Source: Octopus vulgaris (taxonomy: Eukaryota). Taken from it: a stretch of DNA of 64,000 nucleotides. This document shows positions 1 to 64,000 of the stretch, one piece after another. The notes under the pieces are model-generated. The model was given only the letters and a program-made list of their open reading frames with translations, did no database searches and was not told the DNA's origin. A program made the translations under genes and the position numbers. Location: contig OX597824.1 in assembly GCA_951406725.2 (NCBI GenBank), positions 57,970,001 through 58,034,000 of the forward strand, given 5' to 3'. Numbering within the stretch: the stretch's first letter is position 1; each line of letters starts with the position of its first letter.

Positions 1-81
1 AAGTAGCAATGAAACAACTGGGGTCGATGTAATCGACTGGTCTCCTCCAAAATTTCAGGCCATGTGCCTATACTACAAAGG

Positions 82-86
<5 letters not shown>
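1..86 (+). mobile_element. 3' end of a tRNA-derived SINE (Meta/MESC-like family, short-tail form)
   Basis: CTGGGGTCGATGTAATCGACT...AAAATTTCAGGCCATGTGCCTA matches the tails at 2840-2905, 13710-13780 and 40600-40670, and runs into (ATT)n. Confidence 0.7.
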
Positions 87-278
<192 letters not shown>

Positions 279-677
279 TAGGTGCAGGAGTGGCTGTGTG
301 GTAAGTAGCTTGCTAACCAACCACATGGTTCCGGGTTCAGTCCCACTGCGTGGCATCTTGGGCAAGTGTCTTCTGCTATAGCCCCAGGCCGACCAATGCC
401 TTGTGAGTGGATTTGGTAGACGGAAACTGAAAGAAGCCTGTGGCATATATGTATATGTATGTATGTGTGTGTCTGTGTTTGTCCCACTAGCATTGCTTGA
501 CAACCGATGCTGGTGTGTTTATGCCCCCGTTACTTAGCGGTTCGGCAAAAGAGACCGATATAATAAGTACAGGGCTTACAAAAGAATAAGTCCCGGGTTC
601 GAGTTGCTCGATTAAAGGCGGTGCTCCAGCATGGCCGCAGTCAAATGACTGAAACAAGTAAAAGAGTAAAGAGAGAG

Positions 678-680
<3 letters not shown>
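279..680 (+). mobile_element. Full-length tRNA-derived CORE-like SINE with a CR1/L2-type 3' tail
   Basis: A-box-like TGGCTGTGTGG, B-box-like GGTTCAGTCCC, CORE-like CTTGGGCAAGTGTCTT, an internal (TA/TG)n tract and tail GGCGGTGCTCCAGCATGGCCGCAGTCAAATGACTGAAAC. Many copies elsewhere in the window. Confidence 0.85.
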
Positions 681-745
<65 letters not shown>

Positions 746-862
746 CATTATTATTATTATTATAATTATTATTATTATTGTTATTATTATTATTATTATT
801 ATTATCGTTGTTGTTGTTGTTATCATCATTATTGAGTGAAAGGGCAATGCATGCCATCAAAT
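680..862. repeat. (ATT)n microsatellite ending in a ~30-bp terminal fragment of the 18327-18861 element family
   Basis: TTGAGTGAAAGGGCAATGCATGCCATCAAA (832-861) resembles TTGAGTGAGAGATCAGTGCATACCATCAAA at 18327. Confidence 0.7.
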
Positions 863-1384
863 CGATAGCAGTATTTCATTGGTATTTAGCTACAATAGCC
901 ATGGCTATGGTATGTTATATTTAGCAGTCTAATTAAGAGGTGAGTGTTTCTGGTTGTACGGAATATAAATGAGACATAACTAAGTTGAATTCACGTCTTT
1001 TTTTCTTATAGATAATTATATGTTCTATCAAATGTTTGTTACTCCGAAATTATTTTAGTGGAACGGGATATTCATAGATATACACATATTTACAATTGAC
1101 TTAAAATAATAGCTATGTATTATGAGTAATCAGTTAGGTTTACCACTGGAATTCAGGTTTGAACTGCAGCTGAAATTAGTTTTCCTTGAGCAGGTAAATA
1201 TAGATTAAAAATTGAAAGAGCAAAACGTTTGGCATCACTTGTAAAGGACATTTAGCTTAGATAGAGAATATAAAGAATATATTTAATCTACGTATAAACA
1301 TATGTACATAAGTACACAAACAAACACACACATGATTATATATATATTATGTATATATATATACACACACACTTATGCATATAG

Positions 1385-1479
<95 letters not shown>

Positions 1480-2120
1480 AGGAAAGGGAGAAAAAGATGT
1501 AGGTGTGTGTATTGTTTCTTGCATGTTTGTGCGTGAAAAAGAGGAACAATACGAAAAAGAAACAAAAAGTTAAACAAAGCAAAAATAAGCTGGGTAACAC
1601 TTGCGCCCTAAACTACAATAACACACGTTTGGCATAGTTTTAGGAAATTTGTTTGTAGAAATTTGGCATTGTTTAGAATTCCAGCAAATCAAAACCCTAT
1701 GAGAGGGGTAGGTGTAAATTACAGAATATTGTTTAAATACAATCAAAATATAATGATATAGATGTAGTTTTACATATTTCTATTCCTGCAGAAGAAGAAT
1801 ACAAGAAAAACACCTCTCATTGCGTGTAGCTTTGGCAAGGTAGAATTAATGAACTTGGCATCAGAGCTGATAACTTTACCAAACGAAGCAAGAAATCATT
1901 TCTTCACACGCAATTCTGTATTTCCTTGTAAACTGATCGTTTTGTCGTCTCGCGGAATTCCAGGCAATCTTCATCAAACCATTGTCTGACGTTTTTAATA
2001 TATTTCGTAATAAGTAACTTTCTTCTCCCTTTTAAGCTCTTGCTTGTCTCTGTACGTTGATAAATTCATACAAAACATTTCCCCACTGACAGATAGATAG
2101 ATAGATAGATAGATAGATAT

Positions 2121-2174
<54 letters not shown>

Positions 2175-2811
2175 TGATAGATAGTTAGATAGACGTTCAT
2201 TTATGTCTATGTATATATACGCGCGCGCGCGTGTATATTCATAAGCATATACACACACACAAAATAACCAAATTCTTTTATCTTCAAAGTCACAACAATG
2301 GTTGCTGTTAAAGTCAATTATATATTTATAAATATAGCGAAATCTATTCAAACAGCATACATTACTGGTGATTACCGAAGTATTAATATTCCACAGATGT
2401 TTAATTAATCATTATACATGTACGTTTAAAACAAATGGCATTTTAGAATCTGAATAAGTGTCAGGTTATAATAAAAGTGGAGGTGAATTTCACTTGGTTG
2501 CTTGAACTAGTGGAAATAGTAGCTAAATCACCTTCAGACTATATCTATTGCTTTTTACCAATTGGACTAAAACATTTGAAAAGGTTGGTACAAGATAAAC
2601 TATGACTAAAAATCGAAAGATGGACGACTATCTTAATATATAGGAAATGTACATGAGATTACGTAGTCATAGTGTATTTGAATAAACGATGGGATTGTCT
2701 TATCTGGAATGGGTTTTGGTTTTAGATATGACATTGAATCAAGTGGGATTTGTATTTAGCAACAACAACAACAAATACGTATATTAACTGTCAACTTTTT
2801 CTCTTGTTATT

Positions 2812-2905
2812 CTCGATAAATTAAGTACCTGTTGCATACTGGGGTCGATGCAATCGACTGCCCCACTCCCCCAAAATTTCGGGCCTTGTGCCGAGAGTAG
2901 AAAAT
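2812..2905 (+). mobile_element. 3' fragment of the Meta/MESC-like SINE
   Basis: TCGATAAATTAAGTACC...CTGGGGTCGATGCAATCGACT...GGGCCTTGTGCC, matching 13685-13780. Confidence 0.75.
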
Positions 2906-3128
2906 ATTCTTTTATTAACGGTATGGGTTCAGCTAACATCCATGTTGGTTTCTACAAGCGAGAGAGGTGTCACTCATGAACTGAGGAATCTGTTAAACAG
3001 ACTTTTAAGTTTGACTCCACATTCTTAGGGTTATAGCTCTGTGAATGAAACATTTCATTATTATAACATAATGTATTAGATTGTTTCAATGAGAAAATCG
3101 ACAGAACGCTGGGCAAAATACCGTACTA

Positions 3129-3308
3129 CGAGGGGGTGCTGAAAAGTTCCTGGCTTTGGGGAAAAGAAAATACAGAAGGATCGGTTAATTATGATCAGAT
3201 TCCCACACTTATTGCCGCAGTCATTCAATTTTTCTAAGCCCTGCAAAACGCTTCCAACTAGGCCTTTCAAGATACCCTTAAAGCCAGGAATCTTTCGGCA
3301 TCACCTCG
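3129..3308. mobile_element. Mariner-type MITE (~180 bp)
   Basis: Imperfect ~29-bp TIRs CGAGGGGGTGCTGAAAAGTTCCTGGCTTT / AAAGCCAGGAATCTTTCGGCATCACCTCG, flanked by TA on both sides. Confidence 0.85.
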
Positions 3309-3728
3309 TATATTTTCTCCTTTTTGTCGAGTTTTGAGTTCATATCTCACCGAAGATATTTTTGAGATTCATTTCTCTGGATAATATACAGTACCACTCA
3401 TATGCTGGGATCGACAGTATCGAATAAGCCCCTCACTCCTTAAAATTTCTGATTTTGAGGCAAAATTGGGAAGAACTATTATCTAAAGGTGCTTGTTTCT
3501 TCGTAAAGGACGCTGTATTGTAAACATGGCCATTGTGACACGGAAGGGAAGGATTGTTGTTGCTGTTGCTGTCGTTGCTGTTACTGCTTTTATTGTACCG
3601 ATGAAACACTTTCAAAATGTTTTCCTCATTAACACCATCTGTGGAACTAGAATATTATTAACTATTTTTGATTTAAAACCGGGCTGACTTTCAATTATTA
3701 ATTGCATGTATGCATATATTATAGAAGT

Positions 3729-3767
<39 letters not shown>

Positions 3768-4019
3768 CGCGAAAAAATTTAGTTGGTTTGTAGCGCCATC
3801 ATGTCTTGGCTGGTTGCAATATTTCATGTTAAGAGTCATTACATGCACAGGCAGGACCTGTCCGACGAATGCAACCTCGTTCATATGACAGCTGCAACAA
3901 GTATATTCACTGATATACTGTGTTTAAGTGTACGGAGCCAATTTATTGCTGACGTTTCATTATAAGCAGACTACCATATACATACAAACATGTATGTATG
4001 TATGTCATATATATATATA

Positions 4020-4050
<31 letters not shown>

Positions 4051-4051
4051 A

Positions 4052-4125
<74 letters not shown>

Positions 4126-4619
4126 GCATACATATATATATATCCGCGCGTTTATGTATGTGTGTATATACGTTTGTATGTATTCTGTGCAGGTATCTTT
4201 GAGTAGGCATATACGTGTATATCCTGTACGATTTGCAGATAGTTTTACTGACGGAGATACGAAAATATTTTAATTATACGTGTAGTTGTGTGTGTGTGCT
4301 CGCGCGCGTATATATTAGTACCTACATATATGCATATATGTGCGTATGTACACACATCCGTATATGTACGAATACATACACATATTTGTATGCATACACA
4401 TATACCTATATATCCCACACATTATAAATGAAATAAACAGATTAAGGTGATCGTTTAATTACACAACCTTTATTCGGGGTTTCTTCTCTTGGTCATGCCT
4501 TCCAGGTATAGGTTGATAAGGAAATCAAACAGACCAAATTTAAATTATCTTCCAAGAACAAAAATTCTTGTTTAATAGGAATAGGATTAATAGCTGTAAG
4601 AGAGAGAGAGAGAGGGTAA

Positions 4620-4686
<67 letters not shown>

Positions 4687-5399
4687 GCTCCAAATAAAGT
4701 GTGTGAAAAAAAGACACAAAGAGGGCAGGGAGTGAACTAAAATAGTTTTCTGCTTGAATCCTGTCGTTCAAAACCACATTTTGATAAAAAAAAAAAATTA
4801 AAAAAAATATGTATTAAAGTATATCAAAATTGGAATTTTTTAAAAATGTTTAAATCGTGTAAATTTTAAGGATCGATTTCCTTCAGTAAAAGCTACATAC
4901 TAATAATTAATCAATAAGCAACTTTATTCACTCAAGCATTTATGTTTTACTTTTTGATCTGCATTGTGCTTTTCTCACTTGATATCCCAACAGCAGTTAT
5001 TAAAAACATGTCACTGTTAGCACGAGGTTCCATAAATATGTAAGGAGCAGTTGGCTATCCTCCATGTCAGTACCTTACACGTCTTAAAATTCCAAGCAAC
5101 ATTCCTCTATAGAGGGTCGGAAATAAATTTTTAAACGAGTCATCAACAACCGCTCTCCATAATCGCAGAACCTGCATCGAATGATAGTCAAATCTGATGT
5201 TTCTGAACTCATCCAGAAGTTTCAGTGCTGTGTCTTTAATGCTTACCTAATTTTTACTGCATCAAACTTCAGGTCGAATAACTCAGTCCTCAAGTAATTT
5301 CCAACAGAATCAGCAGTGACTTCTGATTTTCATTTGGCAATATCGATCCTTTTGGGAATAATTATTATTTATAATAATTATTTTGGCTTGACAATCAAG

Positions 5400-5950
5400 G
5401 TATGTTTGACTATTACTACTCTGTAATTGGGCCAGCATTCTGCTCATCACATGACCTTAGTGACGAAGACACGGTGATAGTCACTCCGCTGTGTGATGAC
5501 GACATAGTTTCACGTACTATTATTGGAATTTAAAATATGCTGGATCTGTAAGTACATCCTTGTTGTCTTGCAATCGAATGATCATATGTATTGCAGGATT
5601 TTAGTTGAAGGAGACTATTAGAATAGTATTTGCCTGCATTATGCTGTCCTAGCATATCTGCCCAAATTTGGAAGATTCTGACCTCTCCTGCAATGAAGTC
5701 ACCCTGCAATGAAGACTTTAGTGGTGAAGACATTAGTTCGCAATTTTTTTCATTCTTCACGTCCATGTTGTACTGGTTTGGTCATACCTAGTATAGTGGC
5801 ACTGTTTATTATCATATATTTGATGTTGCCTATGTATATAAAGTTATTTGAATATTCTGACGCATTATTTAGTTTGTCTAATTTGATGGCAGGCCCAAAC
5901 ACTCGCAGCCTTCTTCGATGCAAAAGAAATTGTAGTTAGACAACGTTCTC
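5400..5950 (-). pseudogene. Possible heavily decayed non-LTR RT (RTE-like) C-terminal relic
   Basis: Broken minus-strand peptides (CLGLP, FIYIGNI, TKVFIA) resemble post-YADD RT motifs. Weak. Confidence 0.3.
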
Positions 5951-6254
5951 ACTTAGTTAGACGACCTCGAACAGATTTTCGTTATTATTTGAATACTGCA
6001 TAGCTGTTACTTTATCGCAAAACTATTTAGCGAAAACGTAGAAAAATAAATAATTAATGGCAAATATTTAAAACATTTACAAGTATGACCTCAGACGGGA
6101 ATCGAACCGCCATCTGTCTACAGTGTTGTATGTGCGTATGTGCCTATAAGCATGTGCATACATACATACATACATACATACATACATACATACATACATA
6201 CATACATACATACATGCACATGCACATGCTTATAGGCACATACACACATACAAC

Positions 6255-6285
<31 letters not shown>

Positions 6286-7392
6286 TGTATGTATGTATGT
6301 ATATCTGTATGTACGCACGACACACGGATGTATGTATATATATACACAAACATACATATATACATACAATCATATATTTCTGTTGCTACGCACACACACA
6401 CACACACAATGAATGAATGAAAGAAGAGAAAAGAAAGAGGAGAGTGGCAAGAAGTCAAGATTGTTATGACACAGATCTGTGAGGTTTAGAATTATCTACT
6501 GGCTCATCAAGTCACGCATGAACACACCATGTCTGTGTAGGATAGGCTGGCTGTACAATAATGTCAACTATAATATAGGGTAGCAGATAGTAAGGTGCAA
6601 AGGCCAAGCGACGTGTTTGTCATGGCTGGAGTCTTTATGTGGAAATGACAGTGAAATTAGTGTGTAGCCTATCTCTGTGAATGTGTGCGCGCGTGTGTAT
6701 GCGTGTGTGTATGCGTGAGTATGTGTACATATATACATATATATTCTCCAGGTTTTATATATTTATGTTTGTGTGTAGCTGTGTATTTTTTTATTATCTT
6801 ACTGATTTCAGTCATTGGACTGTGGCCATGCTAGATTTACTCTATCAAAGAAACAGTCGATTATATCGGCCTTAGCCGATATAATGATGGTCTGTTTTTT
6901 TTTTTGTGATACTTTATGAACCGTGGAAGTTTGAACGTGCAAGACGATTTTGTTTTGTGTATATGTATGTGTGTACAATGTGTGTGTGTGTGAGTGTGTT
7001 AGTATAGATAAATAGATATACATATATATATGCATGGTTGCATATATACATACACACACACACACACACACATATTCATGTGTATATACATGCGTGTGTA
7101 TTATAAGAAGACTGAGTCCAACAAAAGTCATTTTGTCTTGTTCGAGAACTTGTTTTGGATTGTCTCTAGCGCATTCTCGAACGAAACGACAGTGTGTCTT
7201 GTTGGGCTTGCCGGGAACAAATGCCATTAGGACATTCCGATAAGTAGATTGGTGGCTCTCCATGCAGACAATTCTACTCCCGCCGACTACCCACGCCATT
7301 ATTGTTGTGTGTTACCTCATATCATGATTATTAAGCAGCTCGAGTTAAAGAATTATTCGCGAGTACATGGACAGTATGTTACTGGGAAAAAA

Positions 7393-7853
7393 AATGGCGG
7401 ATTTGGTTGAAAGGTTAAAAGGTATTAAAATTCTTCCGATAAAGAACGTCAATTTAGTTAAAATCAACAGACGAGAAGTGTACTTCAGACCGGAATAAGC
7501 AGAAACTTGTATCTCCTTTCGGTGAAGTTTTACCTGATCCTAATGTGCTGAAATGAGATTGGACAAAAGATCTTCAGAAGTGTCCGAATTTTACGGATAA
7601 TGACGTTTATAACTACCTCGTGCTACGGATGAAGGCAAAGCGACAGTTAAGGAGTGGCATATTTTACCACATCCACAACATTGAATGTTACGATGTTACC
7701 GAAAACTACTCTCACAGCATTGTCCGCTGTCTGGTAATCCCGCCAATACCAACATCTAACAAAAAGAACAATCCTGATCACAGAATGTCAAAGGTCACTG
7801 GCAATGTGCATTCAGCTGATTGCAACTGCACTGCAGGGAAAGAGCCTATTTAA
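7393..7853 (+). pseudogene. Relic of a SWIM zinc-finger protein of the kind carried by DNA transposons
   Basis: AAAATGGCGG start context at 7393. The ORF at 7620-7853 ends ...VTGNVHSADCNCTAG, the CxCxAG first half of a SWIM finger; upstream frames are disrupted. Confidence 0.4.
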
Positions 7854-8399
7854 TTATTTTGACTTTTTTCCCTTGTATAATAAATTGAATTTTTCAGGGA
7901 TGTAAGTAAATAAATGTATAATTAAAAAAATAAATAATAAATGAATGAGACTTAATTTTGAATATTTTTCATCCCTATCATATTTATCAAATACGTATAT
8001 CTCTGAAGTCTATCTAATAAACGGATGGCAAGGGGTGATCTGTCGATAGTCCATTAGAATTGACGAAATGCTGGGAGCAAATCTGACTATTTGCAGTGTA
8101 AACAAAGTCTTTCCTCACAAGTCTCGATCTCTAAAGCCAAATACGACGAATAGCGACGTTTGCAGGGTATCTATGAAGTGAAATAATTTTGTCGTCTACA
8201 TTCTTCCCTCTATAATTGCTGCATATACAACAGTATTTGCGCGATTTCTTCGGAGACATCATATTAACTGGTTATACAGCCCGTGAGTCGGTAGTCCGCG
8301 GAAGTAGAAGCAAGTCACATACGCGAGAGTTCCAATCAGGGGCGGATAACTACCTTATCGGAATGGCCTATGGTATCGGCAGAAAAGACAGAAGGGACT

Positions 8400-8740
8400 G
8401 TATGCCTGTAGATCAGAGGTTGGGTTATGCTCGCTAGTTATTGAATGCCAATCAGTCAAATGACCCTTCTCTTGTTGTGGTCCAAAGTATCAGTGTATAT
8501 ATCCGCAGCATCTTCTAGATATGGGAGTATTACAGTATTGTAGGTCTTGCTTTGGCCTTGTAGAGTGTCAGTAGATATATTTTCTAGACCTTAAGAGAAA
8601 GCTGAGTCCTTGAGATGTGGTACTAGCTTTGTTAAAAATGTGCTCTCACCAAGGGAAATTCTCGGTGATAGTGAGTCCCGGTATTTAGAGCAAATGTGAG
8701 AGCTCCAGTTGGATACTGTTCGTGTTTAGCTAGGGACATG
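8400..8740 (-). pseudogene. Decayed CR1/Jockey-group LINE C-terminal fragment
   Basis: The minus strand reads LLTLYKAKARPT..(YSHI) and then QPL, resembling LxLYKAxVRPxMEYCSHIW. Confidence 0.55.
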
Positions 8741-8769
8741 GCGCGATTATAATGATTATAACATTCGAG

Positions 8770-9260
8770 GGCTTCAGCAAAGCGTTTGATAGCATCCAAC
8801 GTGAGGAAATGTTGAAGGTCCTTCGCGTGTATGCATTCCCGAGGAACTAGTTCATGCAAAGACCTACGAGAAAACCAGACATTGTGGCTTTCATCTGACG
8901 GAAAAACGGAATTCTCTCAAATATTAGCTGGGTACTGCAATGAGACGCGCTTGCACCTTACCTGTTTGCAAATGTATTGGATTATGCATTGCTGCAAGCT
9001 ATAGGCAACATTGACGATGACCTTGGTTCACCATTAGCCAGCAAAGATTGCAGAGAGTACCAGCAGTAACCATCACAGACTTAGATTTCATAGATGATTG
9101 AGCACTCATATCTAATGAAATAGATCTAGCTCAACAGCTGCTCAGTAGACAAGAAACATCAGCTACCAAAACTGGACAGCACACAAATGTCAAGAAAATC
9201 GAGTACATGTCTTTCAACCAATCAAGTGATGCTGAACTGTTTGCTTTGAGCGATATGCAA
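8770..9260 (+). pseudogene. Decayed RTE-clade reverse transcriptase fragment
   Basis: FSKAFDSI..EMLKVL, LQ*DALAPYLF, TDLDFIDD*ALIS and NVKKIEYM motifs with stops and frameshifts. Confidence 0.8.
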
Positions 9261-10376
9261 TTGTTTTGTTTGAATTCTTCGGAACAAATCATCGTCATTG
9301 GAAGACGTAATCTAGGAAAAAATTACACTATTCAATTTGTCCTTCAATTTCAAGACTGAAAAATGAGATTTTGCTGCAATTTCTGGCAAATGACCTCGCA
9401 GAGTTATCGTCACGGTTAGTCGGTAAGCTGGTTAATTGGTTGACATGTTAGTAGGCTGGTTCAGTGGCTGGTTGTCTGGCAGGCTGGTAGGTTGGCTGGT
9501 TGTTTGGTTGGTTGGTGACAAAGACAGATACATGAGCTGATGAATGAAAAGTATAGATGAATAAACAATATGTATGAATGAAGAAATGAAGGGTGTATAT
9601 CAATGAAAGTGTGTATATGAATGAAAGGGTATAGATGTATAAAAAGGTGTAGATGAAGAGATAAAAGAGTGGAGAGAGGTAAATGGATGGTAGAATGAAA
9701 TATTTGTTTTTCGAAAGATAATCATCTGAAATCGGTGTCTTGTTTTATTTCGGTCAAAATCAGCCAATAGGTATCGTAGTGGTTGGCTAAGCCGGGTGAG
9801 ATGGGTGGGAATTGGATAAAAGCTAACCATACCGACTAAAGCTGATACAATTCTCCGTCTATACATATGCGCACGCACGCACACACACACATTTATAAAC
9901 TAACTTTCACTACAGATGAAACAGGTAAGAATAAAAGTATTGTAACAAGTAGTAGTAGTAGTAGTGGTGATGGTAGTGGTGGTGAGGATGATGATAAAAG
10001 GGTGTAATGGATAGTTTATTGATTGAGAATAATGATAATGTGGCTTCAGTAACAGGCATTCAGCCGAGGGAAAAAGTTGTCAGCAGAATTTATAATACTC
10101 GGGATCATGTGTAAAAGACGATGAAACGAAAGATGGAACTGGCAGTGACCGAGTGGGGTTACACAGACACAGACACACACACACACACACAAGTGCGCGC
10201 GCGCGTGCACGCACTCAAATGTGTACTTGTGTGTGTGTTTGTTATGCTAAACACAACTTAAGGATCTTTTCCTTTTGATGGACGGAATTCAACACAATTT
10301 CTAGTTAACTAAACAATTTGAAACTTCGTATACCGGTAGAATGTGTCAAAAGAAAACATTATTTTCACTTATCTGA

Positions 10377-10422
<46 letters not shown>

Positions 10423-10446
10423 AAGTGTACTTGTGTATGTATCTGA

Positions 10447-10478
<32 letters not shown>

Positions 10479-10953
10479 ATGCCGCGTGCGTCTCCTCGTT
10501 TGTTTATCAATATCGATAACGCAGAAAATGATTTAAGCTCAAATGCTGGCAATTCATTGGCTAAAATTCGAAGAATTAAACTACGTTAAACTTACAAATT
10601 ACAAATTTATCAAAAAAGCCAAGTGAAAATAATGTTTTCTTTTGACACATTCTACCAGTATGTATGTATGTATGTGTGAGCGCGTGTGTGAAAGTCATTC
10701 CAACTTCATCAGGAGTTGTAGAGTCGAAGGAGAAAGTTGGCTATAAGAACGATATTCATCGAGCGAGCATGGAGGCAGATAAACAGTCAGATAAACAGAA
10801 GCTGGTGTATTTATTTGGTGAGTTGAGTATGCAATAGCATGGTGTGATGAAGCCTTATCGTTACAGTTGTTTCGAGTAATCGATGAACGGTATTGTAACC
10901 GTACAGATTTTGTAATGAAGTCCAATAACGCTAGTTTTTCTGCTTTATATATA

Positions 10954-11007
<54 letters not shown>

Positions 11008-11772
11008 ATATGTTTATGTGTGTTATGTGTGTGTGTGCGCGCGCTCGCGCGTGTGTGTTTGTGAAGGCATATGTATATGAATACGGACGGATATGAAATA
11101 TACTCTTGGCCAGTATGATTTTGACACATTGAAGCTTCGAAGTCAAAATGATTTTTCTCACGTTTCACAAACCGGGAAGTTAGAGGCAAGACGACAATTT
11201 TCATAGCAATTACCCTTTATAGTTCGGGAAATTCCGGAGATTTACTTTATTGTAATCGTAGCTTGATAACATCGAACCAGAGCCAAGAAATCAAACACAA
11301 ACGAAAATATATAGCAGAACTTTTCGTATTCATGATAACTCGCGGTTCATGTTGTTGATTTTCAAAAATATGACAAACATATATCTTAGAACAAATTTCC
11401 ATGTATTGAATGTAAGAAAGATACAATGGCAGAACGGAGTATAATTATTTAAAAATTTAGTAGCATAAAATTATCAGGACATACGCATATCGATATACCT
11501 ACCTAAGTCTAATGACGCCATTAGCATAAAAAGAAAGTTTTCCATATATAATCGTACATCTTTCTATTTCACTATAATTTTTCCTATATAATCTCACTGA
11601 CTGTCAAGCATTCTCTTTTCATTCTCTTTCTTTCTCTCTCTTCCGCACTATCTTGTGTTCTAGAATAATTTTAATCACCAGCGCACACGTAATTAACTTA
11701 TGTCATATTGAAGCAAAGAATCATTTTGATAAATACAACCGTAATGTATACGCGCTCGCGCACACAACACAT

Positions 11773-11876
<104 letters not shown>

Positions 11877-12389
11877 GCTGATAATACATTGGAAGTTTCT
11901 CCAAGTAAAATTTTCCACACAATTTGAAAAGCGTTACGTAGCGAAACTTCGAAGTTGAAGTGATTTTTAAAAGACATATTCAACTCTTTTCCAAGTATTG
12001 ATTTACCGTAGTTTCTTTTCTGTTTTAAATGTATTTCTGTGTATATATGTGCACACGCACATATACACAGGGAGAGAGAGAGGGGGGGAGAAGAGAGAAA
12101 GCGAGAGAGGAAGAGGGAACGAGAGAGAAACAGATGAGTCAAAGAAGGCATAAAAAATAGTTTTATTCTCTTGTTTTTTGTTGTCTTTTCTTTTTTTTTT
12201 TTTTGCTTTTGAAGAGGTATATGTCACGCCATAGTGACTCCAGCAGGCGAACTACAAGGTCACCTTACCTGGATTCGATTACACGTCTCTAGTGATGTCA
12301 AAAAATAGAAATAAATAAATAAATGAAAACCTTTCAAATGTATTCGTTGTTACAAGGTGTATATGTGACGGAGACGGGGAGGGAGTGTC

Positions 12390-12444
12390 ATGCCAGTGCC
12401 ATCATTACAAGACATACACCGTTTGTCAATGCCAGGATCACAAA
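12390..12444 (+). CDS. Candidate first coding exon of a host gene (MPVPSLQDIHRLSMPGSQ, phase 1)
   Basis: ATG at 12390 and 55 nt to GTAAAA; the phase matches the 13888 exon. The donor is weak. Confidence 0.35.
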
Positions 12445-13391
12445 GTAAAAGAATAAGATAATGAATAGATGAATGAATAAAAAGCGAAAAAAAACCCCAA
12501 AACTGAAAAAATGGACTCGACATATAGAGTGAATGAATGACTGAGAGAGAGAATGAATATGGATGAAGTACACTCGCACCCCTTCCTCTCTCTCACTCGC
12601 GCGCACATACATACACACGAAACACACACGCACACACACACAGTTTTTGCGGTTGTGCATGGTGCGTGTGGTTATGTGTGTGTTTTACTACACCTTAACT
12701 TTCTAATAATATTTCTTTTACCTTATAAATTGTTTGTCTTTATTCTTTTCCTAACTTATAGTGATTTCATGCTACATTCACTTTCCTTGTGCTGGTAAAA
12801 TTCCAAGTAAAGACAGGAATAACGCAGACTTCCCTTGCTTTCCTTCCATTATTTAACACATTCTTTGTACTGCGTGTAAAACAAACAATATTTAGAAGTA
12901 TTTTTGTAGGACCCCACGGAACAAGAGATGCACTTCTGTTGTTTGTAACAGGAGCAGTGACTATGGAGCAATAGACGAGATTATTGTTAATTCTGACAGA
13001 AAGGGTGGCCATGTATAGATTATGTATTTGTTGTTTAACTCCAGGAGTATCATCATCGAAAAAATATGATCGAAAAGCTTCCAACTAAGACCATCCCATT
13101 TCTTGCTTACATATATTGTATTCAGGTCTACATTATTCAGTGGGGACCATCATTTTAAGACTTTAAAAGAATGCTTTGGGTAGCGTTTTGCTGGTATTTC
13201 TGGCAGTGATAACGATCGCGTAAGACAACATATATTATAGTGAATGCTACGGTACGAAGAGTAACATACATATAAATTAATACTGCTACGGAGTTTACGC
13301 TATTTAGCTTTAATTTACTTTTACTTACAATCTGAAAGTCCTACCTTTCAGAAGTGACACGTAAATCACAATATTTTATTTCTTATCCCAC

Positions 13392-13780
13392 GGCGGCGAG
13401 CTGGCAGAAACGTTAGCACGCCAGACATAACGCTTAGTAGTATTTCGTCTCTGAGTTCTGAGTTCAAATTACGCCGAGGTCGACTTTGCCTTTCATCCTT
13501 TCGGAGTCGATTAAATTAGTACCAGTTACGCACTGGGGTCGATATAATCGACTTTATCCGTTTGTCTGTCCTTGTTTGTCCTCTCTGTGTTTAGCCCCTT
13601 GTGGGTAGTAAAGAAATAGAAATAGGTATTTCGTCCTGAGATCAAATTCCGCCGAGGTCAACTTTGCCTTTCATCCTTTCTGGGTCGATAAATTAAGTAC
13701 CAGTTGCGTACTGGGGTAGATCTCATTGACTGGCACTCTCCCCCAAATTTTCTAGGCCTTATGCCTAGAGTAGAAAAGAA
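13392..13780 (+). mobile_element. Tandem/dimeric tRNA-derived SINE with a Meta/MESC-like domain
   Basis: tRNA-like head GGCGGCGAGCTGGCAGAA...GAGTTCAAATT, and central GGTCGACTTTGCCTTTCATCCTTTCGGAGTCGATTAAATTAGTACC present twice. The first unit has a Tx1-like tail, the second the short tail. Confidence 0.85.
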
Positions 13781-13887
13781 TATATTATTTATCATACCTT
13801 ACATTCTAAAATATAGGAACCTTTCTTCTATACAGAGCAAACATTAAAATAAAATTTACTGACAGATATTTCAACTTTTGTTTCTAG

Positions 13888-14073
13888 GGTCCAGGGAGAG
13901 GAATCCATTGACACACGGAAATTTCCCATTTTTCTTTGTGCGTGATGGTCCCGGTGATGCCGCCCAGGTATCGGCTATAATGGAACAGATGTCCGCTTTA
14001 ATGGAACCACCTCCACCAACAACAGCTGCTGCAGCGGCAGCAGCAGCTGCGGCAGAATCTAGTAACTTCTGGA
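13888..14073 (+). CDS. Internal coding exon of an unidentified host gene (..SRERNPLTHGNFPFFFVRDGPGDAAQVSAIMEQMSALMEPPPPTTAAAAAAAAAAESSNFW..)
   Basis: Pyrimidine-rich acceptor TTTTGTTTCTAG, consensus donor GTGAGT, 186 nt (symmetric phase 1-1), open frame, and poly-Ala encoded by mixed codons. Confidence 0.7.
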
Positions 14074-14090
14074 GTGAGTTGAATTTTTCC

Positions 14091-14129
<39 letters not shown>

Positions 14130-14151
14130 GTTATTCTTATTATTGTTGTTA

Positions 14152-14258
<107 letters not shown>

Positions 14259-14499
14259 TTATTGTCATTTATCGCCGTCAGCTTGGCAAGCCATGCTTGA
14301 CCCCGCTCCGTACATTTTGTAAATGAAACTACGGACAACTGTTTTGTCCAGTTTTGGAACTTATACTTTTGGAGAGAAAGTAGTTTTCTACTGCTAGGTG
14401 AGTTTCTTTTCGTACGTTGTCCCCTAGTCTTGGAGGAAACCTCGGTTTAATTGTGTGCTATGAAATTTTTCTATTTTCCATAAAAATTTCTATCTATGC

Positions 14500-17400
14500 A
14501 GTGACGCTTGTAAGTGAGAGGCGGGAGAGTGAGGAGCGTCATCAAGACGTAGAGAAAGAGGGAGGGAGTGCGGCGCGCTAATGTCGCCCCGTTGAAAAAA
14601 ACAGATGACAGCCTGTTTTTAACAAGAGTGACGTTGAAATTGTTCACAAGGCGGAATATTTCAATAAGGAATTCTTGAAAAACAGTTCTATCTATCAACA
14701 ATAATTGTAGCAACAACAACTCCCAGCTGGAAGTGTAACAAACTAGCAACATACATAATAACAAGAGAAACAGAAGCAGAACATTTTTAACAGAGAAAAT
14801 AAATCCATTCCTTCATTACAAGCAGCAACAACAACAACAACAACAGCAACAAAAACAACAACATATCCAACGCATCTTTCGCCAAATTTGCTGAAGACAG
14901 ATGGGTGGAGCACTCCTTTAACAATGATTTTGGTAAAAATTTCCGAAAATGACTGGTAAAACCAAATTTTTTTCGTTCTATCATCAGGCAAAAAAGATCT
15001 GATCACAAAAAGAACAGTTCTCTATAGTTGTCACAATAAGAAGACCTGGTAGATTGAAAATCCTACTCCAGCACAGAAAGGAAAATGCCTAAAAGATGTC
15101 TGGGGTTCAAATTGCCACGTGAAGTGAGTAAGCTATTTGGATCTTTCGTTGCTATATGCCATAGCGAAGAGACATCGAAAAAGATGGCCTTGCACACTTG
15201 CTCCTCAGATGAATATATTTTCATCCTATCTTATTTGGAGTGGAAGGAGTAGTGAAAAAGGTTACTTTTTCAAATGTGCTTCCAGAGCTTAACATTCAGT
15301 ATTTCTGGATGATGCTGGATGAGTATGGTGATATTTTAAATTGGAAATCCATCCCGAAAGAAAATATATCGGTGGTCCAGGTGGAAGTGGAAATGCTGGT
15401 GACTGCAGAGAACTTTCATAGGTTCCCTGACATAATTTACATGGAAGGCGTGGAGCCCATAAGAGATGTGACTGAGGGCAAAAAAGCTTAAGTGTTACAT
15501 CTGCAGAAGTACAATCCATCAAAAGGCTTTCTGTCCTCAATTAAATAAACTGAAACCAGCCTTGTTGACAACTCCACATCCACATTTACAACAACCCTAT
15601 GAGCAGGTCAGGACCCCTACACCAAAACCTCGTCAACGGAAGATTTCCCCTTGCTCCTACAGAAGAGCATTCTCTTCCCAAACTTCTGGTCCCGCAAGTC
15701 AACAACAACGACTCAAGTTCTTCTTTCGACCAAATTTCTCCACCTCCTACCGATTCTTTTGGAAATCACTCGGAGAAGAAAGATCAGACAGAGGTATAGC
15801 AAACAGTAACCAAATGGGCAATACGAAAAGGAGCGGGGTACAGAAGCCCACTCTGAGAACTCAAAAAAACCAACTACAAACACAAAGATCATATATACAG
15901 CCCATTTCACATCCACTCCAACGATGACAACATTAACATCATCAACAACAAAAACAACAGCAGCAGCAACATCGACAACAACAGCAACATAATCATCAAC
16001 AACAACAACAACAACAGCAGTAGCAGCAGCAGCAACAACAACAACAACAGCAACAACAAAACACAGACACTAAAACTGTTAAAAGAAAACAATTTAATCG
16101 GTACACACAATGTTTCCATCAATTTTACTGTTGTGAACAAAAGCAACAATGACTTTTACCTAATTTTACCTAATTGAAAATAAAAAGTAAAATCCAGAGA
16201 AGTGGGAGGTATTTGATAATTTCATCCTCAAACCTGAATGACAGATTTTACAATAACAGGAGAAAATTTTTAACAAGGAAAATGAAATCATGTCCTCTAC
16301 TACAAGCAACAACAACAACAACAACAACAGTGTCTACCAACGCTACTTCGAAGCCGTTCTAAAAGCGGCCGGTTTCAGACCCCCTTTCAGAGGCTGGCCC
16401 GCTGCAGTGTACAACGGTATCTGCTCAGTGGTCAAAGTAAACGGTCAACCTATCGCCATCGTTTTGCATTGCACGCTCAGTCCATCAGGGCTTCTCGCTT
16501 TCATCTCTTCTCTACGTGCTGGCTCTCGAGCCTCTGCTGCGGAAGTTGGAACAGTTGAAGGGCATTTCTTTCGAACTAGGGACACTAGGATAGTGTCGGC
16601 TTACGCAGACGATGTCACTGTCATAATGTCGGACAACTCCGAAGCAGTGACAGTCGATTCCATTGTAAACGAATATGAGTCGGTTGCATGGGCCAAAATC
16701 AACGCCGACAAGTCGGTGGGATTGCAGCTGAGCACCTGGTGAGGCAGGTTGATGTCGTCAGACGGCGTCTTTGGACGCTGGATTGACGGACTAGTTTAAC
16801 TGCTCGAGGTCTAGTTCGGTCCTGACCTCTAAATGGATAAGAATTGGGACGAGGTGACGAACAGGATAGCCAGTCTTATCTAGAAATAGTCAGAGATGTT
16901 AGGCAGAGGTGACGAATGCCCACTTCGTCTCCGTTATCATTTGTCACCTGACCATCTTGCTGGAACGTCTCTTATTTTCATGTGGAAGGGAGTGTTCCAA
17001 TGATCCGGCAGTAGTCTACTGCCATCATACACTGCGTGGCCGCTTAGGAATGCCGGGGCTTCTGATGCACAGACATGCACTCAAGTTTCGTCACCTGCAA
17101 AGATTTCACGACGATGAACGTGTGTGGGCTCCGTTCGTGTGGCATGTTTTTCGGCAGCTTGTTTCTTTGACAGAGTTTCAGTCATGGGTGAAAAATAGAT
17201 CGAGAATGGGTGCCCGGAACCCAGAAAGTCATCAGGTGCTCACAACCCTCTACCAGTCGGGTTGTGAAATCTGTAGATGTTCCACTTTAGCAATATAAGT
17301 AGCGAGAAAGTGCGGCGAAGTTCTCGGGGAGACTCTAGGCGTCGACGAAAATGAACTGGCTAGTCTCTTCCGGAAGACTTCCCGGTTGGGCACTACCATG

Positions 17401-18125
17401 AGTAATTTCCAGATGTCGTTGTCCTGACAGAGCGACCGAATGGGCTACGGGTTCAAGATAAACTCTACGGTCACGAGTGTGTTGTCACACGGGCTTGTCC
17501 GAAAGGCACGTAATGCAACGTAGCCGTTCTGTAGGGCCTCTGACTTAAGGAGTTTTGTCGAACAGCTGTTATTGCGTGTAGGGCGGTCCAATTATCAGTT
17601 GAGCCCGTTGTGATTGCCCCGCCGCCTTCTTTTGGACAGGAAAGGAAGGTGCTGTCTGGCGATGTGGCGAAAGAGGTAATGTGGTGGACGAAGGTGAAAA
17701 GACTGAAGACAAACACTTTCTTAGGCCAAGACTTTATCGAAATTTTCAGGTTCCACTTAAAGAGGAAAATGAATGGGGAGATGGAAGTGCTAACCCCCAG
17801 TATTTTTTATGAAAGATGGGTGACTGTGGCGAGGAAGACACATGTGAATGGGTCGATTCTAAGCATGCGCCTGTTAGCCCAAGGGAATGGAGAGGAGAGG
17901 AGAGGAGTGCCCTCGATGTTCGGAGTGTTTAGGATGATAGGGGTTCCTTGATTGCCCCTTGGGGGAGCTTCCTTCTTTTGGGGGAATTTTATTATTTGAA
18001 AATTTTAATTGTTTTTGTTTTATTTTTTTTTACTGTTTACATGCACTGTATGTGAATCTTCACTTTCCTTTGTGTTGTATCGACCTTTGTTTTGTGTGCA
18101 GACCTTGAGGCCGATAAAGAAAGAA
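14500..18125 (+). mobile_element. Old, internally deleted Tx1-clade LINE
   Basis: ORF1-like remnants at ~15000-16150. RT remnants at 16330-17950 (AVLKAAGF, VSAYADDVTV, KINADKSVGL) are homologous to the minus-strand copies. 3' end TGTGTGCAGACCTTGAGGCCGATAAAGAAA. The 5' boundary is uncertain. Confidence 0.75.
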
Positions 18126-18326
18126 TTGCCATTATGATTATAATTCTATTTTTATTATTGTTATTATTATCATTGTCAAAAATATTAAACGTAAATTTAT
18201 AATAGACATTGTAATCAGCAATTTGAGACCTAATAAAAAACACACTGGTCATGTAGTTGTGCTCTTCTCTCTTTTCCCTTAAATTATTATATATTCGCTA
18301 TCGAATTATTATTGTTATTATCATTA

Positions 18327-18859
18327 TTGAGTGAGAGATCAGTGCATACCATCAAAGTGACACTACGGTAAAATATACGAAGCCCAGTATACCCATCATG
18401 ATTACTTGTCTGATAAGGGTACACCAAGCACGTGCATTACAACCATATGCGTGCAACTTAGTGATCTCATATCAAGATAAACAGCGCATGACCTAGCTGG
18501 TGGGGCCCAGTTGAAATTTTCTTCAAATCGAGTATCCCACCCCACCCAAAAGGTCCCTGAATAAGGGTACTTTAAGGACGATGAACAAAATATCCATGTT
18601 TCCTTAGGTAAATTATCCAAACCTCAAAGAATTCCTCTCGTCACATAGCTATGTTGCTCCCCCACTACTTCTGGTCGTGATTAGAGATGCACATGTCATC
18701 AGCCACAAAGGGACATACTCAACTGGTTAAGGTCAAGCAACTGACAAGCAAATCTGTGATATTGAGCAGAATATTTGCTGTAGCCTATGTACATGATAAC
18801 ACTTCCAATCAGTTAAGATCAGGAGCCATGAGTGCCAATGCCTGGCACTGCATCAGGGC

Positions 18860-18861
<2 letters not shown>
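18327..18861 (-). mobile_element. Non-coding retroelement embedded in (AAT)n, possibly an R4/Dong-related 3' UTR or SINE
   Basis: Unique ~535-bp block bounded by AAT repeats on both sides. A second terminal fragment at 832-861 also abuts (ATT)n. Confidence 0.5.
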
Positions 18862-18935
<74 letters not shown>

Positions 18936-19133
18936 TCTTACTATTCATTTAATTATTTAATTATTTTCGATTTGTGAGTATGATGTAGGGGGCCATTGTA
19001 TAAATATATGTGTTAGCACTCATGGCCCCGTTTGTAGTCTTTGTGATTCTTTCAAGTGGTATTTTTTTTCATATCTATTATAATCAGATGGTCCCCGATT
19101 GATTTCCACTCATATGTGTGTGTGTGTGTGTGT

Positions 19134-19184
<51 letters not shown>

Positions 19185-19261
19185 AACAGCAGTTTGCAGT
19201 GTTTCACAAAAATGTGACATACCACCCTCATACAGAAAGTGCTTTGCTGTATATGGGTATA

Positions 19262-19312
<51 letters not shown>

Positions 19313-20399
19313 TTGTTGAGTCCCTGTAAGTTCTAAAGTAAGGTATATTGTATACGGGTATATTATAAAGAGGTATATCACATACGGGTATATTGAATAC
19401 TATTTTATAAAACTTAGTGTGTTTAAAGGATGAAATATTAGATACATATATGAAGAAGTAAAAAAGGCAATGCTATATTTAAACTACACGATTCCAGCAC
19501 GCTCACTCACACACACGTCTGTGTATAAGTGCGCGCTAATGAGGTACACACATGCAGTTATATAATAGTGCAGTTAACATGAGAATTATAATTACCACCA
19601 GCATTAACTCTATTACTCAATCCTTAAATCCTCATTTTACAGTAATAATGTCTGCTGGATGCTGTGTGTAGTCATAGCAACAGTACTCAATCAATTTCTC
19701 GCTGATACTAAAAAATGGATGCCTTTTTTCTTCTCCTCCCACTCCATCATCAGTTGTAAACATATATAACACCTATAAGCATGTATATGTATACATACGC
19801 ATTCAAGCATTTATAAACCTGTGAGTATATAAGGCCTTTAAGTATGCGTGTGTGTGTGTTATGTACAGTGGGTGGTGTAAAACAGGGTGTGATTTCAAAC
19901 TTAATTATACAACATTAAAAGCAACAGCCTCTACCTACTTGTAATTACCGTCCCGAAACTTCAAACGGCCACTGTAATTAAAAAATGCGTTATCTTCATT
20001 TCCAGGCGGTAATTGATTCAAGTAGTTATCAATTGATGATCACATGTGGATGCCTTCACGTAGTTATGTGTGCAGACCTAACGGCGTGTGTATGCGTTTG
20101 TATTTGTATATAAATATATACATTTGTGTGTGAGTGCGTGTGTGAGTGTGTGTGTTTGTGTACATATTTGTGCGTGTGTGTGTGTGTGTATGCATGTATT
20201 CAGACGTACATGAACACGTTCTCCTAAACTGTATTGAATACTTCGGGTAATTGCATTTCCTCGTATTTCCATATTAATGTTAAACCTCCTTTCACTAAGT
20301 ATCCACACGCCCGTTCGCATACATATTACAGACATATATATATATACGCGCGCGCGCACACACACACATACACATACACGCACATACACAAACATATCT

Positions 20400-20770
20400 T
20401 AAGCGTATACTAAGCGTATAAAAAAAAACATTTAAGGTTTATGTGAATTAGCATACAAAAAACAAAAAAAGTCTTTAAAAACAATTCGGAATATTTGACA
20501 GGCCTTGCTGCTCTAGACTGATGATGGGCAAGACCCTGAAACATGCGTGTCTCTAGATGCAGGCCTAGCTGTTGGGGGTGTTTGTCTCCCCTTCGTAAAT
20601 ATATAAGGACACAGGAAATGTGTCAAGGCCGACAGGAAGCGTCGATGCTTCCTAGGGCTAAATAGCGGTGGTGCAATTCCCTTACGGGACTGTCACGTTA
20701 AGTTGACAGTATACAACCACTCAATCGCTCCACCACAGCACATATCTCTATGAGATATTTAGAAATTTAA
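20400..20770 (+). mobile_element. Probable Penelope-like pseudo-LTR fragment
   Basis: Contains a minimal type I hammerhead and is bounded by (CA/TA) microsatellites. Confidence 0.5.
20512..20557 (+). ncRNA. Type I hammerhead ribozyme (minimal, PLE-type)
   Basis: TCTAGA-CTGATGA-T GGG CAAGA CCC T-GAAA-CATGCGT-GTC-TCTAGA: canonical core, GUC site at 20549-20551, near-palindromic stem III. Confidence 0.85.
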
Positions 20771-20789
20771 TATAATATATATATATATA

Positions 20790-22481
20790 ACCAAGGCTAT
20801 AGATGAAATGAAAACAGACTCAGCTACTGGCCCCGATGGATTCCCGGCAATCCTCCTAAAAGCATGTAAGAGAGTCCTAGCAAGACCACTGCAGTTCCTC
20901 TTTCAGAGCTTCCTTGCAGCTGGCAAACTTCCAGGAAAACTGAAGGAAGGTAAAATATGCCCCATTCATAAAGGAGGTAGCAGAGCGGAAGCCAAGAACT
21001 ATAGACCTATCTCTCTGACCTCACACATCAGCAAGGTCATGGAACGAATAGTCAGAAGGAAGCTGATCACCTTCCTTGAAGAGAATGACTTGCTGCCCGA
21101 CACCCAACATGGTTTCCGACCAGGGAGAAGCTGTTTAACTCAGCTCCTACAACACTATGACTGGGTGCTGAAACGGCTGCTCAACCACTCAAATGTGGAA
21201 GTGATATATCTCGACTTTGCAAAGGCCTTTGATAAAGTCGATCATGGAATGATATGTCACAAACTGCGTGATCTCAACATAGTTGGAAAACTGGGAGAAT
21301 GGCTTCATGACTTTCTGAAGGATAGAAGTCAGGTGGTAGTAGCCAATGGGGCCACCTCCATTAACACACAAATAGTGAGCGGTGTTCCGCAGGGCACTGT
21401 TCTGGGACCACTACTGTTCATAATGGCCCTCTCAGACATGCCCTCAGCCACGCAGAGAGCCACGATCACAAGTTATGCAGATGATACAAAAGTTTCACAG
21501 GCAATACAGAACCCTGAGGACACTAAACACCTGCAATGTGAGCTGGACGAAATATACAAGTGGGCTGAAAAGAATAGCATGCAGTTCAATGCTGGAAAGT
21601 TTCAAGCTTTATACTATCAGCATGCAAAACTGAATGCAATACCCAATGAATACACTGGACCCGGAGGGATTGCAATCCCAGAGGCACAATCAGTGCGTGA
21701 CCTGGGTATTCACATGAGTGATGACGCGACCTTTCATGTACATGTTGCTAAACTGACAATGAAATGTAGACGGCTGGCTGGATGGATTCTTAGAACCTTT
21801 AGAACAAGAGAACAAGAAACCATGATGGTCCTCTGGAAGACACTTGTCCTAAGCCACTTTGACTATTGCTCTCAGCTATGGTCACCATCCAGTGTCAAGT
21901 TGATCACAGAACTTGAGGCGATCCAACGAAGCTACACAAAGAAGATAGCCTCTATGCAGAATGTAAGCTACTGGGAAAGACTCAAGAGATTAAAATTATA
22001 TTCCCTGGAGCGTAGGCGGGAAAGATATGCCATAATATACATCTGGAAGATCCTGGAGGGAAGTGTCCTGAACTTTAGCATCGAGAGTTACGCAAATGCC
22101 AGAACTGGGCGCCACTGCGTGGTGCCTAGGACTCCAAACCTGCCATCAAGATGTAGGACAAGATTCTGTGATAGCCTGGGCTTCCGAGGCCCACAGCTCT
22201 TCAATATCCTCCCGAAGAACCTGAGAGACCTGCATGGGGTGGATACAGATGTCTTTAAAATGAAGCTGGATCTCTTCCTGTCAGGTGTCCCAGATGAACC
22301 AACTTCACGGCAGGAGGGGCAGATGAGGGCAGCTGCATCGAACTCTCTCATGCACCAAATAGCAGTTGCTAGAAAGCCTCCATGAAGTGAAACCAAGTAG
22401 CAACACCAAATGGCGGTGCCCCAGCATGGCCACAGCTCATAAGCTGAAACTAGAATCAATCAATCAATCAATCAATCAATC
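20790..22481 (+). mobile_element. 5'-truncated CR1/L2-group LINE with an (AATC)n tail
   Basis: Starts abruptly after (TA)n; RT ORF, short 3' UTR, then (AATC)n. Confidence 0.9.
20808..22385 (+). CDS. LINE ORF2 reverse transcriptase, C-terminal 525 aa, uninterrupted
   Basis: GPDG, NYRPISLTS, QHGFR, YLDFAKAFDKV, GVPQGTVLGP, YADD, DLGI, DYCSQLW and LYSLERRR motifs. Confidence 0.9.
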   Translation: MKTDSATGPDGFPAILLKACKRVLARPLQFLFQSFLAAGKLPGKLKEGKICPIHKGGSRAEAKNYRPISLTSHISKVMERIVRRKLITFLEENDLLPDTQHGFRPGRSCLTQLLQHYDWVLKRLLNHSNVEVIYLDFAKAFDKVDHGMICHKLRDLNIVGKLGEWLHDFLKDRSQVVVANGATSINTQIVSGVPQGTVLGPLLFIMALSDMPSATQRATITSYADDTKVSQAIQNPEDTKHLQCELDEIYKWAEKNSMQFNAGKFQALYYQHAKLNAIPNEYTGPGGIAIPEAQSVRDLGIHMSDDATFHVHVAKLTMKCRRLAGWILRTFRTREQETMMVLWKTLVLSHFDYCSQLWSPSSVKLITELEAIQRSYTKKIASMQNVSYWERLKRLKLYSLERRRERYAIIYIWKILEGSVLNFSIESYANARTGRHCVVPRTPNLPSRCRTRFCDSLGFRGPQLFNILPKNLRDLHGVDTDVFKMKLDLFLSGVPDEPTSRQEGQMRAAASNSLMHQIAVARKPP

Positions 22482-22482
22482 A

Positions 22483-22600
22483 TATACGACGAGCTTCTTT
22501 CAGTTTCTGTCTACCAACACTGTTCAAGGTGCCACACAGTACATCTGAATCCAGAAAAATATGGTTGGGAAGCGCAATGACCTTCCTAATCACACAAAAT
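22483..22600 (-). mobile_element. CORE-like SINE 5' fragment
   Basis: CTTCTTTCAGTTTCTGTCTACCAA...CAAGGTGCCACACAGT is the reverse complement of the 279-680 family. Confidence 0.65.
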
Positions 22601-23059
22601 GTTTGCATCATGATTTTTGAATCGGCTTTCTCTCTTAAGATGTAATACAAAATCGACTCCAGTTTAATTTGAACTTAAAAGATATAGGACTAATGATAAC
22701 ACTAGCTAAGGATAGCACGATCATTCATTGGACACTTGTCGGATTGTCCCAATCAACATCTTCCTTTAAAAGAGTCCTTCTCAAAAGTTGTTAACTACTG
22801 CACCTCTCCTTTTCCCAACACATTCCCCCCTTCCCACCGCCACTACCATATACATAAACGTGATATCAAAACGAAGTAATTCAGTTTCTGAACTAGTTTG
22901 GTGCGAATACTACTTATTCCAGCACCGCTCTACTATTGAGTTTTACACACACACACACACACACCCCCACACACACACACACACATTGCACATACACGCA
23001 CACACGCACGCGCACACACGCACTCACGCACACACACGCGCGCGCGCGCGCGCACACAC

Positions 23060-23102
<43 letters not shown>

Positions 23103-24059
23103 TATTTCCCAGTTAAAATTTCTTTATATTTCAGTTTATGGGTGTATTTTCTATATCTTCACGCACATACATACGCATTTACAGTCGTTCATTTTTCTGC
23201 CAACATGTGAGTTTACACTTGTTTGTTTACAAACATGGTTGATTACATTGATAACTAGAATTAATAATATATAACCATGTACATGTGCATATATGTATGC
23301 ACCCATAAGTCAGGGACATTGTCTAGAGCTACATTTGCAATGGCCGTCTTCATTGCTTGTATGAGAATACCCACAATTGTGTACAGCATCTTTCAAATTA
23401 TACTTTAGTTTATTGTTTTTAACTTACATATACAGGCGTCGTACAATCAGTTTCGTTTATTTGTTGTTTACTTGTCAAAGTTAATGACTGTCGTTGTTGC
23501 GATTATTGACTAGTAAGCAGTTTATCATAAAAAGTTTATTAACATTATTATCTAAATACGAGAGAAATAACTAAAGGGTCTGTATCATCCGTACAACCAT
23601 CCTTGTCCCTTGTATGTATATAAAACTTTCTAATTGGGTGGTACCGCTATCTTTTATAAAAAGAATTTTAATAAAAGTTTGTATTCTAAGTCCCATCAAG
23701 TTCCATAAACAGTCATTTGGCATGATTCAAAATTATGACTTCGAATTATGAGACAAAGAGCCCCCCCCCCCACCACCACCACCACCACCACCAAAGAAAA
23801 CCTTGACACAGTAGTCAGCTGAAGGCATCGCATTGATTTTCATTTTCGTAAGACTAAAGAACAAGTTATGTAGTGTGATGCTCCACTCGTTTTCCTATCC
23901 AAAGCAATTTATTGAAAATAACTATTGACAAAGTTTTTGTCATCGGAAATCTATGGAATTGTTAACATGGTATGTGTGTGTGTGTGTGTGTGCGTGCGCG
24001 CGCATGCATGTGTGTGTATGTGTGTGTGTATGCAGAGAGAGAAAGAGACAGGTAGGCAG

Positions 24060-24115
24060 ATAGATAGTTAGGGAAATAGACCGACGGACATACAGACAAA
24101 CAGACAGACAGATAA

Positions 24116-24151
<36 letters not shown>

Positions 24152-24180
24152 GTAGGTAGGTAGGTAGGTAGGTAGGTAGG

Positions 24181-24242
<62 letters not shown>
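24060..24242. repeat. (GATA)n/(GGTA)n/(GACA)n array at the 3' end of Tx1 copy A
   Basis: Seen directly. Confidence 0.95.
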
Positions 24243-25750
24243 TGTTTCTTTATTAGCCACACAGGGCTGCACACAGACGGGACAAAATTACAAGGTAGAG
24301 CTTTTCTTTTGTGGGTAAAAGAAGGGGGTTTGGTTTTCGATCAAAAGGGATCGTAAAAGGAAAGAAAGAGGACAAAAATAGGGGAGGATTTAAAAAGGGG
24401 GGAGGGAAGAAAAGGGGAGAGGAAAAAAAAAAGTTGATCAATAGGGATCGTAATCACAGAAATGTCAATAAGAAGTGTAAAGAGGAGGACAGGTGAGGTT
24501 TACCCGTGGAAAGAAAAGCCTACGGAAAAGACCACGGTAACCTCGGTCAATGAAGCCACATGTTATATTTCTTTTTTTTTTTTTGCAAATAAGCAACTCT
24601 CTGTATTAATTTTTACGGTTCATAGCATCATAGTCAAGGTGGCTTCGTCATTCATACGTGCCATCCTTGCTACATTCACCCATCTTTTTTTAAAACATTC
24701 ACTAGACAGAACTTGCCTCTCTACTCTCACTTTCCTCTTCAAGTGATACTTGAAGAGGTTGATGAGAGATTGACCAGAGAGGAAAGTGTTTGTCTCTAAT
24801 CCTTTCAGGCGCGTCCACCAGGTACATTCTTTCGCTATAGTCACAAGTATGATAAAAATAGCTCTTCCTTCCCGTTTGAAGGAGGGAGGCGTGACAATAT
24901 TAACGATAGACTCGGCTGATAAACCGACACGTCCCACACGTGACAGCAGTCGTTCGTCATAAGCCCACAGGTTGGAAATTGCTGGACACTGCACGATTGC
25001 GTGCAGAGCGGTTTCGTCGCTCTGCCCGCATCTCGGGCAGGTCGGCCCCGTGTTTCTCGAGCCATGCCTATAGAGCTTATCCCGAACGGGTAGCGCTTCT
25101 CGGTAGCACCGCCAGGCCAGGGATCTCTGGAAGTTGTCCATAGGTCCCGGGCCGAAAGTCGTTTGAAACAGGCGGGTCAGGTATTCCTCGTCGACGCCCA
25201 GGTTTGCCCCGAGCTCGTCGTCGTACCTCCCCTCCACTAATCCCCTATAGAATGCTTTGGTTGTGTTGAAGTCACTCAAGGTCGACCCGGGACGGCAGAG
25301 TTGCTTGAGAGCAACGCGACACTCGCGGTGCCATTCGCCCTTCCTCGGCCTCTTTTTGATCCACGACTGCAGTTCGGTCATGGAGACGAGTTGCGGGAAT
25401 GCGTGCTTCACAAACGGCGACCACACCTGTTCACCGTCGTCTACATAGAGCCGGAGATGTCGCAGTCTCAGCGCGTGTCTGCGCATCATCAACCACGGCA
25501 TGCCCAGCCCTCCTTTTAACGGGTGTTGACAGCAAATGGATCGCCTGACCATCGGGACGCATCCTTTCCACAAGAAGCGGAAGAGAATGGGTTCTAGTTT
25601 GGTGATGGTAGGGTCGGGACAAGGTACGACGGTCAGGCGGTAGTAGATGATGGACGCGATGTACGTGTTCGCCACCTCCACCCGACCTTTTAGGGACAGT
25701 TTCCACTCGGCCCATTGCTGGGCGAGAGTGACCACCCTACTCGTTATCTC
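24243..25750 (-). mobile_element. 5'-truncated Tx1-clade LINE (copy A)
   Basis: Open 371-aa ORF2 C-terminus (KLSLKGRV, GGLGMP, CPRCGQSDETALHAIVQC zinc finger), 3' UTR and AATAAA; (GATA)n on both sides. Confidence 0.9.

Positions 25751-25817
<67 letters not shown>
25751..25817. repeat. (GATA)n spacer between the two Tx1 copies
   Basis: Seen directly. Confidence 0.95.
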
Positions 25818-25819
<2 letters not shown>

Positions 25820-28800
25820 CTTTTTATTGTGGCCACACAGGGCTAAACACAGAATAAAAATGGACGAAATACAATGTAGAGTTTTTTCTTTTCGAGGTGG
25901 GATGGGTGGGACACAAAGAAAAAGAAACGTTCGATCAATAGGGATCTGTGGGTTGTGTGGTGTATAAAAATATAATATATAAATAAAGTTTACACTTTAG
26001 GTGTAGCCCTGGAAAGAAAAACCTACAAAAAAGACCAAGGTCACCTCAGACAGTTCGAAAATGAACACATGAGTAAGTCGCCTTACCTCTCGTTGTCTCT
26101 TTTGGTCACAGATTTACGCTTAAAATAGTCTTGTCTTTCATACTGACCATTTTTGCCACTTTTACCCACTTTTTATTAAAACATTCGTTCGACAAAGCCT
26201 TCCTCTCTATTTTCATCCTCCTTTTCAAGTGGTACTTGAAAAGGTTGACGAGAGACTGACCAGAGAGGAAGGTGTTTGTTTGCAGTCCTTTCAAACGCGT
26301 CCAGCACACACATTCTTTCGCCATAGCCATCAGCGTAACGAAAACCGTTTTCCCTTCCCGTTTAAAGGAAGGTGGTGGAGCAATATTCACGATAGACTCG
26401 GCCGATAAGCGGGCTCGTCCTACACGCGACAACAGCTGTTCGACGAAGGTCCACAGCTCTGAAATATCTGGACACTGCACGAGTGCGTGCAGAACGGTTT
26501 CGTCGCTCTGACCGCATCTCGGGCAGGTCGGTCCGGTGATGGTTTTCGAACCGTGCCTGTAGCTCTTCTCTCGAACAGGTAGTGCGTCTCGATAGCATTG
26601 CCAAGCCAGGGATTTCTGGGAGTTATCCATAGGCCCCGGCCCGAACGTTGTCCTGAACAGGCGGGTTAGGAATTTCTCGTCCACGCCTAGGTTTGCCCCG
26701 AGTGTGTCGTCGGACCTCCCCTCCACTAGTCCTCTATAGAACGCTTTAGTCGTTTGTAAGTTGCACAAGTTTGACCCCGGTCGGCAGAGTTGCTGTAGAG
26801 CTTGGCGACACTCTCGGTGCCAATCGCCCAGTTTCGGTCTCTTCCTGATCCACGTTTGCAGTTCGGTCAGTGTGACGAGCTGCGGGAAGGCGCGCTTCAC
26901 AAAGGGCGCCCACACCTGTTCACCGTCATCGATGAAGTTCCGGAGATGTCGCAGTCTCAGCGCATGCCTACGCATCATCAACCACGGCATGCCTAGTCCT
27001 CCATTCAACGAATATTGACAGCAAATGGACCTCCTCACCATTGGAACGCCACCCTTCCACAGGAAGCGGAAGAGTATGCGTTCCAGTTTGGTGATGGTGG
27101 CGTCGGGACAGGGCACGACGGTCAGGCGGTAATCGATGACGGATGCGATGTACGCGTTCGCCACCTCCGCCCGACCTTTTAGAGACAGCTTTCTTTCGGC
27201 CCATGTTTGGCTGAGAGCGACCACTCTACTCGTGATCTCGTCCCAGTTCTTATCCATTTGGAGATCCGGACTGAACCAGACCCCGAGTAATTTAACCGGT
27301 CCGTCCGTCCAGCGTCCCACTACTGAGCCGCAGTCGGACGGCATGGGCTTGCTTCTCCAGGTGCCGAGTAGCAAACCCACTGACTTTTCCGGGTTAATCT
27401 TCGCTCCCGTCACCCTTTCGTATTTTCTTAGTGTCTCGCCTATCATCTGGATGTGTTTTTCACTCGACACTATGACGGTGACATCGTCCGCATATGCCGA
27501 CACGCTCGTCCCGCAACCCAGTTCCCGTGGGATGCCCCTCAGTGTCGCCAGCTTCCGCAGTAGTGGCTCGAGAGTCAATACATACAGAAGCGCCGACAGG
27601 GGACACCCCTGACGGACCGAACGCGTGATGTCAAACGGGTTCGACAGGTGACCGTTCACCCGAATCACCGATCGGATGCCGCTATACAAGGCAGCGATCC
27701 AACCGCGGAAGACGGGACCGAAGCCAGCCGCCCTGAGGACGGCCGCCAAGTACCGATGGTCGACCCTATCGAAGGCTTTAGACTGATCCAAATTGATCAG
27801 CGCCCCACCCATGCCAGGATCCTTAACTACCCTGTCCATAATGTAGCGCATCAGATGGAGGTTGTCATGTATGGTTCTGCCCGGCACGGCGCATGTTTGC
27901 TCCCTGTCGACCAGTTTACCAATGACAAGCGCCAACCTCTCGGCTATTACTTTGGCCAAAATTTTCAAATCTGCGTTGAGCAGAGAGATGGGCTTGAAAT
28001 TATCTATAAAATTCCCCTTGTTTGGGTCTTTCTTCAGCAACGTCACTGCACCTCGGCTCACGAAACCGGGGATTCTCCCGTTTTGTTGCCAGTTGCAGTA
28101 GACTGATGCCAAGAGGTCGCCAAACAAGTCTGGCATTTGACAATACAGCTCGTAGGGTAAACCATCCAAACCAGGCGACTTATCCCATCCCGCACGTCAG
28201 CGGCTGTGATGGGACTTTCACAACACTCCACTTCTCTTGCCGAGAGCCGCGGCAGGTCGGTCAGGTAGGCACTGAGATCCATCCCGCGTTCCGACCCACC
28301 ACTCACACCAAACAGTCGAGCAAAGTGCTGTTGAAAGGCCTCACACATCTTTTCGGATTCGAGTAAACTGTATCCCTGTTGATCTATTAGAGACCGAATG
28401 GTGGCTCTGTTGCCATGCTGTGCCTCTGCTACCCGGGCCTCTCGCGCAGCTTCGATCCCTTCGTTCCTTAAGGCACCCATTTTAGCTCTGACGACGCAAC
28501 CTTCGTGCTTGGCGTTGAGGTGTTGGTCGAGGGCCATCCTCGCAGCCAGCACGCTGCCAGTGGTAAGTGCCTCTTCTAGTTTCTTAACTAAGTCTCCCTC
28601 CACTCTATTTCGATCTATCGCTAATTCCTTGCTAAACCTAATTGATTCCGATTTTATTGCCATTTTCAGGGCGAACCACCAGCGGTTGTTAACGACGGCT
28701 CCCGTCAGCGCCCTCTTAATTAACTCACTAATCCGGTTCCTGTAAACCTGTCGCGCTAAGAGCGACGTGTTCAGTTTCCAGTAACCGGGACCCTGTCTAT

Positions 28801-30380
28801 GTGTCTTATCTAAGTCGAGCTCACACGTCACAAATTTGTGATCTGTGTAGCTGACTATTTTAAATTGTGGACATCCTACACTATCCCTATCCGCTGTCCT
28901 GCATAGAATTCTATCTAGATAAGATCTCGACGATCCGGCGCGGTTTGTCCAATTCCACGTTGGCACGTTCGGATGGTCGAGTCGGAATCTGTCAGACAAA
29001 TGGAAACGTCTGAGTAGGTCTTTGAGGTACTTACACCCCCTTCTATTCCTATCCATTCCCACATAATCTATATGCGTGTCCAATGTAGCGTTCCAATCCC
29101 CTACTAACAGTAAAGGTCTAGGCGTACCCAGGAAAAACTCTAGACGTCTGAAGAAATCCGCCCGACCCGTTAAGGACGGTGCATAAACTGCCATCAGTCG
29201 GAATGCACACCCATTTCTGCCATCCACGTCCAAGACAACCAGCCTACCCTCCGGGTCTAGGAATATTGTTCTTACTTTTACATTTAGACTCTTTCGAAAA
29301 AGTACCGCGGTGCCTCCACCACCCATGTTCGGCAGACAGGGAGAAAAATAAATGTCGAATTGATCGCCAAGCATGGACGCGAGAGCCCGCGGCTTGCTGA
29401 GTCTGGTTTCACTGATAGCTACTATATCCACGTTCAGTGAGTTGATGTCGTTTAGAAGGTAACCTTGTTTCCTAGCCTACGCCAAGCCACGCGCATTCAC
29501 ACAACCTAATTTAAGCATAATTGACGTTTAAGGAATTTATGTTTCACACACTACATTGGAAAAGACAAGAGGCAAGAGGGAAGGCCACTTACCCATTTTG
29601 AAAGTTTCAGTTTTTTCTTCATCTTTTGTAGTGTCTTTGAGGAGGTGTTTGAATAGTTTTTTGGAGAGGTATTTTTGAAACCCTCCTACTGCATTTGGAA
29701 ATATGGTTTTCAGTGTATGGTGTTGTGTTTGTGTTATGTGTAAAATTCTTATGTGTTTCGGTGGAGTGGTGCGCGTATGGTTATTTGTCTTAAAGTCATC
29801 TTCGCAGATGTTCGGGTTGGATGCAATGTAATCCATTAGTTTTTTATTGTCCGTGTCTATTGCTGTTAGTTGTGTGTGGGGTTTTGCGGGGTCATTGATT
29901 TTTTTTTTCTAAGGGGATGCTGTCTGGAGTTAAATATCTCCCTGCTTTACTTCCTTGTTTGGTGGGCTTTTTTGGTCTTTTCCTTTTACCCCCTGTGGCT
30001 ATTTGCCATTCCGTCGAACTTTCGTCGTTGGACGACGAGTCCGAATCAGAAGAGGGTAAAGGCAAAGCGTTTGGATATATATATGTGTTTGTAGAAGGTG
30101 TTGTTGTTTTGTGTGGTGGTTGTGTTGTTGGGGTATTAGGGGCAGGATTTGTCTTTTCGTCATTGTTATTTGTTTTTTTGGTTGTTGTTCTTGGTGCTGG
30201 TGTTGGTGTTGGTCTGTATTTGATGTTGGTGATGTTGCTTCTTTTGTTGGTTGCGATGTCGGAGGTAATTCTCTTCTTGGTGATGTGGTTGGTGAGGGGG
30301 AAGCAGTTTTTGTATCGTCCGCTGTTTTTCCTGTCTTTTGGGTTGAAGGTGGTGTGGGTAGCGTGATCTAGATTCAATCC
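25818..30380 (-). mobile_element. Tx1-clade LINE (copy B): complete ORF2 region plus ORF1 C-terminus
   Basis: APE endonuclease, RT and zinc finger. ORF1 remnant at 29537-30380 is T/K/S-rich. The 3' end AATAAAAAG abuts (TATC)n. Confidence 0.9.
26106..29518 (-). pseudogene. Tx1 ORF2 (APE endonuclease + RT + zinc finger), inactivated
   Basis: MLKLGCVNARGLA* (early TAG), ISET, VYAP, GDWN, YLDR, TDH, YWKLN; frameshift near 28170-28190; PISLLNADLKI, LDQSKAFDRV, QGCPLS, YADD. Confidence 0.9.
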
Positions 30381-30928
30381 TAAAATGTGTAACTTTAGGC
30401 AAAATTTATCTCAGTAGCTTCCAGTTGCTCTGTGCTTTGTGAGTGAAGTAGGGTAGAAGGAAACTGCGCAGAAGCTGTTGGAAGGAATTTACCAGGAGTT
30501 CACAGATGAAGCATCATCACATACCGTGTCAGGCTCTGTCTACTTTAAAATTACGTTGTGCTCCGGACTGTGGAATACTCAGCCATTAACATGTCAATAT
30601 AACGAGTGTGTTATGCATTTGATTGGGTAATTGAATACTCATTGTCGAAGGTGGAGTAGATACATGTTCATTACTAGACACGTCTGTCTGTGTATGTTTG
30701 TGTCTGTGTGCGTGTGTGTACTCGTCTGCGTGAGTTTGTATGTGATTGTTTGTGTGTGTGTATGTGTGTGTGTGTGTGTGCGTTTGTGAAGTTATGTAAA
30801 GTGATAGGATTTCGTGGTGGAGTAAATCAGAAGCTTCGACCGAATATATAATCTTAATTTCAATTGCAATTTGTTAAATTAATTTTCTGCGTGCACTAAC
30901 GTGCACATATGTGTGTGTGTGTGTGTGT

Positions 30929-30978
<50 letters not shown>

Positions 30979-32369
30979 AGGAATGTATGTATGTTGCAAC
31001 CAAATACTGCTTGCTGCATTAGGTGTGAACAAAATTTTGTTGGAGTTAAATGCAGTGTTGTGGTGAAAAGCGATATCGGTGCATTACACGTAAATTTCAT
31101 TAGTTGTGTAGAACCTGATACAAGATGTCTGTGAAGGAAGAATTGTTCTTTTGGTGTAAGAATGGAATAAAAATAGCAGAGAATCAGTTGAGGTGACAAC
31201 TTTAACAAAATACTTTGCCGATCATCATCAAGATTGTTATGTTAGCTGTCTTGTAACTAACATGTCTGACTGTGTTTGTCTAAGTGACTGACGTGTACAG
31301 ATGTGTGTGTATGGCTGTGTGGGTGCGTGCATGTTTGTGTGAGTATATATAAACTTGTGAGTATGTGTATGTATATAAATGTAAGTGTGCATACATATAC
31401 ACAGATACATATACACACATATATATACATAACATGCATAGTCATATATATGCACTGTGTACATATAATTATATATCTGTGAAATTGAAGTGTGCGTCTG
31501 GGTGTATATGTGTGTATGTGTGTGTGTGCGTGTGTGTGAGTATGTGTGTGTGTGTGTGTGTACAACATGTATAAAATTCAGTGAATATATATTTCAAGCT
31601 TAAAAAATTGAACGGAACTTCAACTAGTATAGTCAGTGGGAAAATGATGACTGCGGATTTCTCAACATGCACACGCGCGCGCGCACACACGTTCACACAC
31701 ACACACACGCACACGCACACGCACACACACACACACACGCACAAACACTCACGCACACGCACACACCCAGTGGACGCTACATACTCACACATACAAGCAC
31801 ACTACACACACACATAAACGCCCACACTACATGTTCAAACATAAACCACACACACACACCACACCGTACATATATACAAACACACACATACCTCTCTCCC
31901 CCATACAAGCGCTTATAAAAGTTCTCCAGAATAGGCAACTTTCAACCTTTGAAAGAAATATTTTGGAATTGTGGATGGCAGGGAACCAGGAAAGGAAATA
32001 CGAGAAAATAACTTGAGGTAATATTGGTTATATTCCTGTAACAAATATCATGCTGATCAATATCGTGTTCCTTCTTGTTGGTGATTTATTTCTCTGCATT
32101 GAAAATAATAGAATTATATATGAAGGCTGAAATCTTGGAAGTTACTGTCGATTTTTTCTTGAAGACAGCGTTAATAGTCATCTAAAACTTTGTTCTGAAA
32201 CATACGTATATTGAGGCCTACACCAGGTCATTAGTCTCACAATGCCCAAGCGAAATATTTATATACATATGTAAACACATCCATGATATCACTACACCAG
32301 AAGGATTTGCTGAATTCTGATTCGTCTCCTGTGGTTGCCACTGTTCATATTTTTTCTGTCTTATGAAAA

Positions 32370-33000
32370 TTTATCCCGATATTATGAAGTCTAAGAATTT
32401 GAGAATTAAAGTTTGATGTGATGGTACTATGGTATTTGGCAGAAGCGTTTTCAACCATCCGTGAAATTATGTCTGATCATGACGATTATTACCTTGCTTG
32501 GAAACAAGTGAAGTTTGACGGCATGAAGGGCATCCGGTTGTAGAAAATCAACCTTTAACATATTCCGTCAGACCCATGCAAGCATTGAATAAAATGCACG
32601 TAAAATCGATGGCAATAGCGATGTGCAAGATCCATTTCAAACAGATTGGGAAAGTGTATAGAGAAGGGAAGAGTGTACAACAGAAATGAAGTCATCCAGC
32701 AACATTATAATGCCTGGCCACATTCACTGAAGATATTCCAAGAAAAGGTACAATCCTTTGCTGAGAACCTATACCTCATAATCTCTACTTACCAAACCTT
32801 GCACCAGATTTCCACTTATTCAGATCACTTGAACACTCTAGCAGTGGAAAGCATTCAGAAGCAGAGACGACCGCAAAACGGTATCCAAACATATTTTTTC
32901 ATCTAAAGCTCCTGACTTTTTACCATAGAAGACAGAAACTAGTTTCAAAGTGGAAAAATGTGTTTGCTAATGATATTTTGAATGAATAACAATATTTATG
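32370..33000 (+). pseudogene. Decayed mariner transposase C-terminal relic, interrupted by a SINE-like insert (~32450-32620)
   Basis: QHYNAWPH resembles HDNARPH, and a broken YSPDLAPxDFHLFRSLEH-like stretch lies at ~32780-32840. Confidence 0.55.
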
Positions 33001-33169
33001 ATATGGTTTATTCCGATTTGAAGTAATACAAAATAAATTACTTCGCAGTATTCCTAAAATAGTTCCTTATGAGCTACATTAGAGGATCAAGGGTTAAAAT
33101 TTTCCTGCTTATGTGTTTATCATACTTGAACTTGCAGCTTGTAAATGCTATACATACACACACATATAT

Positions 33170-33350
33170 TTGCCATGATAGATCGCTAGCATTCTTTATT
33201 TTCTCTCCCTGTTTCTTTCTGTGTTCTTTTCTGTGGAAGTGCGTAGGCTCGAAACGTTAAAAACTTTTTCACTTCCCGAGCGTTAAACTAATACATCTGT
33301 TTGTTGTCTACACCACCTGACTTCGGCTTTTTTTGTGAATTCTCCCTGTA
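33170..33350 (+). mobile_element. Penelope-like pseudo-LTR fragment (same family as 36910-37104)
   Basis: Aligns by eye with 36910-37104 and carries the same hammerhead-like motif. Confidence 0.75.
33226..33263 (+). ncRNA. Minimal hammerhead-like motif, A6U core variant, partly decayed
   Basis: TTTT-CTGTGGA-A GTGC GTAG GCTC-GAAAC-GTT-AAAA. Confidence 0.55.
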
Positions 33351-33384
33351 TAAACACAGAAACATACGCACATATACATACACA

Positions 33385-33423
<39 letters not shown>

Positions 33424-33452
33424 ACAGAAACATACACACACATACATACACA

Positions 33453-33506
<54 letters not shown>

Positions 33507-33524
33507 CATACATATACATGCATA

Positions 33525-33690
33525 TGGCGGGCTTCTTTCCGTTTCTGTCTACCAAATCTACTCACAATGCTTTCTGGTTGACTCGAGACTATAATAGAAG
33601 ACCTTTTCCCAAGGCACCACGCAGTGGAACTGAACCCGGAAACACGTGGTTAGGAAGCAAGCTTCTTATCGCACAGCCACGCCTGTGCCT
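33525..33690 (-). mobile_element. CORE-like SINE 5' half
   Basis: Reverse complement of the 279-440 head and CORE region. Confidence 0.75.
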
Positions 33691-33779
33691 ACACACACAC
33701 ACACACGCGCGTGTGTGTATATATATATATATATATACGTGTCTGTGTGTGTCAGAGAGAGAGTGTGTGTGTATACAAT

Positions 33780-33975
33780 TTGTCCACCACCATCATCACT
33801 TGACAACCGGTATTCGTTTACGTCCCTGTAACCTAGCGGTTCGGCCACAGACGCTGATAGATTTTTAACAAAAAAGTACCGGGCTCGATTCTTTCGACTA
33901 AAATCTTTTGAGGTGGTGCCCTAGCATGGTCGCAGTCGAATAATTGAAACGAGTAAGAAATGAAAGCTAAAAGAT
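33780..33975 (+). mobile_element. CORE-like SINE 3' half
   Basis: CTTGACAACCGG...GGTGGTGCCCTAGCATGGTCGCAGTC...GAAAC. Confidence 0.75.
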
Positions 33976-34400
33976 TGTAACAGAATGCAAGCAGACTGCC
34001 TTATCTATAGCAAGCACGTGCGTAGCTATAGACCCACGTAATTTCCTTCATTGAAGGGATGTCGGTCCGAAATTTGAGCCTATTTTCTTCTTCTCTTCCA
34101 ATTTGTTGCTGCCTGATCTCAGAAAACATTCAGAACCAAATCAAAAGGAATTACAACTTGTACAATTAAGAAAGCCTCATGAAAGGATATTAAGTTTAAA
34201 ACAAATATATATTCGTAAAATCTGCAGCTTCTGTGTAACCATTTCTAAGGATGTTTGGATAAAATAAAATAAACCAAAACAGAAGGAAAGGAAAACATAC
34301 AATAAAACAAAGTAGATACGGCTGTATGATTAAATCGTTTGCTTCATAATCACGTGATTTCGGCTTTGCGATTTCTTGTGCAAATGATTTCTGTCATATG

Positions 34401-34716
34401 TAGGCGCTGGTGTGGCTGTGTGGTTTCGATTTCAGATCCACTGTGTGGCACCTTAGGCAGTTGGCTTCGACTATAACCTCGGACCTACCAAAGAATTTTG
34501 TGAGTTGATTTGGTTGACGGAAACTGAAAGAAGCCTATCGAATATGTATATATGTGTGTCATTGTGTCAGTTTGTGCGATTTGACAAAAGAGACCAATAG
34601 AATAAGCTCTAGGCTTTAAAAAATCCTTGTGTCAATTTGTTCGACTAAAATCCTTCAAGGCGATGCCCCAGAATGGCCGCAGTCAAATGACTGAAACAAG
34701 TAAAAGATAAAAGATA
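34401..34716 (+). mobile_element. CORE-like SINE, internally deleted
   Basis: TAGGCGCTGGTGTGGCTGTGTGG head, GACGGAAACTGAAAGAAGCC, and tail GGCCGCAGTCAAATGACTGAAACAAGTAAAAGA. Confidence 0.8.
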
Positions 34717-35213
34717 GTGTGTACATTTGTAAGTGATACATAGACACAAGTAGGACCATTGAAATCAAGAACACAAGATCCAACTCTATTGCTCCCCGAC
34801 TGCAATTTCCTTTTAACGCTTCTAAATATCAAAAATACCAGCACTACTGACTGCCATTAGACCATCTGTATAAGCAAACGAAGAGGCTTGTCGATGAATA
34901 TTTGAACTGCAAAGCATGCAGCCAGATCTTCCTCAGTTATTATCCTATCACCATTTGTTTTTTTTTATTTGTTTTTTTTTTTGCCTATGGACCCCTTTGA
35001 TTTCTATTTTACTCTGGTGGACCCCTATAAATTAATGCATCGGTTTTTAGTAGAACAAATCGACCCCAAAACATTTTTCAAAGCCTGTTACTTATTCTAT
35101 CGATCTCTTATCCCTGTAAATTAGAAGTTACAGGGATATAAACAAACCAAGACCGGTTGTCAAGCGGTGACTGGAGGACAAACACAGACACAAAAACACA
35201 CCCACCCACACAT

Positions 35214-35267
<54 letters not shown>

Positions 35268-35370
35268 GGAACTGAAACATGTTATAATGTGTATATATAA
35301 AAATTAAAAATTGTATAATACAGCAGCATTTTCGAACTTCATTTTTTACAAATATATATATATATATATA

Positions 35371-35830
35371 CCGTTAATCCTCAAGTATAATCCGCACTTT
35401 TTTCCCAAAATTTAAAGGTCAAAATCCCTAGTGCGTACTATATACGAGGTTAAAAATGAAAGATATTTTCTAAGCAATGTCCGAGGTTCTATTTGCTAGG
35501 CCTGAAAGCAATGAAGTCATAAAAGAATCATCCATAACTTGCAGTAAGCAACATTTAAAATAAAAATATTCAGAACACAGAATAACATGTAACAAAAACA
35601 ATTTGCAAACATATTTACATTCCCATATAACAGTTAAGAACATCACCATTATTGTATTACGCATGCGTGGAAGTGTTTGTTCGACTAGGCGCTGCTGGCT
35701 TAATTACGCACGACTCAAGTTAGAGAAGGGGTGTGCATTATACACAAGGTTAAGGTTTTTCAGAGGTACAGCCCCCTAAAAATCCCCTGCATATTATACT
35801 CAAGGGCGGACTATACTCGAGGATTTATGG
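35371..35830. mobile_element. Tc1/mariner-superfamily (Tc2/pogo-like) MITE in (TA)n
   Basis: TIRs CCGTTAATCCTCAAGTATAATCCGC / GCGGACTATACTCGAGGATTTATGG, TA flanks, and repeated subterminal GC..A.TATAC.C.AGG motifs. Confidence 0.8.
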
Positions 35831-35855
35831 TATATATACAGACATATATACATTT

Positions 35856-35888
<33 letters not shown>

Positions 35889-35940
35889 CACATATATATA
35901 AATGTATATATATGTATATACAGACATATATACATTTATA

Positions 35941-35981
<41 letters not shown>

Positions 35982-36005
35982 GTATGTATGTGTGTGTGTA
36001 TATAT

Positions 36006-37104
36006 ATCGACTCCTTCACCTGCACCTCCAGCAATATCATCTATTGCATCTCCTGCTCTCTCTGCCATTCCCTGTACATCGGACAAACGGGACGCCGCTT
36101 GGCTGACCGGTTCGCGGAACACCTCCGAGACATCCGCCTTGCCAACGACACACCGGTCACTCCTTGCAACACCTGTCTGTGTTCGGATTGTCCTTGCACA
36201 GAGGCCATCCGGATTCCCGTTTGCGCCGTGAAGAGAGATTAATCTTCTCTCTTCGCTCTTTTACGCCATTTGGTCTCAACTCTCCCCCTCTTTTCATCTA
36301 ACCACCCCCCTTTTTTTTCATCTAACCTCCCCCCGACTCCTACTTCTCTTCAGTCCTTCATCTTTTCACCCCTACTCTCTTTCCCTCCTCTTCCCTCCTT
36401 TCCCTTCTTCTTCTTCTTCTCTTCTTCCCTCTCTCTTTCTCTCTGCTCCCTCACTCCCCTTCTCTCCTCTCCTCTCCCACCTCCTCCTCTCCCACCTCCT
36501 CCTCTCCATCTCCCCTCATTTCCCCTCCCCTTCCCCTTCCTTCTCCTCTCCCCCTCCTTCTCCCCTCTTCCCACTCCCCCCCTCTCACTCTCCTCACAGC
36601 CCCCCTCTACCCTAACCCCTAGCCGAACCCACACCCCACATGGGCTTTCCCCACTCTCGCCCCCACCTCCCCACAACATCACACCACACTACACTACACC
36701 ATACGACATTACACATCACATCATACATACATACATAGTCCAGACCACCAGCCCTCTTCCACATGCACATACATACTCTCTTATGCACACATGCACCTTC
36801 ATGTTGGGGCGAGGTCACTTGACACTGTTATCTCTCCTACTATCCCTCTAGCGTCTAACGTCTGACCTCTAACGTTTGACCTCCGATCTCTGACTTCTGA
36901 AATCAGAACGCCATGTTGGATCGTTAGCCCCTACACGCAATTTTTTCTCTCCTTGTTTCTTTTCTGTGTATCTTTCTGTCGAAGAGCGTAGGCTCGAAAC
37001 GTAAAAGACTTGTTTTATTTCTATTCCTGAGCGCCATACTAATACATTGTGTGTTTGTACTCCACCTGCCTTCGTTTTTTGTTTATTTTCGTAAACCTTC
37101 CCGT
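36006..37104 (+). mobile_element. 5'-truncated Penelope-like element: GIY-YIG fragment plus pseudo-LTR
   Basis: [40 protein letters not shown], a C/T-rich 3' tract and a hammerhead motif; (TA)n on both sides. Confidence 0.9.
36971..37008 (+). ncRNA. Minimal type I hammerhead, A6U core variant
   Basis: TCTTT-CTGTCGA-A GAGC GTAG GCTC-GAAAC-GTA-AAAGA: stem I 5 bp, stem II 4 bp, palindromic ACGT stem III. Confidence 0.7.
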
Positions 37105-37310
37105 TATATATATATATATATATATATATACATCCATACACACACATATATACGACACGTTTCTTTCAGTTTCCTTCTACCAAATCTACTCACTAGGCTT
37201 TGGTCGGCCCGGGGCTATAGTAGAAGACGCTTGACCAAGTTGCCACACACCCATAACCTGCGCTTGCATGTATAAATGTATATATATGTATGTAAGCTTA
37301 TATATATATA

Positions 37311-37720
37311 TCTCTTATTATAAAAGGCAGATTTTATCTGCCTCCCTTTGGGAGTTATACAAATCTACAATATAGGATTTCTTCAATTACAATTTACCTG
37401 GCATTTTTAAGAGTACAATGCATCGCGTCATGCCAGGTCCAGTTTTTAAAATTTAAACTCCAATTAAGCAAAATTTACAGAAAACTCACATTCTGGTGTG
37501 TGTGTCAAATGCTTTTCTTAGTCTGGTTTACACCACACGCAAACGCACACACACAGTGGGCAACGAATAAAATGAAAGTAAATAGCGGACAGAGTGATTT
37601 GAGGAAGACTAAAGTGAAAGTATTCTGTCTATGACGATGATAGATACATGAGTAAAATGTATGGGAAGCTAAGAGCTAAGAGTGAGTGAAAATGTTCTTG
37701 GAAGAGAGTAATTAGTAATA
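37311..37720 (+). mobile_element. Probable non-autonomous Helitron 5' portion
   Basis: A|TCTCTTATTATAAAAGG start is typical of Helitron 5' ends; no clear hairpin-CTAG end. Confidence 0.4.
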
Positions 37721-37754
37721 AAGTAAACATACACTCATACATACATACATACAT

Positions 37755-37787
<33 letters not shown>

Positions 37788-37854
37788 TACACACATACAC
37801 ACACACATACATACATACATACATACATACACACACACACATACATACACACAC

Positions 37855-37885
<31 letters not shown>

Positions 37886-38024
37886 CATACATACATACAC
37901 ACACACACATACACACAGTATTGAAGCTTGAGAACAATCAGATACATTTGCAACACATCTGTTGAAAATATTATTGTTCACACACATACATATACATATA
38001 TACATACAGACAGACAGACAGACA

Positions 38025-38060
<36 letters not shown>

Positions 38061-38104
38061 ATCCAGCATGGCCACAACCTCAAGGCTGAAACATAAAAGA
38101 ATAA

Positions 38105-38475
38105 CAGAATATAAATGTGTGCAAAGTACAAGAAATATTAATGCAGTATATGGGGATTGGACAATAAGCGTAAGGCAGTGTCAATGGTGGTTCCAGAAAT
38201 CCCGAGCCATAAACTACAGCCTAGAAGACGAGCCTCATCCTGAAAGATCTGTAGAACTCGACAAGGACATCCTGAAAACCCTGGTGGAACAACATATCAT
38301 CGTAACTGTTGAGGAACTAGCAGAGAAGCTTGGATTTGGTCATTCAACCATTCATTGACACCTGTGTGCTATAGGAAAAGTCAGCAAATTGGGTCAATGG
38401 GTTCCTCACGAACTTTCCGAGTCTAATTGCATGCAGAGAGTGAATGTATGCTTTTCTTTGCTGTCATATCTCACC
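38105..38475 (+). pseudogene. Mariner transposase N-terminal fragment
   Basis: RNINAVYG..WFQK..LEDEPH..TVEELAEKLG.. and, after a stop, KLGQWVPHELS (WVPHEL motif). Confidence 0.85.
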
Positions 38476-38493
38476 ACTACTGCGCTATGTATA

Positions 38494-39130
38494 TCTATAT
38501 ATATAAAACTGTAGTTGTGTGAGTGTCTGTCCCCTTCGATTTAGATTCCTAACTACTCCCACATTTTGCGGTACAGTTTAACCAAATTCGGGTAGCTTAT
38601 AGTCGTGATTCATATCGAGCCCGTCTGAATATTAGCGCGCGTCTACGATGAGTCTACGATTTTAAAAATAATTTAACATCATTTTTTATTCCATTTTAAT
38701 GCATAATTTTTCGTGTGTCGATGGCGGCGGAGTTGGCGTCCACGCTCACATCTGCACCTGTGGGGAAGGAAGTGTAAGGAAATCAACGTCGTAATGCGTT
38801 GTCAAGGAGACCAGTGTTCTTTTAGAACAACGACTTCATGGCTTCAAGACACCAAAACAGAAATGGCTAAGAAAGCGTCTACATGAGTCTACGATTTAAA
38901 AAAAAATTTACCATCGTTTTTTGTCCATTTTAATGCATTTTTTCGCTATTATATAAGGGAAGTAACTCTCTAAAAATGTCTACGATGAGTCAACGATTTT
39001 TCAAAAAATTTACCATCATATTTTTTCCATTTTTAATGCATTTTTTGCTATTTTTTGGCTATAACTCTCTAAAAATGCTTATATAGTTATTTCCCTTACA
39101 AACCCGAGCAACGCCGGGCGATACTGCTAG
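38494..39130 (+). mobile_element. Complete non-autonomous Helitron (~637 bp)
   Basis: 5' A|TCTATATATATAAAA, 3' hairpin CCCGAGCAACGCCGGG then CTAG|T, and three internal ~65-bp repeats. Confidence 0.88.
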
Positions 39131-39138
39131 TATATATA

Positions 39139-39334
39139 TACAATGAACAACGTAAAAAATAGTAAGAAAAGTCTCATTTTCTTTAATGTTGGGGTGTGGA
39201 TTAACATTCTAATGTGAAAACCCCTGAGACAATATCTGCATAATTCCGTAGACGTGGAGTCACACAACCCACCTCGTTACGCCAATACACATTACACATA
39301 TGCTGAAACAGCTCTGATGAATTAGAGTTCCATG
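39139..39334. repeat. ~195-bp unclassified repeat, copy 1
   Basis: Similar direct copy at 40911-41107. Confidence 0.85.
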
Positions 39335-40492
39335 CGTTTATATATTCACACATACATACATACATACATACATACATACATGCATACATACCACTCAACT
39401 AAGAATCTACTGCATCTTAGAAACAGTTGTAAGCTAATGAAATTCATAGCATAACCTTTTTTCTTTCTTGTGCATGCATGCATATAGTGACAATTTCCTG
39501 TCTATGCTGTGTTTGTGTGTTGTGTGTATGTATGGAATAGACTATCTATTATGTAGACAAAAACTGTAGATTTTCTCTCCCATTCTCTCTTTCTCTCTCT
39601 CTCCACCCTCTACACACAGACATACTTAGTATCAATTTAACAAGGAAGTGAAATGAAGTCACCTGTTCCTTATACAGAAAACTTGTATGGATGTTTCTTT
39701 AGTGGTTGTTATTTATTTTATTTTTATTTCGACTGATACTGGGTTTCATACACATGTGTGGAATTGTGCGCGTGTGTTTGTTTGTGTGTGTGTGTGTGTG
39801 TGTGTGCGTGCGCGCGCGCGTATGTGTATCACAGGAGCTTCTTCTTCTTTCGTCTTCTTTTTCTTCTTCTTTTCTTCTTCTTTTTCTTCTTCCTCTTCTT
39901 CTTCTTCCTCTTCTTCTTCTTCTTCTTCTCCTCCTTCTTATTCTCCTTGCGTTGCGCCTGTGTAAGGAATAGGACTGAAATAAGCTGAAAGGACAACTTC
40001 CTCTTCAGTTAACTCTTCATCGAATACTTCAAGTCCCATTTGGACAGGAAATTCTAGCTGGAGATGGAAGTACACACTCTCTCTCTCTCTCCCTTTCTCA
40101 CTCTCTCTATTTCTCTCTCTCTCTCTCTCTCTCTTTCACTCTCGCTTCCTCTCTCTCGTCTCTCATTGAATTTGTAAAAAGTGAGTTATGGTGAATGGAT
40201 GCTCTCTATGCATCTGCCTGCAGATTAAAGAATAACAGTTGGGCGAGATGCCCTTGATGGTCAAGGTTTTCCAAAATCTATGGGCTCTTTGCCTAACCCG
40301 AGCAGGAGGTTCTCCTGTATCAGGAGGTCTTCATCACAGTTGTTTTCACACATTTTGAATAAGATATATATAGTTATCTCATTTCAACATCCTCTCCTTT
40401 CTTCCCCTACTATTTCACATGAACCCCCACACAAATTGTAAACTGTTCTTGTAATATTCCCTTGAACTAAAGCCCCTCTAACAAATAAATTA

Positions 40493-40680
40493 AGAGCTGG
40501 CAGACTTGTCGTAAGAACATTTTCCGTTCTGAGTTCAAATTCCACCAAGGTCAACTTCACTTTCCATCCTTTCGGAGTCGATGAAATAAGTACCAGCAGA
40601 GCACTGAGGTCGATGTAACCGACTAACTCCCTCCCCAAAACTTCCAGGCCGTGTGCCAAATTAGAAATGATTATTATTAT
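40493..40680 (+). mobile_element. Meta/MESC-like SINE (short-tail form)
   Basis: GAGCTGGCAGA, GAGTTCAAATTCC and TTTCCATCCTTTCGGAGTCGATGAAATAAGTACC. Confidence 0.8.
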
Positions 40681-40910
40681 TAGTGCTGTTGTTGTCGTCG
40701 TCGGACAAAAAGAAACGTTTAAGACTAATTTTATGATTTTTATTGTTATTTTATCCATTTCTTCATCGCCGACATTTTTATGTCATTCTTTTTCAGATAT
40801 TGAAATCTGACCTTGCCTGCGTTTAACTAAATATTCAATTGAGCATAGATCCGGTTCATGTGCAACCAAATAGAAAAACAAAGCAGTATATTTTTTAAAA
40901 ATAACTTCAC

Positions 40911-41107
40911 TACAAAGAACAAAGTAAAAAAATAGTAAGAAAAGTCTCACTTTTCTTTAATGTTGGGGTGTGGATTAACATTCTAACGTGAAAACCCCTG
41001 AGACAATATCTGCATGATTCCGTAGATGTGGGGTCACCCAAAACACCTGGTCACGCAATACACACTACACATATGCTAAACCACCTCTGATGAATTAGAG
41101 TTTCATG
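40911..41107. repeat. ~195-bp unclassified repeat, copy 2
   Basis: Direct copy of 39139-39334. Confidence 0.85.
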
Positions 41108-41111
41108 TTTA

Positions 41112-41153
<42 letters not shown>

Positions 41154-41174
41154 CATATATGTATACACACATAC

Positions 41175-41205
<31 letters not shown>

Positions 41206-41244
41206 AATCTCACTCTCTCTCTATGTATGTATATATATATATAC

Positions 41245-41414
41245 AAACAAGGACAGAAAAAGGGATCAAGTCGATTACATCTACCCCAGTGCGTAACTGG
41301 TACTTAAATTATCGACCCCGAAAGGATGAAAGGCATAGTCGACCATGGCGGAATTTGAGCTCACAACGTAACGGCAGACGAAAAACGGCTATGCATTTCG
41401 CCCGGCGTGCTAAC
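41245..41414 (-). mobile_element. Meta/MESC-like SINE, truncated
   Basis: Reverse complement of the 13392-13570 body. Confidence 0.8.
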
Positions 41415-41447
41415 GTTACCACCTCAACGTGGTTGTTCTGCATAGAA

Positions 41448-41632
41448 CAGCGTTACAACGCTTTTTAACCCCAGGAGGACGCCTCCTCCAGCTGGTTAAC
41501 GACACAATATCTGTGCCCGATATATTGCAAACAAGGGAGCCCATCTAGCGGCAACAGGATCAGTAGACTAGCTGGTTTCAGGGACTCAGTCTTCCTCATT
41601 TCTATGCAGAACAACCACGTTGAGGTGGTAAC
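41448..41632 (-). mobile_element. ~190-nt repeat unit with a decayed hammerhead (unit 1)
   Basis: Minus strand (A)TGAGGA-AGACTGAGTCCCT-GAAAC-CAGCTA-GTC-TACTG; homologous to 41770-41965. Confidence 0.55.
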
Positions 41633-41880
41633 AACCATTACTTTTCAGCAGAGTTACTATTTACATTTATAGAAATTTTACATCTAGCAACTTTGCTTGT
41701 TATGTGTGTGTGTGTGTGTGTGTGTTTGAAATAAGGTGTATCGCCGCGTCACTATGGCTGTTCCGTAAGAATCGACGTTACTACCGGTTTTTACAGCAAG
41801 GAGGCTTCCTCCGGATGGTTGCCGATACAATCTGCACCTGATATGTATTGAAAGCAGGAGAGTGAAGCCCTACCATCTCC

Positions 41881-41959
41881 TAGCAGGCGGTGGGATCACC
41901 AGATCTTACAGTTTCGGGTTATTTGTGCCCATCGTCAATGGTGAACAACCGTCCGCTAG
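41881..41959 (-). ncRNA. Type I hammerhead with extended stem I, decayed (in repeat unit 2, ~41770-41965)
   Basis: Minus strand TAGCGGACGGT-TGT-TCACCA-TTGACGA-T GGG CACAAATAA CCC-GAAA-CTGTAAG-ATC-TGGTGA-TCCC-ACCGCCTGCTA; C3 is changed to T. Confidence 0.65.
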
Positions 41960-42442
41960 AGATAGCAGTAATTCGTCTGGTTTGCAATGTATAGACAAAA
42001 AAATCAAGCGGCAATCAGTCACTGATCTTGCAACAAAGTAGCTTGTTAGAAAATCTCAATAAGAAATGAGAGTATCAACTATACTGAGAAGTAATGCTTA
42101 TCGCAACATCAATATAGCTGTTCTGTAGGATTCGACATCTTTTACTAGTTGCAGTCATTCTTCGACTCATTTTTTTAAAACCTGTTTCTTATTTACCGAT
42201 CGCTTTTATTTATTTATTGTTTTGACGAACCGCTACGATACTGAGACAAATATAAAGAATATAGATATGTACACACACACACACGTGTTGTTGACGTCTA
42301 AAGAATTTTATAAACATTCGAGAGAATGGGAACTAATTCTTTTTTTTCTTTTCTTTTTAAATATCTCGAGGCTCACACATAAAGCTGTGAAAGATACCAT
42401 ATAAAGAAGGACTGAAAAGTTCCTTTGGATAAAATAGGACTG

Positions 42443-42505
<63 letters not shown>

Positions 42506-42684
42506 CATCATCATCATCATCATCATCACCATTATTATTATTGCCGTTGTCGTCGTCGTCGTTGTTGTTGTTGTTACTTAAAACTGTTTCTTTAAATTCC
42601 ATGCGACTTAAAGTTTCGCAGGCTTCTCACAGAAGCCTAGCTCATTCAGTCTCAGTGTACCGATTAGAGACATACAAGAAGTTT

Positions 42685-42830
42685 AAGATGGCTGCCAGAA
42701 ACTGGAATGCTATTGGTCATGGTAGATCACTTGGAAGTAAAATCGACATTTCAGCAACACCCGGTGCATTAGGAAGAAATGGATTGCGTGACAGGATGGG
42801 AAACTATTGCCGACTTGTAGTCCGGCGGGA
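42685..42830. promoter_or_regulatory. Candidate promoter motif cluster
   Basis: YY1-like AAGATGGCTGCC (42685), ATTGG/CCAAT (42712) and reverse GGACTACAA (42815-42823) in a unique, GC-richer island. Confidence 0.3.
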
Positions 42831-43678
42831 GTTCGTGGAGGAATTTTGAAAAGACAGGCTAGCAGTAAAGTGGTCGGGGAGGTTGTGTGTGTCTGTGTAT
42901 ATACCAAATGTACGAGTGGGTGGATGAACGTGTCGGATGTCTATGCGTGTGTTTCAGCTATGCATCTGTGTAAGCTGGCGTGTGGGTGAGAGGTAATGGG
43001 ATCAGCTCGTTGGTGCATATATGCGTTTGCCATGGTGAGCGTACGTATGGGAGCGGGCATATATATATATATGCATGCATGCATGTATGTATTTATGTAT
43101 GCATATATTGTCGTATTGATGCATATATCAAACGAAAAATGTGATTTGAGGTAAAAATAAAAACTGATATAATAATTGATTCCAATTGAAGATTGTAAGT
43201 TCGACAGCATACAGGTAAATATATATATATACCTGTATGCATACATACATACATACATACATATATATATGTGTGTATGTATGTGTGTGTATGTATGTAT
43301 GTATTATGTATGTATGGATGGATGGATGGATGGATGGATGGATGGATGGATGGATGGATGGATGTGTATGTATATGTACGTATATGTGTGTATATATAAA
43401 TAAGTCATAAAGATGTACAGGTGTCAAATCATTGAATTCACACTTGTACGTCTTACTTATTTATGTTCTGTTCACCTAACTTGGAACCTGCACTTTGGAA
43501 ATACTATAAAAAGTACCTGAATTACCAAGAGTGGATATCTTCACGTAGCTGGGTTGCGTTGTCTGCACACACGACAGTAATATTAGGTACAAATAGCCAT
43601 ACACGGAGTCTTGATATTCAGTATTCAATTAATATTGTTGAGGTGTGCAGATTATACCGAATTAGCAAGGTGCCTCAA

Positions 43679-43731
<53 letters not shown>

Positions 43732-43916
43732 GCAAGATTGACTAAACTGGCAAAATGACCATTCCGAAATACAACAATATATATATCTATCAAGAAACAC
43801 ATTCATACTGGTCTTTTCTGTTATGTAATGTACTCGTGCCTCAGTAAGCGGACCAGATTACGTAATAAAGCTCGGTTACTGAAGCATGAGTATATTATAA
43901 AAGGCTGTCCTATATA

Positions 43917-43993
<77 letters not shown>

Positions 43994-43996
<3 letters not shown>

Positions 43997-45261
43997 ACTT
44001 TTCTTTTCTATGACGGATCCCACTGGATCAACAAAAAATCTGTGACCCCCTTCGACGTCAGCATGGGTGCTAACGACTCTGCTGAAATAAGTGACCTAGT
44101 GGGCCTTTTCATCCTCCATAGGCTGAAAACCCTATTCACAGGCCTCTCCGGTGGTCTTTACCGAGATGACGGCCTTTTCGCCCTCCACAATATAAACCCC
44201 AGGACCACGGATGGGTTCCGGAAAAATCTTCACACCTTCTTTAAAAACTTAGGCCTTAGGATTACCCTAGAATCCAACTTAACAAAGGCTAACTTCCTCG
44301 ATGTCACCCTCGACTTAAAAACCTCACTTTATTACCCGTACCACAAACCAAATGAATCCCTTAGATATATAGATATCAATTCCAACCACCCCAAAAATAT
44401 ATTAGATAACCTAGTAAAAAGTGTCTCAATTAGAATCTCTAGCCTGTCCGCCACGGAAGATATCTTTAAGGCCGCAGCCCCCTATTACAACGAGGCCCTG
44501 GCCCGCAGTGGTTTTAAAGATAAGATTACCTACACTAGTATAGCCCCACGCCAACCCAGGAAAAATAGACGAAGACACATTAGCTGGTACAACCCCCCTT
44601 CAACCGTGAGGTCGCTACACCTGTAGCTAAGATCTTTTTCACTCTCCTACAGAAACACTTCCCCACCCAACATAAGTACTACACTATCCTAAATAAGAAC
44701 ACTATTAGACTCTCCTACTCTACCACGCCCAATCTAGCCAGGAACCTAGCCAACAACAATGTGAAAAAACTTAACATATCTACTTTCTCCGGGGCCCATC
44801 CAACGTCCGATAGCAGTTGCAACTGCCATGATAAAACCACCTGCCCCCTCAACAACAACTGCCTACAGAGGGACCTAGTATATAAATGCGAGGTAAGATC
44901 AGGCCTTGACGATAAAAGTAAATCCTACATTGGAATGACGTCAAACAGCTTTAAGACCCGCTGGTACGCACACACACACTCGTTCCGGCGACAGGATAAA
45001 TCCAACCAAACTACCCTCGCCGCCCACATCTGGTACCTTAAAAGGAACTCAATCCCCTTCAAGACCAAGTGGAAACTACTACAGAAGGCGCGCTCGTATA
45101 CAGGAGGACATACCTGCTGTGACCTATGCATATCAGAGAGCCTAGAGATCCTGTTCGCCAAAGGCCCTCTCCTTAACAAATTTTCAGAACACTCCCCAAA
45201 TTGCATGCATAAGAAGTATGCGAACTACAAGAACTATAGACCTACCCGGCAACCTGATTGA
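43994..45261 (+). pseudogene. PLE RT C-terminus plus GIY-YIG endonuclease (Naiad-like), one frameshift near 44595
   Basis: FDVSMGANDSAE, GLYRDDGL, NFLDVTLDL, SNHP, WYNPP/FN, KHFP, CNC..CPL..C, VYKC..YIGMT, CDLCISE, LLNK..E, CMH. Confidence 0.9.
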
Positions 45262-46195
45262 TGACACCCCCCCCCCTACCCCTCCCCCCCCAACCCCACT
45301 GTTCCCCTAGCACCCCCGATTACCTTTTCTCCTAAGACCTTTCACATATTGTATGTGCACGCTTGTATATGTGTATCGTATGTATGTATATATGTATAGA
45401 AATGCATGGGTACAGTAGGAATATACGCATGTATTATGTGTGTGTGTGTGTATGTATGCATGTAAAAATATATATATGTATATATATTTGCATATATGTA
45501 TATATATATATATATATGTATGTGCTTGTATGTGTGTGTGTGTGTATATATGTATGTGTGTTTGTATGTATATGTGTATATACGTATATGCATATGTATG
45601 TGTAAATGTATGTGTTTATGTATGTGTATGTATGTATAAAATATTATATAATTAGGGCTTAGTAAAATAAAATAAATTACTTTGCCACATACTAAACTTT
45701 CTAGAAATAGCAGCCAATAAAGTTTTTTAGCCTCTTCCACTACTTAGAGAATTTTTTTCCCTCTAACATTGTTTACTCAAAATAATAATGGTCCCTTTAC
45801 ATACTGAATACTTGGTGAAATTGATTAATAACTAATTAACTTTACCCTCCCTTGTTGATATATATATATGTATATGTGTACATGTATGTATATATGTGTG
45901 TGTGTGTATGTGTGTATGTATGTATTTGTATATGTGTGTGTGTATATGTATGTGTGCGCGCGTGTGTGTATGTATGTGTATGTATATTTGTATATGTATA
46001 TGCATGTATATATATGTGTGTGTATATGTGTATTATGTATGTATTTATATAGATATGTAATTTTTATATATATATGTATGTATATGCATCTGTCTGTGTG
46101 TGTGTATGTGTATATATGTGTATCATTATTGCGTATGTATACATGTATATGTGTATATGTATGTGTGTGTGTGGGTGTATATATATATATATAGG

Positions 46196-46228
<33 letters not shown>

Positions 46229-46311
46229 ATGTACATGTATATATATATGTGTGTATATGTATATATGTTTATATGTGAGTATGTAGAGATATAAGTATAT
46301 GCATGTGTATA

Positions 46312-46342
<31 letters not shown>

Positions 46343-46508
46343 GTATGGGTATGTGTATCAGTGTATATGTATATATGTATGTGTGTGTGTATGTATATGT
46401 ATGTATATGTGTATATATGTATGTGTATATGTGTATATATGTGTATATATATATATGTATGTATGTGTATGTGTATGTATATGTATGTGTATGTGTATGT
46501 GTATATAT

Positions 46509-46567
<59 letters not shown>

Positions 46568-47056
46568 TGCGCGTGTGTGTATGTATGCATATATGTATGT
46601 ATGCATGTATATGTGTATGTATATATGTGTGTAAGTGTGTGCATATATGTATATGTAAGTATGTGTGCGTGTATGAGTATGTATGTATGCTTGCACACGT
46701 GTATATATATGTGTGTGTGTATATATATGGATGCGCGTGCGTGTGTGCACGTGTATGGGTACGCATGTATATGTGTATGTGCGTGTATGTGTATGTATGC
46801 ATATATGTATGTATGCATGTATATGTGTATGTATATATGTGTGTAAGTGTGTGCATATATGTATATGTAAGTATGTGTGCGTGTATGAGTATGTATGTAT
46901 GCTTGCACACGTGTATATATATGTGTGTGTGTGTATATATATGGATGCACGTGCGTGTGTGCACGTGTATGGGTACGCATGTATATGTGTATGTGCGTGT
47001 ATGTGTATACGTGTATGTATGTATGTGTGTGCGTATATTTGTATATGTATGTGTGA

Positions 47057-47093
<37 letters not shown>

Positions 47094-47297
47094 TGGGTGT
47101 GTGTATGCGTATAAATGCATGTAAGTATGGATGTATGGATGTATGTATGTATGTATACGTATGTATGTGTTTGTGTGTATATGTATGTATGTGTGTGTAT
47201 GTGTGTATATATATATATATATATGTGTGTATATATGTTTGTGTATGTATATATATGTGTATGTATGTGTGTGTATATATATGTGTGTATGTGTATG

Positions 47298-47349
<52 letters not shown>

Positions 47350-47742
47350 TATGTATCTGTATGTAGGAGTATATGTGTGTGTGTGTATGTATATGTGTAT
47401 ATATATATATATGTATATTTATTGGTGTATATGTATAGACTAGCCTCCTAAAGTGTAGACACGAATCTGTAGGTACGAGAACGTATGTGTATATACGTGA
47501 ACGTATGTAGATGTTTGTATGTATGAATATAACGCGTGCGTACGTGTATGTGTATGAGTGTACGAATGGGTGAATGTACGTGCTAATGAGTGTGCGTGCG
47601 GGAATGAGTACTTGCCTTCTAGTAGACAGACAAATGGACATGCTGCCATAGCCAGGATCCTTAGCTCTAGCGATCAAAGATAACAAAAGTAATAAATGAA
47701 GATAATAAAATTAAAATTAGGGAATGGGCCTGTATTGGATTG

Positions 47743-47777
<35 letters not shown>

Positions 47778-47876
47778 GTGTATGTGTAGGTAGGTATAGG
47801 TACACATGTGTATGTGTATGTGTATGTATATGTGTATATGTATGTATGTGCACACATGTATATATATGTATGCGTG

Positions 47877-47918
<42 letters not shown>

Positions 47919-48209
47919 TATGTGTATGTGGGTGTATGTATATATAGGTGTAAATATGTGTATATAGGGAACTAGGTGTGTTGTGTGTGCATGAGTGTAT
48001 GTGCGTATGAATATATATTTTTCTGTGTATATATGTATGTGTGGTCGTGGGTATATATATACATGTGTGTATGCGTGCATGCATGGGAGTGAGTGTATGT
48101 ATATATACGTGTGTGTATGTGTAGACAGGTATATGCATGTGCATGTGTATAAATTTGTATATGTGGGCGGGTGTATGTATGTGTGTATGTAGATATGTAT
48201 GTATATGTG

Positions 48210-48251
<42 letters not shown>

Positions 48252-48602
48252 TATATGTATGTGTGTAGATACGTATACATATGTGTATAGGTATAAGTGA
48301 GAATCTCCTTATTTACCTATAACTCTATCCCCCCTTTTTTTTATATATATATTTTTTTATATATATATTTTTTATATATATTTTTTATTTTTTATTTTTT
48401 TATTTTTTTATTTTTTAATTTTTTTTTTTTTTTATTTTTTTATTTTTTTATTTATCTATTCTTTCATCTAACTTACCACTGACTCCTTGACCACTCCCCC
48501 AAGTATGATATTTTGCGCTATGCCTACCCCCAAAAAAGTCCCCCACCACCACTCCTTTAAACCTGCCTAAATGTATAAATGCTAATACAATTCTTGTTAA
48601 AT

Positions 48603-48653
48603 AGCTTCCTGAAGATTTCTCTTGAATGAAACAGTACTAGTCCTGTAGAAGCT
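48603..48653 (+). ncRNA. Type I hammerhead ribozyme
   Basis: AGCTTC-CTGAAGA-T TTC TCTT GAA T-GAAACAG-TACTAGTC-CTGTA-GAAGCT: stem I 6 bp, stem III 4 bp, GUA site at 48645-48647. Confidence 0.88.
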
Positions 48654-49053
48654 CCTTCTATATAATAAATTAATTTTACTCTGCTATGTATTGAGTACCT
48701 TACTTACTGTGGTTAACCCCGAATCAACCCGGGACCTACATATATATATATATATATATATATACATACATACATACATACATACATACATACGTAAAAT
48801 TAATTAAAGTGACAAAGGGAAAAAATTGTATCATTAGGTTACAGGTGTTTCAGCTAAAAGATGCAATGCGCTCATAATTGAATGTTTGTGTATCACAATA
48901 TAGCTTCATTGGAGCTTCAGATATGACGTTCTTTTGTCATTTTAAATACTCATTTCTGCTCTGTTTTCTACTGACGCTTTATTCTCGGCCATATGGATAT
49001 TGAGTTCTAACATCAGAGCTATGCTTAATCAAAATAATAATTATTATGATAAT

Positions 49054-49108
<55 letters not shown>

Positions 49109-49130
49109 GTAATAACAACAACAACAATGA

Positions 49131-49176
<46 letters not shown>

Positions 49177-49639
49177 GTATATATATATTTATACGTATGT
49201 ATATAAATATATATGCATAAGTAAATATATAAAGACACACACCTTACACAAACGCAAATATAAATGTATTGATGTGTATGTATAAGTGTACATACGCATA
49301 AATACACAGACATTTACTTGGTCAGTGCGTTTATCCCTTATATTTACACATTCTTTATTCAGGAAATGCTATAGAGTCACGAAATTGCCAGGGATCAACA
49401 CCACAGTCCATAAACCATTTAAAAGGATTTCCTAACAGTCAGTAATGAATGTTTTGTTTACCTTATTTTATATTTTTGCTTGTATTTATTCTTATATCGG
49501 GGTAGGCGTTATTTTCCAAAAGTATTTATTATAATTTTATAAATTTATCATGAGATAATTTCAGATAAATTTTGTTTTCATTCGTTTTTATATTGTTTGA
49601 TTTCCATAGATTTGATCATTTTATGTTATACAAAACTTT

Positions 49640-49780
49640 TTGTGGCTGTGTGGTAATAGATTTCCTTCCCACTCAGTCTCACTGCGTAACACCTTGAGCA
49701 GATGTCCTCTAATATGGCCTGGGGCCGACCAAAGCTTAATGAGTGGAATTGGCTTACTGATACCGAAAGAAGCCCATCAT
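49640..49780 (+). mobile_element. Decayed CORE-like SINE 5' half
   Basis: TGTGGCTGTGTGGTAA...GGCCGACCAAAGC...GAAAGAAGCCC. Confidence 0.65.
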
Positions 49781-49786
49781 AAATGA

Positions 49787-50156
49787 TGAGGGCGTCCCTC
49801 AAGAATCACCGGATACCTGGACCCGGCCATCCTAAAAAAATCTGGGAACACCAGATCATCGGCTGATTGGGTCCACAGGGTCAAAACTGCTTTTGACCCC
49901 ACCCAATCAGCCGCAGGCATCATTTTAACATTCAAGAGCTTGGCTCCGCTGTCACTCAGACCCCGGCGGGTAGTGTCCTCTATTCACTCGGGCTCTATTC
50001 CGGGTGGCAGCCCAAACACCCAAGCTCTTGTCAATTTCCTCCCACGAAATGTGGGCAGAAACAGAATTTTCTCCCCTTCCAGGGGCTGGTTCGTAAAAGT
50101 GCGAGCCTCCTCAGGGGTATCAAATAGCAACCACACTGTTGCATATTTGACACCTC
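49787..50156 (+). other. Unassigned GC-rich segment of consecutive stem-loops (candidate structured RNA)
   Basis: About nine back-to-back hairpins identifiable by eye, several with G-U pairs that form only on the + strand. Confidence 0.55.
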
Positions 50157-50157
50157 G

Positions 50158-51706
50158 TTTTATTTTCTATAATTTTCACAGACAATAAATACGATATTAA
50201 TTGTTATTGTCTGAGATTTTTGTGTAATTTGAGAGGATAATACAAAAGTTATGGATGATTTAGTGATTTACTGCAAAACCCATGGCGGCCAAAATGATCA
50301 GAACGGTTGCTTTTACTCCATGTTTTAGTATATTTAACAGGTGAACTCTAATGTTTTGAATTTGTTTACCTGACGGTTCATTTACTAAACATTAGTAAGA
50401 GTATCTGCAGTGTACTTTGTTAATATAATGCCACTTACTCCGTTACCAATTCGTCAGCAGATTATTAAGCTTCGAAAGAAGGATAATTTAAGTATTGGGT
50501 CTATTGCAAAGATTGTTAACAAGTGAAAAAGTGTTGTTCACGGTATTCTTAAGGTCTACGATGATTGTGGTTCGTGTGAAGCAAGAAAGTCTACAGGTAG
50601 GCCAAGAAAAACGACCAAGAGAGAAGATCGTGCTGTGGTAAAGTTGGTTAAAAAGGACAGATTTAAAACTGCTGCTGCTGTTTCTCGGGAAACGAGCATT
50701 TGTACTGAAGAAAACTTTATCTTGAAAAACTGTGTCTCGTCGTTTAGTTGAACATGACCTACAAGCAAGAGCACCTGCAGTGAAGCCACTGATCAGCTCC
50801 AAGAATAAAAAGTGTCGTCTTATCTTTGCAACCGAACATGTGTTGTGGTCTCAAGAAAAATGGCAAACAGTGCATTTCCGAGATGAATCTAAGTCTACGT
50901 TATTTGACTCAGATAGTAAAAGGTACGTTTGTCAAAAAGTAGGTGAAAAATTGTCGCCTAAATGCCTTAAGACTAGTGTTAAATTCGGTGGAGGAAGTGT
51001 CATGGTTTGGTTGATGATATCTGGAGATGGTGTGGGTCCTTTGGTGCGATTACATGGAAAGGTAAATGCAGGAGTTTATAAACAACTTGTAAAAGATCAT
51101 GTCTTGCCTGTGCTGAGAAATTCAACTAAGCGATCACCCATATTCATGCAGGACAATGCCCCATGTCACAAGGCTAAGGTGGTCATGAACTTTCTCAAGG
51201 CTGAAAAGGTTATTGTTATGGATTGGCCTGCTCAAAGCCCAGATCTCAATCCTATTGAAAATGTGTGGAATATTCTAGGAGAACGTTCGAAAGCCAGAAA
51301 TCCTAAAACAACCGAGCAATTATGGAATGCCCTTCAGGAAGAATGGAATAAGATCACCCAGCAAGAAATTGAAAATTTAATTTCCTCATGCAGTCGAAGA
51401 TGTCAAAGTGTGATTGAAGCTAAAGGGCTTCACACTAAATATTAAATTATTCCAGTATTCTCTGTTAATTTTTATTATTTTGTTATTTTTTTCAACCGTT
51501 CTGATCATTTTGGCCGCCATGGGTTTTGCAGTAAATCACTAAATCATCTATACCTTTTGTATTATCCTCTCAAATTACACCAATATCTCAGACAATAATA
51601 ATTAATATCCTATTTATTGTTTGTTAAAATTATAGACTATAAAACAACTTTGATAAAAACTTTTCTGACAAAATCAATGCCGTTCTGAACATTTTGGCCG
51701 CAACTG
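50158..51706 (+). mobile_element. Tc1 (DD34E) transposon with long IR/DR-type TIRs; outer part of the left TIR missing
   Basis: The right TIR (~51493-51706) ends ...GGCCGCAACTG|TA and has two CCGTTCTGA.CATTTTGGCCGC direct repeats; 50158-50309 is its inverted copy. Confidence 0.92.
50428..51445 (+). pseudogene. Tc1 transposase with an early stop and a frameshift
   Basis: MPLTPLPIRQQII..VNK*, GRPRKTT, FRDESK, FMQDNAPCH, SPDLNPIENVW; 34 residues between the second D and E. Confidence 0.92.
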
Positions 51707-52049
51707 TACATTGCTAATAGTTTATTACCGTTTTCATAAGATATATTAAAACTGGACGGTAATAAATTAATTCTAAATAGAGACACGTCCTAGTTTTAAG
51801 ATGGGTTACATGTTTTGTCGGACGGAGAAATAAGGTAATTTGGGGCCATAAAGGAGACAAGAAAACACTTGACATGTGCTGAAATGGCCAGTCGCAACTA
51901 TCTTCACTTTATTTTCTACTGTTTAACTCTTTCTTCAGACCTTTAGCTAATATAAGCTTATAGTCAAACGAACCCTTTTATTATGTTTATTATTATCTAC
52001 ATTTTATTTTTATTTCTTTATTTTTACTCATGTGTCTTTATTTTTTTCT

Positions 52050-52355
52050 TTTACCTGTTTCAATCATTTGACTGCGATCTATTTTAAAGTCTAGTACTTA
52101 TTCTATCGATCTTTTTTGCCGAATCGCTATGTTACGAGGACGTAGACACACCAAGACCAGTTGTCCAGTGATGGGTGGGGGAACAAACACATACACACGC
52201 ACAAATAAATAAATAAATATATATATACGGCGGTCTTGGTTCAATTTCCGTCTAACAAATCTACTTTGATCGGCCTGAGGCTATAGTAGAAGACACTTGT
52301 CCAAGGTGCTACGCAGTGGGATTGAGCCCGGAACCAGACGGCTACGCCTGCGCCT
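52050..52355 (-). mobile_element. CORE-like SINE
   Basis: Reverse complement of the 279-680 family from tail to head. Confidence 0.78.
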
Positions 52356-52858
52356 GGGTTGAAACAATTGTAGTGATTTTTAGATAAAAGAATGTCGTCC
52401 ATTCCATTTTCTGTCGTTTATCTATTTCTATAATCTCTATCGACTATGGAATTCCTGATGTATATCCAGTAGCAGGAGCTTTCAACTGTATGATGACATC
52501 AGATAGCCAATAACTGTTGACGAGTTTTGCAAGCCTTCTACAAGGTTATTACCCGAATCTCAAATTATGTATGTATGCATGTATGTATGTATGTATGTAT
52601 GTATGTATGTATGTATGTATGTATGTATGTATGTATGTATGTGTGTGTGTGTGTGTATGTATGTGTGTATGTATGTATGTGCGTGTGTTTGTGTGCGTGT
52701 ACATGCATGCATACATACATACATACATACATAATACATACTTACATGCATGCATGCAGGCATACATACATACATACATGCATGCATACATACATACATA
52801 CATACATACATACATACATACATACATACATACATACATACATACATACATACATACA

Positions 52859-54354
52859 TTATGGCTGCCCCCTCGTTATCGAGTATGGCCATTGCACGAA
52901 GCTTAACTGTTACTAGTGCTGTGATTGAATGTGACTTTTTAGCCCAGCTAAAGATCTACAATGTCTTGTACAGAATTCTATTTCTTTACTACCCACAAGG
53001 GGCTAAACATAGAGGGGAGAAACAAGGGCAAACAAACGGATTAAGTCGATCAAATTGACCCCAGTGCGTAACTGGTACTTAAGTTATCGATCCCGAAAGG
53101 ATGAAAGGCAAAGTCGACCTCGGCGGAATTTGAACACAGAACGTAACGGCAGACGAAATACGGCTACGCATTTCGCCCGGCGTGCTAACGATTCCGCCAG
53201 CGCACCGCTTTATGTCTTGTACAGAATTGGCAACTAAAACCTTTACCGGTAATAGCCGGCTGTAGTTGTAACTGGGCTTCATGTACCTTTGCATGTCGTT
53301 TAAGTCCTCCTGCCGAATTACACTCTCTTCCACATGCCCGACATATATGATCAGTATGGTGTGTTACACCACCACCAGTGGCCAGGTTGTCACTCATCTA
53401 TCTCACTTTAGGACTGCGAAAATGACTCTTGAGTCCAACTTTACTGAGGCAGGGTCTTGCACAGACACTGCATGTCAGCATCATAGGAAGACCCTTCCCA
53501 TCTGGAAGTGTAACAGCGTTCCCCTTCCTGACATTCCTCCTTGCTTTCTCATGTGCAACTCGAAATTCTCAAAAGTGGCTGTCCTCTCGTGCACAATCCT
53601 TCTCCACCTGCTACGATCAATAGCTATGCCTTCCCATGTGTCAGGAGAGATGCAAGCATCTCTTAATGAAGCCTTCAGCAAGTCCTTATACCTCTTTTTT
53701 GGTTTATGTGGAGGTCGTTCTCCTTTAGCAGATGATTGTGAGCTCGTAGCACACACAGAGATTGATATGCAACACATTTTGAATGCATTCTCTGATGCTT
53801 GCACTGCCTTAGGATTGACAGTCAATCTCAAGAAAACTGTTGTCATGCATCAACCTGCTCCTGGTAAGCAGTATAGTGTACCAAATATCTATGTGCATGG
53901 TAAATGAATTGATGTAGTTGATCAGTTTGTCTACCTGGGAAGCACTATTAATAGATATAGCAATTTGGATGAATTCCATATAGAATTAGAAAAGCAAGTG
54001 TTGCTTTCGGAAGGCTAGAAAAGCGCCTCTGGAATCGGCGAGACATATGCAGAAAGACAAAGATAAAGGTGTACAAGGCATGTGTGCGCCCTCCTCTTCT
54101 CTGCGAGACATGGGTCACATATCGATACCACCTTAAACAACCGGAACATTTCCATCTGATGTGTCTCAGACGGATCTATGGCATTAAGTGGAAGAACCGC
54201 ATCAGGGATCTTGAAATATTGGAAGGCTCTCAGTGTGAAAGTATAGAAGCTCTCGTGCTAAAGCAAAGGCTCAGATGGAGTGGTCATCTGGTCAGGATGA
54301 AGGATTCAAGAATGCCAAAACAACTCTTTTATGGAGAGTTAGCTAAAGGAGAAC
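52859..54354 (-). mobile_element. RTE-clade LINE, 5'-truncated with an inverted 5' segment, flanked by (CATA)n
   Basis: Minus strand 53729->52859: KGERPPHKPKKRYKD..DRSRWR, C2H2 fingers and a 3' UTR CTCG..CGAG hairpin. Plus strand 53725-54354: LADD..GLTVNLKKT..FVYLGS..RLRWSGH..RMPKQLFYGEL. Confidence 0.9.
52978..53211 (-). mobile_element. Full-length Meta/MESC-like SINE (Tx1-tail form) with a 17-bp TSD
   Basis: ATGTCTTGTACAGAATT at 52961-52977 and 53212-53228; the insertion splits the RTE finger CQFCTRH|CRSLAGLKSH. Confidence 0.92.
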
Positions 54355-55303
54355 ATACATACATACATACATACATACATACATACATACATACATACAT
54401 ACATACATACACACATACTTGCATACAGATAGATATCGATAAATTAAGTATAAAAGAATACCAGATGGAATCGAGTACTTTAGGCGACGAGATCAACTAA
54501 AACTTTTGAAGTGTGTGTCCCAACTTGGCCGCAGTCTAGTGAATGAAACTAGAAGAATAAAAGAATATATACACACAACAAACACGCATTCATCTAAACG
54601 CTTCTCCTTCTTCCTGTGTCTCCTTCACACACTCAAACACACACATACACATACACATGCGCGCACACACACATAGACACGCACATGCACATACACGCGC
54701 ACGAACAGGCGGAAACTGAAGCGGTGCTGATGGAGTCAAAAATACAGCAATGGCTTGTTCACTTCCTGCTTTAACACAGAGAAATTATAAGCTCATCGTA
54801 GTCAAAGATTGGCAGGCAAGTTGTTATCCTACGATCGTAGCTCGAACTTAAATCATCCGTTATCAAGATCATCTTGTAAGCAGCGGCTCCAGCACAACAA
54901 CAACACCATCACAATGACAAACAACAACTAAACAAACAACAAAAACAACCGCCATCAATGATGAAGCCATATTTCATAAAGACCAGGTTTTATAGAGAAA
55001 GGCAGCAGGAATGAGTTTAATTTATAATCTTGCAAGAGGCTAATGTGCTTTTTGGAGTCAACTGATATTGTCTTAATTAACAACACTAACTTCCGTTTTA
55101 CACTCCCTGTCACTTCTACATTATCTCTTACTGTCTCTACCCTGCCACCGACTCTAACTATTATTTCTCCTTCTATCTGCCACTCTCTATTATTACTACA
55201 TATATATGTACATATATATACATTATATCTAACACACTATCTCCTCTCTGCTACCACCACTAACTACTCTCTCTCACACGCACACACACTTTATTGCTAC
55301 TAC

Positions 55304-55359
<56 letters not shown>

Positions 55360-56778
55360 CTCTTTAAAGATTTCTTAAATCTCGACTCAGATCACGACTG
55401 CTGCACTCGTAAACAGGGATACCATACACACAAACACACGAGCGAGCACCCACACATAGATGTACATGTACAACCGTGTTTATGTGTGTTCGTATAGATA
55501 TGTGTTTTCTCAGACGTATGCGTGTACATGTCTACAAAGACAGATTTTGCTGAGAAATGTGTAAGAAGTATACAAGACACAAAGCAAAGTCTGTGTATTT
55601 CATTAAAGCCGAACCATCTTCGATCATAAATCTTGAATTTCATGTTAGCCATCGTTCAAACGACTGAAGTAATATTCTTCAGCTGAACTGTAGCGATCTA
55701 ATTTCATGCCTACTTTCATACAAGTATATATATGTTTCCTCCATAAACTCTATGTCAACTAAAAAGTTAACTATTATACGTATGCGAGTACTTTGAAAAT
55801 ACCTCACAAAGTGACGACCATCCCCTACATAGTTATAGGCTGCCCTTTGGCAAGGTATAGCAACCGCTCAGTCACCCTGCCAGGAATAAGGCGTAGTTAT
55901 GGAATTGCAGGATTGAGGATTGTGAATGGGTAGCGAAACTGAGCTACGGTACTTCTTATATTGATGCTAGGCGAAGGAATCCTGGAAGGCCAACGGCCAG
56001 GATCACCAAGCTCTATCAAGAGAGTAACTGCAACGCATCCATAAGGGTGGTGTCCATGGTTGTGTTAACGGCTAATGAAAGATTCACTATGACTCAAGCT
56101 CCCAATTCAAATTCATAGTAATGGAATTGGATGGCGACAGTCATGGGAATCCGCGAAAGCAGCGAAAAAAAATCCCTTTATATGTACATGTATGTGTGTG
56201 TGTGTGTGTTGTGTATGAATAAACTCGATTCTTAGGTATTAGACTAAAAAAATATAGGCATTTTCTCTTGTTTCATTCCCTTAATATCGCCATTATTTCA
56301 AATTATTTCATTATTTTATCGCCATTATTTCATTGAGACCGTTCAATCGTGTTTCACAATCCCTTAAATTTACTCTTACTTCTTTCCTCTCTTCAACAAA
56401 CGGAATAAAAGAGCGAACCGAGAGTGGCGTGTCTTGATATATATATATATATATGTATATATTATTTTAGAATAATTTTATACTAAAAAACCAAGTATTC
56501 CACTCCCAGTAATTTTATCAAAAGTTTTTTTTTATTTTGTCGAATTCTATATGTTGCTTTACAGTGTAGTTTTATCGTTATTGACAGATATGATGAAATT
56601 ACGGGTGTAAATGTGAACATCTAAAAAATGAAGAAACAATAAAATTATTGTTGCATATGTGTAAATATATCTAACGCTTGTTATAGGAAAGTAGATTAAT
56701 TTCTGCAAGTTGTTAAAGATATGTATGTGAAAAAAATATTAAAAGATATGAAGAATTTGTTGTTGTGTGTACAAGAAT

Positions 56779-56832
<54 letters not shown>

Positions 56833-57418
56833 CGCGTGAGCTTGCGTGTGAGTGCGCGCACGTGTATGGAAAAAATCTAACTGTTGAAGGGAAATAACTG
56901 TAGTATTTCGGGTGTCTTTAAAATCGATGAGCCATTATGTTCTAATTGTTCGGAATAATTCTTTAAGTAAAATTTTGAAGCGTGCTGACAACAGCCCAAT
57001 ATTTCGGACCTTTTATTTAAACTGTAAATGCGTCAAAATTAAATGAATACCTACGGCTTTAGGCATAATATCCAACATAAATTCGAACATGAAACTACCA
57101 CATAAAAAGAAAAAAAGATAAAAATACAAATAATACTATTCCATTACAAATGTTTAAATAACTTTGAAGGAAGGATGAAATGGACTAAAATAACAGAAAC
57201 GAACGTTGTCTCTTCTTGGCAGATTTTATTTGGACACGTGTACAAGTTTTGTCATGTGTCTGTTGTTTTAAGGGACAGAGGGAGAAAAGTAGAGGTCTTT
57301 CACAAATGGTGTGTGCTTTGCTTATGTTTTTCCTCCCTAACATGTTTTCCAATTGGGCAATGGTTTGTATGCTAAAGTACTTGCGTAATAAATACACATT
57401 TATACAAATACGTTTGTG

Positions 57419-57563
<145 letters not shown>

Positions 57564-57849
57564 GTATAAACGTATTAATACATATACGGTTATTTCTTTG
57601 TGTGCATATGTTAATATATGTGTGTTTATATTTACATGTATGCATATATTTCTCTCTCCATATGCGCGTATATGCGTATGTCTGTTTGTATATAGATATA
57701 GATAAATGTCCGTAGGTACTTATATACATACATACATGCATACATACATACATACATACATACATACATACATACATACATACATACATACATACACACA
57801 CATATATAGGCGAATTCAGATAATTGACGATGGATGATGGATATATATA

Positions 57850-57889
<40 letters not shown>

Positions 57890-58168
57890 CATATATATGT
57901 TTATATACATATACATATATGTACGAATAATGTACATATAAATAATGTCGGATAAATTTATAAAAACAGCTTCCTCACACACAGTTCAAAATATATAACA
58001 CCTGGTGTGTGTTTAATATTTACACGCATGCCATCCAATTTCTAATATGGTGTGATTCGTCGTGATCTAATGTGCGTGTATTTGTCTTCGTGATGCATTT
58101 ATATTATTATATACGGTCATTTTACACACACGTGGCTATATATTTAAACATACATACACACACACACA

Positions 58169-58264
<96 letters not shown>

Positions 58265-58869
58265 ATGTACGTTTTGCTTGTTTTCATTTCTGTAGTTATG
58301 TATTTATATTTGGAAGAGGTGTGGTGATTATAACGGTGTTGTTTTTTTTTTTGGGGGGGGGGGGGTATTGTGTGTTTTTTTTGTTTTATTTTTATTTTCC
58401 TAATTGATAACTTTGATATGTATATATTTTGTGTTTTTAATTGATTTTCTCGTCTATTAACTTCTTGCTTTCAAACTTATATAACCGGTATTTATACACA
58501 CAAACTCCATGTTCTAATACAGCATGTATTAAGAGAGATGACACCTGCGTCAAAATGTACGTGTGTGTGTATATTTGCCTATATACGTATATAAGTATGT
58601 ATAAATTCTGGCCATCTTTTAGAAAAGATCCATGTATATATATATATATATGTGTGTGTCTGTGTGTGTGTGTGTGTGTGTGTCTGTATACATTTATGTA
58701 TACATCTGCATATATCTCTATATACATTTATGCATGTATGTATATCCATAAATATGAATGTACATATATGTATTTAAACAGTTATACAAACATGTGTGAG
58801 ATATACATGACATATTCTTTTACATGCACCCGTGCATACATGCATACACGCCACACGCTCTCTCTCACT

Positions 58870-58934
<65 letters not shown>

Positions 58935-58954
58935 GTATGTATGTATGTATGTAT

Positions 58955-59000
<46 letters not shown>

Positions 59001-59969
59001 GTATATGTCATATACATACATATGTATGTGTGCCTTTGCACGTGTGTATATATGCGCTTGTATGCATGTTGTGTGTATGCGTACGTATACACATGTAAGC
59101 GCGTGCGGACGTTACCAGCTTTGCACTTTAGTCGAAGCTCTTTGTCTGCCGGTCTGTAATTAGACGAAATAAAGCTCTGCGTATTGAACCTATTAAGGTT
59201 GTTTAAAATAATCTGAAAACGTATTCACTTAAAAGTTCATAAATGTTTTGCTGTTGTCCCGTTGTCGTTGTTGTTGTTTCGTCTTCCATAAACAGGTGAT
59301 CTTTACAGATAAACCATCGCCTACTACATTCCAGCTCTCTGTTACCTTGTTGGCCCTCTTTCCCTCTCTCTTTCTCTCTGTCCCTGAGTCTCTGTGCGTG
59401 TGGCTGTATGTGTATATATGTGTGAACATACGTGTCCTAACTTCAGTCCCTATTGAAATTCATGTTTTAGTGATTCCAGGATTGTTAGTCGGCTGCCTTG
59501 CTGTTGATTCTGCCAACTATCTGAATCTCTCTCTCAGCAGTTGAACTCGAATATGCTTGGACAGTTGAACTGGAAAACCGTTATATACGAAAATATAAAA
59601 TGGATATATATATATATAAACGCATGCTCGAACACGTTCACTCGCACACACATACACAAACGAAAGGATATTCAGTGCAAAATAGTAAATGTATATAAAA
59701 AGAAAATACTAACAAAATAAACGAAACACACACACACACACACACACACATATGCACCCCCCACACACAATATAAATGCTTGGTTTTCTGAGGTGCAGTG
59801 TGTGCATAGCATGTGTGTGTTTGTGTGTGTGAGTGCATGTGCGATGGACTTGGCCGGAATGGCTCAAACAAACTGAAGTACATTCACCAAAGAATAGTAA
59901 ATACACGTTACGTCAATAAAAGTGTTCACTGCGTAGAATGATGTGTAATACTTAAACGTTGCTGAAGAT

Positions 59970-60330
59970 ACTACCACCACTACCGCCATCACCACCGCCG
60001 TCGCCGCCGCCGTGCCCACCGTCACTGTCACCGCCGTGGCCGCCGCGGACACCGCTCGCACCGCTGCTGATACTGCCGCTGACGCTGCCATTGAAGCCAC
60101 TGCTGATACCGTCATTGACGTCACCGCTGCTGCCACCGCCGCTGTCACCGGTGCCGCTACCGCTGCCACCACCACCGTCGCCGCTGTTGCCGCTGCTACC
60201 ACCGATGCTGCCCTGCCGTCACTGTCGTCGTCGCCGCTGCCGTCAGTGCCTCTGCCGCCGTTGCTGTCGCCGTCGCTGCTATCGCTGCTGCTGACGCCAC
60301 TACTGACGCTGTCGCTGCAGTTCATGCTGC
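59970..60330. repeat. Degenerate GC-rich triplet repeat (GCC/GCT/ACC/GTC)
   Basis: Seen directly; open in several frames on both strands. Confidence 0.85.
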
Positions 60331-60922
60331 CGGCGAGGCCCCCGTCCTTGTAGAAGTAATTACATCAACAGCATTACAAACATCACAAAAACAACTATAA
60401 CAATCATATTATCACACAATAACCACACCAGTAACTGCCAAACCGCCCCATCATCTCAACACCATTAAAACAACAACAAGTACACATCACCATCATCACC
60501 ATAACCAGCAGCACTACCATTACAATAACAATTACATCGTCATCACCCCCTCCATTAAAACAACAACAGTTACATCACCATCACCACCACCAGCAGTACC
60601 ATCACCACTAGAGATAACAGACTATCGAGAAGAAATTTGTTTGTTTCGAGCTGATAACAAAGACCATTGACTTGTGTGGTGGCCCTGTACAATAGTTCCA
60701 ATATATAGAATGGTTTCTTTGAGTGGTAAATGGTTTTGCTCTTTCACACAATAGTTCTTTCTTTTCGTTCCACCAATCAGAAACACTTCTGTTGACGTTC
60801 AACTACTTTCTGTGGCTTAATTAACTTAGAACAACACTAGTCTTGTGGGACATTTCTCGTTTCTTTAAGTGTATGTGTTTGTGCGTGTGCTTGTGTGAGT
60901 GCGTGTGTTTATGAAGGTGTGT

Positions 60923-60953
<31 letters not shown>

Positions 60954-61046
60954 CGTATGTAAGTCTGAGTTCTTCTATGTATATCTTTTTGAGGGTCTCC
61001 ATATCTATTTGTATACATATGTGTACGTTTCAATGTTTGCCTCTAC

Positions 61047-61425
61047 ATAGGCGGCGCAGGCGTGGCTGTGTGGTAAGAACTTTGCTTCTCAACTACATGG
61101 TTCCTAGTTCAGTCCACCTGCGTGGCAACTTGGGCAAGTATCTTCCTCGGGCTTGGGTGGATTTGGTAGACGGAAGCTGATAGAGGATCGTTATATATAC
61201 ATAAATGTGAGTATTTGTGCCAGTGTTTGTCCCCCACCTCCGCTGGATGATCGGTTTTAGTGGGTCAATGTCTCCGTAGCTTAGCTGTTCGGCAAAAAGA
61301 GATCGATAGAATAAATAACGGGCTTTAAATAAAAATGAGTACTGGGGTCGATTCGTTCGATTAAAATCAATCAAGGCTATGCCCCACCATGATCGCAATG
61401 TAGTGACTGAAACAAATAAAAAATA
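61047..61425 (+). mobile_element. Full-length diverged CORE-like SINE
   Basis: GGCGCAGGCGTGGCTGTGTGGTAAG, CTTGGGCAAGT and tail ..TGACTGAAACAAATAAAA. Confidence 0.82.
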
Positions 61426-62226
61426 GAAGCTGTGGGTGTATGGATACCTATGTGTGTGTGTGTAACTAGACGCCCATGTACTTCACATGGCACATGATTT
61501 AATTAATCTAATTCGGGCATATATTTCCTGAGAGTGCTTAAGTACTGATAAGAAATTAGTTGATGCTGTGACCAATGTCTAAATTAAATAGACAGAAGAA
61601 TGAATTTAAAATGTACGCTTTGAAAGAAAATAAGCGAATGTTTAGTTTGTGTCTTCTGAGACATCAAAATTTTTTTGTGACTACTCACTTCTTCAACCGG
61701 TCAGAAAAGGGATTGGTTCTCATGACGTCTTACTATTAATAGCAGTTGGACTCGGGAAACTGAATATAAAGCGACTGAGACTTAGAAGATGAATGAAAGG
61801 ATCACATTTATATACAACCAAAAAAAAAAAAAATTTGCCTTTCAGAGAAATGGAAAATTCCTCAAATTTTGACTTCTTTCTATAGCAAAATACCCTTCCT
61901 CAAACCAACTACGTTACAGAATACTGGGCCTAGAGATGCTGTCATGTCTTCAGTAGGAGGAATCCTCTCTGATTTACATTTCCTTCATTCATTCTACTAC
62001 TTTACAGAATTTACTGGATATAATTCATGATGACTTCAGCACTAGTAAGGTTGCTTTATGTCCGGGAGACAAAGACATTATACTCTACAAAAAATGAAAG
62101 AAAAATAGGAAAATAACGGAGTGAGTGATAGTCCAATCCCATTCTATTGGTCACTATGCGGGGTTAGGATTCTTTCTTTCTTTCTCTTTCTCTCCGTAAA
62201 CGTGTATATATATATATGTATGTATG

Positions 62227-62260
<34 letters not shown>

Positions 62261-62519
62261 TGTATGTATGTATGTATGTATGTATGTATATTTCTGTTAG
62301 TGACTCAAAGAATGTTGCGTATCTAAAGTGGTATGGCATCAGTAGCGTCTCTGAAATATAGAGTGACAGACTATTAAATTACTTCCAGTTCTCAATTCTG
62401 ATCAAAAGAATGGTAAATAGACACCAAGTAGTGCGTCTATTCCATTACCATTAAATGTTCCAGTAGATATATCTCTGTATTCCTGCTGGAAGGGCTAAAG
62501 GAAGTAGAAGTCCTTAAAT

Positions 62520-63237
62520 TTATTTTGACAGACACACTATGTTTGTGTGTGTGTCTCTAGACACATACGCACATGCATTCATATATAAATATATGTGTGT
62601 ACTGTGTATGCATGCGCATGGTATATATATACATATATATGATATTGTATATGTATATATATGTATATGCGTGTATATATATCTTGCATATATAACATAC
62701 AGTATATATATATATACAATATATAATATATATATGTATATATATATATATATATGCACACACACATACACACATATATATATAATTCAGTTAGAGGTTA
62801 TGTTAGCTTCATGAAGGGATGCATTCTACTGCGATGAATCTAACAAACAAACATACAAAATATCTAAGGGTATATTTTTTTCCCTCTGAAGAGATTATGC
62901 TCAAAAATATGAACTTAATATTTAATTAACTTCACTGAGTATAATTGAAACAGGTGTAAGGGATGATGATCGATTTGTTATTGATAATAAACTCTTGTTA
63001 ACTTCACAATCTACATTTCTGTATTCTTCTTCCTTTATATACATATATATATATAGTTTGATTTGAGAACATAATCTTTTGTGGAGAATGGCGATTTGAC
63101 GTCTATATCTAGCATGTTGACTGTCCACTTTTTCGTGTTCAGTCCTTAATTGGTATATATAAATATTTAATCTTCGGATTCTTTTTTAATATGCTAGACC
63201 ACTGGTTTTAATTGATAAATATTGATTTCTACCCTTA

Positions 63238-63277
<40 letters not shown>

Positions 63278-63695
63278 CATATGTATGTATGTCTATATAT
63301 ATGTATGTGTCTGTGTATGCGTGTACGTAAATATATATTTATGCAGGTATGTATATATGTATATATGTATGTATATATATATGTATATACATATATATAT
63401 ATATATGTATATACATATATATATACATATATATATATATGTATATACATATATATACATACATATATATATATATGTATATACATACATGCATATATAT
63501 ATACATATATATATGTATATACTTATATATAAAAATATGTATGTATATACATACATGTATACTTACTTGCTTCTCTGCATACATACATATTTATATACAT
63601 ATTTACGTACACGCATAGACAGGCATATACATAATACGTGCATATATATATATATACATATATGGATACTTGCATACATACATATATATATATAG

Positions 63696-63746
<51 letters not shown>

Positions 63747-63870
63747 TAGATGGATAGATAGACAGACAGATGCATGCATACATACATACATAAATACATA
63801 CATACATACATACATACATACATACATACATACATACATACATACATACATACATACATACATACGTACG
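62520..63870. repeat. (TA)/(TG)/(CATA)/(GATA) low-complexity tracts (representative of many in the window)
   Basis: Seen directly. Confidence 0.85.
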
Positions 63871-64000
63871 GCACATGATATCGACAGAAGCATTTCTTAG
63901 AATGTTGGCAGGTGCTATATTCAGTCGAAAATCTGGCATAAAGGCCTACGCAGATTCCTTACCTACATTATCTTAGGTCTATAGGCTAGTTCTAAGGAGT

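What the first reader, a model, noticed from the sequence alone, without database searches (positions are those of the whole stretch)
49787..50156. ~370-nt segment built almost wholly of hairpins with + strand-specific G-U pairs: candidate unknown structured RNA
Seen, in order: TGAGGG/CCCTCA; CCGG/CCGG; TCTGG/CCAGA; CGGCTGATTGGGT..GGGTCAAAA-ctgc-TTTTGACCC..ACCCAATCAGCCG (13+9 bp, 49860-49913); a ~100-nt rod CAAGAGCTTGG/CCAAGCTCTTG enclosing GCTGTCACTC/GGGTGGCAGC, CCCG/CGGG and GGGTAG/CTATTC (49933-50030); CCCAC/GTGGG; CCCC/GGGG; GGTTCGT/GCGAGCC; and GGTATCAAATAGCAAC/GTTGCATATTTGACACC. Several G-U pairs work only on +, as expected for selection on an RNA fold rather than on DNA palindromes. There is no credible ORF, pol III box or ribozyme core. 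It lies between a cut SINE and the cut left TIR of the Tc1. Inference: a retro-copied structured RNA (ncRNA, viroid-like or viral UTR/IRES) or the terminal domain of an unknown mobile element.
Basis: partly seen in the sequence, partly recalled or inferred. Interest (0 to 1): 0.72.

Follow-up and report, generated by a model that had tools for sequence, protein, structure and literature searches.

The report
Tightly folded octopus half-LINE coding fragment
The hairpins are real, but they are a 370-base scrap of the protein-coding region of an octopus jumping gene that keeps only one predicted RNA-binding protein and sits at one fixed spot in a common short repeat; its whole coding RNA is predicted to fold unusually tightly, likely to make it last longer while it borrows a partner's copying enzyme.

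Summary
The fold is real: z -7.9 on +, -6.2 on -. It is not a stand-alone non-coding RNA. The segment is an internal, minus-strand piece (about 123 codons, one stop) of the single ORF of a 2.0-2.3 kb multi-copy element. That ORF encodes a predicted tandem-RRM plus zinc-knuckle protein under purifying selection (dN/dS 0.12-0.43). Copies sit in one 15-bp duplicated site of a tRNA-type SINE (64 of 68 3' ends). An intact Tx1-type LINE uses the same site (28 of 30) and shares a short 3' tail.

The + strand argument fails: 7 of the 8 G-U pairs are Watson-Crick in 41-51 of 54 copies, and one of them is the stop mutation.

The scan has reported this SINE-targeting half-LINE system several times on other DNA. 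What this finding adds: the whole ORF folds far better than synonymous-codon shuffles (mean z -5.9 to -8.0), against -1.3 to -3.6 for partner and other Tx1-type ORFs. The same hairpins persist in a subfamily whose synonymous sites are near saturation. The function of the structure is inferred only.

The parts
49787..50156 (-). Internal fragment of the ORF1-like gene of an ORF1-only (half-LINE) element: end of predicted RRM1, all of RRM2, up to just before the CCHC knuckle; about residues 64-185 of an intact 414-aa copy
   Evidence: Translation; 88-93% identity to old full copies and 79% to a young intact copy over 49790-50154; model and fold search
49984..49986 (-).
   Evidence: pair 49969/49984 is G-C in 51 of 54 copies
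50114..50156 (-). Hairpin coding for GVKYATVWLLFDT
   Evidence: Helix 1, 91% of cells paired, 6 of 17 pairs with a double change
50088..50107 (-). Small hairpin with a shared compensatory change (C-G to A-U in 11 of 54 copies)
   Evidence: Helix 3
49933..50030 (-). Rod of three stacked helices inside the coding frame; U-A to C-G in 17 of 54 and G-C to A-U in 7 of 54, but two outer pairs broken in 25 and 34 of 54
   Evidence: Helices 7-9, 84-90% paired
49860..49913 (-). 13+9 bp hairpin coding for ADWVGSKAVLTLWTQSA; best conserved element
   Evidence: Helices 11 and 12, 89% and 95% paired, 7 and 3 pairs with double changes
49643..49783 (+). Decayed, truncated tRNA-type SINE abutting the fragment; opposite orientation, so not the fragment's own insertion site
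   Evidence: Sequence; 73% match over 49673-49775 to the SINE body behind an intact element
50157..51706 (+). Tc1-type DNA transposon with frameshifted transposase; left TIR truncated where it meets the fragment
   Evidence: 153-nt inverted repeat, 93%; DDE_3 and HTH_Tnp_Tc3_2; TIR comparison

Best explanation
The segment is a decayed internal piece of the only reading frame of a multi-copy, ORF1-only non-LTR retroelement that sits in one fixed site of a tRNA-type SINE, and its hairpins are part of a predicted fold that covers the whole coding RNA and is likely kept by selection alongside the protein. Shown: the element's anatomy (0.5-0.8 kb leader, one ORF of about 415 codons, short tail, 15-bp target duplication, no RT or endonuclease), purifying selection on the protein, a complete Tx1-type LINE at the same site with a similar 3' tail, and excess predicted folding over codon shuffles. 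Inferred: the element's RNA makes ORF1p in cis and borrows the partner's ORF2p for target-primed reverse transcription. Inferred, about 40% among the possible functions: the dense coding-region structure lengthens the life of the RNA, which matters more for an RNA that must wait for an enzyme supplied in trans. The copy in the window is a dead remnant with no function of its own.
For: Repeat family: 40 of 40 scored candidates match at 85-100%, of 1852 first-look candidates. Target motif at both ends in 28 of 40 larger loci by a strict pattern and after 64 of 68 3' ends. Intact 414-435 codon frames in young copies. zf-CCHC; model pLDDT 86 whose best matches are two-RRM proteins, E 1.4e-4. ORF is 30% identical to the partner's ORF1, E 1e-23. 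dN/dS 0.12-0.43 in 15 of 15 pairs over this region. Partner ORF2 has endonuclease, RT and zf-RVT; 28 of 30 partner 3' ends abut the same motif. Folding: all 30 copies z -2.8 to -18.8 on the sense strand. Codon-shuffle z -5.1 to -11.1 in 8 of 8 copies against -1.0 to -3.2 for the homologous part of 6 Tx1 ORF1s. Whole ORF mean z -5.9, -6.4, -8.0 against -1.7 and -2.5 for partner ORF1 and ORF2 and -2.6 to -3.6 for four other ORF1s. Named structure: 85.7% of cells paired, 33 of 119 pairs with a double change (8 of 500 shuffles as high). Changed pairs stay paired more often than in codon shuffles at <=1/1000 in 4 of 6 divergent copies. Sense-strand excess larger in 16 of 23 windows, Wilcoxon p 0.007. 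Structured coding sequence lengthens functional mRNA half-life in human cells (PMC6883848, abstract read).
Against: All structure is predicted; no probing data. RNAalifold on the 54 copies gives only a weak consensus (-15.7 kcal/mol, 37 pairs, largely different from the named fold). The covariation control ignores relatedness, and the named structure came from one of the aligned copies. Strand evidence is modest: shared G-U versus A-C variants 16 to 10 (p 0.16), and 23 to 35 among variants in 3-6 rows; windows are not independent. In one search two of six copies are weak (17/1000, 53/1000), about half or more of changed pairs are broken, and decay in the window copy inflates 'kept' counts. Autonomous Tx1 ORFs also have single windows at z -5 to -11. 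Two other ORF1-only-like elements are not strongly folded (mean z -1.7, -1.3), so trans-dependence alone does not produce the fold. The shared 3' tail is only about 30 nt, and the ORF1 tree does not make the same-site partner the sister of this family.
Confidence: 0.8

Rival explanations
1. Same element, but the stems are a specific signal for particle assembly: they would bind ORF1p or recruit the partner's ORF2p.
For: The same hairpins recur at the same places in divergent subfamilies; the encoded protein is a predicted RNA-binding protein.
Against: Excess folding is spread over the whole ORF, not one site; no conserved loop motif was looked for or seen; LINE partners are usually recognised at the 3' tail (PMC4494074, passages).
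Confidence: 0.25
2. Same element, but the structure shields the RNA from piRNA or siRNA targeting by lowering site accessibility.
For: Diffuse structure over the whole ORF fits; that structured targets resist small-RNA complexes is recalled knowledge, from no call.
Against: No small-RNA data were examined; the autonomous partner should face the same pressure yet is much less folded.
Confidence: 0.15
3. The stems are a by-product of mutation: template switching at near-palindromes during reverse transcription or DNA repair perfects inverted repeats without selection.
For: Mostly Watson-Crick stems, strong on both strands; weak G-U strand bias.
Against: Partner and other ORF1-only-like elements are copied the same way and are far less folded; slight sense-strand excess; G-U variants shared by 7 or more copies at 16 pairs.
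Confidence: 0.15
4. An independent structured non-coding RNA (ncRNA, viroid-like or viral UTR) acting from the + strand.
For: Strong + strand fold, z -7.9.
Against: Part of a coding frame under purifying selection; continues into the element on both sides; + strand G-U pairs are decay; no Rfam match.
Confidence: 0.02

Closest known systems
ORF1-present non-autonomous LINEs: HAL1 (L1 clade), HeT-A (Jockey), Ag-Sponge (CR1) (PMC5786205 and PMC5753468, passages read; the Bao and Jurka 2010 HAL1 paper was not held)
   Same: One ORF1-type protein, no RT or endonuclease, dependence on an autonomous LINE inferred, protein under purifying selection.
   Different: Related to Tx1-type rather than L1, Jockey or CR1 elements; strict site specificity inside a SINE; strongly folded coding RNA, which the passages read do not mention for these families.
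Target-specific Tx1-clade LINEs: Tx1 in Tx1D, Keno in U2, Tx1-Mar in Mariner-N4_AMi with the passenger SINEU (PMC4494074, passages read)
   Same: Sequence-specific insertion into another repeat, target duplication, tandem copies sandwiching the duplication, non-autonomous passengers using the same site.
   Different: Target is a tRNA-type SINE, between A-box-like and B-box-like motifs (motifs recalled, positions read from sequence); the passenger codes for a protein.
Structured coding sequences that extend mRNA half-life (PMC6883848, abstract read); genome-scale ordered RNA structure of RNA viruses (recalled; search listing only)
   Same: Excess secondary structure written into synonymous codon choice along a whole ORF.
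   Different: Here in a natural retroelement RNA; the effect on half-life is untested.

Membership tests
ORF1-present non-autonomous LINE (HAL1-type organisation) | Only ORF1 between the element ends; no ORF2 | tested here: met
   2.0-2.3 kb between target duplications with one ORF of about 415 codons
ORF1-present non-autonomous LINE (HAL1-type organisation) | ORF is homologous to ORF1 of an autonomous LINE | tested here: met
   30% identity over 194 aa, E 1e-23; alignment with 7 Tx1-type ORF1 rows
ORF1-present non-autonomous LINE (HAL1-type organisation) | ORF1 kept under purifying selection | tested here: met
   dN/dS 0.12-0.43 over the fragment region, 15 pairs of 6 natural copies
ORF1-present non-autonomous LINE (HAL1-type organisation) | 3' end shared with the partner LINE | tested here: inconclusive
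   Only the last ~30 nt resemble each other
ORF1-present non-autonomous LINE (HAL1-type organisation) | Mobilised in trans by the partner's ORF2p | not testable with these tools
   Inferred from the shared site and duplication
HAL1 proper | Derived from mammalian L1 | tested here: not met
   Protein has a CCHC knuckle and matches Tx1-type ORF1s of this genome; best database hit is an uncharacterised Octopus protein
Tx1 clade | ORF2 with apurinic-type endonuclease, RT and C-terminal zinc domain | tested here: not met
   Absent from this element; present in the same-site partner
Tx1 clade | Sequence-specific target with duplication | tested here: met
   64 of 68 element 3' ends, 28 of 30 partner 3' ends
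Tx1 clade | RT phylogeny groups the partner with described Tx1 elements | not tested
   No reference Tx1 sequences were in hand; 'Tx1-type' rests on domain order, the knuckle-bearing ORF1 and target specificity
Stand-alone structured ncRNA, ribozyme or viroid-like RNA | Match to a curated RNA family | tested here: not met
   No gathering-level Rfam hit in 64 kb; best E 0.028
Stand-alone structured ncRNA, ribozyme or viroid-like RNA | Non-coding, with its own ends | tested here: not met
   Coding frame under selection; homology runs on past both ends
Conserved RNA structure within a coding region | Folding beyond synonymous-codon shuffles and pair-preserving changes | tested here: met
   with the caveats on relatedness and a weak RNAalifold consensus
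Conserved RNA structure within a coding region | Structure confirmed by chemical probing | not testable with these tools
   No probing data

The most novel reading that the evidence does not exclude
A lineage of SINE-targeting half-LINEs has written a second, structural code through its whole reading frame: a naturally evolved, heavily base-paired mRNA kept across near-saturated synonymous divergence and missing from its autonomous partner, serving as an adaptation for stealing reverse transcriptase in trans.
Probability: 0.4. Interest if true: 0.62.

Novelty: new variant of a known kind. Interest (0 to 1): 0.4.

Why it matters
As an unknown non-coding RNA the finding does not stand. As a property of the element it is useful. 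It gives a natural pair: two relatives with the same target and host, one autonomous and weakly folded, one dependent and strongly folded. That makes it testable which RNA features let a non-autonomous element compete for a partner's enzyme, and whether coding-region structure is selected for RNA lifetime. It is also a caution for scans: strand-specific G-U pairs in a single old repeat copy arise from ordinary C-to-T decay and do not show the strand of an RNA.

Tried and rejected
Rfam: nothing at gathering level; six weak hits. ARAGORN: no tRNA in the window. Pfam found no RRM family in the ORF; only zf-CCHC, over the cut-off in 1 of 8 and under it in others; the RRM call rests on the predicted model. 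Protein database search gave 2 hits, both Octopus records. ESM Atlas hits at 0.89-0.92 to CCHC and RNA-binding clusters are leads only. RNA editing: no A-to-G excess among private changes (A>G versus T>C 19/19, 27/24, 55/57 in three subfamilies of 24, 15 and 13 copies; 108/123 across 54 copies). The searches favoured well-matching copies, so heavily edited ones could have been missed. 'All half-LINEs are folded': rejected, two other ORF1-only-like elements were not. Direct descent from the same-site partner: not shown, the tree leaves the root open (2 of 18 rows skipped). Expression: no RNA holder on record; in four runs guessed to be RNA, low-depth contigs cover most of the element in three and none of its body in one; this is no evidence either way. 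Branch-by-branch counting of pair-preserving changes on a tree was not obtained, so event-level covariation remains open. Literature: searches (listings and abstract starts) showed no title or abstract on a SINE-targeting ORF1-only octopus element or on structured ORF1 coding RNA; Repbase and subscription papers were not searchable and may hold the family; no supplements were read.

Full report
Observation. The + strand folds at -152.5 kcal/mol, z -7.9, and the - strand at -164.4, z -6.2, with 0 of 100 dinucleotide shuffles as stable on either strand. Rfam has no gathering-level match in the window and only weak hairpin hits around the segment. The flanks are a decayed SINE and a Tc1 with a truncated left TIR.

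What it is part of. A search of the own genome (2.8 Gb) gave 1852 first-look candidates; the 40 scored match at 85-100%. In the 29 other loci fetched, homology runs on past the left end in 28 and past the right end in 27 (by eye). The minus strand of the segment reads 123 codons with one stop. In relatives this frame continues into a CCHC knuckle. Longer stretches show a 2.0-2.3 kb element: a 0.5-0.8 kb leader, one ORF and a short tail, flanked by a 15-bp duplication inside the head of a tRNA-type SINE. A strict pattern found the motif at both ends in 28 of 40 loci and after 64 of 68 3' ends, 49 followed by the SINE body and 15 by another element or other sequence. Young subfamilies have intact 414-435 codon frames. 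The best protein hit is an uncharacterised Octopus sinensis protein at 65%, which places the host as an octopus. No other part of the element is in the window, so this copy is a remnant.

The protein. An AlphaFold model of the first 205 residues (13-row alignment, pLDDT 86) matches two-RRM proteins such as hnRNP A1 UP1 (E 1.4e-4; TM 0.26 for the best rows, 0.38 at most). Pairwise dN/dS among 6 natural copies is 0.12-0.43 over the fragment region (15 pairs). The segment is therefore coding sequence that was under selection as protein.

The partner. Downstream of one copy lies a full LINE inserted in the same SINE site. Its ORF1 is 30% identical to this ORF (E 1e-23). An intact 1140-aa ORF2 carries endonuclease, RT and zf-RVT domains. 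28 of 30 partner 3' ends abut the same motif, and the last ~30 nt resemble the half-element's tail. I call it Tx1-type from its domains and targeting; no RT tree with references was built. In an ORF1 tree of 16 rows the 6 ORF1-only rows form one side of a fully supported long branch, but the partner is not shown to be their sister.

The strand argument. The + fold of the window copy has 8 G-U pairs. Seven are Watson-Crick in 41-51 of 54 aligned copies; one is shared but lies in a weak 4-bp helix. The change at 49984 is both a 'G-U pair' and the stop codon. Against the column majority the window copy has 6 G>A, 1 C>T, 1 T>C and 0 A>G changes on the sense strand. So the G-U pairs are decay and say nothing about strand. 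Direct strand evidence is mild and favours the coding strand: better z in 20 of 30 copies (15 shuffles each) and larger excess in 16 of 23 windows (p 0.007, windows not independent). Shared G-U versus A-C variants are 16 to 10 (p 0.16), and 23 to 35 at intermediate counts.

The structure is a family property. All 30 copies fold beyond dinucleotide shuffles. Against synonymous-codon shuffles, which keep the protein and codon usage, 8 of 8 copies give z -5.1 to -11.1, while the homologous part of 6 Tx1-type ORF1s gives -1.0 to -3.2. Over whole ORFs in 300-nt windows the means are -5.9, -6.4 and -8.0 for three intact copies, -1.7 for partner ORF1, -2.5 for partner ORF2 and -2.7 for another ORF2. 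Four other ORF1s give -2.6 to -3.6, two other ORF1-only-like frames -1.7 and -1.3, and the window's Tc1 frame +0.6. Single windows of autonomous elements reach -5 to -11, so the contrast is in density, not in kind. The fold is not confined to these 370 bases.

Is it selected? With the window's own fold as the named structure, 85.7% of 6393 cells pair, 33 of 119 pairs show a double change (8 of 500 shuffles as high) and 97 cells do (0 of 500); this control ignores relatedness. The most distant intact subfamily (synonymous difference 0.65-0.71; 70% DNA identity) keeps 81 of 119 pairs against 66 expected, and its own fold has hairpins at matching places. Among pairs that differ from the window copy, the share still paired exceeds codon shuffles at <=1/1000 in 4 of 6 copies, 17/1000 and 53/1000 in the other two. 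Against this, RNAalifold on all 54 rows, many of them decayed, gives a weak and largely different consensus, and many changed pairs are broken. I judge selection on the RNA fold likely, about 75%, but not proven.

Mechanism. Shown: anatomy, target, duplication, partner, coding selection, predicted excess folding. Inferred: the RNA is translated to ORF1p, packaged, and copied into the SINE site by the partner's ORF2p. Inferred with less support: dense coding-region pairing lengthens RNA life, as shown for synthetic mRNAs (PMC6883848, abstract). Rivals are a specific assembly signal, shielding from small RNAs, and mutational perfection of palindromes. No A-to-G editing excess was seen in the copies sampled.

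Known and new. ORF1-only LINE derivatives (HAL1, HeT-A, Ag-Sponge; PMC5786205 and PMC5753468, passages) and repeat-targeting Tx1 elements with passengers (PMC4494074, passages) are described. My literature searches (listings) showed no report of this octopus system or of its folded ORF; Repbase could not be checked. The scan's own notes already describe SINE-targeting half-LINEs in this genome many times (none by sequence). Verdict: new variant of a known kind; interest 0.4.

Noticed in passing
window 24791-28983 (-) and 16384-16855 (+): Decayed pieces of a Tx1-type LINE ORF2, 65-67% identical to the SINE-targeting partner.
   Followed up: no
window 50157-51706: Tc1-type transposon with a frameshifted transposase; the right TIR has an internal 22-nt direct repeat and the left TIR lacks about 60 outer bases.
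   Followed up: partly
L082, L089, L095, L097, L208, L209, L220: Head-to-tail trains of different ORF1-only subfamilies and the autonomous LINE, each joint carrying the 15-bp target motif.
   Followed up: partly
L096 and L099 junctions: One subfamily sits in the commoner SINE variant whose target differs at two positions, while young subfamilies sit in another variant; target choice may have shifted with SINE subfamilies.
   Followed up: no
L025, about 1867: A 5'-truncated copy joins the SINE head at the base of the first hairpin, the same point where the window fragment ends; a short microhomology could also explain it.
   Followed up: no
L140 (upstream frame of 415 codons) and L150 (upstream frame of 497 codons): Two other ORF1-only-like elements stand directly in front of full LINEs and end in the same kind of tail; they are not strongly folded.
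   Followed up: partly
L136, ORF1, second 300-nt window: One window of an autonomous ORF1 folds at z -11 against codon shuffles; cause not examined.
   Followed up: no
public runs of organisms A-D: Words of a young element are held by runs labelled as four organisms; only runs of organism A were laid.
   Followed up: no
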